From NCBI GenBank assembly GCA_965113315.1, contig OZ220364.1: DNA of 64,000 nt; one strand, written 5' to 3'. Under the pieces are notes generated by a model. The model saw only the letters and a list, made by a program, of their open reading frames with translations. It was not told the DNA's origin and searched no databases. Below are positions 1 to 64,000 of this stretch, piece after piece. Position 1 is the first letter of the stretch. Every line of letters starts with the position of its first letter. Both the position numbers and the translations under genes were made by a program. Source of the DNA: Podarcis vaucheri. Its lineage: Eukaryota.

Positions 1-200
1 GGAAAGCCATGAAGGAGGGAGACAATTGCACTTCACAGTTTAAGATAATACATTATCTTGGTGCAGCCACTGAGAAGGTGTTCTCCTTCTCTTGTCCCGC
101 CCAGCTGTTTCTCCACAGCTGGAATGGATGGAATGGGTTCAGTTCCAAAGTGAGAACTTAATGTGGCTTTTCAGCTAATGCTATTTTCCTTTCCCTTTAG

Positions 201-305
201 GCTGGTGGTTTGTGAGCACATCAGATGAACAAGGATGGGTCCCAGCTACATGCTTAGAAGTTCAGGATGGAGCCCAAGATGAATTTTCTATGCAACCTGA
301 AGAAG
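201..305 (+). CDS. SH3PXD2B: SH3PXD2B (Tks4) internal coding exon: end of SH3 domain 1 plus linker
   Basis: Flanked by ttccctttag and gtgag. Phase 1-1, 105 nt. Translates (G)[34 protein letters not shown], matching recalled human Tks4 [35 protein letters not shown]. Upstream exons lie outside the window. Confidence 0.96.
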
Positions 306-1194
306 GTGAGAAAATGGCTTAAGAGAAGCTCCCCAATAATTCCTGGGTTTGTTATTTGAACTGCTCTAGTCCAGCTAAATTTTTCAGGCTGTTGTCCAGG
401 GAGCAAAAACTCCAGTTTGGTTTGCATTTTAAAAAGTCCTAGTATCTCTCCTCTCTAGCAAGCTCCCATGAAGGCTGAACTGGATATCACTGACAGAGAA
501 GGTGGTGCTAATGAGCTTACTTGAGCCTTTCCCAGCCTTCAGTATCCAACTTTTCCTCCATCTTTGAGCCACAAGCCACACCAGCCTTTGATATGAAGAG
601 CACACATTCTGAATTAAGACCCCTAAATGGGGCTTTGTTGGGTATTTTTTTTTATGACAGCTGCTGTTATCCTATTGCATTGCACCTGAGTAATATTTGC
701 TATGGCTGTCCTCACTGGAAAGTCCCAAGTGGTTTACATGGACCCCACGGTGGTTTCTCTTCCCCTTACTGCTCAAGTTCACATGCACTTCTTTTCAACA
801 ATGCTGCAACAGCTGGTGCTCCTGTGACATTTTTACTAGGTCCTCCCCATGGTGGCTTCTTGTGATGGAATGAAAAATGCAGAGACAGATATCAACAAAA
901 CAGGTCTAAAGTGTCAAAAGTGCACAATGCTTTTTGAGGAACTTCTTGAGTTTGTTGTGATTTCTTCGTTCCTTCCTTTTTTAGAAGGTGCAGATACTGC
1001 TCATTTTTAATATGACACCTTTGTTAAGCAAAGCATCAAAGTCTTTCATATGAGCCGTGGAGGGATCAAGGCGCATTGTCTGGTTGTGGAATTGTCTGCT
1101 CTATTAAACAAGGCTGATACTTGCAAGGAGTGACGAGCTGCCTCCTTACACCCTGTTTTGTCCCTCTCCTGCTTCCCCAACATGCTCCTCCCAG

Positions 1195-1278
1195 TCCCAT
1201 GGAGATACTGGTCTCTTCCCAGGCACGTGGGCCGCCGCCGGACTCTTGGGGACTTGTACACCAGTGGATGGGGTCAAG
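1195..1278 (+). CDS. SH3PXD2B: SH3PXD2B putative alternative (cassette) exon, 84 nt / 28 aa, between SH3-1 and SH3-2
   Basis: Pyrimidine-rich tract and ctcctcccag acceptor; CAAG|gtggat donor. Symmetric phase 1-1, no stop: VPWRYWSLPRHVGRRRTLGDLYTSGWGQ. Same length, position and RRxTLG motif as the recalled alternative exon of paralog SH3PXD2A. Confidence 0.8.
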
Positions 1279-1347
1279 GTGGATGCTGTGGAGATTGCTT
1301 TTATTGACCTCCATTTGTGCTTTGGACATTTGTCTACTTCCCGTTTC

Positions 1348-1390
1348 TGCATGTGCTGCCCATTGTGGTGTTTGCATGCCTTGTTGCATG
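1348..1390 (+). promoter_or_regulatory. Cluster of three RBFOX-type TGCATG splicing elements
   Basis: TGCATG at 1348-1353, 1373-1378 and 1385-1390, 70-112 nt downstream of the candidate cassette exon. Confidence 0.7.
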
Positions 1391-1746
1391 TAATATATTA
1401 CTTATTCACTGGGAATCCACCCTTTGTATTTCCTTGTGTGCATTGCTAGTCATATATGTTAAAACCCCCCCCCCCCTTTCTCCTGCTTCTGGTACTTACT
1501 GTGTCAATGCCTCATGATTTAGGAGTTCTACTCTTCTGTGCCAGACTAGAGAGGATGTTAAATGCTCCTTTACATTCAACTTGCAAGTGCTAAAAAATGC
1601 AAATTGCATTGGGTAGGCTGATAATTACTGGGCTCACAGCTGGCATGGTGAGAGAATTTTTCTCGTTGTTTCCCCTGTTATGGTCTTAAGGAAAATCTCA
1701 GAAGCCAGTATTTGTTCTCGGAGACATTTCTCTCCCAAAGCAAATA

Positions 1747-2108
1747 GATAAAGGTAAAGGTACCCCTGCCCGAACGGGCCAGTCTTGACAGACTCTGGGG
1801 TTTGTGCGCCCATCTCACATCTATTGGCCGGGGGCCAGCGCTGTCCGCAGACACTTCCGGGTCACGTGGCCAGCGTGACAACGCTGCTCTGGCGAGCCAG
1901 AGCCGCACACGGAACGCCGTTTACCTTCCCGCTGGTAAGCGGTACCTATTTATATACTTGCCCCCGGGGGTGCTTTCGAACTGCTAGGTGGGCAGGCGCT
2001 GGGACCGAGCAGCGGGAGCGCACCCCGCCGCGGGGATTCGAACCGCCGACCTTTCGATCGGCAAGCCCTAGGCGTTGAGGCTTTAGCCCACAGCGCCACC
2101 CGCGTCCC
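1747..2108 (-). mobile_element. Full-length young Sauria (Squam1) SINE
   Basis: tRNA-like head GGGACGCGGGTGGCGCTGTGG...GGTTCGAATCC, (ACCTTT)n tail, CpGs intact. 9-bp TSD aagcaaata at 1738-1746 and 2110-2118. Confidence 0.92.
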
Positions 2109-2199
2109 GAAGCAAATACCACCTTTCAAAAGAGGAATTTCCTCAAGACTGCAAGGCAATGTGCATCTCCCTCCATATCTGCTGTGAGCCTATAAATTA

Positions 2200-2200
<1 letters not shown>

Positions 2201-2243
<43 letters not shown>
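2201..2243. repeat. (CA)n microsatellite
   Basis: About 21 perfect CA units. Confidence 0.98.
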
Positions 2244-2246
<3 letters not shown>

Positions 2247-3898
2247 CGGCTGATGCAATTAATAAGCTCACACTAGCATGTTAAATATGAAGATACAGTT
2301 AATGTCTTGTCTGGTTGCCCTTAGTTGACTCAGATATTTGCTTCTTGCACTGTGTTTCTAGCTTATCTTAAATCTAGAAGGAAAACAAAGACTGGCACAG
2401 ACCTGCTTGATGTAATCGGCCACATCTCAGAGTTTTCGTGCTTTGGCTGTGTTTCTTATAATTCCTGTTCCATCCTGATGCCATGACATCTGTCTGATGC
2501 TCTGTTGATGTGCTTCTGATTTGTCAGGAAGTACAGTGTGGAGGATGTTGGTTGTGTGCTCAGGCACTTGAACACATTTTATGGCTAAACATTTCAAGTG
2601 GACACATACATCCACTGAAGTACTCATTGTGAAGTTGGCAGTTCAAGGTTATGTTAGTCTAACCAAGTGCTTGTCCGCACTTTGCTTGTCCCAAGCATGG
2701 GTCTGAGTGGTTTTCTGCTTGCCCCACCACTTCCCCGGGAAAACCTGCACTTTGCAACTGAATGGAAGGAAACGTAAGTCCACGAAAAACCTGCTCTGAA
2801 TCAGCAGTAAAGAGTGGCTTTTCCTGGAGAATGTGGCAACTCAAACTGAAGTGTGGATGAGCTCATATACTGCAGTTCTGTAAGTGGAAAGGACTGTGCA
2901 TGTTGTTTCAGCTCTTCCTGCTAGAGATATCATTAAACTAGCTGTGAAACTGATTCCTGGCTCTGCACGAGGCATTTCTAGAAATAGGGACTGCAGATGA
3001 GTATTGAATGCCAATGGCAGTCTTGCTGAGGCAGACTAGCTGGCATCACTTTGGCAGCTGTGCATAGGGAAAGCAGGCCACAAAAGCATTGTTTGTTATT
3101 TGTCAGTAATGCAGGTGGTGTGTGTGTGTGTTTGGATTTCTTGCTTCTCTTTCTGTAGAGTTGTCATGATTATGTTTTTAGTGATACCAAGTTCTTCCGC
3201 CTAGTCTTAGCTAGCTGTTACTTCCTTTTCCTCTGGATCATCGCTGGAGATTGGTTAAAAGCCTTATGGCTCTGGTGTTGGCATAATGTGCATTCCCCCA
3301 TAACTTTACTCACGGTCTGGTACTAGGGAGGATGGAAGACAGTGGCAGCTAACCTGGAGTTATTGCAGGAGCTGCGAAATAGCTGCTTATTGGAGTGGTG
3401 TGGTTCCTTGAGTGCTATAACATGGAAGGAGCATGGTCTCTTTAATTGCACAGGAGAAGCTATCTCTGGTGTTACAGCGCTCATGTGAGTGGAGCACTCA
3501 AATGAACACTTGTGCACCCAGATAAAGCTGCTGAAACAACATCAGAACTGATGCTTAAGGTGTTTGGTAGGTAGACACTTAGGGCTAATGGAAAAGCAGA
3601 TTCTTTTTAGAACAGGCCTGTGCAACACCCCACCCCTGACAAGCCTGGCATACGCAGCCCACCTCATTTCCACTGACCACCTATTACAGCTGCCTGTCTT
3701 CAGTTGGAAAAACAAAGAGGTTGTCACGCACCAGGCAGGGGCTGATAGGGTGTATTAGACTTGTGGGAGGGTATTACAAGTTTTGTAACTAGATTTTTGG
3801 AAGCTTGTGTCAGGTGGATAGGCTCTCGACCCCGGTGTGTGAGGCACCCGATTGCCAACCTTCCCATGCCGTGCTAGACTTCAGAGCGCTAGACTTAA

Positions 3899-4207
<309 letters not shown>

Positions 4208-4373
4208 TGATGTTTATCTCTGTCTCTTGCAAAGCACCATTAGGAGAGGGTAGCTTCCATCCAGGAAGGGACAGAAGGAAAGATCAGCTTAAGACACGCA
4301 AAGCTCCAACAATGACTGATGTAGAGGAATGCATTTTGTGGCATTCTGCTCTGTTTCTAGGAGATAAAAATTA

Positions 4374-4593
4374 CCGTATTTTTTGCTCTATAGGACTCAC
4401 TTTTTTCCACCTAAAAAGTAAGGGGAAATGTGTGTGCGTCTTATGGAGCGAAGGCAGGCTGTGCAGCTATCCCAGAAGCCAGAACAGCAAGAGGGATTGC
4501 TGCTTTCACTTTTTCATTTTTTTTCTTGTTTACCTCCTCCAAAAACTAGGTGCGTCTTGTGGTCTGGTGCGTCTTATAGAGCGAAAAATACGG
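4374..4593. mobile_element. Tc1/mariner-superfamily (Tc2/Tigger-like) MITE
   Basis: TIRs ccgtattttttgctctata / tatagagcgaaaaatacgg, flanked by TA on both sides. Confidence 0.85.
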
Positions 4594-4913
4594 TAGATAA
4601 CTCAAGCTCTTTGAGGAAGAGGAGTGGACACACAGAGGCAATACTTTAATGTTGAAAGGAATTGCTTCTTGCATTATGAACAGATGGCATATTGCCTCGG
4701 GACAATGAGATGCCCTGAAAATCTCATTGGCACATTCTGGTATATAAGGTGGTCCCGCCAACACATTTGCGGGTTTCGGAAACGTGAAGGAAACTATCCA
4801 AAAGGTAACAAGGCATGATGTGCCACTGAAGCTACATTTTCATACCACAAAATGGTGGGTGCAAAGAGGTGGGTTCCTTGGCTATTAAAAAAAACCCCTT
4901 TAAAGATGCTGTA

Positions 4914-5153
4914 ATGTGGTGTAGTGGTTAAGAGCGGTAGTCACGTAATCTGGGTAACCGGGTTCGCGTCTCCGCTCCTCCACATGCAGCTGCTGGGTGA
5001 CCTTGGGCCAGTCACACTTCTTTGAAGTCTCTCAGCCCCACTCACCTCACAGAGTGTTTGTTGTGGGAGAGGAAGGGAAAGGAGATTGTTAGCCGCTTTG
5101 AGACTCCTGAAGGGGAGTGAAAGGCGGGATATCAAATCCAAACTGTTCTCTTC
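4914..5153 (+). mobile_element. tRNA-derived SINE (Squam3-like)
   Basis: A-box tgtagtggttaagagc, B-box-like gggttcgcgtc, CTT-type tail. Near-identical to copies at 7985 and 30332. Confidence 0.8.
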
Positions 5154-6499
5154 ATAGGGGGGAAAGGTATACTCAAATGGTTGAGTTGGGGGAAGAGGTT
5201 GTAGAGAATGCCCTGAACCATGCTCCTTTATAGGCTTAAACTGCATGCTGCTGCAGTTGTCTTTGCAGTTAAGGGCACTTACTTCCTTTTAGTGGTAAAA
5301 TGTGTTTATCACACAGTCTCTGCTTTAAACCATTTCTACACTTCTGACTCCAACATAATGAAACTGCAGACTGATGAGTGAAATCCTCCAGCATCCTTAA
5401 ATTAAGGGGGAAGATCTCCCATCTTTCTGTTCTTTTTGCTTGGTATATTTCTTGCTCCTAAATCAAAGCATCTCTCTCAATTGTCCACTCTGTTTGCTGT
5501 TGAACAAGTCAACCATCCATCAGATTTTTGCATCTGTGTTGCCTAAAGAGGCTGCCGTTTGGTTTTGGTTTGTTTTTCTTTTTTAAAAACAATTCTGGCT
5601 ATAGAAAGCGTTTAGTACAGCTTTGTTCACCACTTGAGAATCAGCTGTATCTACCAGCCTTGTAACGGGACGGCTAAAATATGGTTCACCTTTGCAATAG
5701 AAAATGGTTGAAAATGTATGTGTTAATCAGATGGGGCAAAAATACAACACTCTGTTTACAAGTCAACTATAGCCATATTGATCAGGGCCATAACAGAACT
5801 CAAGCAGAAACAATGGGCAAACTAAGCACACAAAAAAATGCCTTGATGACTATGATCTAACCCTCAGTTGGTCAACTAGAGGTCTCTTCTGGCTACATTA
5901 GTTGTAAGTCTTGACACTGGGCTGACGCTGACAAAGCGTGTGTCAAGGTAAAGCAGAAAGCAGGCTTTGATTTCCGTAACCTTCCAATGAACCTGCAGCA
6001 TTGGCAACCACTACACCAGGAAAAAAGAATGTGTGTTGACATTTTAAACTGAGGAAATTTGCTTCAAAGAATCTCAAGTCTATTAAAGGCGCAGCAGCTG
6101 GCGTCATCTGATCCTAGCATCTTTGCCTCTGGCCACTAAGGTGGCATTTTCCTGTGGCTGGCACCAGTCCCTCCTCTCTGGCAGATGTCCTTGGTGGATG
6201 TGGTTTCTGAGTCACAGTAAACGTTTAGGGCTATTGTTTTGTTTTGGGTTTCTCTTCTTTTAATGGTTTTGATGTAAGAAAAGAAGACAAACGGCACACT
6301 GGAAAAGTGGCGACCTTTGTATAAGAACTGGAAACACCAAGAGTTAGACTGCTTTGCATGTGACAGAAAAGTAGATGCACCTGTTATTACCACATGCCCC
6401 AGTGTTGTTTCCTGTTATACCTTCTTTTTTTACATTGTGTTTATGTGCCACAGAGAAATGTGATGGGCCCCAGATCTCTTATGTATATGCAGTGTATGC

Positions 6500-6785
6500 A
6501 TTAGGGATGGGGAACCTCAGGTCCAGGGGCCAAATGAAGCCCTCTAGGCCTGTCTGGCCCTCAGGGTTTTTCCAAGGTCACACAGCCCTCACCAGTCCTG
6601 CTTTGCACACCCCCTTGAGTGTTTTTTGCCTGGCTAGAATGTGCCTGGATTGAGAGGGATGTGTGAATGTGTAAAAACTAATCTAGTGTACAAACAGCAA
6701 ATTTCACATTTGCTGCTCTGACTGCTTTTGCCTGTGGTTTCCCAGAAGGGGGTGTAGGCTGAAAAGGTTCCACCCACCCCCGGGT
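6500..6785. mobile_element. Degenerate hAT-type MITE
   Basis: Ends tagggatggggaacct and aggttccacccacc resemble hAT/Charlie TIRs. Confidence 0.5.
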
Positions 6786-6827
6786 GTCTACATGGTAAGA
6801 GTACACATTTTGCCTCTACGCAATATA

Positions 6828-6962
6828 GCAGAGGTGGGGCAGTCTTTGGCCCCTCCAGATGCTCTTAACATCCATCTCCCACCAGCCTCATGGCCAGTGG
6901 TCAAGGATTATGGGAATTGTAGGCTAGCAACATCTGGAGGGCCACAGGTTCCCTCATCCTTG
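6828..6962. mobile_element. Short hAT-like MITE (ctccagatg...catctggag family)
   Basis: Internal inverted motifs ggccctccagatg / catctggagggcc. Related copies near 15964, 16324/17550, 18241, 30040 and 47497. Confidence 0.6.
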
Positions 6963-7141
6963 CATTTGAGGGACACAGCAATATGTGACGTGGCCCTTAG
7001 GCAGGCCCACTAGACTCTGTGACATTTGTCATGCTGCTTCAAAATAAGCAAGAAAGGATTCTCACTACATTAGAGTAGTCCAATGCATTTCTAGAAGGCA
7101 CGTAATGCACAGGTAACAAATGATCAGGGAGTCTTCCTCTA

Positions 7142-7648
7142 TTGATTTAGAACCCTTTTTGTGCCTCTCAAGAACTGCTATGAATCAGGCTGGCTGTAGC
7201 CGTGATAAGAACGAGACAGAAGTCTAAATAAATGCACCCATAATGGGTTGGAGACTCCTGTGTTCCAGTTTAGTCTTGCTGTCCCTGTATGCCATAATCC
7301 ATTCCACATCTGGAGACTGGTTATTACAGCACAGTATACTGCCAGTATATAGCCTTTACCCCCCAATGAGGTACAGCCACCTTGGGCATCTGTATGGAAA
7401 GATGGGAGATAAATCAGCTTAATCAACAATAAGCAAACATTCATAATTGTGAAGGTATGGGGTCTTGAAAGATAATTGAGTGTGTATCTCAGATAACCGA
7501 AGAATGAAATAGGGTGAGTGGGTGGAATCTGTATTGATCAGTCTGATTTCTCTGAAGGTTGATTTAGAACCCTTTTTGTGCCTCTCAAGTACTGCTATGA
7601 ATCAGACTGCTTGTAGCCGTGATAAGAACGAGACAGAAGTCTAAATAA
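7142..7648 (+). repeat. 90-bp direct duplication (7142-7231 and 7559-7648)
   Basis: ttgatttagaaccctttttgtgcctctcaag...gagacagaagtctaaataa occurs twice, about 4 mismatches, offset 417 bp. Confidence 0.95.
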
Positions 7649-7671
7649 TTTGACTATTCATATTGCTGCAG

Positions 7672-7898
7672 GTATCAGGGTCAGGAGGGCTGGGCCCCAG
7701 CATCATACCTGAAAAAGGGGAGTGGTGACATGCTTGCTCCAAAACTGGGATCTGCCACTTCCGCCCACTCCTATGCACTAGACCTGGATGGAATCTCCCG
7801 GCAGCAGAACTCGGCGGGCCGAGACAAGGATGGGCCAAACAACCAAAGAGATGGACGGTTTGATGGTCGCCCATTGCCAAATGTGGACCTTAGGCGAA
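7672..7898 (+). CDS. SH3PXD2B: SH3PXD2B coding exon, end of SH3 domain 2 plus linker
   Basis: ctgcag acceptor, gtaagt donor. 227 nt, phase 2-1. [27 protein letters not shown]...[12 protein letters not shown]...[17 protein letters not shown]. Confidence 0.96.
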
Positions 7899-7984
7899 GT
7901 AAGTTGGGAAGAATGAACAAAGGTTTTGGGTTCTTTGTAGGACATGCTAGCCTGGTGTGGTGCAGGAAGGTCTTCATGGCTCTT

Positions 7985-8240
7985 GAGAGCTAGTGTGGTG
8001 TAGTGGTTAAGAGCGGTAGACTCGTAATCTGGGGAACTGGGTCCGTGTCTCCGCTCCTCCACATGCAGCTGCTGGGTGACCTTGGGCCAGTCACACTTCT
8101 CTGAAGTCTCTCAGCCCCACTCACCTCACAGAGTGTTTGTTGTGGGGGAGGAGGGGAAAGGAGAATGTGAGCCGCTTTGAGACTCCTTCAGGTAGTGATA
8201 AAGCAGGATATCAAATCCAAACTCCTCTTCCTCTTCTTCT
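7985..8240 (+). mobile_element. tRNA-derived SINE (Squam3-like), full length
   Basis: gagagctagtgtggtgtagtggttaagagc head and (CTT)n tail; homologous to 4914-5153. Confidence 0.82.
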
Positions 8241-8638
8241 TTAGTTTTGTGGCTTCTTGAGAATTATAATAGGAAGAACTGGGGTTATTTAGGTCAGTTC
8301 AGCAAAGCTGACAGTAAATTTTGGAATTCTTTCTAGTGTATGTTTGTATTGCATTCTACTTCCGCTGCTACTCCAATGAAACATATCTCAAACTTGGTGG
8401 CAATTGTTTGAACATTATGCATCTAGGGGGGATGCTGTTCAGGATTTTAGTGTAGGTTTGTGTGTGAAGAACCTACCCATCCCGTCTCTGTAATATATGG
8501 ACTCACACAGTCTCTCTTTCCCTCTTGCTCTTTTCCCCCTCAGACTGGACTGGTGGGGTCTTGTTAGTTCTTCTTAAGTATCACTTTTTGAAGCATGCTT
8601 TGATATCCTTTAATCACAATGAAATATTTTCTTGGCAG

Positions 8639-8688
8639 AATCACCAAAGATGAGACAGAGACCCCCTCCTCGTCGAGATCTCACAATA
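8639..8688 (+). CDS. SH3PXD2B: SH3PXD2B small coding exon
   Basis: ttcttggcag acceptor, gtaagt donor. 50 nt, phase 1-0. KSPKMRQRPPPRRDLTI (human RSPKMRQRPPPRRDMTI). Not in the ORF track. Confidence 0.95.
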
Positions 8689-9285
8689 GTAAGTATTGCC
8701 CCCAGTTGCTTTAAGCTGGGGAGTTCTGGTGCATTATTAAATACACAGAACAAAAATAAGCTAGACCAGTGGTGGTAGAAAGGGACACAACTTGTCTTGC
8801 CGCATTTTGGCATAGATTCCCATGTGCAAACATGTCCGTGTATGTAACTTGCTTCTTAATGAATGGATGAATATGGAAGTGATAAAATAATGCTCTGGTA
8901 AGGATCAGGCCATTGCCGCAATATATAAAGAGGGAAATAGTTCTTTCTACATGCATGCCCTGTGCAACTGAACCCATGCACAAAATTCATTGCATGAGAA
9001 GCTTCCCTAATATTCCTCCTTGTGATCCACATGTGCAGTGGTTCTACCTTATATAGCTGGTGCAGGAGTGAGGCTTAACCCCCCCCCCCTGATCTGCTTT
9101 CTTCTGTCAAGGGACTCTTGCCTTACGAATGAGTATATACCATTCTGTTTTGAAGTAGCTGCACAGGCCTTTTCTGTTGTGTTTATGGCCAGCAGCCACC
9201 CACAAAATATACTTCAGTTGTGGCAGTTTCCATAGCACAGGTGCTCTGGAAATAAGCCTACTTACCTACCATATGTGACAATGTA

Positions 9286-9511
9286 CAGTGTTACCTCAGG
9301 TTAAGTACTTAACTCGTTCCGGAGGTCTGTTCTTAACCTGAAACTGTTCTTAACCTGAAGCACTACTTTAGCTAATGGGGCCTCCCACTGCTGCCGTGCC
9401 ACCGGAGCTCAATTTCTGTTCTCAACCTGAAGGAAAGTTCTTAACCCGAGGTAATATTTCTGGGTTAACGGAGTCTGTAACCTGAAGCATATGTAACCCA
9501 AGGTACTACTG
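9286..9511. mobile_element. Tc1/mariner (Tigger/pogo-like) MITE
   Basis: TIRs cagtgttacctcaggtta / taacccaaggtactactg, TA TSD, internal taacctgaa repeats. Second copy at 32279-32519. Confidence 0.85.
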
Positions 9512-9822
9512 TACACTGCATGCATATAGAGTATATATTCTTAATCCGTCATGGGAGCATGGACTAAGGAAAGCTTTGCTTATAAGCTTTATGCATTTCT
9601 TTCTCTATGCATACAACTTTCCCCTCAAGTTCAGGGATTGACCGAGGAAACGTTGCCTTCCCCATGAGGCCCTGGAGCACACACAGCTAGCAGGGTCAGC
9701 AGCTGAGATATGTCTGTATAGATGTTCCTGAAATAGATTTTGTTTTTTAAAGCAAACTTGGCCCATTTTCCAAGTCATTCCTTTTGTAACATAGTATTAG
9801 AAAGTGACTATATTCACTGATA

Positions 9823-10188
9823 GGGACGCGGGTGGCGCTGTGGGCTAAAGCCTCAGCGCCTAGGGCTTGCCGATCGAAAGGTCGGCGGTTCGAATCCCCG
9901 CGGCGGGGTGCGCTCCCGCTGCTCGGTCCCAGCGCCTGCCAACCTAGCAGTTCGAAAGCACCCCCCGGGGGCAAGTAGATAAATAGGTACCGCTTACCAG
10001 CGGGAAGGTAAACGGCGTTCCGTGTGCGGCTCTGGCTCGCCAGAGCAGCGTTGTCACGCTGGCCACGTGACCCGGAAGTGTCTCCGGACAGCGCTGGCCC
10101 CCGGCCAATAGATGTGAGATGGGCGCACAAACCCCAGAGTCTGTCAAGACTGGCCCGTTCGGGCAGGGGTACCTTTACCTTTACCTTT
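9823..10188 (+). mobile_element. Full-length young Sauria (Squam1) SINE
   Basis: Reverse complement of 1747-2108 with 4 substitutions and 1 indel; (ACCTTT)3 tail. Perfect 14-bp TSD tatattcactgata at 9809-9822 and 10189-10202. Confidence 0.94.
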
Positions 10189-10616
10189 TATATTCACTGA
10201 TAAAAGAGTCTACAGATAGTTGAAAATAAAACCCCGCAGAGGGAACTCTTAGGGTAAGAAGATCCCTTGGGGAAAAGTGAGGGCGTTTTGCTTCTTCAGC
10301 GATAGTTTTCCCAGGAGCAGCCATTCAAAGCAGAGCTGAAGCTGGGAATACTTCTCTGCAGAGCTGAATTTTAATCTGATCTGCACAAGAATCCATGAGC
10401 TTCTAAGGCTCTCTTCATTTCCAGGCCCAGACCTGCTAACATCTCCAGCATCTTTAATCCCGTGTGGCCTCTCTTGAAAGATGAGCTTGTCAGCAGTAAC
10501 TGTAAAATCAGTGAAGCCACATGAACCTGCCAGCCAAATGCTACCTTCCTTGTGGGCTAACTTGGAGGGCAGTGGGGTATATTGTCCCTTGTCGTCTTCG
10601 GACAGAAGTAGGCTGA

Positions 10617-10826
<210 letters not shown>

Positions 10827-10893
10827 TAAATCCTTTGTGTTTGCAGTAGTTGTCTGATACAATTGCTTTATGCTGATGATTGACAGGGATGAG

Positions 10894-11069
10894 CAGTGCT
10901 TTCTTTCCTTAAAAAAATGTTTAGGGGTCCTCTCATTTTGACTCAAGAAAATCACCATTTTATAGTTCAAATTGGGGAAAACAAATACAGTAAATGGACA
11001 AAGTACAAAGATTCACGAATTGTTTAGGGGTATGCGTGCTCCTGCATCCGCCCCCAGAAAAAAGCACTG
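10894..11069. mobile_element. hAT MITE
   Basis: TIRs cagtgcttt / aaagcactg; 8-bp TSD gggatgag / gggattag. Confidence 0.85.
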
Positions 11070-11590
11070 GGGATTAGGGTCAAATTTCTGTCCTTATATC
11101 AGTGAGTAAGGAAGGATAATCCTCCCTGGTGTGCTGTGTTCTAGTCTGACTGGTATGTTCGTATTCCGTTTTAAAAGGTGTGTGGAACAGCTCAGCTTTC
11201 CATCCTCCCTCCACACATGCACAGCAGCCCGTTTCACTGGGAGGTGGAAATATAAAAAGGAGGTATTCTCTGCTTCTCCACCATGAATGGAATGTGTGCT
11301 GAAACTGCAACCATCTTTCAACTTCTGGTAATGCAGGCAGTGATCTCCTCCAGCTGCCTGCTCACCCTGAACTTTCACATTTTCCTTTGCCAGATTTTTG
11401 CCTTATCAGGTTAAAATATTTGCATAGAGCTTACTATTTATTTATTTATTGCATTTCTCTCCCACTTTTTCTTTCCCCATCCCCAATTAAAATTACATTT
11501 TAAAAATATTTTTATTTATTTTATATATGCAACCACTATATTCAAGAATCTTGAAGTGATTCGCTCCATAAAAACACACACACAGCTACA

Positions 11591-11631
11591 GTGTGTGTGT
11601 GTGTGTGTGTGCGCACGCGCACGCGCACGCA
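11591..11631. repeat. (GT)n-(GCGCAC)n alternating purine-pyrimidine tract
   Basis: gtgtgtgtgtgtgtgtgtgtgcgcacgcgcacgcgcacgca. Confidence 0.9.
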
Positions 11632-11720
11632 TTTAGAAATGGGGATGTTAATTAGCTGTATCAGCCTTAAAAAAATGGAGTTTAGTATCCTGCTGGCGGT
11701 ACCTCATCTATGGCTCATTG

Positions 11721-11737
11721 CTGACACCTAGTGGCCA
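11721..11737 (-). promoter_or_regulatory. Candidate CTCF motif
   Basis: The minus strand reads TGGCCACTAGGTGTCAG, one mismatch from the CCASYAGRKGGCRS core. Confidence 0.4.
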
Positions 11738-12394
11738 AGTAGTTTTCTTGGCCAATTGGATTATTGTTCTGTGTGTGTCCACGTTTGCTTGGAGAAGAGA
11801 GCTGACTTGAAAGGTGGTCTGCTACTTTTGATGCTCTGTATACATATGCATGTATGGATGCTCCGGTACAAGAGAGTCATTCCCATTTAATAGTGCAAAC
11901 TAGCTAGAAGTACATGATTATATTTTGTATTGCACAAGGGCCTCAGCCATTTTATACATTATACTGAGACAAGCCCAGTTGTGTTACTGAGTGTTAACAA
12001 GGAGTTGCAGCCAATCTATGACTCCTCTTGCAACAGATGCATGCATGACATCCACATATTACATTTTTAGGTGTGCACAAACACAAAATAACTTGTACAC
12101 CTATGAAATGCCCTTTGTGAAATGATTCTCGCCTTCAGACAGTTAGATAAATTCAGCAGCAGAAGATTCCGTTAAGCAGAGTGAAGGGCCAAGGTTAGGA
12201 CAATATAAGATGTTTAAAGAGCAATACAAGGAAGCTACAGCTTTCTGCAGTTCCTTAACTACGAGAGAAAATGCCAAAAGATTCAAGGCTGAAATGAGAC
12301 TCCATGGCAATTTAAAAAGATGGTTTTGAAAGTGGAAGCTCTTCCTTAATCTCCACCACCACCTTTGCTTCTAGAATTGGGAGGGAGGCAGAAA

Positions 12395-12467
12395 AGAATC
12401 ATAGAATCATAGAGTTGGAAGAGACCACAAGGGCCATCGAGTCCAACCCCCTGCCAAGCAGGAAACA
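12395..12467 (-). mobile_element. Severely 5'-truncated young CR1 LINE 3' end
   Basis: (ATTCTATG)n tail on -, plus the CR1 3' hairpin region. Near-identical to 42049-42113. Confidence 0.85.
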
Positions 12468-12603
12468 TGGGGCATGGCTTCATCCTTGGGCTGGGGGTTA
12501 GCCACCTCTGTTCTTAAGTAACCCCCTCAGCTTTGATGTGAGCAGTTGAAGCAACTGGTGCGGCAAGAGCTCTAAGGCATGGTGTTTCTCTTTCCTTCCG
12601 CAG

Positions 12604-14142
12604 GTCATTGAGAAGAACCTGAGTGGCTGGTGGTACATCCAGATAGAGGAGAAGGAAGGCTGGGCACCAGCTACTTTCATTGACAAGTACAAGAAAACTA
12701 GCAACGCATCTAGACCTAACTTCTTGGCACCGCTGCCGAATGAAATGGCGCAGCTCCGGCTTGGCGACAGTGTGGCAGAGAGCAGCTCTAATGGGGAAGC
12801 CTTTGGACCGTCCAGGCCTCTGCCTGAAGCACCACCCAATGACATAGACAGTGCAGGGAAATGGAAAGCAAAGGAGGTTTCCAAGGGTGCCCTGCCCGAG
12901 AGCAGCGACGCGTCTCTCTCCGTGGGGTACGAGGAGATTTGTGATCGGGACGCCGAAGAGAAGCCGAGCCTCCCTCCGAGGAAGGAATCCATAATTAAAT
13001 CCGAAGAGGAGTTGATAGAAAGGCAGCGGTTGGAACAGAGGCCACCTCCGAAGCCTCCTGGCATGATTTTGCCTGCGATTCCCCCCAAGCAGGCTGTCCC
13101 TCCAAGGGACAACCGGAAGCCAGAGCTCAAAACAGAGAAGGGGAAACTCTTCCAGCTGAAAAACGAAATGGGGCTAGAGTGTGGGCACAAGGTGTCTCCC
13201 AAAGAGGTGAAGAAGCCGAACCTTCGGCCCACTGTTAAGCCGGCCAAGCCAAAAGTTGAGCCCCCGGAGGAGAAGCCTGAGCTCGGGACCCCGAACCCTT
13301 TCCTGAAATCAAAGCCTCAGGTCAGACCCAAGCCAGCAGCAGCCCCTAGGACAGATCCCCCTCAGGGAGATGACAAACTAGACATTTGCAACCTGAGGAG
13401 CAAACTCAGGCCTGCCAAAGCCCAAGAGAAGCCTTCTGATCAGGACCCCACGGCTGGCGAGGGTGCCTTCAGTAACAGCGCACTTCCTGTGGAATCTTCC
13501 CTCCGGTCTCAGGAAAGGCCAGCTGTGGAGATGAGGCCTCCATCCAGACCAGACAGCCAAGTCTTCAAGGAGGCTGCTTCATCCAAAGTTCCTTTTGGTT
13601 CCGCAAAGCTGAGTGAGGCCGATTCCAAGGGTAGCTTTCCAGCTTCCAGGGAACCACCTCAGCGGCCCGTAGTGCCACCCAGGAGGCCGCCTCCTCCCAA
13701 GAAAGCCTCCACACCATCGCCTGCATCTTCGTTTGCCCCCTCTCCGGAAAATAAAGCTCCACAGAGGGAAGTGCCTGAACTGAGAGCTGCCTCTGTGCCT
13801 GGCAGGCCGATGCTGGTTCCACCAAAAGCCAAAGGTTTCCTGCCAGCTCCGTGCCAAGATGATGCCAAAGCGAAAAGCGGCCTAGGCCCAAAAGGAATCC
13901 CCAAGCCTGTGGAGAGGGAGAGAGGATCCGTCCCCATCACCAGTTCAGACATCTCCAGAGAAGCCCTCTATGTGGCTGTGGCAGATTTTGATGGCGATGA
14001 AGAAACCAGCAGCTTTAAAGAAGGGACCTTGTTTGAAGTCCGAGAGAAGAACAGCAGCGGCTGGTGGTTCTGCAAGGTCCTTGCTGGAGCGCCATGTTGG
14101 GAAGGCTGGATTCCTTCCAATTATCTCAGAAAAAAGCCATAA
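12604..14142 (+). CDS. SH3PXD2B: SH3PXD2B terminal coding exon: end of SH3-3, proline-rich region, SH3-4, stop
   Basis: ttccgcag acceptor. 1539 nt open frame [31 protein letters not shown]...[14 protein letters not shown], matching the Tks4 C-terminus. Confidence 0.98.
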
Positions 14143-15963
14143 GCCCCTCCATTTGTCTTCAGATTAAGCAGTAGCTCAACATTCCCCATTTTAGTATCAA
14201 AATATTTAATTAGTTTATTTATAGTTTTTCATAAGGCTGGCTCTATTATTATTTTTTTAAGTATCTGGGATACCATACATTCCAACTTGTGTCATTTCCA
14301 AGAAAGAATAGCAAGAGAAACAGGCCATCATATTAGTGTAGCTTTGCTACTGTTGCTACTCTTGGCAGCTCATTCCCTAAATACTTTTTAATAGGTTACT
14401 TCACAGAGACACACACAATTAATCCCTTCCCCACCCTCCATGTGGTTTAGGTCCACCTGCCCCTCACAGGGCTGGCTGATAAAAAAAAGTGTTCTTTAAA
14501 ATTGTCTCTCAAGTTCTGGAACACACAGTAGCAAACAAAACGCCTGCACACACGTTAGAATGTAAAAACCTGGGAGATGATTTGTTTTCAGCTTGGTGAG
14601 GAAATGGAAGTGAGTCCCACTAACCAATGAATGGAAATGAGAAATTGAAAAGCCACTGTTTGTGCTGAGTTCCCTTGTTAAATACCATGTGCTACATTTT
14701 GCTGTTATTCAGATGCTAATATGCCTCTGAATAAGTAATTTGATGTTCTAGGATATGCCTAGGTGGAAAGGCCTGTCCAAGTAGCTGCTAAGAGATTCTT
14801 TCTAGCCTTGTATAAGTATCTTTTGCCCCATATTTGAGCAATCCTTCTGCCACTGTAGGTCCCACATTAATGCCTCTTTTGATGTCTGTTGTGCTGACCT
14901 CTTTGTATAGGCTCCCCTCCCAGTATTATAGTCTCCCTTTAGTAAATAAAGCAGATATTATATTAGGTTATCCATATTGTTCCGCTGTAAGGTTTCAAAT
15001 AACTCCCAAGACCTCCTGGCAGGAGGATTGCTAGCAGAACAAAGTGCTGCCTCTTCAGGGACAGATTGCGCAGCTGCATTCACGCCTGTACGCAAGCAGA
15101 TCTCTAGTGCTGTCCTATCATGATTCCTCAGGTCTGGTAGATGACAGCTGCCAGGATGGTAGCCCTCCAGTGGGTGCTAATAATTTATACTGCAAGGCTT
15201 CCCAACCTGGAAGTAGCATCTAGATTTCACAAGGGACGGAGGTTTTGCTGTACCCCTCCCCATTTTATCTATTCCTTACCCATTTCTATTCCTTACCCTT
15301 TTCAAAAAGCATGTTTCTCACCCATGTGTTGATTTGTAGGGTGGAGAGGGGGGAATGTGGATGTTATGCAGCGAGGCTAAAACAATAGTTCTTGGAGCAG
15401 TGTGAACTGCTCTGACTTATCTGTGTGGGAAGGCATGTGTCTGATCCTGGCCTCTTTAACTATGGACCATTCCAATTTTCTGTGATGCCATGGAAATGGC
15501 TTTCATGAGAGGAGGGCTGGGTTCAGAGCACAATGTGCTTAATATGATATATGTATATTTTGGAGCAGTGGTCATGAGGCATCAGAGAAAGAAATATCAA
15601 AGGTGTGTTTAGAAATATATATGTCTTCACATACTTTGCCCCCCTTTCATTTAATACATGCGTATGTGTATTCATCTCCAGGGTGTGAAAAGGCCAGATG
15701 AGCAATGCCTCCTGCTCTCAATCTTAGATGTTTTCAAACTTACATTGCTGCAATGGATCAGTGGTTTTATTTTCAGAAATATAAACCTGGATAGATTCAC
15801 TGCTAATCTAACAGTAAAAAAAAAATCATGTTTGCATTGACCAAGGGAGGGTCAATAATTTCCCATGTGTGTATTATTGGTGTGAGTCTGACTAGTTTGG
15901 TCTCCCATGGGCTGAACCCCACTTACCTGCTTTAATCAGGTAGTATGCAGATTTAACTTAAGC

Positions 15964-16101
15964 CAACCTTCCCCAATCTAGTGCCTTCCAGATGTTGAAC
16001 CACAGTCCCCGTCATATGAGCCCCAGCCAGTAGGGCTAATAGTTAGGGGTGGTGAGAACATGCAACTCAACACCTGGAGGGTACCAGTTCGAGGAAGGCT
16101 G
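15964..16101. mobile_element. hAT-like MITE in the SH3PXD2B 3' UTR
   Basis: Ends caaccttcccc / gaggaaggctg with internal ttccagatg...cacctggag. The flanks extend the inverted repeat (see findings). Confidence 0.7.
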
Positions 16102-16409
16102 GCTTAAGTTAAATCTGCATACTGTCATAAATCTTCCTATATAATGGGTATTTTTTAAAAAATGGAGGATTTAGGAGTCTATCTCCTAACTTTGCTTTCT
16201 GAAAACCAGCACTTGGAGTTCACATCATGTCATTTTCCCTAAAAACATGTTGCTTTGGTCCCAGCTTAGATACAGGTACTGTCCTTTTAGTGCTGTAGTG
16301 TTTCTTCTGTCCATCCCTTAGATCAGCGGTAGCCAACATGGTACCCTAAATGTTGTTGGGCTACAACTCCCATCACCAGCTTCAAGCAACTTCAAGCATC
16401 CTTTGAGGA

Positions 16410-16926
16410 TGCGGATTATCTAGATCCATTCTAGTCTGGATTCTGGCTTGGCTTGGAGACAGATCAGCCTTGGTTGCCCTGATAAATTACCATTGCCTAG
16501 AGAAGGATAGGGGGAGTGTGACCATCTTACTCTTTCTTGATCTCTGTGACTTTTGATACCATCCGCTATGGTGTTCTTGGACTGGCTCTGAGAGATGGGA
16601 CCTGGGGGCATGTTCTTCAGTGGTCCTTTCCTACCTTCAGAGCCTGTTTCAGAGAGTAGCACTGGAAGATTGCCTGTTGGCTTCCCGGCAGTTCTGTTAA
16701 GAGGTCCCAAAGCTTATCATCTTGTCCCCAGTTCTGTTTAATGCCTATATGAAGCCTTTGGGTGAGACCATTAGAATATTTGGAGCTAACTGCCATTGAT
16801 AAACTGATGTCACCTAACTCTTTCTCTTTGGCATTTGAGTCAGGTATGGTGTGCAAGCCCAGAGCCAGTGTCTGGACTCAGTGGTGGGTTGATAAACTGA
16901 AGCTGAATCCTGGTAAGACTCAGGGC

Positions 16927-16969
<43 letters not shown>

Positions 16970-17547
16970 ACCTACTGTCCAGGACAGAGGTCAGTTACCT
17001 GCTGTGGGTGGGGTTGCACTTCCTCTGAAGGGACAGGTATGTAGTCTGAGATTGCTGCTTGATCCATTGTTGTCACTGGAGGCTCCAGTACCTTGGAATG
17101 CTTGGCTAGTTTTGGCTGGTGTGCCAGCTATGGCTGTTTCCGGACAGGGATAGCTTAGCTTCAGTGGCCCATGCAGTGGTCCCCTTGCAATGGAATTGCT
17201 GCAGTGTGCTCTGTGTAGAGCTTGTGTTTGGTTGGGAAGCTGCAACGGATGCAGAATGTGGAGTCACAGCTTATGGCCAGGTTGCCTTCTGGAGAGAACT
17301 GCACTGGATGGCAAAATGCTTTACAGGACCAAATTTAAGATTTTACTGGTAAGAGTATAAAGCCCTAAACAACTTGGTACCAGGGTATCTGAGACATCAC
17401 CTTATCCTCTATGTACCTGTATGTTCACTGCAGTATTTTATTTTTTAAAACTGTTTTTTTACTTTTGTTGTTGTTTTGTTGATGTATACTGTTGTAGTAT
17501 TTTGTAACATTTAGCAGTTATCAATATTCCAAAATTAATTAATAAAT
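16410..17547 (+). mobile_element. Decayed L2-clade LINE (RT and 3' end) with an internal (TG)20 at 16929-16968
   Basis: Frameshifted remnants FDTI..G, FNAYMKPLGE, KLKLNPGKT and GVALPLKGQVCSL..LLDP; ends in a taaataaat tail. Confidence 0.75.
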
Positions 17548-18240
17548 CGGCTAAACCAATGATCAGGGTTGATGGGAGTTGTAGTCTGACAACATCTGGA
17601 AGATACCATGTTTGTTATCTCTATGTTAGATAGGTCTCACTCATCTTTGCATGGCCAGTAAGCAAGGTATCCTTTGTGCCATATGGGAGATGAAATTTGA
17701 TTATTCACTTTTTGTGCTTGCATCTCCCAGCTCTGAACCTATGATAACTGCTCTAGTGATGTCATCAGATAGGTAAAGAATTTGCAACCCTGTAATGTCA
17801 TCTCAACATGTACTGCCCAGGTGCTTTCCCCCTCTTCTCTGTTTGATTAAATGTGTGTGGTAGTAAACACTACAACATGATGCCAAAATAGATTGCTTTA
17901 TACCAAAATAAATTACTATGAAGAGAAGCAACTTGACTCATTCCCCCACCCACCCCAGTCTCAGTTCCAAGGGCCTTTCTTGTTCCCATTTTGCTAGATC
18001 TTGAGGTGCTTCCTCATGAGTCCCAGTACTCTTCTTCCACACACCTCTCTATCCTTGGCAAAACCTTCACAGAAGGGGCCCTGGACTGATAGTGCTGTGT
18101 CTCAAAGCAGCCCATGACACACACACCTCTGTGCCTCATTTTTTATTATTGCACAGGATGCAGACAATAATACTGACCTAACTTGCTGGGCATGAGAAGC
18201 ATTGGTGAGCTAACCCTTCCCTCAGTACTTTGTCCTAGGC

Positions 18241-18378
18241 CAGCCTCCCACAACCAGTGCTCTCCAGACGTGGTTGGACTCCAATTCCCATTAGACCCAG
18301 CAAACAAGGTCAGTGGTCAGGGAAGTTGAGAGTTGTAGTCCAACAACATCTGGAATGGCACAGGTTGCGGAAAGCTGT
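18241..18378. mobile_element. hAT-like MITE, same family as 6828 and 15964
   Basis: cagcctcccacaacc...ctccagacg...gagttgtagtccaacaacatctgga...ggttgcggaaagctg. Confidence 0.65.
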
Positions 18379-18808
18379 CCTATGCTGAATTGGGGGGGGG
18401 GAATCATTCTAATTATTGCCTGTGGCACATAGGTGAAACTTGCCCACAGTCACATACTGTGTTTTCCTTCCACCAAGCTCACTAAATCACATCCCAGGGT
18501 AACTAATTTTACTATGGGGATAAAGGATATTCAGCCTTTTGCTTACCAAAGCCAGCTTTGCGGCCCTCTGACTGGGATGTTGGAGGCAGAGGGAGGCTGC
18601 CTAAATGGCCTTGCCTTCCTGTGCAAACATTAGAAGCCTGTTTTAATGTCTCGTATTATGTAAACTTGTATTAATCTGTACTTTACCGTGGGTGGGATTT
18701 GGGGTGGGCGGAAGGGTTTCTGAGGATGATAGATGTAGCCTGTGTAAAATATCATGTATACTTCCAACATTAAAGGGTGGTGGCTGTTGGGTTTTTTTTA
18801 GGAAAAGA

Positions 18809-18814
18809 AATAAA
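18809..18814 (+). terminator. Candidate distal polyadenylation signal of SH3PXD2B
   Basis: AATAAA preceded by six TGTA motifs in about 18658-18758 and followed by a T-rich downstream tract. Confidence 0.6.
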
Positions 18815-21800
18815 AAAATGAGCTTGACTGGTTTCAAGCACAATTGTTACAACACTTTTGCTTTTTTCCTTCTGTCTATCCGACATGTCAAATGCTGTTT
18901 TAACAGAACAAAAGCCTCACTTAGGGGGCTGCAAGGGGGCCACTCACAGTCCTAGAAAGTGGCCTCTATCTGTCTCTCAAAAGAAGCAAGAGTATTGCTT
19001 GCTCTTGGTGTAATCTTGCCAGAGCTAAGTTTTTACCAAGGTTGTACTGTTTCCTTCTCTGCCATACCTGCTAGAGAAATGGGAATAATGCATTATTTCA
19101 AGCGTGAATTTATTAAACACACACGGGGGGGGGGGGGCTTGCTTCTGCCAAGGCTAGACCTGTTGCAGTAACCTTTTAACCTTTTGGAGTAGTTTGAATG
19201 CTCAAGCAGCAATGGGGATACAAGTGGTTTGTTAAACGTTCTATAAAGCTTGCTCGAAAATAAAAAGTCCTTCACCAAAAGTTTTCACAATGAAAGGTAG
19301 TAAGCTGTGGTGTCCCATAAGGTCCTCTTTGTTCATAAATTACCTGCAGCGAGGAATTGTGAAGCGGTCACATGCGTGGATGGCGTCAAAGGATCCCAAC
19401 TGGACTGCAAAGAGCTCCAAAAGTGTTTGTCCAAACTGGGTGAGTAGTATGCAACAACATTCCTAACTTCGTAGTACACGTGGATGGGATTATCCATGGG
19501 TGGTGACAATGCTGGGAAGTTCAGTGAAAATGTGGGGTCAATGTACAGCATCAGGGGTAGCAAACCACACCTTTGCCTGCCATGCGTAGAGTGGCTGGGC
19601 AGCTGCTGGCCTGTCTGCAGTTGCTGCTCAGCTGCAATGGTCCCTTGCTCCTGCTGCTGTCCCCAGCTTATCCTGGGCTGCTCCCCCACACCCAGGCATG
19701 GAGTGCAGCTGCTGCAGGGAAGCAGCAGGAGGCGCTCCAGCAGTTCATTGGAGCATCAGTGGCCTGCCATACGCCACTATGGGCGCACCACTCCTTATTC
19801 TGAGGCAAGGGTCCTTCCTTAGCATGAGGCATTGTCAAATCAGTGTTGGTGGAGGCCATTTCTGTAGCTATCTCAGCTTCAAGGTCTCACTCCGGGCCCC
19901 TTCCTCAGAACACAGCAGTGAGGGGCAAGGATGGTTCTACAGCTAGGTGGGGATGGCAAGTCAATCTATTGTGCCAGTGCTGTGATCATATGAAGGTTTG
20001 CCAAAATACCCCACCCCTTTCGGGGGGGGGATTGCTATAGGGTAGAATTCAATGTCGTGCTATGGCAAACGTTCCTTCTGAGCCAGTGTGTGCCAGCGGA
20101 AGCCCTCATGCAAGACTTGTGTTGACAGTACTTATTAGGCAAATCCCATCCATTGTGTGTGGGAGGGGGGTAGAACTCAGAATCATCCAATGAAGACGGG
20201 GCATCTAACTGGGCATGGAGTGTTGATGTGCTGCTTTGGGGTAGGGGCAGGGAGAAAAAGAGAATGGAGCATCTTAACTCTACATTTTGCTGCATACCTG
20301 TGTATGTATGTAGATAGATTTTCCAGTTTATTTGCAGTATAGAACAGAAAAAGAATGTTGTGCCACTTAATATCATTTTGCAGGAAGGCAAGCAGTAGGG
20401 AGGGTTGTCATAAGGCCTATAGCTGGAGTTTAGATGTTCCTGCAACAGTGGCATCCAGTATCTTTGCTCCAGGCAACCTCAAGAACAGGGAGATGAATTC
20501 AGGGGTAAGTACTAAGCCTATTCACCCAGCTCCTCAGAGTCATCCTCCTAGGCTATATTGCTTGTTACATTTGCCATCCCATGGAGTAGTCCACCTGCTG
20601 TTGCTGAGCTATTAAATTTGCTTGGGGAAAAACCTAAGTCTCTCATATACTACTTTAGAAATTTGTGCACAGATCAAAAGCTTGTGCAGCTTCCAAGAGA
20701 AGTTAAGTCATTCAGTGGGGATCACTTTGTTTTGCACATCACTCCAGGACCTAATGTTCTGGACTTACCAACAGTAAGAAAGGAGCAACTGTTTTGAGTT
20801 CCAGGAGGGAAAGATAAGGAGCCCCCTTTGTGCTTATGATATGACCTGCTTCTAGCCTTCTTTAGTGCAGTTCTGAGCTTCAAATGACCACTATGTGGTG
20901 CTATTAATGCAATTACCCAAATCTTGTTTTCCCCATTGCATTAAGCCTTGTAACTGTCGAGTAGCACCTGTTAGCTAGAGGCAGCGGTGGAAGTGAATTT
21001 CTGGTCTTCAGCTGCTGCCTTTGATCTCTTCAGTTAGTCCCTGATAAATTACTCAGAAGCAACGTAGTAGAAATGGAAATGCAGAAAGCTGAGTAGTTTT
21101 GCATGTGCCTTAAGGCTTGGTTATAATTACGTATGGGGTGCCTGACTCTCAACAATCCTGCCCTTGTGCTGTTAGCAGCCAAAGGAATGGCAGTGCTACT
21201 TGGCATTTGGCAGCCCAGACCCATGTTATATTGTAGGAGATAAAGGCTTCTTATTGTAGTATATGAGGTGAAAGTCACGGTGAAGACCAGAGGGCTAGTA
21301 TTATCAACTGACTGCAGGATGGCTTCCCATACCAACCCCCACCTTCAGTTGTCTTAGCACTTCAGTTGCAAATTTTACTTGGTTGAATGTCTCTCACTTT
21401 TGCCTTGTTCCTAAATTGTGCTTGGGCTTGACAGACAGCAAAGCACATGGCAAGGAAGTATCTTGGGCTTGAATTGACTGATGGGGAGCCATTGTGTTCT
21501 GTTCACTGTAGTCCAAGCTGCACTGTGGGTGGCAGCCAACCTTACGGTTTTAATAACCCCAAAACCCATCAAGTCTCAACACTGGCTTCCTTCCCAATGG
21601 AGAGGCACATGGAGCAGATTACACCACACCCAGAATTCCCTGGAGCCCTGATAAAGAGAAGGTTCTTGGCAGCAACTTGGGACTTTGACCTGTTATAATG
21701 ATTAAATTGAAATTCAAATGCATCCACCATTTCCAGACATCATTAACTGCCATGCTTGTGTCCAAATAACCAAGCAGGTTGCATTAGAAGTGGTTTTAGA

Positions 21801-23714
21801 TGATTTACTTCCATTGTTTGTTTGTTTCTCCCTCTCTGAGAAACTAAGACCTGGAAGGACCACCTAAATGAGCAGCAGCACAGTGGGATGGAAATGATGG
21901 AAGTATTGTGCTTTTCAAGCCGTGTTCTCAATTGCATTAGTTGTGGCAGAGAGACACACTTTTTCTGGTTGCTTGCCCATCATTGGTCTTTTATTGCTCC
22001 CAAGAGTTGTTGAAATATGTACAGGAAGTCCAAGTCGCATGTCTCACTTGCTTCCACACATAACTGCTCTTAAAGTGGAAGCCTTCCATGATTAGCTTAA
22101 TGTCTGAAAAGTGTGTAAACGCAGTAATAGACAGCATGGCGAATTTGTGAAAATTCATTTTGGCAGAGGTGACCATGTGAGTAGCAATTCTATGCTTCAG
22201 TTAATGGGATATAAGGCAGCACAAGTGTACACATAACTCGTGTTACATACTTATGAGCAATCTCCTCTGATATTACCATCTAAGATGGTATCCTGCTTTC
22301 AGGGCCTGATTAAAACATTGTTTACGTGTCCTGATAGGGTTGCTTAAATGTTGACATGTTTTTTGTCTGCTGGCTATTCAGTTGTTTTTAACTGCTTTTT
22401 ATTGATAACTTTTGTGTTTCTTGGAAACTGCCTAGAGGTTTTATTACAACCAAGTGGTATATAATTTTATTAAATAAATAAATATTACTTATTAACTGAA
22501 GGACAGAAAAGTAATATCAATTAAAAACCTTTTGCACCTTCAGGTAATTGGTTAGCCTAAGGTGTTACAGTTAAGTCTTGGTATCTTCACTCTTTGCAAG
22601 AAATATGCTAATGCAAAGAGACAGTGCCCAGTTATTGAAGTGACTGAATGTCAAGTGAAAAAGGTTTGGGAGTTGTCTCTGCTGTATGGTTTTTGTAACC
22701 TTCCAGGGCCTCTTGCCTTTCTTCCATGTCACAAGCATTAGAATCTGTCAAATTATCTACAGTGAAATGGAAAATGATGTGACAACCTAGCTTAACATAA
22801 GCCTACAGCTACAGGTAGGCAAGGACCATGACTCCTTTTAGAGTTGAAAGATGCTGAATTGATAGCTTCTCTTTTTTAAAAAAAGAGAAAAAGGCAAGCT
22901 GTCTTGGAAACCCCTGAACTATCCATTTAGCTGTCTTGTATTCTGATATCGTTAGTGTCTGTGGCCCCACTGTCTGTGTCATATGTAGAGGAGTTAGGAC
23001 TCTTGCGCAGGAGCAGAGTGTAGTGATACAAGTGGTAAAGTCACTCTTATTAGTGTACTTTGCAGTGGTGGAACCAGAATAGCCTTTTCAGCTCTTATAG
23101 TGGACATGGTAAATAAACATTGAGTTTGTGGAGGATATGTTGGATTAAGTTGATCCCCTTTTGGGGCTAACTTCTGCTAATTTTCCATACTGGCTTTGCA
23201 CATAACACCTTTGTGTGTGAGAGTAGAGTGAAAAAGAGGTTTACTCTGCATTGGCAACACTAAGCAGTATGGGTTGCTTCACAAATTTCAGATATTGAAC
23301 ACTAGCCAACATTTTGCGTATCACCCTTCTCAGGTACAGCCTGTGTACATTTCCCAGTAGTCAGTTTATTAGCAGACTACTGTGTGTCATTCATATCCCA
23401 TTTCGTTCAAAAACAGATGGTTGTGTATGCAGATCCACAACAATCCCTCATTCTGAAAAAAAAGCTTTTATTTGCAAGGCTTAGCCTAGTAACATAGGCT
23501 TGTAAAGACATAAGGAAACCTGTCACTCTTATTACTTACGGTTAGTTTCTATAGTTGGTATGTAATTCATGGTCAAAATTACCTTAGTGTGCAGAGAGAG
23601 GCCCTTTCACAGAATGTAATTCAAACTGTGAACACCACTTGACAAGTTGATCATTGACTTCTTTGCAAAATTTACAGTGATCTGATATGAATGAGCCCAT
23701 TGAATCTCTATGGA

Positions 23715-23886
23715 TTTGTGCGAGCTGTGGTTAAACTAGGAAGTCTCCTAAACATCAAGAATCTCAAATCAGCTTCAACCCAGATGCTGGGTTGGTCTAA
23801 AGCAGGTAACCATATTGTTTCAGTTTGGACAAAAATGGTAAACTGTTTCATTTGTGGCTTCCTGGTTTAACCACAGCTCACATAAA
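23715..23886. repeat. Fold-back (MITE-like) element with 29-bp inverted arms
   Basis: tttgtgcgagctgtggttaaactaggaag (23715-23743) vs cttcctggtttaaccacagctcacataaa (23858-23886), 26/29 complementary. Confidence 0.75.
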
Positions 23887-24194
23887 CAGGCAAAAGTCAT
23901 GAGGCATGGTCATCCATTGATCTTTTGATTTGTTCTCATTTTCACCCCAAATTTTAACAAGTCACCTTAACAACAGGACCAGTGGTAGTCCTGCATACAG
24001 ATTGGATTTTTACCACAGGCAACAAAGGGTACTACAGGTGCAGGCAAACTTAAGCAGCAAATCCCTGTTTATTGAAGGTGAAAGGTCTGGGCAAGAGCCA
24101 TCAAAGAAGTTTCGGGTTGCAAGGAGCTGCTTCTAAAGCCTATAACAGACATGCTCTCTGCTTTTACCATTTTTTCCACTTCAGGCCGGTGGGA

Positions 24195-27100
24195 ATATTT
24201 TACAAGCCAACATTTTATTTGTTTCATAAAACAGGTAAAATTTTATATTAATGTAAAACAGAACAAAATAAAAAACATACACACACACTACAGATCACGA
24301 TGCTAGAGAGTATTAACATGTAGAGAAGTGCAAACTTCCCTCCCCAAAGAATCTGCATTGAAAGTTCTATTACAGAGAGATTAAAATCTGGCTTGTTTGA
24401 GAATGTGATATACAGATCACTGTCATGAACCAGAAAAATATCAAGAAGTTTCAGAAATCTCAAAACTTTTTAAAAAGCTTTTATACAAAGAGGAGATGGG
24501 GAGGAGGACGGCAGCAAAGTTTCAATTAAAACATAAAATTTTCACTCCAATATAAAAAAAGAGCAAAGTTCTTGGTGAACACATAAAATTCTATAAAAAC
24601 TACCAACCATCTATTAGGGTCTTTTTCTCTCTCCATTTTTAAAAGTAGCATTAAAAAGGATAAAAAGTGCACAGACACCTTATAAGGCACAAACATATCT
24701 TCTGAACAGATACTTTTCTCAAAACGAAACAAAAAAAGCAATAGCAAGAACAAGTTGCTAAATAGCCTCTACTTCCTAAAAGTTGTCTGTCAGAGTTTGA
24801 GAATTCCTTGTGAGACTGGAATAAGTAAAGCTGCATGTCCATTAACGCTGCTTCCCCAGCTTGCTTCACAGCAACACTTAGGCTGTGGACTTAACTCTGC
24901 CTAAGAAAGCCCATGTCAGATGCTGCTCCTTTTGGGCAGTCTGTTCCCAACAGAAAAGATTAAACACCACATGTCCTTTCCTCCACTTATTTTGAACTAT
25001 CATAGGTCTACAAATTTCTTTTCAAAATACCATTGCAGTTGGAAGCTAGTAAAGTAAAAAGGCACACCTTTCCAAGATCACTTGTAGCACAACTTGCCAA
25101 TGCAGAAGTCAGCTCCGTTGAGACTAATGGGACTTACTGCCAGGTGTATGTGGTGTATAGGCTTCTGTTTGGAAACTAGTTCTAGCCCAAAGGTATCTAA
25201 GGGCAATGCCTAGGGGGTGTTTTGCTATGACACCAAAAAGGGGATGGGAACAATCCAACCCCAAGTTACCCAGGGAGTTGGGAGTAGAATGGAAGGTAGT
25301 GATCAGTACTGATCAGCAAACCCACTGACTACAAAAATTGTCACCCTTCCTTAAAATTACATCTCTGCAAAAGTGTAAATTTGTTGACTTCTTTCTGGTA
25401 AGCTTCTCCAGAGCTTAACTCTAGCTGCAGTGATGGCAGCTGCGACGAATAAATTTCATTCAAATTAACTCTGTGATTCATAGTTATGTCTCTCAGTGGC
25501 ATCTTAGGTGAGCAGGATGGAATTGAGGATGGAATTGAGATGCTAGGAATATATTCATGCCTTGTCCCCAGCAAACATCTGGCACTGTGGTCATGCGCAA
25601 CTAGCAGCACCTGAAATAGAGTGAGCGGAAAGACCCCCTTGGAACACATGTCAGTAAGTGGGCAGCCCCTTCCATGTTGACTCAGCTTCATAATAAGGAG
25701 GTAAGAAGTTTTGCTTTACACAAGTATCTCTATGAAGTATTAACGGCAAATAGCAAGACAGCTCCATGTTGAAAAATAACTTTTGGAGGATCTGCCTTTT
25801 GTGCACAGAGCTTGACGGCAGTGCCAACAATGGCAATTAACTTAGCAGGTGATTAAATAATTGCAATCAGCTGAGTGGCTTTGCCCTTTCTCTCTGCTTT
25901 TTAACATATTATTGTGCAACTAGTAGCCCAAGTTAAATCTGCTCCCTTTCTCAATTCAAGCATCACATCTCCTCTGCCCCCTAAACTTTTCAGCTGTCCA
26001 TCATTAACATGCACAACAGGGTCAGAAGCTGACACCAGCAAAAGCTGATTGTGGAGGTCAAGAAATGCAAAGATCCACTCTTTAAGGTGGATGCAACAAC
26101 CTGGAATCATCTTGTGATGGGCAGTGTTACTTGCTTTAACAATGCTGCTTGCATAATGCCTCCCATGTTGTGCAGTTATAGCATTATCTTCATTATTAAT
26201 TGTCTCCTCCATGGTTATAGACTACAGCTGACGGTGCAAAAATTAAATGTAAATGCTCATGGAGATTCTTAATCACTGACTAGGACTCCTGTTTGGTTTT
26301 AGGAGGCCTCAGTTACTTATCTCATCACAAAGCAGTTGCATTCCATGTAGGCAAAAGTTGTTTATAGAGTAACTGATGGCATTTTTAAACTAACCTCGCT
26401 GCCCTTCACATTTCCGTATGGTAATTAGGATACTCAAAACTATTGTAAAGTTACTGGAAGTCATCGTGCACCACAGTGTTGTCCCAAACCACTCTAAAAT
26501 GGAAAAGAAACAGGCTTTCCTGTTGACAAAGATATTATCTGCACCTTAAAGAAAACGGAAACTCATCTGTCTTGTTTGATGCCTTTCCTTATGCAATATG
26601 TAACTGTAGCCAGTGGCAATTTAAGACTGCTAGGATTGTGTCATTGGCATTCATTGGCTTCCAGTGCAGCCCACAAGCGATGCTAGTGCAGCAACTTTGC
26701 CAGGAGCTAATGGTTAGAAAAGCATTTAAGCTAAAGACAGAGGAGAAGAGAGGCTCAGCTACCCAATGAGGTACAGCTACCATGTTGCTCAAAGGACTAT
26801 GAGAAGCTTAGTCCACACATTTTTGTCTACAAAGCACTCCGTATTCCCTAAACAGAATTCGTCCCTCTAAAGCCATTGCTGTCTTCCACCTTAAACTATG
26901 TATTATTTTCCCCACTAAGATCCACATTTATGGCCAAAATTTGCACTGGCTTACATTTCCCTTATTGACAGCACAGCATATCAAAGTATGCTGTTGAAAA
27001 GGAAAACTGCCTTCTTCCTGCTAGAAGGGCCCCATAGGCTCAGAATAGCTGTTTTATGGAAAAGAATGCAGCCATATATTGGGGCTGAGAATGGCTCCTA

Positions 27101-28720
27101 GCAGGCCCCCAAGGGTCACAAGTAAGCATTTCTGCCCTGGAAAGACCTACAAGTTGTTCCACCACAGTAGATCCTAGGATTTCGTCATAAATCAGATAAA
27201 ACATCAGGATTACAGCTTTGGAGCATCTGTTGCACAATGGAATTGAATGCCTCTATTGAGGTGGAAGCAGCAAAAAGCCTGCTCTGAATAAATTCTACTG
27301 CTTTTAGATGGCAATGGGACAGGTTGCCTATGGGCAACTACAGTTGTGTGCACTGTAGGATGCTGCTGCCACACAAAGACTGAGCAAGGAAAGAGATCGG
27401 CAGATAGGTCAAGCAAAGTTGCTTTATTGCTTGCATGGCACCTCTCCCCTAAAGCCCCAAGACATTTCACATCCCATTCAGGCTAGTGTAGAGTTCAGAG
27501 GTTCCTATAACCACAATCAAAATGCATTTATCTTAAAAGCCGGAGCATCTAATAATAGCTTGCAAATTCTTTTTCCAACAAACAATGCCAAGAAAAGGGC
27601 TTTTAAATTTCAGTAAGATGCCTCTATTGTGGAGTAGATGACAACTTCCTGGAGAGGAAGAAATGAGAGATTCCACATGGCTGCATACTTTACTGACAAA
27701 ATCTCTGGGGAGTAATAGAGGAAAACATCCATCAGCTGTTTGCACAAATTTCAAGAGAGGGAACTCTGGACGTTTGAAACCTAACAGTCCCCCCCCCCAT
27801 CAGCTTTCTTTCTTTGTAGCTTGGTTCTAAGCATGGTTACTTGCTGTGACGCTTCAGAACCGCCATGCAAGAAGCTGCTTCTCTTGTGCATGCAGAGGCT
27901 TACTCCTATCAATACGTTAACATTCTCCAGCTACAGAAGTGCTTCACAGTTGCTCAGTGCAACAGGAAGCTTCAATCTGTGACTTACAAAGGAGGAAAGT
28001 GGGATTGTTTACTTGCTGTGTTCCAAGGACATTGATAGCTTTTTCTTCACTATTCCTCATACCTGCTTCCCCTGTTGAACCATGAATGAGAAAAAGTGCC
28101 TTGAAGGAAGCAAATGTCATCCATTGCCTATTCCCCACAATTTTTACAAGATGACAGGAGTCATTTCACTCCACAGTGCCTCTGTTAAATCTTCCCCATA
28201 TATTTCCTCCCTGTTTGAAATTGCCTGAGTGCTGTTTCAGCAATTAAACTGCCTAATTCAATAAATATCCCATGATTATGGTGGGGGGAGGTGCCCAAAA
28301 TTATTATTATTAATTCAAACAATTGTTTTTTCTCCAGTACTTTCCGCCCAAGTGGGGTTCACTGTCTATTTTATGTTATTTTCTTTTGCTGGGTGGGGAT
28401 AGACTCCTCATGGCAAAGGTACTTACAGCTCAACCCCCACCCCTACCTTAACCCAGCAGAGCAGCATCTTGATGAAGCTCTTCCCACTCAGCAGCTGTAC
28501 CTTCGGCATCTACAAGGACCAGAGTGTTTCCCAGATCACTTAATTATCCCTGATTGGTTCCTACTGGTCAAAACACGGAAATATAGACAAAAGAGCCACT
28601 CTGTAACCAGCACAATAACCCATAAGCGGTGACGGTAAGTTGTGGCAATGAGTAACAGCATTCTTCCTCCTGCCCCCTCGCCCCCTCCACACACACCCTC
28701 AGGCCAGCTGGAAATGGGGT
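24195..28720 (-). other. NEURL1B: Probable long NEURL1B 3' UTR (about 4.5 kb)
   Basis: Lies between the stop codon and the candidate AATAAA; poor in recognisable TEs. The 3' end is inferred. Confidence 0.55.
24214..24219 (-). terminator. Candidate polyadenylation signal of NEURL1B
   Basis: + strand tttatt (AATAAA on -) at the end of a strongly U-rich minus-strand block (about 24200-24750) typical of a distal 3' UTR. Confidence 0.6.
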
Positions 28721-28965
28721 TTAAGGGCGGTAGATTTTAATAATGTCTTTGATGACCCGTCGGCAGATTGGGCAGCAGGCATTGAGTTGTTTCTTCAGCT
28801 TAAGACCACAGGTGTTGCAGAGGCACATGTGTCCACAGGTGTAGATCACCACGTCCACCTCGTTGTCAAAGCAAACGGTGCACTCGCCATTCTTGCTGCT
28901 TGACGGCTCCGGAGGTGGGAACACGGGAGACACTGGAGGGCTCAGAGGTGAACTTGGAGCAGTCA
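28721..28965 (-). CDS. NEURL1B: NEURL1B terminal coding exon: C3HC4 RING finger, stop
   Basis: ccttgcag acceptor on -, phase 1. [14 protein letters not shown]...[56 protein letters not shown]. Confidence 0.97.
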
Positions 28966-30331
28966 CTGCAAGGAATGGGGAACAGAGAAACCTCGAGTCA
29001 GAACCACTTCCCTTTAATCTGAGCCTCTTATGTCAGGCAGCAAAGAAAAAAGGGGAACGCAAAGGGTTGCTTCCTTTAGACAAAAGTGCTATGAAGAAAA
29101 AGGTCTGGGGGATGTTTTAAAACCAGCAACACTTTGACACAAGAGAGGGAACAGCAGAACTCAAGAAATGTTTGCATATATACCCTTTGTGGGAAGCAAA
29201 ACCTCTTTCAAACAGTTGGTTTTTAAAGACCAAAGACATGCAGTATGACTTGCATGGGGTGCTGCTAGATAGACTTTGTCTATCATGATTTGTCCCTGCT
29301 GTGGCTTTTGCAGGAACCACTTATCCATTCCGTTTCGCTGCCTGGCAGTCATACCAGCTGCGGTAACTTTCTGAATATGGTATTTGCAAGGGGTGGGGTA
29401 CTTTCTTTAAAAGTCCAAGTGCATAGCAGAATATTCAGGTGAATTTTATATAGCAGCACATAAAACTTATCGCAGAAACAAGCTGGCTTCTTTAAAAATT
29501 ATTTACAGTAACTGGAACAGCAGCTCTGTATTTAATGAATGGGATTTGGGGCTGATCGTAGCTACCTGGCATTAATATTTGTATGGTCGGAGATTTAATA
29601 ATGAATTCAATAAATAAAAGTACTAAGAAAATGTTTTCAATCATATACTTTGTATTCTAAAGCTCCATTAATAGAATCCTATAGCATGAGCTTTGAACCA
29701 GCAAAGGATGTTTTACCAGCTCTTAATATTTCTGGAGCAGAGTAGCTCATGGTGATAGATTAAGCAGTATTGGCTTTCATCCGGCTGTGGTTCAGTGGTT
29801 GTGAAGTCCATATTTCACTTATCAATAGGAACTTTAATCCTTTCAGGATTTCAGTAGCGCCATGTGGAGTGACAGTTGAATTTTGGGTTGTTGTTTTTTT
29901 AATACAAATGATTTTGTATTGCATTTCATGTTCTATCTACCCTGGTTCTGCAAAACACACACGTTGCATAGCATAGGACAGCTCTTCATACACAAGGTCA
30001 TTTCTTGTTACAAATGTCACATGGGGATCATATGACCCCAACCAAGGGAGCCCCTTCTGGAGCAGTTCATGAAACCACTGTGGGAATAGACCAGGGCTGA
30101 GGAACCTGCGGCCCTCCTGATGTTGGACTCATGACCATTTCCATCATTTCCACCCATTGGCCATGCCTGCTGGGGCTGATGAGAATTGGCATCCACCAAA
30201 GATTCCCCACCCTTGAGAGAGACAAACAATGGCTCTGCGGGAGCACTGGGGCAGCACCTTGCTCCCCTTCCCCTAGAACAGGCTGCCATGCAATGGTTTT
30301 CCTGTTCAGGTAAAGTGGGGCATCTACTCTT

Positions 30332-30538
30332 GGGAGCCAGCGTGGTGTAGTGGTTAAGAGCAGTGGACTCATAATCTGGTGAACCGGGTTCACTTCCCCG
30401 CTCCTTCACATGCAGCCGCTGGGTGACCTGGGGCTAGTCACACTTATCTGAAGTATCTCAGCCTCACTCACCTCACGGAAGGGAAAAGGAGATTAAGGGG
30501 AGTGAAAGGCGGGATATCAACTCCAAACTCCTCTTCTT
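30332..30538 (+). mobile_element. Squam3-like SINE with two internal deletions
   Basis: Aligns to 4914-5153 but lacks segments of about 20 bp and about 22 bp in the 3' half. Confidence 0.8.
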
Positions 30539-30603
30539 ACTTATCATGCCATAGAGTTCTGGGTGTGACAGGTTTGTAAAGTAGCTTTAGTTTCTCTAGG
30601 CTT

Positions 30604-30743
30604 CACAGAATTGTAGAGTTAGAAGGGACCATGAGCATCATCTAGTCCAACCCCCTGCAGGGCTGGAATATTTTGCCCTATGTGGGGCTCAAACCCACAA
30701 CACTGAGTTTAATAGTCCCATGCTCTACCGACTGAGCCATCCC
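30604..30743 (-). mobile_element. tRNA-Lys-derived SINE with CR1-type tail (P.s.1/SINE-like of lacertids)
   Basis: Minus strand: gggatggctcagtcggtagagcatgggact...gtgggtttgagccccac head, then gggggttggactagatgat...ggtcccttctaactctacaattctgtg CR1 3' end. Confidence 0.8.
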
Positions 30744-31047
30744 TCAGGGAGGAAGATATAACAGATATTTCCTACTGACAGCAACAGGTCATTTGTTACT
30801 CTCAGGGTTTCCATCTGCTTGCATTAAAGTCTAACACAACCCCAACAGCAGCTTTAGGAAATCTGGACGCTCCTCTGTCCCAGGAAGAAAGAGGAAGTTC
30901 GGCACACACTGCGCAAGTTACGACATGCCTCATTCAGGCAAAGCAAGACTCAACTTGTAAGGTCTGGCTCATAACTTTTGGGCAGGGTGAAATGTGTGTA
31001 TTCAAGCAACAAGAGTGCAGGAGGCACAAAGCGAAAGGGTCCCTTAC

Positions 31048-31173
31048 CTAGGGATGACTCAGAAGCGGAAGAAGACCTGTTCACGCTGAAAGCCATATCT
31101 GAGTCACTGTCATATTGGGAGCCTCCAGGGGATCCTGAGGGAGAGACTGTCACAGGGCTGGACTGCACAGTGC
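31048..31173 (-). CDS. NEURL1B: NEURL1B coding exon 4 (Ser-rich linker)
   Basis: ttttcag acceptor, gtaagg donor. 126 nt, phase 1-1. GTVQSSPVTVSPSGSPGGSQYDSDSDMAFSVNRSSSASESSL. Confidence 0.96.
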
Positions 31174-32278
31174 CTGAAAATACAAAATAACAGGTTCCGT
31201 CAGCTTCAGAGGTGGGGCAGGAATCTCTCAGGCAAGCAGTGCGGAACTGAGTCTACCCTGGGACAACACCGTCCATTTCATCTCCACAACAGACTTACTG
31301 TGTAATTGGGAACTTGGTATTTTGTAATACTTATTAGCAGGTTGATTTGTTTAAAGAAAATGAGCTTCCTCTGGTTCCAAGCTTGCCTTAACTGCCTTGT
31401 TAAAGCTCACTCTATTCCCACTCAATTCAGATGTTTGCCCAATTCAGGGGCAAAAATCTTACTGGCAAGATCCAACCAGGAGGTTGAAGACCAGTGGTGG
31501 AGACTGTCTAGAACATGGGCCCATGAGGCTGTTTTGACCAAGCCACACCCACCTGCCCCTACACCTGACATCATACATGTGGGGTATGTGGTTTGGCCCA
31601 AAGCAGGGTTTGCAGGCATCACCAATCTGAAGAAAAGGAAAAGAGGGTCCTGTGAATTCTACTTACAAAGGACCTTGCAAACAGGAAATTAGGACCCCAA
31701 GAAAGATGTCAAGTTACTAAAATACAGTCTACCCCCACCTAGCCAAGAGGGTGCAGCCAACTGAGAGTGATGCCTACGAAGTCAGGATAGCTAAATGGAA
31801 CTTCCCTGCTCAGAAGTGGTACGTGTATCCAGACCAGAAGCTGAGAACAAAGTGAGAGTGGAATGTAGCCATAATCCTCATGCCCTGCTTGGCTGCTTTT
31901 TGGCAAGAGAATGCTGGAGCAGAGGAATCTTGGGCTGATTGTGCAAGGCAATTCTGATGTTCTGAATTATGGGAGTACAAGCAGCCCTATTCCAAAGCAA
32001 TGCTAGTTTTCAGCCAGGAATATAAAACTCAAGTAGTGATCAGACCTCTATATTGGCAAAACGGCCCATAGGCTGGTATGTGACCAAAAAGGGGCCTGGT
32101 GGTGGTACAAGAGGGCAGTCTGCATCTTTGCAACTGTGCCAGGGCCACTGAAGCTGCTTACAGCACTGGCGTAACATTGAGCCATACACCAGGGCCTACC
32201 TGAGAGTTCTAGTCAGATGTGATCGAGAGCCCTCTCTGCTCCATCGCATGGATCACATAGGCTTGTAGAAACAGTATA

Positions 32279-32519
32279 CAATGGTACATCTAGTTACAAA
32301 CTTAATTCATTCCACAGGTCCATTCTTAACCTGAAACTGTTCATAGCTAGAGGCGTGCTTTCGCTAATGGGGCCTCTTGCTGCTGCTGTGCCGCTGGCAC
32401 ACGATTTCCGTTCTCATCCTGGGGCAAAGTTCTCAACTCGAAGTAACTCTAGCAGGTTAGCAGAGTTTGTAACCTGAAGCGTTTGTAACCTGAGGTGTTT
32501 GTAACTCGAGGTACCACTG
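32279..32519. mobile_element. Tc1/mariner (Tigger/pogo-like) MITE, second copy
   Basis: TA-caatggtac...gaggtaccactg-TA; homologous to 9286-9511. Confidence 0.83.
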
Positions 32520-32808
32520 TAGAACAGTATGCACATTTACCAGCTTCAGTTTATGAAAAAGTACATGCAAGTTGCCAGACAAGCGGCAGAGTCATCTGGT
32601 TTTGACCATCTCCCCAAATATAAGATCATGCTTCAGCAATGCCAATGCAAGGCACAGCTGGTGGCAACAAGGGTTTAGTTGGCCTATAAAATGCCACAGA
32701 GAGAGGCAACAGCCCACTGAAGCCAGGGAGAATGTAATGCCTCTCCAAAGCCGTAAAGAAATCTCAGCTTTACACTACACTACACCCATATTTCTGAGCT
32801 GCACTTAC

Positions 32809-33516
32809 CTAATATTTTGAGTTGATTGATTACACCATGGATCGTGAAAAATACCCACAGTGACTGCGAGGTATCAACGCACATCAGCATCCCACGGTTG
32901 ATCCCGTTTATTCCATGGTGCACTTCTCCATTTGGCAAGACCACAAAGCTGAGGATGTCCCCATTGTTGAGGACTGGGAAACCTCGGCAAACCACCCAGT
33001 ATTCCTTGCGATCCAGAAGGAAGTCTGGATCCGCTGGGAGCTCATTTGTTCGTAAAGTACCAGGATCACAAGAAGTGATGCCAAACGTGAGGGCTCCATA
33101 GTACGGCAGCCCCAGGTGTCCAACTTCCACAAAGAGGCTTTCGCCAATGTGCAAAGGCCGGTCGGAAAACACCAAAGTCCTATTGCTCTCTTGCCAGTTG
33201 GTGCAGGCAGACATCCGGTCCTGAGAAAAGTTAATGTCGGGCCCATGAGTAGGGTGGAAACGCAGATCTGTATCGAGAAAGGCAGGCACCACTTGGGCAA
33301 GCTGCCGCCTGCTTGGACAGCAAGGGATGGTGTGGTTATCTGTCGGCAGCGCAGGCATACGGCTCAAGTTCAGATTAGCAATTTTGGCCACCACCTGGTT
33401 GTTCTCCAGTTCGTTGTTGTTGAAGTTGGCTGAGTCGTGGCTGCTCTGTGGAAGGCAAGTGCTGAGTCGTGCATTGCTGAGACGGGTGGAGGTCATCGTC
33501 TCGGCAAACATGCTGT
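32809..33516 (-). CDS. NEURL1B: NEURL1B coding exon 3 (NHR2 domain)
   Basis: cctcacag acceptor, gtaagt donor. 708 nt, phase 1-1. DSMFAETMTS...NELENNQVVAK...DLRFHPTHG...LVFSDRPL...FGITSCDPG...LLDRKEYWVV...QLKIL. Confidence 0.97.
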
Positions 33517-36500
33517 CTGTGAGGCAATGACAAGGAAAAGCTGTATGAGAGGCAAGCTGAAAATGGCAGCCGACCCTGGCTTGATCGTTGCTTTTTGGCC
33601 CCTCCTTCATCATACTTAAAACATCAAATATGATACTTTTCCTAGTCCAATTGTGTTTGCAATTAAAGTGGGCAAAAGGAACATAAAGAAAGAAAAATCT
33701 ATCTGGAAACACAGAATTTTCAAGGTAGATAGGAATTCTTCCATCAAACAAAGCACCACCAGTATTTGCTCTTCTATGGGAGCGCTGTCCAATGGAACAC
33801 CGCACTACAAGCTGGTTGCCCGATGCAGGGGCCTCTCTTCCTTTCAGACTTGCATTTGGTGCTCACCAAAAGAGACCTGTTTCTGTTCACTGCCTCACTC
33901 AATTGCAGAAAAGCAGATTCTACAAGCTACACTACCTACTTGAGAGAATAAATATTCCTTCCTCGTCTCATCTCTCTCATACCTCCGCACCCCCACCCCG
34001 TCCTTGCCAATTTAATTCATGTAAGAGAGACTGGAAAGAGAATGCATTCAATCACTTTAGACCATTAATAATAAATTGTGTGTAATGTACTTGCATGCTA
34101 AAATAGCAGTAGTGACCTTTAAAAAAATGTTTCAAAGCATACTAGACTATTTGTTACTGACAGGCTATGTGAACAAGCGACAAACTCTCTCCCAGCACAA
34201 CATCCCATCTGATAGCCCCCAATCTAAACAAAAAAACATAAAAACCACAAACATTTCTAGCCCCAAAGCATAAAACTAGAAGCACATCACTCCATATGAA
34301 CCATTCCCCTGTATAGTTATTGAGAGTTGATAATGAGAAAAAGAATGGGTATGAGGAAAGCAAAGGGCAAGATACTTCGGCAAATTTTGATTCAGGACAT
34401 TCAGATTTCTAAAAGGAAGAATCATCATAAGATTATTTTCCCCAAGTCTTAGATCTATAATCTGGGGGCCACTACCTGGACAGTAATTCATGCTGAGATC
34501 ATGGCATGACTTGTGGATGGCAGCTTAAGGCTGCAGTACTGTGTGTGCTTACTTAGGAATAAAACACACTGAATTAAGTGGGATTTACTTCTGGGAAAAC
34601 GTACACAGGTTTACACTGTTAAACTTGATTTTAAGTTACACATAGCTCTGCTGCATTTGCATGCATTTTAGCCTCCTTAAAAGTGGAAATGTATTGAAAA
34701 TTTATCTGAAGTGCTTAAAGTTGACTATCAATGCAATATATGGAAAAATCAAACGTATAAACAGCTTTCAATTTTGATTAGCCACATAGCTTTTCTTGAC
34801 AGAAGGAATCTGGGAGGGGGTGTTAAAGTAAAGCCTGCCTTCCTCCTCAGGATCTCAAGTAGCCAGTTCAATATCTCAAAGGAGTGGCTTTCTCTAATTG
34901 CTTAAGTCATAAAAGCTTCACATCTACAATGTTGAGTTGATATAATGAATTTGTACATAGTGCATCCTGCTTTGTGAAGCATCTACAGTTCTATATTTGG
35001 GTCTTCCAGCCACTCCCCAATTACTGACACTACAAAAGTGATCCAACTTGACCCTCACTTTCTCTTACATTTCTACCTGTAAAATGGTAATAACAGTGAT
35101 CTATTTCATATGGATGCTCTGAAGGGAAAGATGCGGCCAAGCACTGTTGAAGGCTCTGATCAAAATTTAGCAAGAGTTAAGTGCTGTTATGCTCATTTAT
35201 TTTAATGGGCTTTTGGCACACTGTCCAAATTAATTGACTGTGGCCAGTAAGTGCTATAGCACATTGTACACTATAGTTCTACAGACTACAGGGGGAGAGA
35301 GAAATGGCCTGGTTTCTACCTGCTGCCTCCACTGACAAGCTAGCCATTGTATAACTCACTTCCTAGGAGCTGTGCCCCTTCAACTCTACCCAGGGTTATA
35401 ATGCAGGATCTAGCACACCACAGACCATAGCTTTCTGACAAGGCTTAGTAGGACACAGGCAAACTCAAGTGAAAATGTAAAGACAATTTTCAGAATCATG
35501 CTAGGTCTTGGTATGGCATAAATACCCATATGCAAGGCAGAGAATAAATTTCAATAGCCTTTTGGCAAGGCACTTAAAACTAGGTAAAAGGGGCAATGGC
35601 TAATAACATACTATTCCTAGGTGTTTGTTTAATTTTAAGCCGAAAAAGTGTCCCTTGTTTGGGGTGTGGAAGGACATGGAAAGGGAGCCTAAGAATTTGG
35701 GGAGGTGGGGAAAGGTTGTGGTGGTGGTTTTCAAAATTTTAAGCACCCCAATTTAAACCGTGCCTACTTAAGAATGATTTGAACTATTTTCCATTAATGC
35801 ATTCATTATGTCATTATTGCTGAAGCTACGTTATCTTTAACAATCATGTCCACAATTAAGATGACAGGAATGCCAAATCTGTCCTTTGAAGTCAACTGTA
35901 GAGCTGCAGATATGTGCAGTAAACCAATACCAAAAAGGGGGGGAGGGGGTTGTGACAGCTTTATTCAGATAACCCCGGAGTACACCAGATGCATGTATTA
36001 GTGCTCATGTTCTGAGAACACTGGAGGCAGCAGATTACATCACAGGCAGCATCCAAGATCCCTAGTGCTTTGTAAACACATACTATCAGGCTTGTCTATA
36101 AGGACAAAAATAAGTCCACAATCATGGCTCATTGAGCTGTACTTCTAGGTACGACAACTGAAGACAAGCCATCACCTGAACTCTACAGGACAAGGTGATA
36201 AATCAAGAGCGAGGAATCTCTTGCCTGGACGGAATAGATTCAAGAAGAGGAAAAACCCAATGCTTTGGAAAAGCTTCCAAACTCTTGGAAAGAGAATTAC
36301 GACATTGCTGCCCTCGCTGGAGTCCTCTGATAAGCAGAGAAGCTGGCGTTTCTCTTGTGTCAAGGTGCTGTGCTTTCTAAAAAACCCCGATAGGGCAGGA
36401 ATGCCACATGAGAGGCTCTAAGTGGCCGTCACAGGAGATAATGATTATAAAGCCTGAGCTGGAGAGGGAGGATGAGTCATGGCACTGCATGGTACACACA

Positions 36501-36867
36501 GCTGGCAATCTGTGGAGCCAATGCAAGGGGAAGAGGCCTCAGGTCATTGGCTTGGTCTCCTTGGTTGTGGGGCTCACAGATCCAAAAGTTAAAAGCTATC
36601 TCACACCAAGGGCACCAGTGCAACAAACACACCTGCAGTTTTATCAAGCAAGCTTATGTAATAGGAACAGGCTACCAACAGAAATACTATGAGCAGTTTC
36701 TGGCATTGGTTTCAAATTTCTGAAGTGCTGGCATATTAATTTAGGCATATTAATTTAGGGGGGAAAATATCTGTTGCCAGCTTATCTGCCCCATGGTGCA
36801 ATCAAATTTAACCACGAGGGAGCAGAATGCCCACCTGAAGATTTCACATTTGCAAGCAGGGGCTTGC

Positions 36868-37025
36868 TTATTTCATTTATTTATTACATTTACATTCCAC
36901 CTTTCCTCCAAGAGCTCATGGTGGCACACCTGGTTCTTTCCTTCTCCATTATTATCCTCACAGCATAGGCTTGGCAGAGAGACCGTGAGCTTCATACCTA
37001 AGTAGGGATTTGAACCCGAGTCCCA
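36868..37025 (-). mobile_element. Old degenerate SINE fragment
   Basis: (TAAA)n-type tail and a B-box-like ctcgggttcaaatccc on the minus strand. Confidence 0.5.
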
Positions 37026-37191
37026 GTAACAGTGACTGGATGAAAATGAAAATGCAAGCTTAGTACCTGGGCTTTACACTTTACAACATAAGCACCACTA
37101 CCTACCTCACACAGCTTTTTCTGAGAGAAGGGGAATATGACAAGAGGGTCTATGCAGAAGATTTTTTTAAAAACAGACCATATACACCTAC

Positions 37192-37752
37192 CTAGTATTT
37201 GCACTTCATGCGTGATTCCATAGACATCTATCAGTGCCCAGAGAGGCCCGGAGACTTTGACGCCACAGTGAAACAGAATTGGCTCTTCGTCATTAACGCT
37301 ATAGAAAACTCTCCCATGGCGGTCGACCCAGAACGCCAAGACGTTGTCTCTTAGTGCAAACCTCTCTGGCAGGGCTTTGGCCCAGAAGCCTGGCCGTGTC
37401 ACCAGGTCTGGGCAGGCGTATTTTGGGATGTCGTCTGCGCTCATCTGCGATGGATCGTGAGTGGTGAAGCCAAAGCGCAGGGCCCCGCTCCACCCATGGT
37501 GCACGGACACCAGCTTGAGACGCACTTTCTCGTAGAGGTGGATGGGCCGGTTGGTGAAAGTGACGCCGTTGCAGAAACTGTTCCTCCGAGTGGCTTTGCG
37601 GGAATGGGCATCCAGGCGTATGTTTTTTCCTTTGGCCTGGAAATGGAATCGCGGAGGTTCAGTAATGGTGAGGACAGACCGCCTCTCATGGCTACTGTTA
37701 GGCAGTGTGTAATAAGGCCTGTGGGATACAGAGCGAGCCTGTTGACTGGTGT
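37192..37752 (-). CDS. NEURL1B: NEURL1B coding exon 2 (NHR1 domain)
   Basis: ctgcag acceptor, gtaggt donor. 561 nt, phase 1-1. DTSQQAR...PRFHFQAKGKNIRLDAHSRKATRRNSFCNGVTFTNRP...GWSGALRFGFT...IPKYACPDLVTRPGFWAKALPE...LWALIDVYGITHEVQIL. The canonical exon 1 (MGN...) was not found, so intron 1 is inferred to exceed 26 kb. Confidence 0.97.
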
Positions 37753-38237
37753 CTGCAGATAATAATAAAAGGGAAAAAAAACAGGAAGAAGAGGCATTGT
37801 TAGGAATTTGCTAATTTAGGTTGCAATGCTAAGAAAACTGCTTCCCCCACCCCCCAACCCCAGCTACTGATATGTGCAGATTCTAGGCTAGATTTTAACA
37901 GACTAATCAGATACAAACACACTCCTTATTTGGACAAAGTTCCTCTGCTCCCTGTTCTTGTAATCCTAGTAAGAATGACATTTTTCCAGTGGAGAAAAAT
38001 TCTGTCTCTCAGCCAGTGTTCAGCTAGAACCAGTTTTTAAATGAATACATTGCTAAACACAACTGACACCTCAACAGAAACGCAAACAAAAAAAACCTTA
38101 GCACACTAGGCTGAGGTGGGGAGATCCAAACTGCAGTAGTCACACTGCTACTATTTGGGGCCAAAAGAGGAACTGACTAGACAATCTCATTGCTGACATA
38201 AACAGATTTGCTCAACAACTGCTTCTACAATCTAAAA

Positions 38238-38470
38238 CTTTGGTAGGCAAACTAAGGCCCGGGAGCCAGAGCCGGCCCAATTGCCTTCTAAATCCAGCCC
38301 ATGGACGGTCTGGGAATCAGCCTGTTTTTACATGAGTAGAATGTGTCCTTTTATTTAAAATGCATCTCTGGGTTATTTGTGGGGCGTAGGAATTCATTCA
38401 TTATTATTTTTTTCAAAATATAGTCCGCCCCCCCCCCACAAGGTCTCCTGAAAAAGTTTGCTGACCCCTG
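38238..38470. mobile_element. Non-autonomous hAT/Charlie element (OC1-like)
   Basis: 8-bp TSD atctaaaa at 38230-38237 and 38471-38478. Right end aaaaagtttgctgacccctg, subterminal aaatatagtccg...cacaaggtct, damaged left TIR. Confidence 0.75.
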
Positions 38471-41400
38471 ATCTAAAACTTGGGGCAATTGTTAAGTAGG
38501 CATCCCAGAAGACAGAGAAAGCAGCCAGTCTGGAGCCCTGTACCCCAGGCAGCCTATGTGTGCTACGTGAGAGCAGAGAGGAAGACTGACATAAAGAGAA
38601 GCTGCCGATATGTGGTAATATTACTTGCTGCCACCCTTCTGCCTCTTCTTGGTCCCCAATACATGTCCTGTTGGAAGTGACTTGAAGCAACAGTGCCCTC
38701 TTCTACCTATGACCTCAGAGGCAGACAGGTAGATTGTATGTTTGGAACAATGATAGCATATCAACAAAAGGAGGTGGCAGATTTATCTTAGTGGCACTGA
38801 ACACCTCCAAGATGACCTGCCCATCATTTAAAAAGAGAAAGTGAGTCACCAAGTTAGTAACTAATCTGCAATCAACTGTTGGACCACCCAGGCAACCAAG
38901 CATTTAACCATCCCTAAAAGGCCCCTGGTTCTGAGCTCTAAGTGCTATCTTTGGCCTGCTTAGTATCCACAACATGCTTTGTAGCTCTTAAGAACTAGTT
39001 TTCAATTGTACGTTGCTTCAAATGTTAGCTGCTGATGGCTTAAATTCTGAAAATCCATTTGGGGTATCATAATTTATAGCCTTGTGTTTTAGCATAAACA
39101 GCATGCATTTTCCCTTATCCAATCTTTATATGTACACACTGAACTACAAGATAAAATAGGGCCATCAGAAACTCCCAAAGCTAACTGAAGCAGTCCTAGG
39201 GCGGAGGTGGGGGAAATTGGCTCCTAATGAAACTGTTTTTGTAAGTCTGTCCTATGACTTCCCCTTATGGCAGGAACAGTGTCATGGTAAATATTCAGTA
39301 ATCATTTCCCTTATTTTTAATGAACGACACACACACAAAATAGCTCAGTGAGACAAGATTAAAGCTTCCACCCTAATAAAACCCAAACACAAATGTCAAA
39401 ACAGTTTTATTGTAATTACAAGTAGCCACATGCTGAAATATTAACATAGCTGGAAAATAAAACTGCACAAAGGTCCTGCTTGGCACTTTATACTTGGGAG
39501 GAATAGGGATTTGTTTAAATATATTTTAAAATACCTTCACAGCAGGAGCTTCAATATTTTTGAATTGATATTGTGCAAGTGACAATTGTTTCAAATAATG
39601 GCAACACCTCTCCTTAAAAACAAACAACACATTCCTAACATTTGTGACTTACTTCTTTTACTTAACAGTAATTAAAATGCATACCAAAAAGTATTAGCTG
39701 ACCTCAGCAGCCACACACTAAACAGTCCAGAAGAACTCTACTTCAGAATTGATTCCTGTCGATTCTCTCCCATTATTTCCCTCCAGACAGGCTCTTTTGA
39801 TTATGTATAAAAGTGAATTCAGAAAAAGTCCAGTCAGGTGTTGCTCTCCTAAGCCACGTCCATACCATACATTTAAAGTGCTATGATACCGCTTTAAACA
39901 GTCATGGCTTCCTCCAAATAATCCTGGGAATTCACAGAGCTGCCATTTTCCAGAGTGGTTAAACAATCAATCCCTCTTCACATGAACTCTAGGAATTGTA
40001 GCTGTCGGGAAGAGGGGTCTCCTAACAAACTACAGCTCCCAGAATTCTTGGGAAGCCAAGGCTGTTTGAAGTGTATCATAGTGCTTTAAATGTGTGGTAT
40101 GAATGCAGCCTAATAGTTGCAGATTCTGAGAGCATTTCACAGGGTCTCTCCGTCTCTACAGACCTTTCTATGGAAGGAGCTCAAGAATGCAATCCAACCC
40201 ATTCCAGCCTGCAAACACTGTGTTTAGTGGTGTTTATGTACAAGTAAACATGCACAGGACAGGGCAGCAAGACAGGCATCCTGTCAGTTTTGGTGAGATT
40301 TTTTTTTTTTTTTACCTCCCCCTTAAGAAAAAAACAGACTGCCCTGCTTCCCTGCTTTTTATCTGCAGAAATCAGCAGATGGAGGTTTTTATGGTATGGA
40401 GCTAAGCATTCTCACCTCCCAATGTCTGCAGTACAAGCTTGCAAATGGTTTAGAAAACGTGCCAGTATAATAATAATGATAAAGGAACAAAGCTGGCAAC
40501 AATACCTCTTGAATGATATATTTAGCGGGCCAAATCCTTAGCAGCAGCAGTGCCTCTCAGGAGGTTATACAAGCCTGTTTGTAATGTAAACATCCTGCCA
40601 AAGGATGACAGATATGTTTTAAGAAAAATTTTCCAAAAGGAGAGAACCAAGATGACTAGCAAATCTAAATAAATAACTGGGAGGGAAGTACTTGCACTTC
40701 CCAAATGAACCACATGGGCCACAGACCACTCTCTGGTGCAAGAGATTCAGCTGGAAGAACTGAGAGACTAGCAACTTGCTGAAGGTGAAAATATAGTGTT
40801 TCTGGCCAGAGCGTCCTGGGAGCATCACTTCTGTTACAGTAACACCTAAGTACGTGGCAGCCATGAAGAGGTGGGAAACATAAGGCATTTCAGTAGTTAC
40901 ATGGAATAGCACATGCAAACAAGTTTATCTTTATATGAGAACTAGAAACAGAAACTGAACTCTTAAGGTATTTCTTTTCATTACACTTATCTTAAGAATG
41001 GAGAGATACGGAAAGAATGGAGAGGCACATAATAGCAGTACACATAATAAATAGCGAGTTATAGATAGGCCCAAAGGGGTAAACGTTCTCAGGCATTCAG
41101 GGCAGCGTTGTTTACACCAATAGCGGAAGCTTTATCGCCACCTTCAATAAGAGCACGATAAGGCCAGAGAACAGAATCAAAGACCGCCAGGCACAAATGC
41201 ATTAAGGCCTGTGATACATACACTTTTGTGATTAAGCGGCAAACTGCTCCCACTTATCACTATTGGCCTATACAATACACGGTACAACTTGCCTTGTGAA
41301 CGGGGGAACTCTCCATCTACTTAGTACAATAGCGCAGTTTCTGCACAATCTGATCTAGATATATTGGCACTGACTGCCAAGAAAACCACTCTTAGCATCT

Positions 41401-41991
41401 GCTTATTGAGTTTTTAAAGGGTGTCCCTTCCTCTAAAATAGTCATTGTTTCATTCTTCTTAGTTGACTAAGTATATAGATGGCAATGGCCACAGTCAGAC
41501 CATAACTCAACTGCCTTGTCCAGGAATGGCTGCCATAAGGAGTGGTGGAGAGAGGAATATTTCAATAAATACAGCAAGCCCACAACGTATGTGCATTTAA
41601 CTTTTGCACATTCAGCTTTATGTGCTGGCAAAATAAATAAATAAAAATTAAAAGGGTGGAGAAAGGGTGTGAAGTTCTGGGGGGAATGACTTTGACAATC
41701 CCACTTACCCCTGAGCTCAATAGATTTTGACTATGCGTAATTTGGCTTTAGGCACAATTTCCCTGCATAAGCTGCCTGCTTACTGTACATCCTGTTGTAC
41801 AGCAACAAACTGTTTCACTATCTTCAAACACATTCTTCAGCACACCTTCACATAGTTTATGATCTTAAGGTATAAAAAGTGTGTGTGTGTACATATACAC
41901 ACACACACATATACACAGGCATCTAAATTTTGTATAATCCCTATCCCATTCCTTGAATGTACAAGCAGAGAAGAATATCAAGCCAAGAAAT

Positions 41992-42038
<47 letters not shown>
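41992..42038. repeat. (AGAT)n microsatellite
   Basis: About 11-12 perfect units. Confidence 0.98.
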
Positions 42039-42048
42039 GAATTTTATT

Positions 42049-42113
42049 ATAGAATCATAGAGTTGGAAGAGACCACAAGGGCCATCGAGTTCAACCCCCT
42101 GCCAAGCAGGAAA
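42049..42113 (-). mobile_element. Severely 5'-truncated young CR1 LINE 3' end
   Basis: One mismatch to 12395-12465 over the shared length. Confidence 0.85.
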
Positions 42114-45100
42114 TTATGCATTGGATAAATCCAGAGAATTTTAAGAGTTCGATGAGTAATTTCAAAAGATGGAAAAGCAGTTGTATAGCCAAAATGCTAC
42201 CATCATTCCAAGCTGATGAACAGGAAGTTTAGGCCAGGGGTTATTTAAAAAGCAAAACAAACAGGAAAGCATGTTGCGATTATACAATAGGGAATTATCC
42301 TGAAGGAAATGAATGGGTCATGTTATCCTTTAGTAGAACGGACACCTGTCAGTTACCCTTTTAAAACATACAGCACTTTTTCTTTATTGGGATTGGGACA
42401 ATGAAAGAGCACTGTAAATATAGTTGCCCCATAGCAAGCATCATTTTTGACAAGATATTTTGCTAGCGTAACACCAGCATCTTCCACAAGAGATGCAGAG
42501 GAAAGAGTGGCAAAAAGCATTTTCCATGCACCAGACATCAACCTAGTCTGACAACACATTCTCATTCCAGTGGGTGCCTCATCCTCTACCATTCTGAAGT
42601 CCACAGCAAAGGATAGCTTCAATTGGTACGTAAGTAATCATAACCTATTTCCAGATACTTCTGATCATGAAAGTGTTTTGGCCAGTGTATGGGGAAACAT
42701 CTATAGCAATAACCAGCCTTGTCAATCTGTGAATGGTGGACCAATGGCGTACATGTACACCCCAAAATGACAGTGGTAAAATATTGTCATAAATTGCCAT
42801 ATGATAAGTGAGCATGTTATTGGCTGTAACTACCTCAACTATTTTACGTTGATTGGTCAATCTGTGGTGCGGCTGATAGAAATAGAGAATGTGAGATTGA
42901 AGAAGCAGCTCATAGGAAATGAAAGGAGAATATGGACTATTCAAAATGGAATATGAGATGTCTCAGCTAACATAATCTCACCATCCTGAGGTTGGAGAAA
43001 CTGGTGGCAGTGGTAGCTGTATTGGTAACCAGCAACACATCTGTTGCAGTGATTATATTTTTAGCTTTTTTCAGAAGACTAGTTTGCAAACAATCCAAAT
43101 CATTCCCCACTCATACTTCAGCCCCTCACACAGTTTAAATCACACTTATTTATATATCTTTTAATTTAATTTAGTGATTTAATCCAGACACATGAGGATT
43201 TGGAGAAACCTGACCGGAATGGAATTGGGGCCCACAGTGTATCCCTCACTGCTAGTTTCAGAAAATCTCTTAGCTGTCAATCTCATGGGGATTTCAGTTG
43301 ATTTTTTTTAAAAAAAAAACTATAATACATCCTTATATCATGGGTTTGGTATTCTTTTCAACATGCTTTTTTAAAAAACAAAAAAAACCCAAACCAGTTA
43401 TTTCCGGTATTGTTTGGCTTTGTAAATGGAAGGACACACAAACCCTTTTCTTTAATGTACATTGTACTAACCTCGCTGAAGCCTTTAAAATTCCATTTTA
43501 GAACAAAACTCTTACTGTGAACAATACTTAAACCAATAAAGATTCTCCAAGACACACACAAACACACTACAGTTTGCATCATCTTGTACAAAGCATTACA
43601 TATTCTGTGTCTTTCTTCTCAGCCAGACATATCAGCATTGCAACCACACAATGTTCATGTCTTGAACACTCCGGCGGCTTATTTGGTGTCTCTGGAGGGT
43701 AATGGCAATGATCCAAACTGGAGGAAATGCTGAAATTAAAAGACATGTTTATACAGGACACACTTCTCCTAAAACGTGCACTGGAAGAACGAAAGACTAT
43801 TTGGCTTCAATGACTCATATGGCTGAAAAGGCCAGAAGATAACCTAGCCCAGTGACTTACATCAAGGCAGTACCGCTACCTAATAACTCATCTTGAACTG
43901 ACCTACATAATGCAGACTATAACATCTCACAAGTAGAAGCCAGCAGAGAGGAGAACCGCTCAAAATGCCCACAGAACAGATAGTACCGGACAATAAAAGA
44001 ACCACACACTACAGGAAAATGTGGTGGTTGTGGTTTTCAGTACCACTATCTGAGACAAAGAGACTTTTAATCTAGGAGAAAACTTCCCAAATTCAAATAT
44101 GACATTATGTGAGGCCTAAGCCAAGAAGAAAACCATCCACAGACTCTCCCCAAAAGTCATTTTAAACAGGGACACTACATCCAGCCTCTTTCAAGATGTA
44201 GGAGGACTTGGTACCTCCAAAGAAATGGGGGTGGGGGAGAACCCAACTATATTGAATGTAGAAAATATTTTTTCTCTCACCACAATGAGTCCACAAGAAT
44301 AGAGGCACCAGATTAAACAATCTTAAAACACAATTAAAAATCAAACCATGTTTTTATTAAGTTATAGCCACAGTAATACTTTCCCTAAGCTAATAGAGCC
44401 ATAACCTAAATCCTAATCAGCTAATGGCCACTTAAAGCCCTGAGGCAGGCCACCTGGTTTCATTTGCACAGATGGAAAGCAGGAGCAATTGTACTAAAAT
44501 CTCTAAAGGACATGAGACAAGTATGCCAGAGAGCCATAGCAACAAGTCTCAGAGCTTGCTCTCACAAATCAATTATTGCTGAATGCTTTTTCATTCAACT
44601 TTGTCCTCTCCTGGGCATTTAAAAATTGTGTTTCAAAAGGAAACCCATAGTCCCTTTGTGAATATGCTGTGAAGGTTTTAATAAAGTCAGAATATATGAG
44701 AGTGAGAAGTTTTAATGAGTAAGGTTATCATTACAGAGCCATTCTGAAAAACAGTGTTGTCAACAGTATCTCCTGCAATGGTCCCCTCTTCCCTGTGACA
44801 CAAACACCACCACATTAGTATTTTGTCCCATGCACAATGCACCTGCATGAACCTTTGAAGTGCAGGTGAGAGTTTTTGGCCAATCTAAACAAGAAGAATT
44901 GAGAACTGAAGGCTCCCACTTTGGTAGCAAGCAACTGCTCTAGTTTAAACTCAGAAATGCAAACCTGTGAAGATAAGCCCTTAATGATACAGTATCAGAA
45001 ACACAGAAAGGTAAAGCAAAAACAAACAAAAAACCTCTTAACATTGGAGACAGTGTTAGGGCAAACAGTATATGTGTAGATAAGCACTACTTAAAATGTG

Positions 45101-45909
45101 TTACAAAGCTGCTCCTAATTGTTCATTCTTGTCCCACAACAAAGATGCAACTGTGGAAAAAGGCAATGTAGCAGAATTCCAGACACAGGAAATGCTATGC
45201 TATGATTATTCAGAGCAAAATAAGTTAGTAGCTCACAGCTTGGAGCAGCACATCCCTTGCCTCTGAAAGCACAGCCCTTTTATAGGATGAAACCCAAGAT
45301 ACCTGATGACGAATCAGAATTTGTCCCAACTCTGGGTTACTGGAATCTAGCAGGCATCAAAACAATGGAGGACTAAAGATAAAGGGGAACGAATTGGGTT
45401 GTTGAAAAGATGGTGTTCAAGGCATTTAAGATGGGCCTAAAGGGAATGATAGATTATTGCAAGAAAAATGTTTATTCCTTCTCCTATTGTGTTCAGGGAG
45501 ATGTTTTAGATGCTGCACTTCAGCCCTGTCTAGTCACAATACATCAGTAGGTGTACATGTCCCAGTTGCGAAGACGCAAAGAAAAGGAAGAGATCTTGAT
45601 ATTGGATGTATTACAAAAGCTTCAGCTTTCGCACTTTTAAAAGGCCAGTTTTTAGCCCATAGCTATGAAGACAGACTTCCAAGTGTGGAGCTTGTATGCT
45701 CTAAATATTCAGAGAGAATGAACACACAAACGTAGCTGAAACTTTTTCTAAGGTGGAATAATAGTTCCTTAAATCATCCAAATTTAAAAATGTCATTAAA
45801 AATGCAGAACAACAAATATGTTTTACTTACTTAATTCTTATCTGGGAAACAAGGGATAGAACCTGTCATTATTTTATGTACACTCAACTGTATGGATGTT
45901 ACTGAAACC

Positions 45910-45919
45910 GGGGGGGGGG

Positions 45920-45962
<43 letters not shown>
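45910..45962. repeat. G11 run plus (GA)n microsatellite
   Basis: Polypurine tract directly visible in the sequence. Confidence 0.95.
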
Positions 45963-45965
<3 letters not shown>

Positions 45966-48170
45966 TCAATGAATGCATCCTATAAGTAACCATTTTATTT
46001 TGAGATCCTATTGTTCAAATGATGTGAATCCATTGTGAGAGCTGGGTGGTGGCTGAATTTTTGACCGACCTCCTCCCTATCCAGAAAGCTCTAAAACACT
46101 TCAAAAGGACTTCTGAATAGGAAATAGACTAGGCAGTGTTAGAACAGCCACAGATTCAAATGCAAGCATTTCCTCTGTGTGTGCTGCTGCTGCTGCTGCT
46201 TCTAAAAGAGAGAGACTTCAACTGTCCAATATAGCAAGCAGGGAACAGTTTTGTTTTTGCATTTTGAACCCTGATCTATACAGTACTGCAATATGTGAAA
46301 TGTATGGTTTAGTTGTTTTGAGGGGGCAAATCAGACAAGCCACTGTATTTTTCTCATAGCCAGCTGTCTGGAAGGAACCCTAGAAGAAAAAGCAGAGTTT
46401 CATTACCAAATGGGTATGAGCTACATTCCCAGAGAAAGTGAATTCCATAGAATCTAGGCCAAGGAATGAAGTGGGGGGCGGGGGTAGGAAATGAAACTTT
46501 ACAAACAGCATAAAGTTCACAGAAACTGCACCAAAATTCCTATTACACACAATCTTTCTGCTATTCCCATCCTACAACAACTTGTTATTGTCACTTGAAA
46601 AACTTGTAATTAGGACTAATATTGTTACGAAATCATCATCAATCTGGCTTGGAAAGACAAAGGAGCCCATTTCCTTCTTGTAGATTCATCTCGCAGCTAC
46701 TTTAGAATAGCTGAAACAGTAAACTGTTGTTTCCAGAGAAAATTTCATGACTTTAGCTTGTGACTTGATCCCCACCCCGAAAAGCAACTTAATCATCTAT
46801 CCCATGACATATCCTTAGTGCAATGGATCTTTGAGCAGGGCAGTTTCTCTAAAAATAAAATGACTACATTCTCTGAAATGCGAGCGCTTCTACAAAGCCA
46901 GAGTTCAGCCACATCATTAAAAAGCTGCACACAATAGAACTGTTACCTTGAAAGGGAAAATAACCGCAAGGCCATGTCATCCTGGTTAACTGAGCATCCT
47001 TTAGCCATGATAGTGTCACAAGACAAACCACAAAAAAGAATGAAAAGCCGATTCGTTGAGCTAGTCTCAAAGGCCACTCATGTTTGCTAACAAAAATTCA
47101 TAATGAGGCAAACTTTCTTTCAACAATGAGTGATAAAAATCCTCACTAAATTAGAGGCAATGGCAGAGATAAAATATTCCATGATAATCATTTCTGCTCC
47201 CCACCCACCTCGAGTAATGCCGATTATTTATAATAAAATGAGTATTTTCAGATGTCTAAGATACAGTCTTGGCAGTGTCTATTCTCAAGGGCTTACATAG
47301 GGCTGTTTCAGGCATAATGCTATACCACAGTTTACTGCTACATGAAAAAACAAAAGCAAGACTTAACCTTGTATATTTCTCCTTTCCTTCTGCTCCTCTG
47401 GTGCAGCTGCAATGAGATTTCATAATTTCTGTTTTAAATTTAAATAGAATAATTTCTGTTTTTAACCATGAATTACAATTAATTTAAACCTTAAACCAGC
47501 CTCTCCCAACCTGGGGCCCTCTAGATGTTTTAGACTACAAGTTCCATCAGTCTGTGACATAATTCTTGATAAGGGACGGTAACAATTCCTCCCCGCCCAT
47601 TGCCCATATCAGAGAAAAAGAATGTGGGGGTGAGATGCAGCTCTAAGACATGGGTCACCAACACAGCGTTCGTGAGCACCAGGGGGTTCCTTTCTGCACC
47701 AGACTTATCAAAATAATGAATTCAGGGGCTCGGTCACCAGCTCTGCCTTGTACTCTGTTACCTGGGCAAGTTACTTGTCCTTCATTATTAACCATGATCC
47801 CACAGCAGCCATTTTGTGGTGGTGCCTACAAGAGGTTTTCTGCTGCTTTCCCCCACAAATTATCAGATGTGTGCACGAATTCAAAAAAGTTGTCACCCCC
47901 TGCTCTACAAAGCTTTTGGAGTCTATCAAACAAAATTGATACTGCAGTAGAGAATAGCTCTAACTTCTGATGAACAGAATACTAGAAACACAAAGCACAG
48001 AGGCTGGTCCATCTGCCACTCACTTAAGCAAGTAATACTTTTCTATAAATAATTTGAATAAAAAACTGCTTGTCCTTCAGCATTTGTTGGTTCCTATTGT
48101 TTCCCCACTTCTCTTCCCAGCTCTCTCACTTCCACCTCACAAGCTACCCCAAACTAACAAGTAAAGTGTA

Positions 48171-48414
48171 AATTAAAAAATTCCTTCCAGTAGCACCTTA
48201 AAGACCAACTAAGTTAGTTCTTGGTATGAGCTTTCGTGTGCATGCACACTTCTTCAGATACCTGAAGAAGTCTTCTTCAGCATTTGAAGAAGTGTGCATG
48301 CACACAAAAGCTCATACCAAGAACTAACTTAGTTGGTCTTTAAGGTGCTACTGGAAGGAATTTTTTTATTTTGACTATGGCAGACCAACACGGCAACCTA
48401 TCTGTAACTGGAAC
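48171..48414. mobile_element. Penelope-like retroelement remnant: inverted pseudo-LTR fold-back
   Basis: 82-bp inverted arms (48175-48256 and 48285-48366, 1 mismatch), a unique 3' extension, and a perfect 13-bp TSD caagtaaagtgta at 48158-48170 and 48415-48427. Confidence 0.85.
48223..48262 (-). ncRNA. Minimal type I hammerhead ribozyme motif (Penelope-associated)
   Basis: Minus strand GGUAU-CUGAAGA-A-GUGUG-CAUG-CACAC-GAAA-GC-UC^AUACC: 5-bp stem I, CUGANGA and GAAA core, 5-bp stem II, palindromic AGCU stem III. Activity is not demonstrated. Confidence 0.75.
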
Positions 48415-48486
48415 CAAGTAAAGTGTAGCTAGCAATAGTGATTATGACATTCCACTTTTATGCGACTATCGGCTGATGTTTGGCCG

Positions 48487-48566
48487 TCAAAGCTAGTCAG
48501 TCACAAAATAATATTGTAACAGTACATCAAAGCTAGTCAGTCACAAAATAATATTGTAACAGTACA
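48487..48566. repeat. Perfect 40-bp tandem duplication
   Basis: tcaaagctagtcagtcacaaaataatattgtaacagtaca twice. Confidence 0.97.
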
Positions 48567-51500
48567 TTATAACTATCAGAGATACAGCTAACAGGAGAGT
48601 TTATAGAATACAGCTTTCTAGCCTGTGCTTCATTTTTCCTCAGCAATATGTACTACGATTCAAGTTCTTTTGGGAGGTAGCTCTTTAATTTAACTGAAGG
48701 TTTTGCTTCTCTCATCTGCAAGTTAAACAGCATTTAAGCCAGAACCGCTGACAAGTATTTCCTGTACAGCTATAAGAAGGTCTTTTGCAATGAGTCAGGC
48801 CAATTTTCATCTCAGCCTCCTATGGCCTGCAGTAGCTCGCCAGAGAATCTTAAGATGGCTTTGGGAACAACATAGGATGGATGGAAGAAGGGGCTGTGCA
48901 CCCTCAACTGCCATTTTGTGTAACATCCAAACAATTTGTGAGCATCACATAACATTGGTTATGTTTAGGTTCTGTGGGTTTTTTTAATGAATCTTTGTAA
49001 GGTCAGGTGTTTTGCTTTGTTTTTGAAAAAAGAGAGCATCAAGTGGCCTTCAGTTTGGGTCAAGAGGCCTCCATCTTTAATACCATGTTTTTAGAATCTG
49101 GTAGGTGAGAGTTAAAAGATGGACGGAGAAGGCATAGTGTCTAAGTCACGTTTAGTCTGCTACAATTCCCTCTTCCCCCCAAAATAGTATAAAAGCTACT
49201 GCCTGATAGATAGATGGAAGCCTTGGAAGCTGTTCAGATTGCTGCAATTGATCATAGTCATTTGACACCCAAGTTCCTTTCCCCTTATATTTACTTCAAC
49301 AGTAAAGCTTTTTGAAATATCGTCCATGTGCAAGGAATCAGAAGTATGAAAATAAAGGAGGTAGCACTGGGTCACACCTTCAAGCCATAGCCAAAGAAAA
49401 ATGTGCTGTCACCAAGCCAGGCAATTAATCTCACTACATTTAAATCTGCCTGTCAATTTCTAGACTATACTCATTAATATGCTCTGCAAACATGTTGCAG
49501 CACTGTGGACCACTAGAATCAACTAATGGAGGCTGGTGTGACCCACAGTGAATAAATTTGAAACACACAATTTTCCTGACCACCCCCAATTTTAATCTGA
49601 TTTTATTCCAAGGTGGGGTTTTAAAGACTTGGACACTATACTATCCATTTGACATTTAGCCTGCAAGCCTATGAAGGCTTATTTGGGAGTGAGCCCCACT
49701 GAACGTGGTGGGACTTCTGAGTAAGCACGCACAGGAGTAGGTTCCTAGTTTTCCATATGAGAAGTGTTCCAAAACAACAGACGCCCAGTTCATTAGCCAC
49801 TGTTATGTTGTGCCTTTCCCAAGAGACTGCCATAGTCTGAACTCAAAAGATCAAGGAAAAAATAGTACTCCAAAAACTGTCAATCTTCTAAAAACTGGCT
49901 CTAGTATCAGTTTTCAGTATTCCACAACAGAAGTATGTCCAAATATATTATATTAAGTGCTAAATATGAAAGTTGTATTAGCATCTAAAAATTATGTGTC
50001 AACGTATTGCACAACACATAATAAAAGACAGACCTCAGCTCAAACTGCTGATGCTACAATCCTGTTGCCTTACATAAACTATCTTATCAATTCTTCCTTT
50101 CTCACAGAATGACTAAAACTATAGGATTCCTCCCCAGTTCTCTCTTACCAGCCAGCATCATACCCAAGTTCTGCATTACATTTCTATTATAAAAGCTAAC
50201 TAAAATGATACAGAAATATAATTCCATCTAACCTCCATTTCCCAGAATATTAAATATATTTTTCAGAAGGCCATAGTAACACTGCAATATTATAAGGTAG
50301 ATGAGCAGATAGACTTGTGCTTTTGCATGTGCAAATACCAAAACAACAGTATAGTGTAATAATTAGCAGTAACATTTTATGTCACTAAGCTTGCAGGAGC
50401 ATCTACAGAATATCTGGTTTTAAATTAGATGCAATTATCTTTTCTCCCCTGCCCCCACACTGAACTCACAAAAAATATTGGGTAACAACATGTTTCACTC
50501 TGTCCCATCACCCAGATGTATTGGGATCATGGAAAGGGTGTGCTAACTTGAACACTATTCACATGCTGGTTGTTTTCTACATAAACAGGAACAAGGTAAG
50601 GGGTGGAATCGTTGTCTGTGGGAGGCAGGAAATCCATCCCATCCCCTATAGGCACAAAGGGTCACCGTGTTACACCAGAAGACTAATTGCTAAATAATTA
50701 CCAAAAAAGAAAAGGAAAATGAAAGGCTTTAAAACAAAGCAACTGCAGCTCAGCATGGGTGGCAGTTTTGTCTGACATTCAAAATGGCCATTGAACACCA
50801 TGTCGAATAACTGAAAGAGATGGGTTTAAATTCTACTGCGTAGATCTGGTGAAGTCACTGTCTCTCACCCTTAGTCTCCAACCAGTTAAATGGGTTAATA
50901 TTTACCATTTATACAAAGTGCTTCGCATACTGTGATTAACGATGACAATGTTGTGTAAATGAAACAAATTCCTGCAGGGAATTTATTAGCCTCCTGCTTG
51001 CCCTCTTCCTAACACTAACAGACTACTCCAAGCACCCTAACAAGGGTACATTTCTCAAAGTATACTGGGAAGAAGCTGCCACGGCTTTCAGGGGGTTTTG
51101 TGTTAACGTGCCTCCTTTGTGAAGAGCTGGCTCCCATAACACGTGCTGAATTTTGGCTGAGGAAACCAGCATTGACTGTAGGAGCTCCTGAAGTTTGCTC
51201 ACGGCCACTTTTGCTTCTCCCCAGTCTGTTTTTCTTTCTGATGAACTGTGCTGAACTAAGTCATGATTTTGCTTAGCATGTCATCTGAACTGGAACTCAT
51301 GCTTAAGGTCATGATTAGCAAGAAGAGAGCTTAATTGCAAGCTCGGGGCTCATAGGCAACACAGTAAGCGAAACCTTTGTTTTTGTTTTGTTTTTTTTTA
51401 AAAGGAGTAAAAGAAGCTGCACATTCCTTTCCAGAAGTCCACAGTGTTGTGAAAGCCAGGTCAATTGGTCAGTTCCTCCTTAGTGGGCAATAACTACTTC

Positions 51501-52781
51501 ATGAAAATTCTGCAAGGTCAAAGTTAACGACCACAAAGTAAATGAGATGTTGAGGCTGCAAATCCTATGGACCTTTACCTCTGAACATAGCGAGAATTAG
51601 TTCAGAGTAAGAATGCATGGAGTTCAGGCCTAAGGCATTTTGCTGCTTGAGGTCAAGGGCAAGATGAAACTCCTTCTTCCTTCTATATATGGAAGACAAC
51701 TGGACTGACAGCTGAATCACCCTAGTAAAGGGATAGCAACCTCCACAACACTTGGGTTGGGGGCTAATTTGTGGTAGGGTGGGCTGTGCCAGGAGAATGG
51801 CCCCAACATCCGCTGCCCAAGGCCTCACTTTGCCAGCCCTGATAGGATTGTACTACGAAATAGTGTTTATTAGCCACCATTGTGCTACAGAAAAATTGGG
51901 GTGGGGAATGAGAAATCACAGGGATGTTTCAATTCACGTAAGCAAGATGGCAACCCAGTTAGCAGCAGACTTAACAAGGGCCATGCATTCAGGGCTTCTG
52001 GCCTTTTCCGAGACAGCCACAAATATCAGAGTGAGCAAGAAACTGTGGCTTCTAGGAAGCAGCTGCTTTCAAAATCCCTGCCCCCAGTATGCTGCTGGAT
52101 TGCAATCTGGTGCTTCACTTTTTATTTACACACAGTTTAAACAAGGCTCTGGCATAAAGGAGAAAAATGCTTTGGAAGGAATGCATTGAGTGAGAAAGGT
52201 AAATAATGAGTGGCCTGATCTTCAATTATTTTCTTTTTAACAGCTATCAGGACTGTATATAATTCAACTGCACTTCTCAAAGATGAAATCCATGAAATCC
52301 AGAGCAGAAGAGAAAGGGGGGGAGTAGAACAGTGACTGTTTATAGTTAATTTGGCGAGGGGGTGGGGAGATACATAGCTTTCCTACTTGTTATGTTAGTT
52401 TATTTCTGTGCCACCTTTTGTCCCAAAAGGCTCTCACAAGAACTAACAAAGGCAATCACAAAATTCAAGCAATAAAATACAGCAAAAGATTAATATCTCA
52501 ACAACATATCATATTTGTCATATCTATAGTTCAGAAGAGGATTATTTCCCTAGAAAACGTCCATGGGTCATAGGATTTCAGGCAGAGATCAAATGGAGTT
52601 TAGCAAATGCAATTCAGAATACAATTCAGCTGGGCCTCTCTGCAAAAGCTGAGAAGAAGAAATAAGTATTATTATTTAGGCCAAATCACTATGTCCATTT
52701 ATGGCACCCACATGAAGAATTAAGAAATAGTACCATATGGTTACACATGCTGCAAGAAACAGAAAAAGAGGACAAGAACAT

Positions 52782-52945
52782 AAAGTCTTGTTGCACCTTG
52801 AAGGCTAACAAATTGCATTGTGCCATAAGCTTTCATGGACTAGAGCCCACTTCACCAGATGCTTCAGATGAAAGCTTATGCCATAATAAGCTTTGTCAGT
52901 ACCACAAGAATTTTGCTGCAACAGACTTGTAACACAGCTATCCTT
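52782..52945. mobile_element. Older Penelope-like inverted remnant with a degenerate hammerhead
   Basis: gtcttgttgcaccttgaaggctaac...cataagctttcatggactagagcccacttcaccagatgc...gaaagcttatgc...gctgcaacagact. A further decayed piece lies at about 53192-53340. Confidence 0.65.
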
Positions 52946-54099
52946 GCCCTGTCAAATGGACCAAAAGTGCTCCTTCTCTAGGCTGTCTTGCATCTCACCA
53001 TATGGCAAATTATAATGTGCATACATTATTCAAGAATGGAATAGTGGTGTCTTTGTAGCCATACAAACCAGAACTACTGAAATGCAATTTGGAAAGCTGA
53101 TCTAGGACAAGGATTAAATGTGTGAAGCCTCAGCTCTGTCAAGTATATGGAGCAAAACACACACAAAACTACAGCTCCTCCTCCCCAACAACAAAGTCTT
53201 GTGACACTTCAAAGGCAAATAAATACAAGTGAGCTCTAGTTCACAAAAGCTTATAACTCAAATTCACCCATAATTTCTCTTACTATACTGAGACTCTTTG
53301 GGATTTATTGCAACAGAGTGATACAGCTTCTCCTGTTGAACTTATTGCTCTTGAATTTGCTAGTAGCATAGATGGGAATACTGTAGTTCAAAATGTGGAA
53401 TAATCTTAAGCAATTCTTCTTAATTCTTAAGCCCTGCAAAAAAGGGATTTCCCTTCTCTCCCCCCCCTGCACCCCCCAAAATTAGCTGGGGGTGGGTCAG
53501 GATAACCCCCTGCAGAACAACACACAGCAGGAGAGGGGGGGTCATTCCATCCAGCAAGCTGAAATATTTGTGTTGTTGGAATGTTTGGCATAATGCAAAG
53601 TGGAATTCCTCCCACTATAAATAGACTTGTTGGGTGCAATAGTTCTTTTGCAGCAAAATCCTATACGTATTTGTTTGGACGTAAGCCCCACTGTGTTGAA
53701 TGGAGTTTTCTTTCACGTAAGGGTGCAAAAGGATTGCAGTTTTAGAATCCTTTAACTTGCATCTAAATAAGCTCAGCTTTTCAGTCTTCAGGGCATGATG
53801 CAAAAGTACGGTAACTCCTTTTCAGACCTCTATTTGTACAAAATGGAAAAAGATTTCTGGAGGATAAAGCTATCAGTGGCTACTGAACATGATCACTATA
53901 CCACAGTATGCGTGCTAAGAGGAAGGCACGTTTGGCAAACCCTCAACATGATCAACTCCCACCCAGAAACTCCCACTGTGGAAGGACGTGTGGATCCAGA
54001 ATTGGCCTCCACAGTCACTTACAGACTCACTGTTAAGACCGTGTTCATGGAAGACAATCTTACTCAGCTACAAGTGATCACCAAAGAAGAAGAGAAGAA

Positions 54100-55199
54100 G
54101 CTGAATACCAGCAGCTGGGGGGCAAACAGCAGGACAGGGCTACTGTGCTCAAGTCCCATTTTGTTGGGGTTTTTTTTGTTTTTTTAAAATAATATTTATT
54201 AATTTTCCAACAAATGAAACACAACACTACAAAAAACAAAACAAAAAAAGCATACAATACAATACAGTACAAAAAACACTACAAAACACTAACACATACA
54301 ACTAACAAAACAAAACAAAACCCATTTATAACACAGTCCAATTTCAATATCTTATCTTTCTTTCACTTATTTCCATGACCACCTCACACCTCCCTTTTTG
54401 TATTCCACTTCTATTAATTGCTTCAGCAATTCCTTTCCATCTTCCTCTGTTTTCTATCCTATAATTATCTTAACACATTCTAACCTTATTTTTCCCTTTA
54501 ATACTCTATTAATCTATTTATACTTAATTCCTTATAACATTTCTACTAAATCCATATAACTTCATTCCAACATTTTTCTAATATTCATTAATTTTACAGT
54601 ATTTCTGTAAGTAGTCTTTAAACTTTTTCCAGTCTTCTTCCACCGATTCTTCTCCCTGGTCTCGGATTCTGCCAGTCATTTCCGCCATTTCCATATAGTC
54701 CATCAACTTCATCTGCCATTCTTCCCAGGTGGGTAAATCTTGTGTCTTCCAGTACTTCGCCATGAGTATTCTTGCTGCTGTTGTTGCATACATAAAGAAA
54801 ATTCTATCCTTCTTTGGCACCATTTGGCCGACCATGCCCAGGAGAAAGGCCTCTGGTTTCTTCAAAAAAGTATATTTAAATATCTTTTTCATTTCGTTAT
54901 AAATCATCTCCCAGAATGTCTTAATCCTTGGGCACGTCCACCAAAGGTGAAAGAATGTACCTTCAGTCTCATTACATTTCCAACATTTATTGACGGGCAA
55001 ATGGTAAATTTTTGCAAGCTTGACTGGTGTCATGTACCACCTGTAAATCATTTTCATTAGATTTTCTCTTAAGGCATTACATGCTGCTCAAGTCCCATTT
55101 TGGGCTTCCCAGAGGCATCTGACTGGCTACTGTGGGAACAGAATGCCAAATTAGTTAGGTCTCAAATCCAGCAGGGGTTTTTTTTGTGTGTGTTCTTAT
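54100..55199 (+). mobile_element. Old CR1-type 3' end split by the L1 insertion
   Basis: Removing the L1 and one TSD restores aataccag...gggcttcccagaggcatctgactggctactgtgggaacagaatgc...atccagcagggg...tgttcttat. Confidence 0.6.
54164..55084 (-). mobile_element. 5'-truncated L1-clade LINE (ORF2 C-terminus, 3' UTR, poly-A)
   Basis: ORF 54578-55057 carries a CWKC...GTFFHLWWTCP zinc knuckle. AATAAA on - at 54195-54200, A-rich tail, perfect 18-bp TSD tgctcaagtcccattttg at 54146-54163 and 55085-55102. Confidence 0.92.
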
Positions 55200-58100
55200 A
55201 GGAGACGGTGGGGGGAAATACTTCACTTTAATCGAACTCAAAATTAACTAACGTTATTCCAGAACGCAGGGACGGACAGCCGTCCTTTTGACGTAAAAAC
55301 AATCATCCTTTGTCACCAGAAAAAGCAAGCAAACAAAAAAACACAAAAGCTGCTGAAGTTTCAAGCACAAGTTGCGCCTTTGCTAAAGAAAGCTATTCGC
55401 TGAAATGGCTCTCTTACAAAACTCCTATTAGGAATGCCTACTTTGCCAACGGGAAAAAGGGTGGCTCGTCTTACACCAGAACCCTGGCCTCATTAAAGCT
55501 TAATTGAAAGGAGCAGCAGGGGGAAGAGGGCAGACTAGAGTTCTGTGGGTGGATGCAAGCAGTGCCTATTCCCCCCCCTCCGAAGGACATTTAGAGGTTG
55601 TGGAAATACACCCCCATTGTGTCACAAATGTCACCTGGACAAGCCCCATTGAAAGGGCAAGAATCAGTGGGCAAGAAATGGGAACACAGCTCTACACCCC
55701 ATCTTTGGCTCTGCTGGTTACCACTGATCCGCTTATGTGTCACAATGTCTTGCTTCTTAAAAACAAAAACAAAAAACCTTTGTCTATCATTTCAGTATCC
55801 CCAACGGAAGGGTAAAATCTTTGACGTATTTCTGCTACATACGAAATATTATAGACGTTGAAGAGTCATATGCTCTAAACCTGAATCCCGTGGTTAAAAT
55901 CTCAGTTCAACTATGAAGTTCTCGTGTGAAAATAGCATGCTGCCATATTTCCTCTTTACTGATTAATAATCTTTCTGGGAAACATTATATGACTTCCACT
56001 CAAATGTTATTTTTAATGACAAATGAAGTTTAAAAATTTAAGCAATTTAAATGATGCTCAATGAGTTCTAATTTTCATTTCTTGGCTGGGTGCAAACATT
56101 TTCCTGTCATGTTCCTATTAAATATTGCCAATACCTACTGATTTATAGCCTGGATTGGATCCTGAGAAGCACAGCCAGAAGGAGGTTGGCATAAGATGGG
56201 GATTTTCCATCAATTCCTCCCGCTGAAAAGCCTCTTTTGAGGATTTAAGGGTCTTCCTGAATGGAGTGGTCTGTGGCGTGTGAGGTGGTAATGAAAAGGG
56301 GGATACAACTAAAAATCAGGTGGAGGAACCTTCTATGAGCAGTTACAGATAGGGAGCAGTTACAGATTTGAGCAGTTTTGCAGGGGCCTGCAGAAGATAG
56401 GAGGGATGGTTAAGTCATCTTCTGCCAACCCTCTTCCATCAGAGCTACTCAGCATGTAAACCTCTGTTTCTTAGGACTTATTTCCAAGTCAACATGGCCA
56501 AACTACTGGCGCCACAATGGGAGAAAAAGCCAGCAGATGTAAAGACCTTTGGGTCAATTTGGCCCAACCTCATATAGTGTCATTTAGGTATGGCCACCCC
56601 GTTACTTTTGCTTGCATCAGACGGTGGCATGCTGGAAGTCTGATTAACTTTAGAGGGGATTGTTCATGTTTCTACAGCTGGTCTGCATACCTAAGTAGAA
56701 CCAGGCCATGTTTTGTTCTAGCTCCACATTCCTGAATAGGCAAGTGCAAGGCTAATAGTCAAAAGACAGAGCACCACACATGGGCCGGTTGTTTTAGATT
56801 TTAGTCAGTTTTAGTACACTTAACACAATAAGACTGTTTCTGAAACATATTCATGCATTAATGAGTCTAAAGATAAGTGCCCAAAGGAAAGGCGTTTCTT
56901 GAGAAAACTGCCAATTTTGAGATGAAGGTTATTAGGCAATAACACACAGCTGTTGCACCTCTGGGACGTGAGAGTTCAGCTGTTCCCTCTTAGAATTAAT
57001 AAAACAAACCATGAACTACTGACAAACATTTATACTGTTCAGACAAAATGCACCAGGGCCTCTAAAGGAAAATGAAGTGCCTCTGCTGATCTCAGTAAGG
57101 GAAGAGTCACAGCCCAACAGAACCAGAAGTAACCATTTAGAGGGGCTTGGGAATGTGATTGTTTGTGTCTAACTTTTAGGTACAGAAACCCCGATTTCTG
57201 CTCCTACTGCTGCAAACCTCTGAGACCTGTACGCATTATGCAGATTGCTATATATTTTCTTCTCTTAGAAAATATACTCTGCTAGCCAAGCTGTACCCCT
57301 TGAACACTAAAAGGTTTGTTTAATTCCTTCCCTGGGAGTGGAATTTTCCAATGTATTACCTACCGAGTATGGTATTGCTATGCTGCTACCAGGACACAGT
57401 GGTGGATATTTATTTTAATTGTCCCACTCATTTTTAAATGCCAGTGTAGATTATGGGGAAAGGTCATGGCTCAGTGGTAGAGCAGAAGGTCTCAGGTTCA
57501 ATCTTCCTGTCTCAAGGGAGAAGGACAGTCAGTGCAGAGAGGAGGTGTAACGTAAGAGTCCTAGCAGTTTACTTTAAAGGGCTGGATAAAATGTCATGAA
57601 TGATCAATAGGAGATGTTGTTCCTTCTTGAGGTCAGTAACCCTGGTTCTGGTTTCTCAGTATGATGCTGACAAACCAAGGCATTGATTTTGAAGCTTGTT
57701 CTGTATAGCACTTACAAATCACCCTATCTTCAACCAGCAGTGGAGGCCATTGCCATCATCTTCAACAAGGCTTTTATTTACACACCTAATGTATTTATGC
57801 CTTTGACATCAGTGGGATCAAGCTGTTTAAATGCACCCACACAGGCTTTTCAGCATTGTTTATGTCACATCCTGTGCATTCAGAGCACTTTCCCTGGCAA
57901 TCCCACTGATGTTACTAAGCCTCTTTCCGAGAACTGGCCTTGAGGACTGTGCCTGTATTTTAACAGCTCAGCAAGTTTTAGAGGCATGCTTCATCAGAGT
58001 CATTCATTTATAAGATTTCTTACCACCATAGGTTCCCAGGGCGGGTAGCTACATGGGAGGGAGAGCTGGGGCAAATAAAGAGGGCTGGGTAAGGATGTCA

Positions 58101-59899
58101 GAAACTCAAATCTTTGCTTGCTCTCCTATGAAGCTCACTGGGCGTGTGGCTTTGGCAAAATTACTCTCACGCCCAAGGATGTTTTCAAACTAGAGTGCTT
58201 CTTTGACTTTGCTGGAAGAAAGGCAGGACACAAATACAACAAATACAAGTTAATCCTGTCAGAAGTCTCCCTGTCATTGAAAGGACAAAGGGCCAAGCTA
58301 GAGACACATTAAAACTTACCCATACAGAGAGAACGGGAAGATTGAATCAGGTGTTAAAGACTGCCGGTTCCCATTGTGCATCTGTAATGTTTGGAACCAC
58401 TAATCCCATGAGTCTCCCCAATGTGTGGAGAGCTCTCACGCCAACACTGTTTATTCCTAGGGGTTGCTGGTGTGGTAAAACACTCCACACAATTAAGGAA
58501 AGTCACATCATGAGTTGCTCCAGTCACAAAGAGGCTATTTCTGGTACCCTCAAACATGCAGTAAGCATCATGTCTACAGTAGTCCTCAAGAAACTGGAGG
58601 AGATGGAACTATTGTATGAAATTTTTCTTTTCCACCAGCCTGTTTTTCCTCTCAGCACTGTACCAATTCTTCTAAACGATGTACAAATTTATTATTCCTC
58701 TGCAGCCAACAGAGTGCATCTGTTCATAAACAGCATACTATGTAGTCTAAATTAGCACAGCCAATATATAAACTGCTTTTATTTGCTTAATTTCAGTTCT
58801 TTTTAATCATCTATTCATCTTGGGACTCAAAACACCACATCAAACTATTAAAACATAAGCAGAGTGATTTGCCATTTAATATAAATAAATGTATGCTATA
58901 TGGGGAACTTCTATGGAGAAACAAGACTTCTACATTACTAATAGTTTAAGAGATTAAATTACTTACTGTAAGCTGGTCTATGTACAGAAAATTATTCAAA
59001 TTTAGAGCAAAATGCTTCACATTTAGGAAACAAACCAAAGCTAATTTTTTTGCCACATTCAACCCACGTGCTAACTTGCTTCTCAGAAGCCTATTAGGCA
59101 GATGAGCAGAGTCTAATGAGTCCTGACAGTCATGCAGAAAATGGCATCTCTCTACCTTTGAAAAACACACATACACAAACTGTATAACAAGACTTTTTGG
59201 TAAGCACCACACACACAAAAACAAAACACCCCAAATGCTCAGTAACTGCAGAAATAAAGTTTAAAGAGCAGACAACAAAAATGAATCACACACGACAGTA
59301 CAACACTACAAGAAGATCAGGAATGAAGGGGGTTTCAGTCTTTAATATATCAAGAATTAAGCTCGGGGAACAATTCAAGAAAAAGAGTCTGAGATGCAGA
59401 TCACTAGCAACTGAGAGTTTGAAAGAACATTAAGTTAAGTTGCTGATTTGTATTAAGAAAAACATATATGCAGAAACTTGAAAGGTTTCCACAAACCATT
59501 TCTAACCACACACAGAAGCAGGAAGTAAAGGTTTGAAAAGGTTTTTTGGGTTTTTTTCAACCCACCTCTCTTAAGTATGTAAAAAAAGAAAGGATGTAAA
59601 CGTGGCTATATCTGTGTGTCCAAATGTTTACCACACTAAGGAAATCTTTCTGCTGTAAAAGGAACTACAGTATCCCTGTGTCACACCAAGAGCCATTTCC
59701 ACTCTTTCTTTAAAAGTTTCACTTCTGGTTTACTTTGTCTGGCTTTAGTTTCTATAGAGGATTCTGGTTGCAAGTTCCCAGTGACAAAGACCAGTTTTCA
59801 TACCAGGGATCATTAGGAAAGGAACTGAAAACAAAACCACTCTTCATACAAATCTATGGTGTAATCCCACTTGGTTTATTGTGCTTTTATTCTGGTTGC

Positions 59900-60010
59900 T
59901 GTACCTCAAAGAAGACATTGTGGAACTGGAAAAGGACAACCAAAATTATCAGGGGGCTGGAAAAACTTTCCTATGAGGAAATGTAATATTTGAGGGGGAT
60001 TAGTTTAGAA
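59900..60010 (+). mobile_element. Decayed CR1 ORF2 fragment
   Basis: LKEDIVELEK...TTKIIRGLEKLSYEE remnant, frameshifted. Confidence 0.65.
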
Positions 60011-60249
60011 CAGCAATGGGGAACCTCCAGCCCACAGCTTTAATTCATCCTTGCAGGGGTCCTAATTCCCTACGCCCATCTTCCCTGTATGCAAGGTCAG
60101 GTAGGATGTGTGCAGGCAAGAGAAAATATGTAACCTGACATCACGATGATGCCAGGTGGGTGGCAGTTGGGTGGCTATTTCAGTTTTAGAAAAAGAATAG
60201 AGGTTACAATCCTAAAGCCGTTTACCTGAGGGTAAGCCTCAATGAAGAC

Positions 60250-60577
60250 CAGTGCTGGATTACCAAAAGGCAGAGTAGGCACCGGCCCCATGCTTTTTAG
60301 AGGCACTGCAACAACAGATCAAAATAATATTGATTTGATCTTGAAAGAAAATTACAATCAAACTTTCTTAGTGCAATGTTATCCAACTAGAGCACACATA
60401 TGAGAAACCTCCAGATACAAACCTTTCTGTGTGTGTGTCGCGAGTTCCCGCCAACTCCAGATCCTAGTAGAATATTCGCAAGTAGCCCATTAGAAGCTTT
60501 GAGATAATTTGTGAGCCCCCCCCCCGGAGATTTCAACTGCCTAGGGTCGGTCCCCCACAGGGTTTAATCCAGCACTG
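60250..60577. mobile_element. hAT MITE nested in a short palindromic repeat
   Basis: Perfect 13-bp TIRs cagtgctggatta / taatccagcactg; 8-bp TSD atgaagac / atgaaaac. Confidence 0.88.
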
Positions 60578-62789
60578 ATGAAAACAACAGGACTTACTTC
60601 CGAACAAACATCTGCAGGATTGTACTGCTGAACTGCTGCTCTGTCCTCAAGCCAAGCAGAGCGAGAGCATCAGCCACCTTATCCTCTCATCTAATACCTA
60701 TCTTTATGACTGGCTACACCACACCATCATTAGCTGAAGGTGGAGGAGTTCAGAGTTCACAAAACCATCACCTGCCCATCAGGAAATAACATCTCTGTCA
60801 TCGCTTAAAAGGGAGTGAAAACTTTCATTTGGAAAATTATGGCCTGAGTTATCTGTACACAAAAACCTAATCAAAGTGTCCTTGAAGGATCAAAAGCTCC
60901 GATAAGCATTTACAAGGACAGATGATACATCGAGCAGAAGATAAGTGGGAGATCCTGGCAGGCTCTGCAAGAGGCACAGGAAAACATAAGGAACAGAATA
61001 TACTTCAGAGGCTAAGAAATGTTCTAGTAACATACTTCACTTACGTCATCCCCCAAATGCTGCTAATATCCTCAGCAAAAAATTCTCTTATTAAGGAATG
61101 CACAGCTTACAGTCAAATGTATACAGGGCTTAAAATACCAGAGCTAAGGAACAATTGGTCCCACCGGCTCCACACCACTGGGAGGACTTAGTTGTGTGCC
61201 TACAGCAGGGAGGGAGTGTAAGGATAGAATGTTCCCCCATGTATTGACCACTACTACTGAATGCAGGTCTCAGAGGCTCCTTTGCCTTCCATAAAACTGA
61301 TCTGTCTTCTCTTTCACCTTCTCTGCAGCATGAGTGTGTGAACATTTGTGTACTCTTCTCAGTGGAAGGACGGGTATTTTTCATAAAAAGAACAACTGAT
61401 GCACTCTGCAGGAGAGTCCTCCTGCAGATACCATCCTATCAGTAGTTGCATTCTGTTGGATAGGAGAACTGGGCTTGTGGGGGCACCTGCCCCTTAGAAC
61501 TCCTTCCCATTACACATCAGACAGGTGCTGTTGCTATCGTGCTTCTGGGGTTTTCAACAAGCCTTTTACATGAAGATCTTTCTCCCAGGTTAAATCTGTA
61601 GTGGGTTTGAAAATGGTTTTACATATTAAATTGTTTTATGCATGGAATGGTTTTTAATCGGTTTTACATGAGAGTTTGATTTTTGCATATGGAACTGTTT
61701 TAAATTGCTTCATTCCTCATGTTCTTGCTGGGAAATCACTTTTAGATATTTTACAGGCATCAAATAAATAGACAAAAGTGAGCTAGAGGGATTAATGGCC
61801 TCTGACTCAATATAGGGGGCGCGTCATAGGCTAAATTCACCTTTATTGGAAAATATATACTTTCCCCACACTCAGCTGCCCCAAATATAAGACAGTATAC
61901 AAGCAATAGCTTTGGTGCCTGTTGCTTTGCACTGTATAAATATGCACCTAAGCAAGCATGTGAAATAGGAATCTCAAACAAGAGGCATACAAAAATCCTG
62001 TGACTACCTCCTAGCTCCAGTTCCAGAAGGCATAGGCTGATCCCATAATTCATGAGGCAGTGATGGGGACAGGGAGGAGGAGAGATTGTGCAAGGAACCC
62101 AGCGGAGAGCATAGTAATTTGGTACATGCTTTATTCAAAGGACAAAATCTTTAAAAGTGAGCTCTTGATTAGCTTTTTTCTTTCTTTCTTCAAATGCAGA
62201 GATGCTTATACTATTCCTTATTGAGCCAGAACACCCAGAATCTACATCTATGCACAGGTATGCTGAGGAAATTACATTTTTCTAGAGGTTTTGTACATTA
62301 GTTGAAACCTCCCCTCATTACCACCACTACAAGTCTTGTCACATTGTGCAATAACACAAAATACCAGAAGTGCAACGCAGTGTGAGGACAATTATCCTCA
62401 ATTATGATAGTTCTACACAGAGAGAGATCTTCTGAGAAGTTCATGAAAATTAATATGCACTTCTTTACTTAAAAAGTGCCTACTTTGCAGCTGTCATTCT
62501 TTGTTTACATGGCCAACTGAACAAAGACTTTGCATATAAAATACATAAATCACTCTCAGAACCCTTAAAAAGTTACTTCCAAAGTTGGATCAGAATGATG
62601 AATCAGTGTAAGGGAAGGGAAGATAATATGAAAAAGTGCCCGGGGTATAGATGTCCACATGTGTTGAATCAAGACATTTCCAAGTCAAGAGGCGGAAGAC
62701 CCAATGAGTCACAACTCAATAGGGAGGTTACCTTAGTTAAACAGTTAGGGCCTACTGAACTAATGAGGCCTTCTCTTGAACAGAAGTAA

Positions 62790-64000
62790 ACACCATGACG
62801 AGAGGCCAAACACTGACCAAGCAACTGCACAGCTTCAGATGACAAGGGAAAACAGAGCTGGGTGTCATCTGCATACTGGTGAAACTTCACTCCAAACCCC
62901 TTAACAAATGTTCTCAACAGTTCCTTAGAGAAGAAAGTTAGACTAGAAATCTAATAACTAAAGAATAAGAGTTTAATCAGCATGGGGGGACAGGCAGCAC
63001 AACTGCCATGGGGCTAAGCTAAAGTCACCCATTACTACTTTCTGGTACCAGTCCTGCAGGTAGAACAGTGTGCTCCCTACTCCCAACCCACTGAGATGGT
63101 TCAGGAGGATGTTATAATTGATGGTATCAAAAGCTGCCAAGAACTCAAGGAGAATTAAGCAAGCTCAAACTCTCTTTGTCCTCCCTGATACAGGCCACCA
63201 AAGTCATTTCAATGCCAAAATCTGGCCTGGAGCCAGACTGAAATGGATCTAGATAATCAGCTTCCTCCAAAGACTCCTGACGCTGCACAGACACCACTCT
63301 CTTGATAATAACCATTCCCCAAAAGGAAATGTTTGCAACTGACAGTAGTTGTCACTTGCTTCTGGATCCAGGGAAGGTGTCTTGAAAAGGGGACACACCA
63401 CCACTTCCTTTAAAGGCAAATTACAGTTGTCTCTCACAAAAATGGCATTTACAGCTCCTGGGCCCAACCCAGGCAACCCCCAACCCTTATATGACAGGAA
63501 GCTCAGGACTGCATGTAGTAGGCCAAAAAAATTCAAACACCTTGTCCAGTTATCTGGCTTTAGCTACTGAAATTGATCCCAAACAACCAGACTTGACATC
63601 TCCAGCTGATCCACAATATCTGTGGCATTAAGCTCCAGCAGAACGTGAGGGACTTTTCAAGGTGCCTTGCAAATTAGTCACAGCAGGCTTTTGTGCATTC
63701 TAGGCTACTCCCCTTAGGGGAAGATCCCACAAAGCTGTGCTAGAAAGCTACTCAAGTAATAGTTAAGAAAACTTTCTTCACTGCCCCACAGGTGGCATAA
63801 TTATGTGTTCAGCTGTTTTCACTGTAATACTTGTGCCACCTGTACTCTACCAGTCACTTGGCTTACTCCATCACTCAGAGCTTTCCTGAGGACCACAGAG
63901 CCATCAGGGATCCACAATGCTGGAGAGAACACTCGTGAATACCTGTGCCACTGGCCCATTTCATCTCACTATTCCACAGTGACACCAGGGCTTTGATAGG
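62790..64000 (-). mobile_element. Decayed L2-clade LINE ORF2 (reverse transcriptase region)
   Basis: Remnants GFGVKFHQYADDTQL (RT catalytic YADD) and LKEVVVCPLFKTPSLDPEASDNY, interrupted by stops and frameshifts. Confidence 0.8.

Follow-up and report, generated by a model that had tools for sequence, protein, structure and literature searches.

A recent fold-back insertion of a high-copy, likely Penelope-like repeat end in Podarcis vaucheri carries a hammerhead motif predicted to be silent

What does a hammerhead ribozyme with an intact-looking core do on the transcribed strand of a gene, and does the complementary copy beside it serve to lock it? Both questions are raised by a stretch of 64,000 nucleotides of Podarcis vaucheri DNA (contig OZ220364.1 of assembly GCA_965113315.1, hereafter the window), in which an insertion near NEURL1B folds back on itself. 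The initial annotation had described it as a young Penelope fold-back whose antisense arm acts as a built-in safety catch. The answer reached here is plainer. The element is a real but ordinary Penelope-type fold-back stub, of an already known kind; it represents, with high probability, a recent head-to-head insertion of the end of a high-copy repeat, likely a truncated Penelope-like element (PLE), whose hammerhead is predicted to be silent and to have been buried as a by-product of the insertion. The coordinates of the features are collected in Table 1.

Table 1. Features of the fold-back insertion and of its host gene, in window coordinates
Feature	Position	Strand	Basis
NEURL1B, from coding exon 2 through the last exon	28721..37752	-	Homology; exon-2 acceptor at 37753/37752
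Left target-site duplication (TSD), 13 bp	48158..48170		Exact repeat; single copy at empty sites
Inverted, tail-less copy of the putative pseudo-LTR end (gene-sense arm)	48171..48261	-	Arm comparison; divergence of family contigs beyond 48261
Minimal type I hammerhead motif	48223..48262	-	Core-pattern match and predicted fold; fits published consensus
Junction of the head-to-head copies, with additional 9-mer micro-inversions of the 5' core box	48262..48283		Arm comparison; low family depth in bin
Direct putative pseudo-LTR arm (antisense to gene), damaged hammerhead	48282..48370	+	U3 at 48284, A12 at 48306, without stem I
One-sided 44-nt tail, element 3' end	48371..48414	+	Loose ends of family at 48372/3 and 48408/9
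Right target-site duplication	48415..48427		Exact repeat; empty sites in two related species

The host gene was located by homology, NEURL1B exon 2 being 95-96% identical to the proteins of the lizards Phrynosoma and Anolis. Homologues carry 10-14 or more residues before exon 2, and these were searched for upstream in the window: 19 proteins were given, seven yielded a scored peptide, and none of the seven matched (best 27/54), which makes it likely that exon 1 is situated past 64000. Above 37.5 kb no 500-nt bin reaches a CpG ratio of 0.55. A candidate exon 1 at 47607 would leave the insertion outside the gene, upstream of it; this candidate was rejected, being unlike the homologue N-termini and having no phase-1 donor where one is expected. 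From this arrangement we infer that the insertion likely lies in intron 1 of NEURL1B.

The insertion itself is 244 bp long (48171-48414) and is bounded by exact copies of a 13-mer that occurs only these two times in the 64-kb window. Reads and contigs from 4 of 24 listed sequencing runs (3 DNA and 1 RNA) were compared over the region 47700-48900. In each of two related species, one contig joins 48157 directly to 48415, leaving an empty site with a single 13-mer; the presence of one 13-mer at these sites indicates a true target duplication and makes the insertion younger than the splits from both species. The description of a young insertion with a 13-bp TSD was thus borne out, by the exact 13-mers and by orthologous empty sites in both of the related species compared, and the insertion is recent and lineage-restricted. 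Its target site is AT-rich. Such a young copy is unremarkable for a squamate, given the thousands of polymorphic Penelope insertions described in anoles (PMC7561263). An assembly or library fold-back artefact would fit the finding that none of the public contigs from the runs compared crosses the whole insertion in the region 47700-48900. It is, however, hardly credible: the arms differ at defined sites, the TSD is present together with matching empty alleles, and in a second, independent individual, presumed to be of the same species, contigs enter both insertion ends. Nearby, at 48487-48566, lies an exact 40-bp tandem duplication; all three DNA runs, one of them from the same-species individual, have a different, shorter sequence over its first copy, and the duplication is therefore private to the haplotype or to the assembly.

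The 82-bp near-perfect hairpin initially reported was recovered. Positions 48175-48256 pair with 48285-48366 over 82 bp with a single difference (48235/48306), which becomes a G.U wobble in the minus-strand RNA, and the predicted fold has a minimum free energy of -167.8 kcal/mol (z -22.8; equalled by 0 of 200 shuffles). The spacer, too, is built of alternating inversions as had been noticed: four alternating 9-mers were found between 48249 and 48292 (48249-57, 48262-70, 48272-80 and 48284-92). These micro-inversions likely arose by repeated fold-back priming or by template switching, by analogy with the mechanism described in PMC3846280. The tail is predicted to pair back with approximately 48332-48340, forming a stem-loop. 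As the tail sits on the plus arm, this arm is likely the primary copy, running antisense to NEURL1B, and the gene-sense ribozyme would be the inverted extra copy.

On the minus strand, 48262-48223 reads as the complete minimal type I hammerhead that had been claimed, with the core CUGANGA ... GAAA ... NUH. Stem I (48262-58/48227-23) is followed by the first core box (48257-51), an extra, bulged A48250 between positions 9 and 10.1, stem II (48249-45/48240-36, with G48249-C48236 as the G10.1-C11.1 pair), GAAA (48235-32), a palindromic 15.1-16.1 segment (48232-29) and C17 at 48228, which places the predicted cut at 48228/48227. A hammerhead scan had been proposed as a check, and its outcome was divided: the core pattern matches once in 64 kb, where 0.05 matches are expected and 5 of 100 shuffles had one, but in an Rfam search up to E 10 no hammerhead model matched the insertion. 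Two structural details of the claim held in part. Stem I does have 5 bp in the insertion, but 4 bp in the family; family contigs diverge from the insertion after 48261, and the fifth pair is therefore an accident of the junction. The palindromic stem III exists as a 4-nt palindrome at 15.1-16.1, but there is no real helix III and its loop is absent, the computed self-duplex of this half-helix amounting to only -2.5 kcal/mol. The element also departs from canonical type I hammerhead ribozymes (HHRs) and retrozymes in having one intact motif per strand, arranged head-to-head, and a helix I of 4-5 bp, not 6. Just 5' of the hammerhead, the family sequence (a low-agreement consensus) looks like the complement of the first core box, and loose ends of the family fall at 48261/48285, near 48249-48270. 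A native pseudo-LTR hairpin may compete with the ribozyme fold and may seed the fold-back junction.

Folding calculations place the motif in the hairpin. When the motif is folded by itself, the hammerhead helices have probabilities of 0.86-1.0; adding just the spacer lowers these to 0.17-0.46, and in the whole insertion they are 0.0. Along the growing transcript they are likewise close to zero from the length at which the helices could first form, and the forced hammerhead fold lies about 54 kcal/mol above the hairpin. Sequestration by the earlier-transcribed arm, as the initial annotation had supposed, is what these models predict, with helix probabilities near zero and a gap of this size. 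The motif might still cleave NEURL1B pre-mRNA in vivo, by dimerising in trans with transcripts of other family copies or through an element protein, and so tune the output of the gene. An intact core on the gene strand, the palindromic helix III half and the presence of family RNA in a related species would all be in keeping with such activity, but the predicted barrier of 54 kcal/mol and the weak helix III duplex oppose it, the homodimer is predicted to be held together by the palindromic stem II and not to form a double hammerhead, and the absence of the insertion from relatives leaves no conservation. Among 1,387 family RNA reads of a related species no pile-up of ends was seen at the cut site, a weak result given fragmentation and the difference of species. 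We regard cleavage of the host transcript as highly improbable.

The mirror copy on the plus strand had been described as damaged in both catalytic boxes and devoid of stem I, and so it is: it has U at position 3 (48284) and A at position 12 (48306), and no stem I appears in its fold. G12A falls on the only CpG of the plus arm, while C3U adjoins the error-prone junction. In family contigs nearly all depth at 48306 is A (G accounts for a depth of 235 of 372,843 in one DNA run), which makes G12A a recurrent family variant; by summed depth it is roughly estimated to occur in about 15-25% of the family. At 48284, C makes up 87-97% of family depth, and U3 is therefore rare. G12A slows hammerheads more than 500-fold and up to about a million-fold, as described in PMC2553840, and a Saccoglossus minimal hammerhead (min-HHR) entry in PMC4209133 naturally has U3 with G8. 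If both arm differences are taken as point mutations, a simple model that gives CpG sites extra weight still puts at 0.02-0.04 the chance of both hitting the core in the plus copy. This bias towards core positions counts against the by-product reading; on the other side, one of the changes lies at the junction, and the strand of the damaged copy is not the one read with the gene. Selection against the plus-copy core (P 0.02-0.04) was considered and rejected, since the core lies on the non-gene strand and both changes are mutationally explicable. An ATG in loop II of the plus strand (48298-48414) opens a short frame with a stop at 48325-27, and a T>A change at 48325, present in about 40-55% of family depth, abolishes that stop; the frame may be the start of an element ORF, as in the anole element PAc, or may be due to chance.

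The family to which the insertion belongs is highly abundant. Between 9,846 and 12,818 contigs per DNA run were placed on the region, and the summed family depth is about 1e5 times that of the flank, a figure that is not a copy number. Of 226 joint rows, the 15 listed each connect left arm with right arm, the pattern that head-to-head junctions elsewhere in the family would give. No RT/GIY-YIG ORF was found in the window or linked to the family, and ORF-bearing relatives, sought by pattern in metagenome, viral and prokaryote collections, gave 0 matches. The assignment to PLEs therefore draws on non-coding hallmarks, by which the element is likely the 5'-truncated end of a Penelope-like retroelement. 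The claimed Penelope-type pseudo-LTR with a minimal hammerhead agrees both with the min-HHR consensus and with the described anatomy of PLE insertions; as to clade, the family may be 'Neptune-like'. A separate 169-aa open frame on the minus strand (54578-55087) presumably resembles the C-terminal end of a LINE ORF2.

The same inferred intron holds, at 52783-52945, a second head-to-head fold-back, older and decayed, from a related family that also bears a hammerhead. Most of the motif survives in its minus arm, with A6 changed to G and an imperfect stem I; its plus arm is without the 5' half of the motif and, as in the younger insertion, is the one with the tail. The gene-sense arm is thus the better preserved one here too (n=2), which counts against the by-product reading. 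A short fragment resembling the 3' half of the same hammerhead lies at 53230-53260 on the plus strand.

On the by-product reading, the locus would have formed as follows. The observed step is that the element entered AT-rich DNA and duplicated 13 bp of its target. Reverse transcription would have started at the tail (48414) and run for about 130 nt to the 5' edge of the hammerhead, where several fold-backs or template switches at the self-complementary core-box 9-mer would have created the micro-inversions and the inverted, tail-less arm. The plus copy would have acquired G12A at its sole CpG and C3U beside the junction. In NEURL1B pre-mRNA, the emerging motif is predicted to pair with the earlier arm and never to fold; if it were freed, a lone minimal hammerhead without helix III would, judging from the literature, need a second copy or an element protein. 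Lone min-HHRs gave no detectable cleavage in vitro and their dimers were weak, according to PMC4209133, and the anole PLE hammerhead, as described in PMC11167929, cuts only with the element protein, with no RNA-seq ends reported at its site. With the lone min-HHR inactive in vitro and the anole one dependent on protein, a lock would have little to act on. For the host the insertion is likely neutral on balance, the one reservation being a predicted intronic dsRNA of about 90 bp, which would be a possible ADAR substrate.

The initial annotation had gone further, proposing that a built-in safety catch lets sense-oriented ribozymes persist in introns. As a product of selection, such a catch would mean that solo gene-sense hammerheads harm the pre-mRNA, while fold-backs survive with the ribozyme caged by the antisense arm. 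The predicted caging is indeed complete and co-transcriptional, Xenopus introns are described as depleted of tandem HHR retrozymes (bioRxiv 10.64898/2026.07.22.740005), and fast ribozymes can abort splicing (Fong 2009, cited in PMC2995048). The Xenopus depletion, however, concerns tandem, dimer-competent arrays, and hammerhead-cut introns were spliced efficiently in vivo (Dye 2006, cited in PMC2995048); it was the faster HDV ribozyme, unlike the hammerhead, that blocked splicing (secondary citations in PMC2995048). The monomer is moreover reported to be inactive (PMC4209133) or protein-dependent (PMC11167929). The arm geometry arises automatically on both strands: either strand of a head-to-head pair reads its antisense arm first, so the order of the arms is uninformative. 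Fold-backs are also a general output of PLEs, including those of rotifers and flies (PMC3846280, PMC3681739). Given the symmetric geometry, a monomer that is inactive or protein-dependent, and damage that is simply explained, the safety catch was not upheld, and we consider a selected one quite improbable. Equally doubtful is the wider scenario in which caged ribozymes are seeded in introns, solo gene-sense copies are purged and self-locking fold-backs feed silencing of the family through ADAR or siRNAs. Were it true, insertion geometry would act as a filter of ribozyme toxicity, and the purged solo copies would be those that cut pre-mRNA with partner copies or with element protein. A literature search of titles and abstract openings found no study testing an antisense safety catch for PLE hammerheads, and a search with a 16-nt motif matched no paper.

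A further reading, compatible with the by-product one, is that the functional product is the hairpin itself, intronic fold-backs giving dsRNA on which ADAR would act, or from which dicing would yield siRNAs restraining the family. The duplex, near-perfect over about 90 bp, is one that ADAR could plausibly edit; in Drosophila, siRNAs arise from Penelope inverted repeats, as described in PMC3681739. A>G or T>C changes made up 20 of the 28 variant places in the RNA run, compared with 9/31, 10/35 and 9/37 in the DNA runs. The RNA run is, however, from another species, has zero depth in the flanks, and 98% of its placed reads continue into unlike sequence. Six of the 20 places were listed, of which five also occur in DNA runs or are the copy's own changes and the sixth consists of 4 reads at the junction; the DNA variant counts, moreover, include flank differences. 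A call of RNA editing from this run was not accepted, as it comes from another species with no matched DNA. All 15 Rfam miRNA matches to the insertion fell below the gathering score and were rejected as generic hairpin hits. We treat a function of the hairpin as a tentative lead and think it unlikely, though not remote.

Other inverted sequences occur elsewhere in the window. An inverted repeat with 57-nt arms of 86% identity lies at 15942-16123, downstream of both convergent genes, and is not a hammerhead element. A repeat of about 370 bp is present in two 98%-identical copies of opposite orientation (1743-2108 and 9823-10189) in a plus-strand SH3-domain gene, presumably SH3PXD2B-like; from their arrangement, these copies could possibly form a long-range dsRNA.

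Of little consequence in itself, being one further truncated Penelope-type fold-back, the locus has its value as a clean specimen: the insertion is dated, its empty allele is known, and its multi-step junction likely preserves the trace of repeated fold-back priming at a ribozyme core box. The size of the family also makes it cheap to ask whether the minimal hammerheads of PLEs cut host RNA in vivo.

Compared with known systems, the insertion shares with the recently described non-LTR retrozymes (bioRxiv 10.64898/2026.07.22.740005) a type I HHR, a relation to pseudo-LTRs (pLTRs) and a non-coding nature, but those are head-to-tail, dimerisable arrays, whereas here the units stand head-to-head with motifs on opposite strands. 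Opposite-strand pairs of min-HHRs 100-700 bp apart are already on record (PMC4209133). The insertion units of EN+ PLEs, as described in PMC3846280 and PMC8557442, likewise have a head-to-head inverted repeat and a palindromic junction; their one-sided tail measures 30-40 nt compared with 44 nt here, and their TSD 8-10 bp (in Adineta) compared with 13 bp, while the present insertion differs from them in having no ORF left and in its several extra 9-mer micro-inversions at the junction. With the Poseidon element PAc of Anolis carolinensis (PMC11167929), another squamate PLE, it has in common a pLTR hammerhead, AT-rich targets and two reverse-transcription start points defining the tail. Every structural feature listed for the min-HHR by Cervera & De la Pena 2014 (PMC4209133) is present in the minus-strand motif. 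The closest entry in Fig. S3 of that work is from Chrysemys picta and is not starred there as ORF-linked. That entry has another loop II and U at position 17, where the present motif has C, and the fifth, junction-made pair of stem I is peculiar to the present copy. The two agree in the core boxes, the bulged A between 9 and 10.1, the G10.1-C11.1 pair, a stem II of 5 bp, the palindromic 15.2-16.2 and the 4-bp stem I of the family, with compensatory changes in stems I and II.
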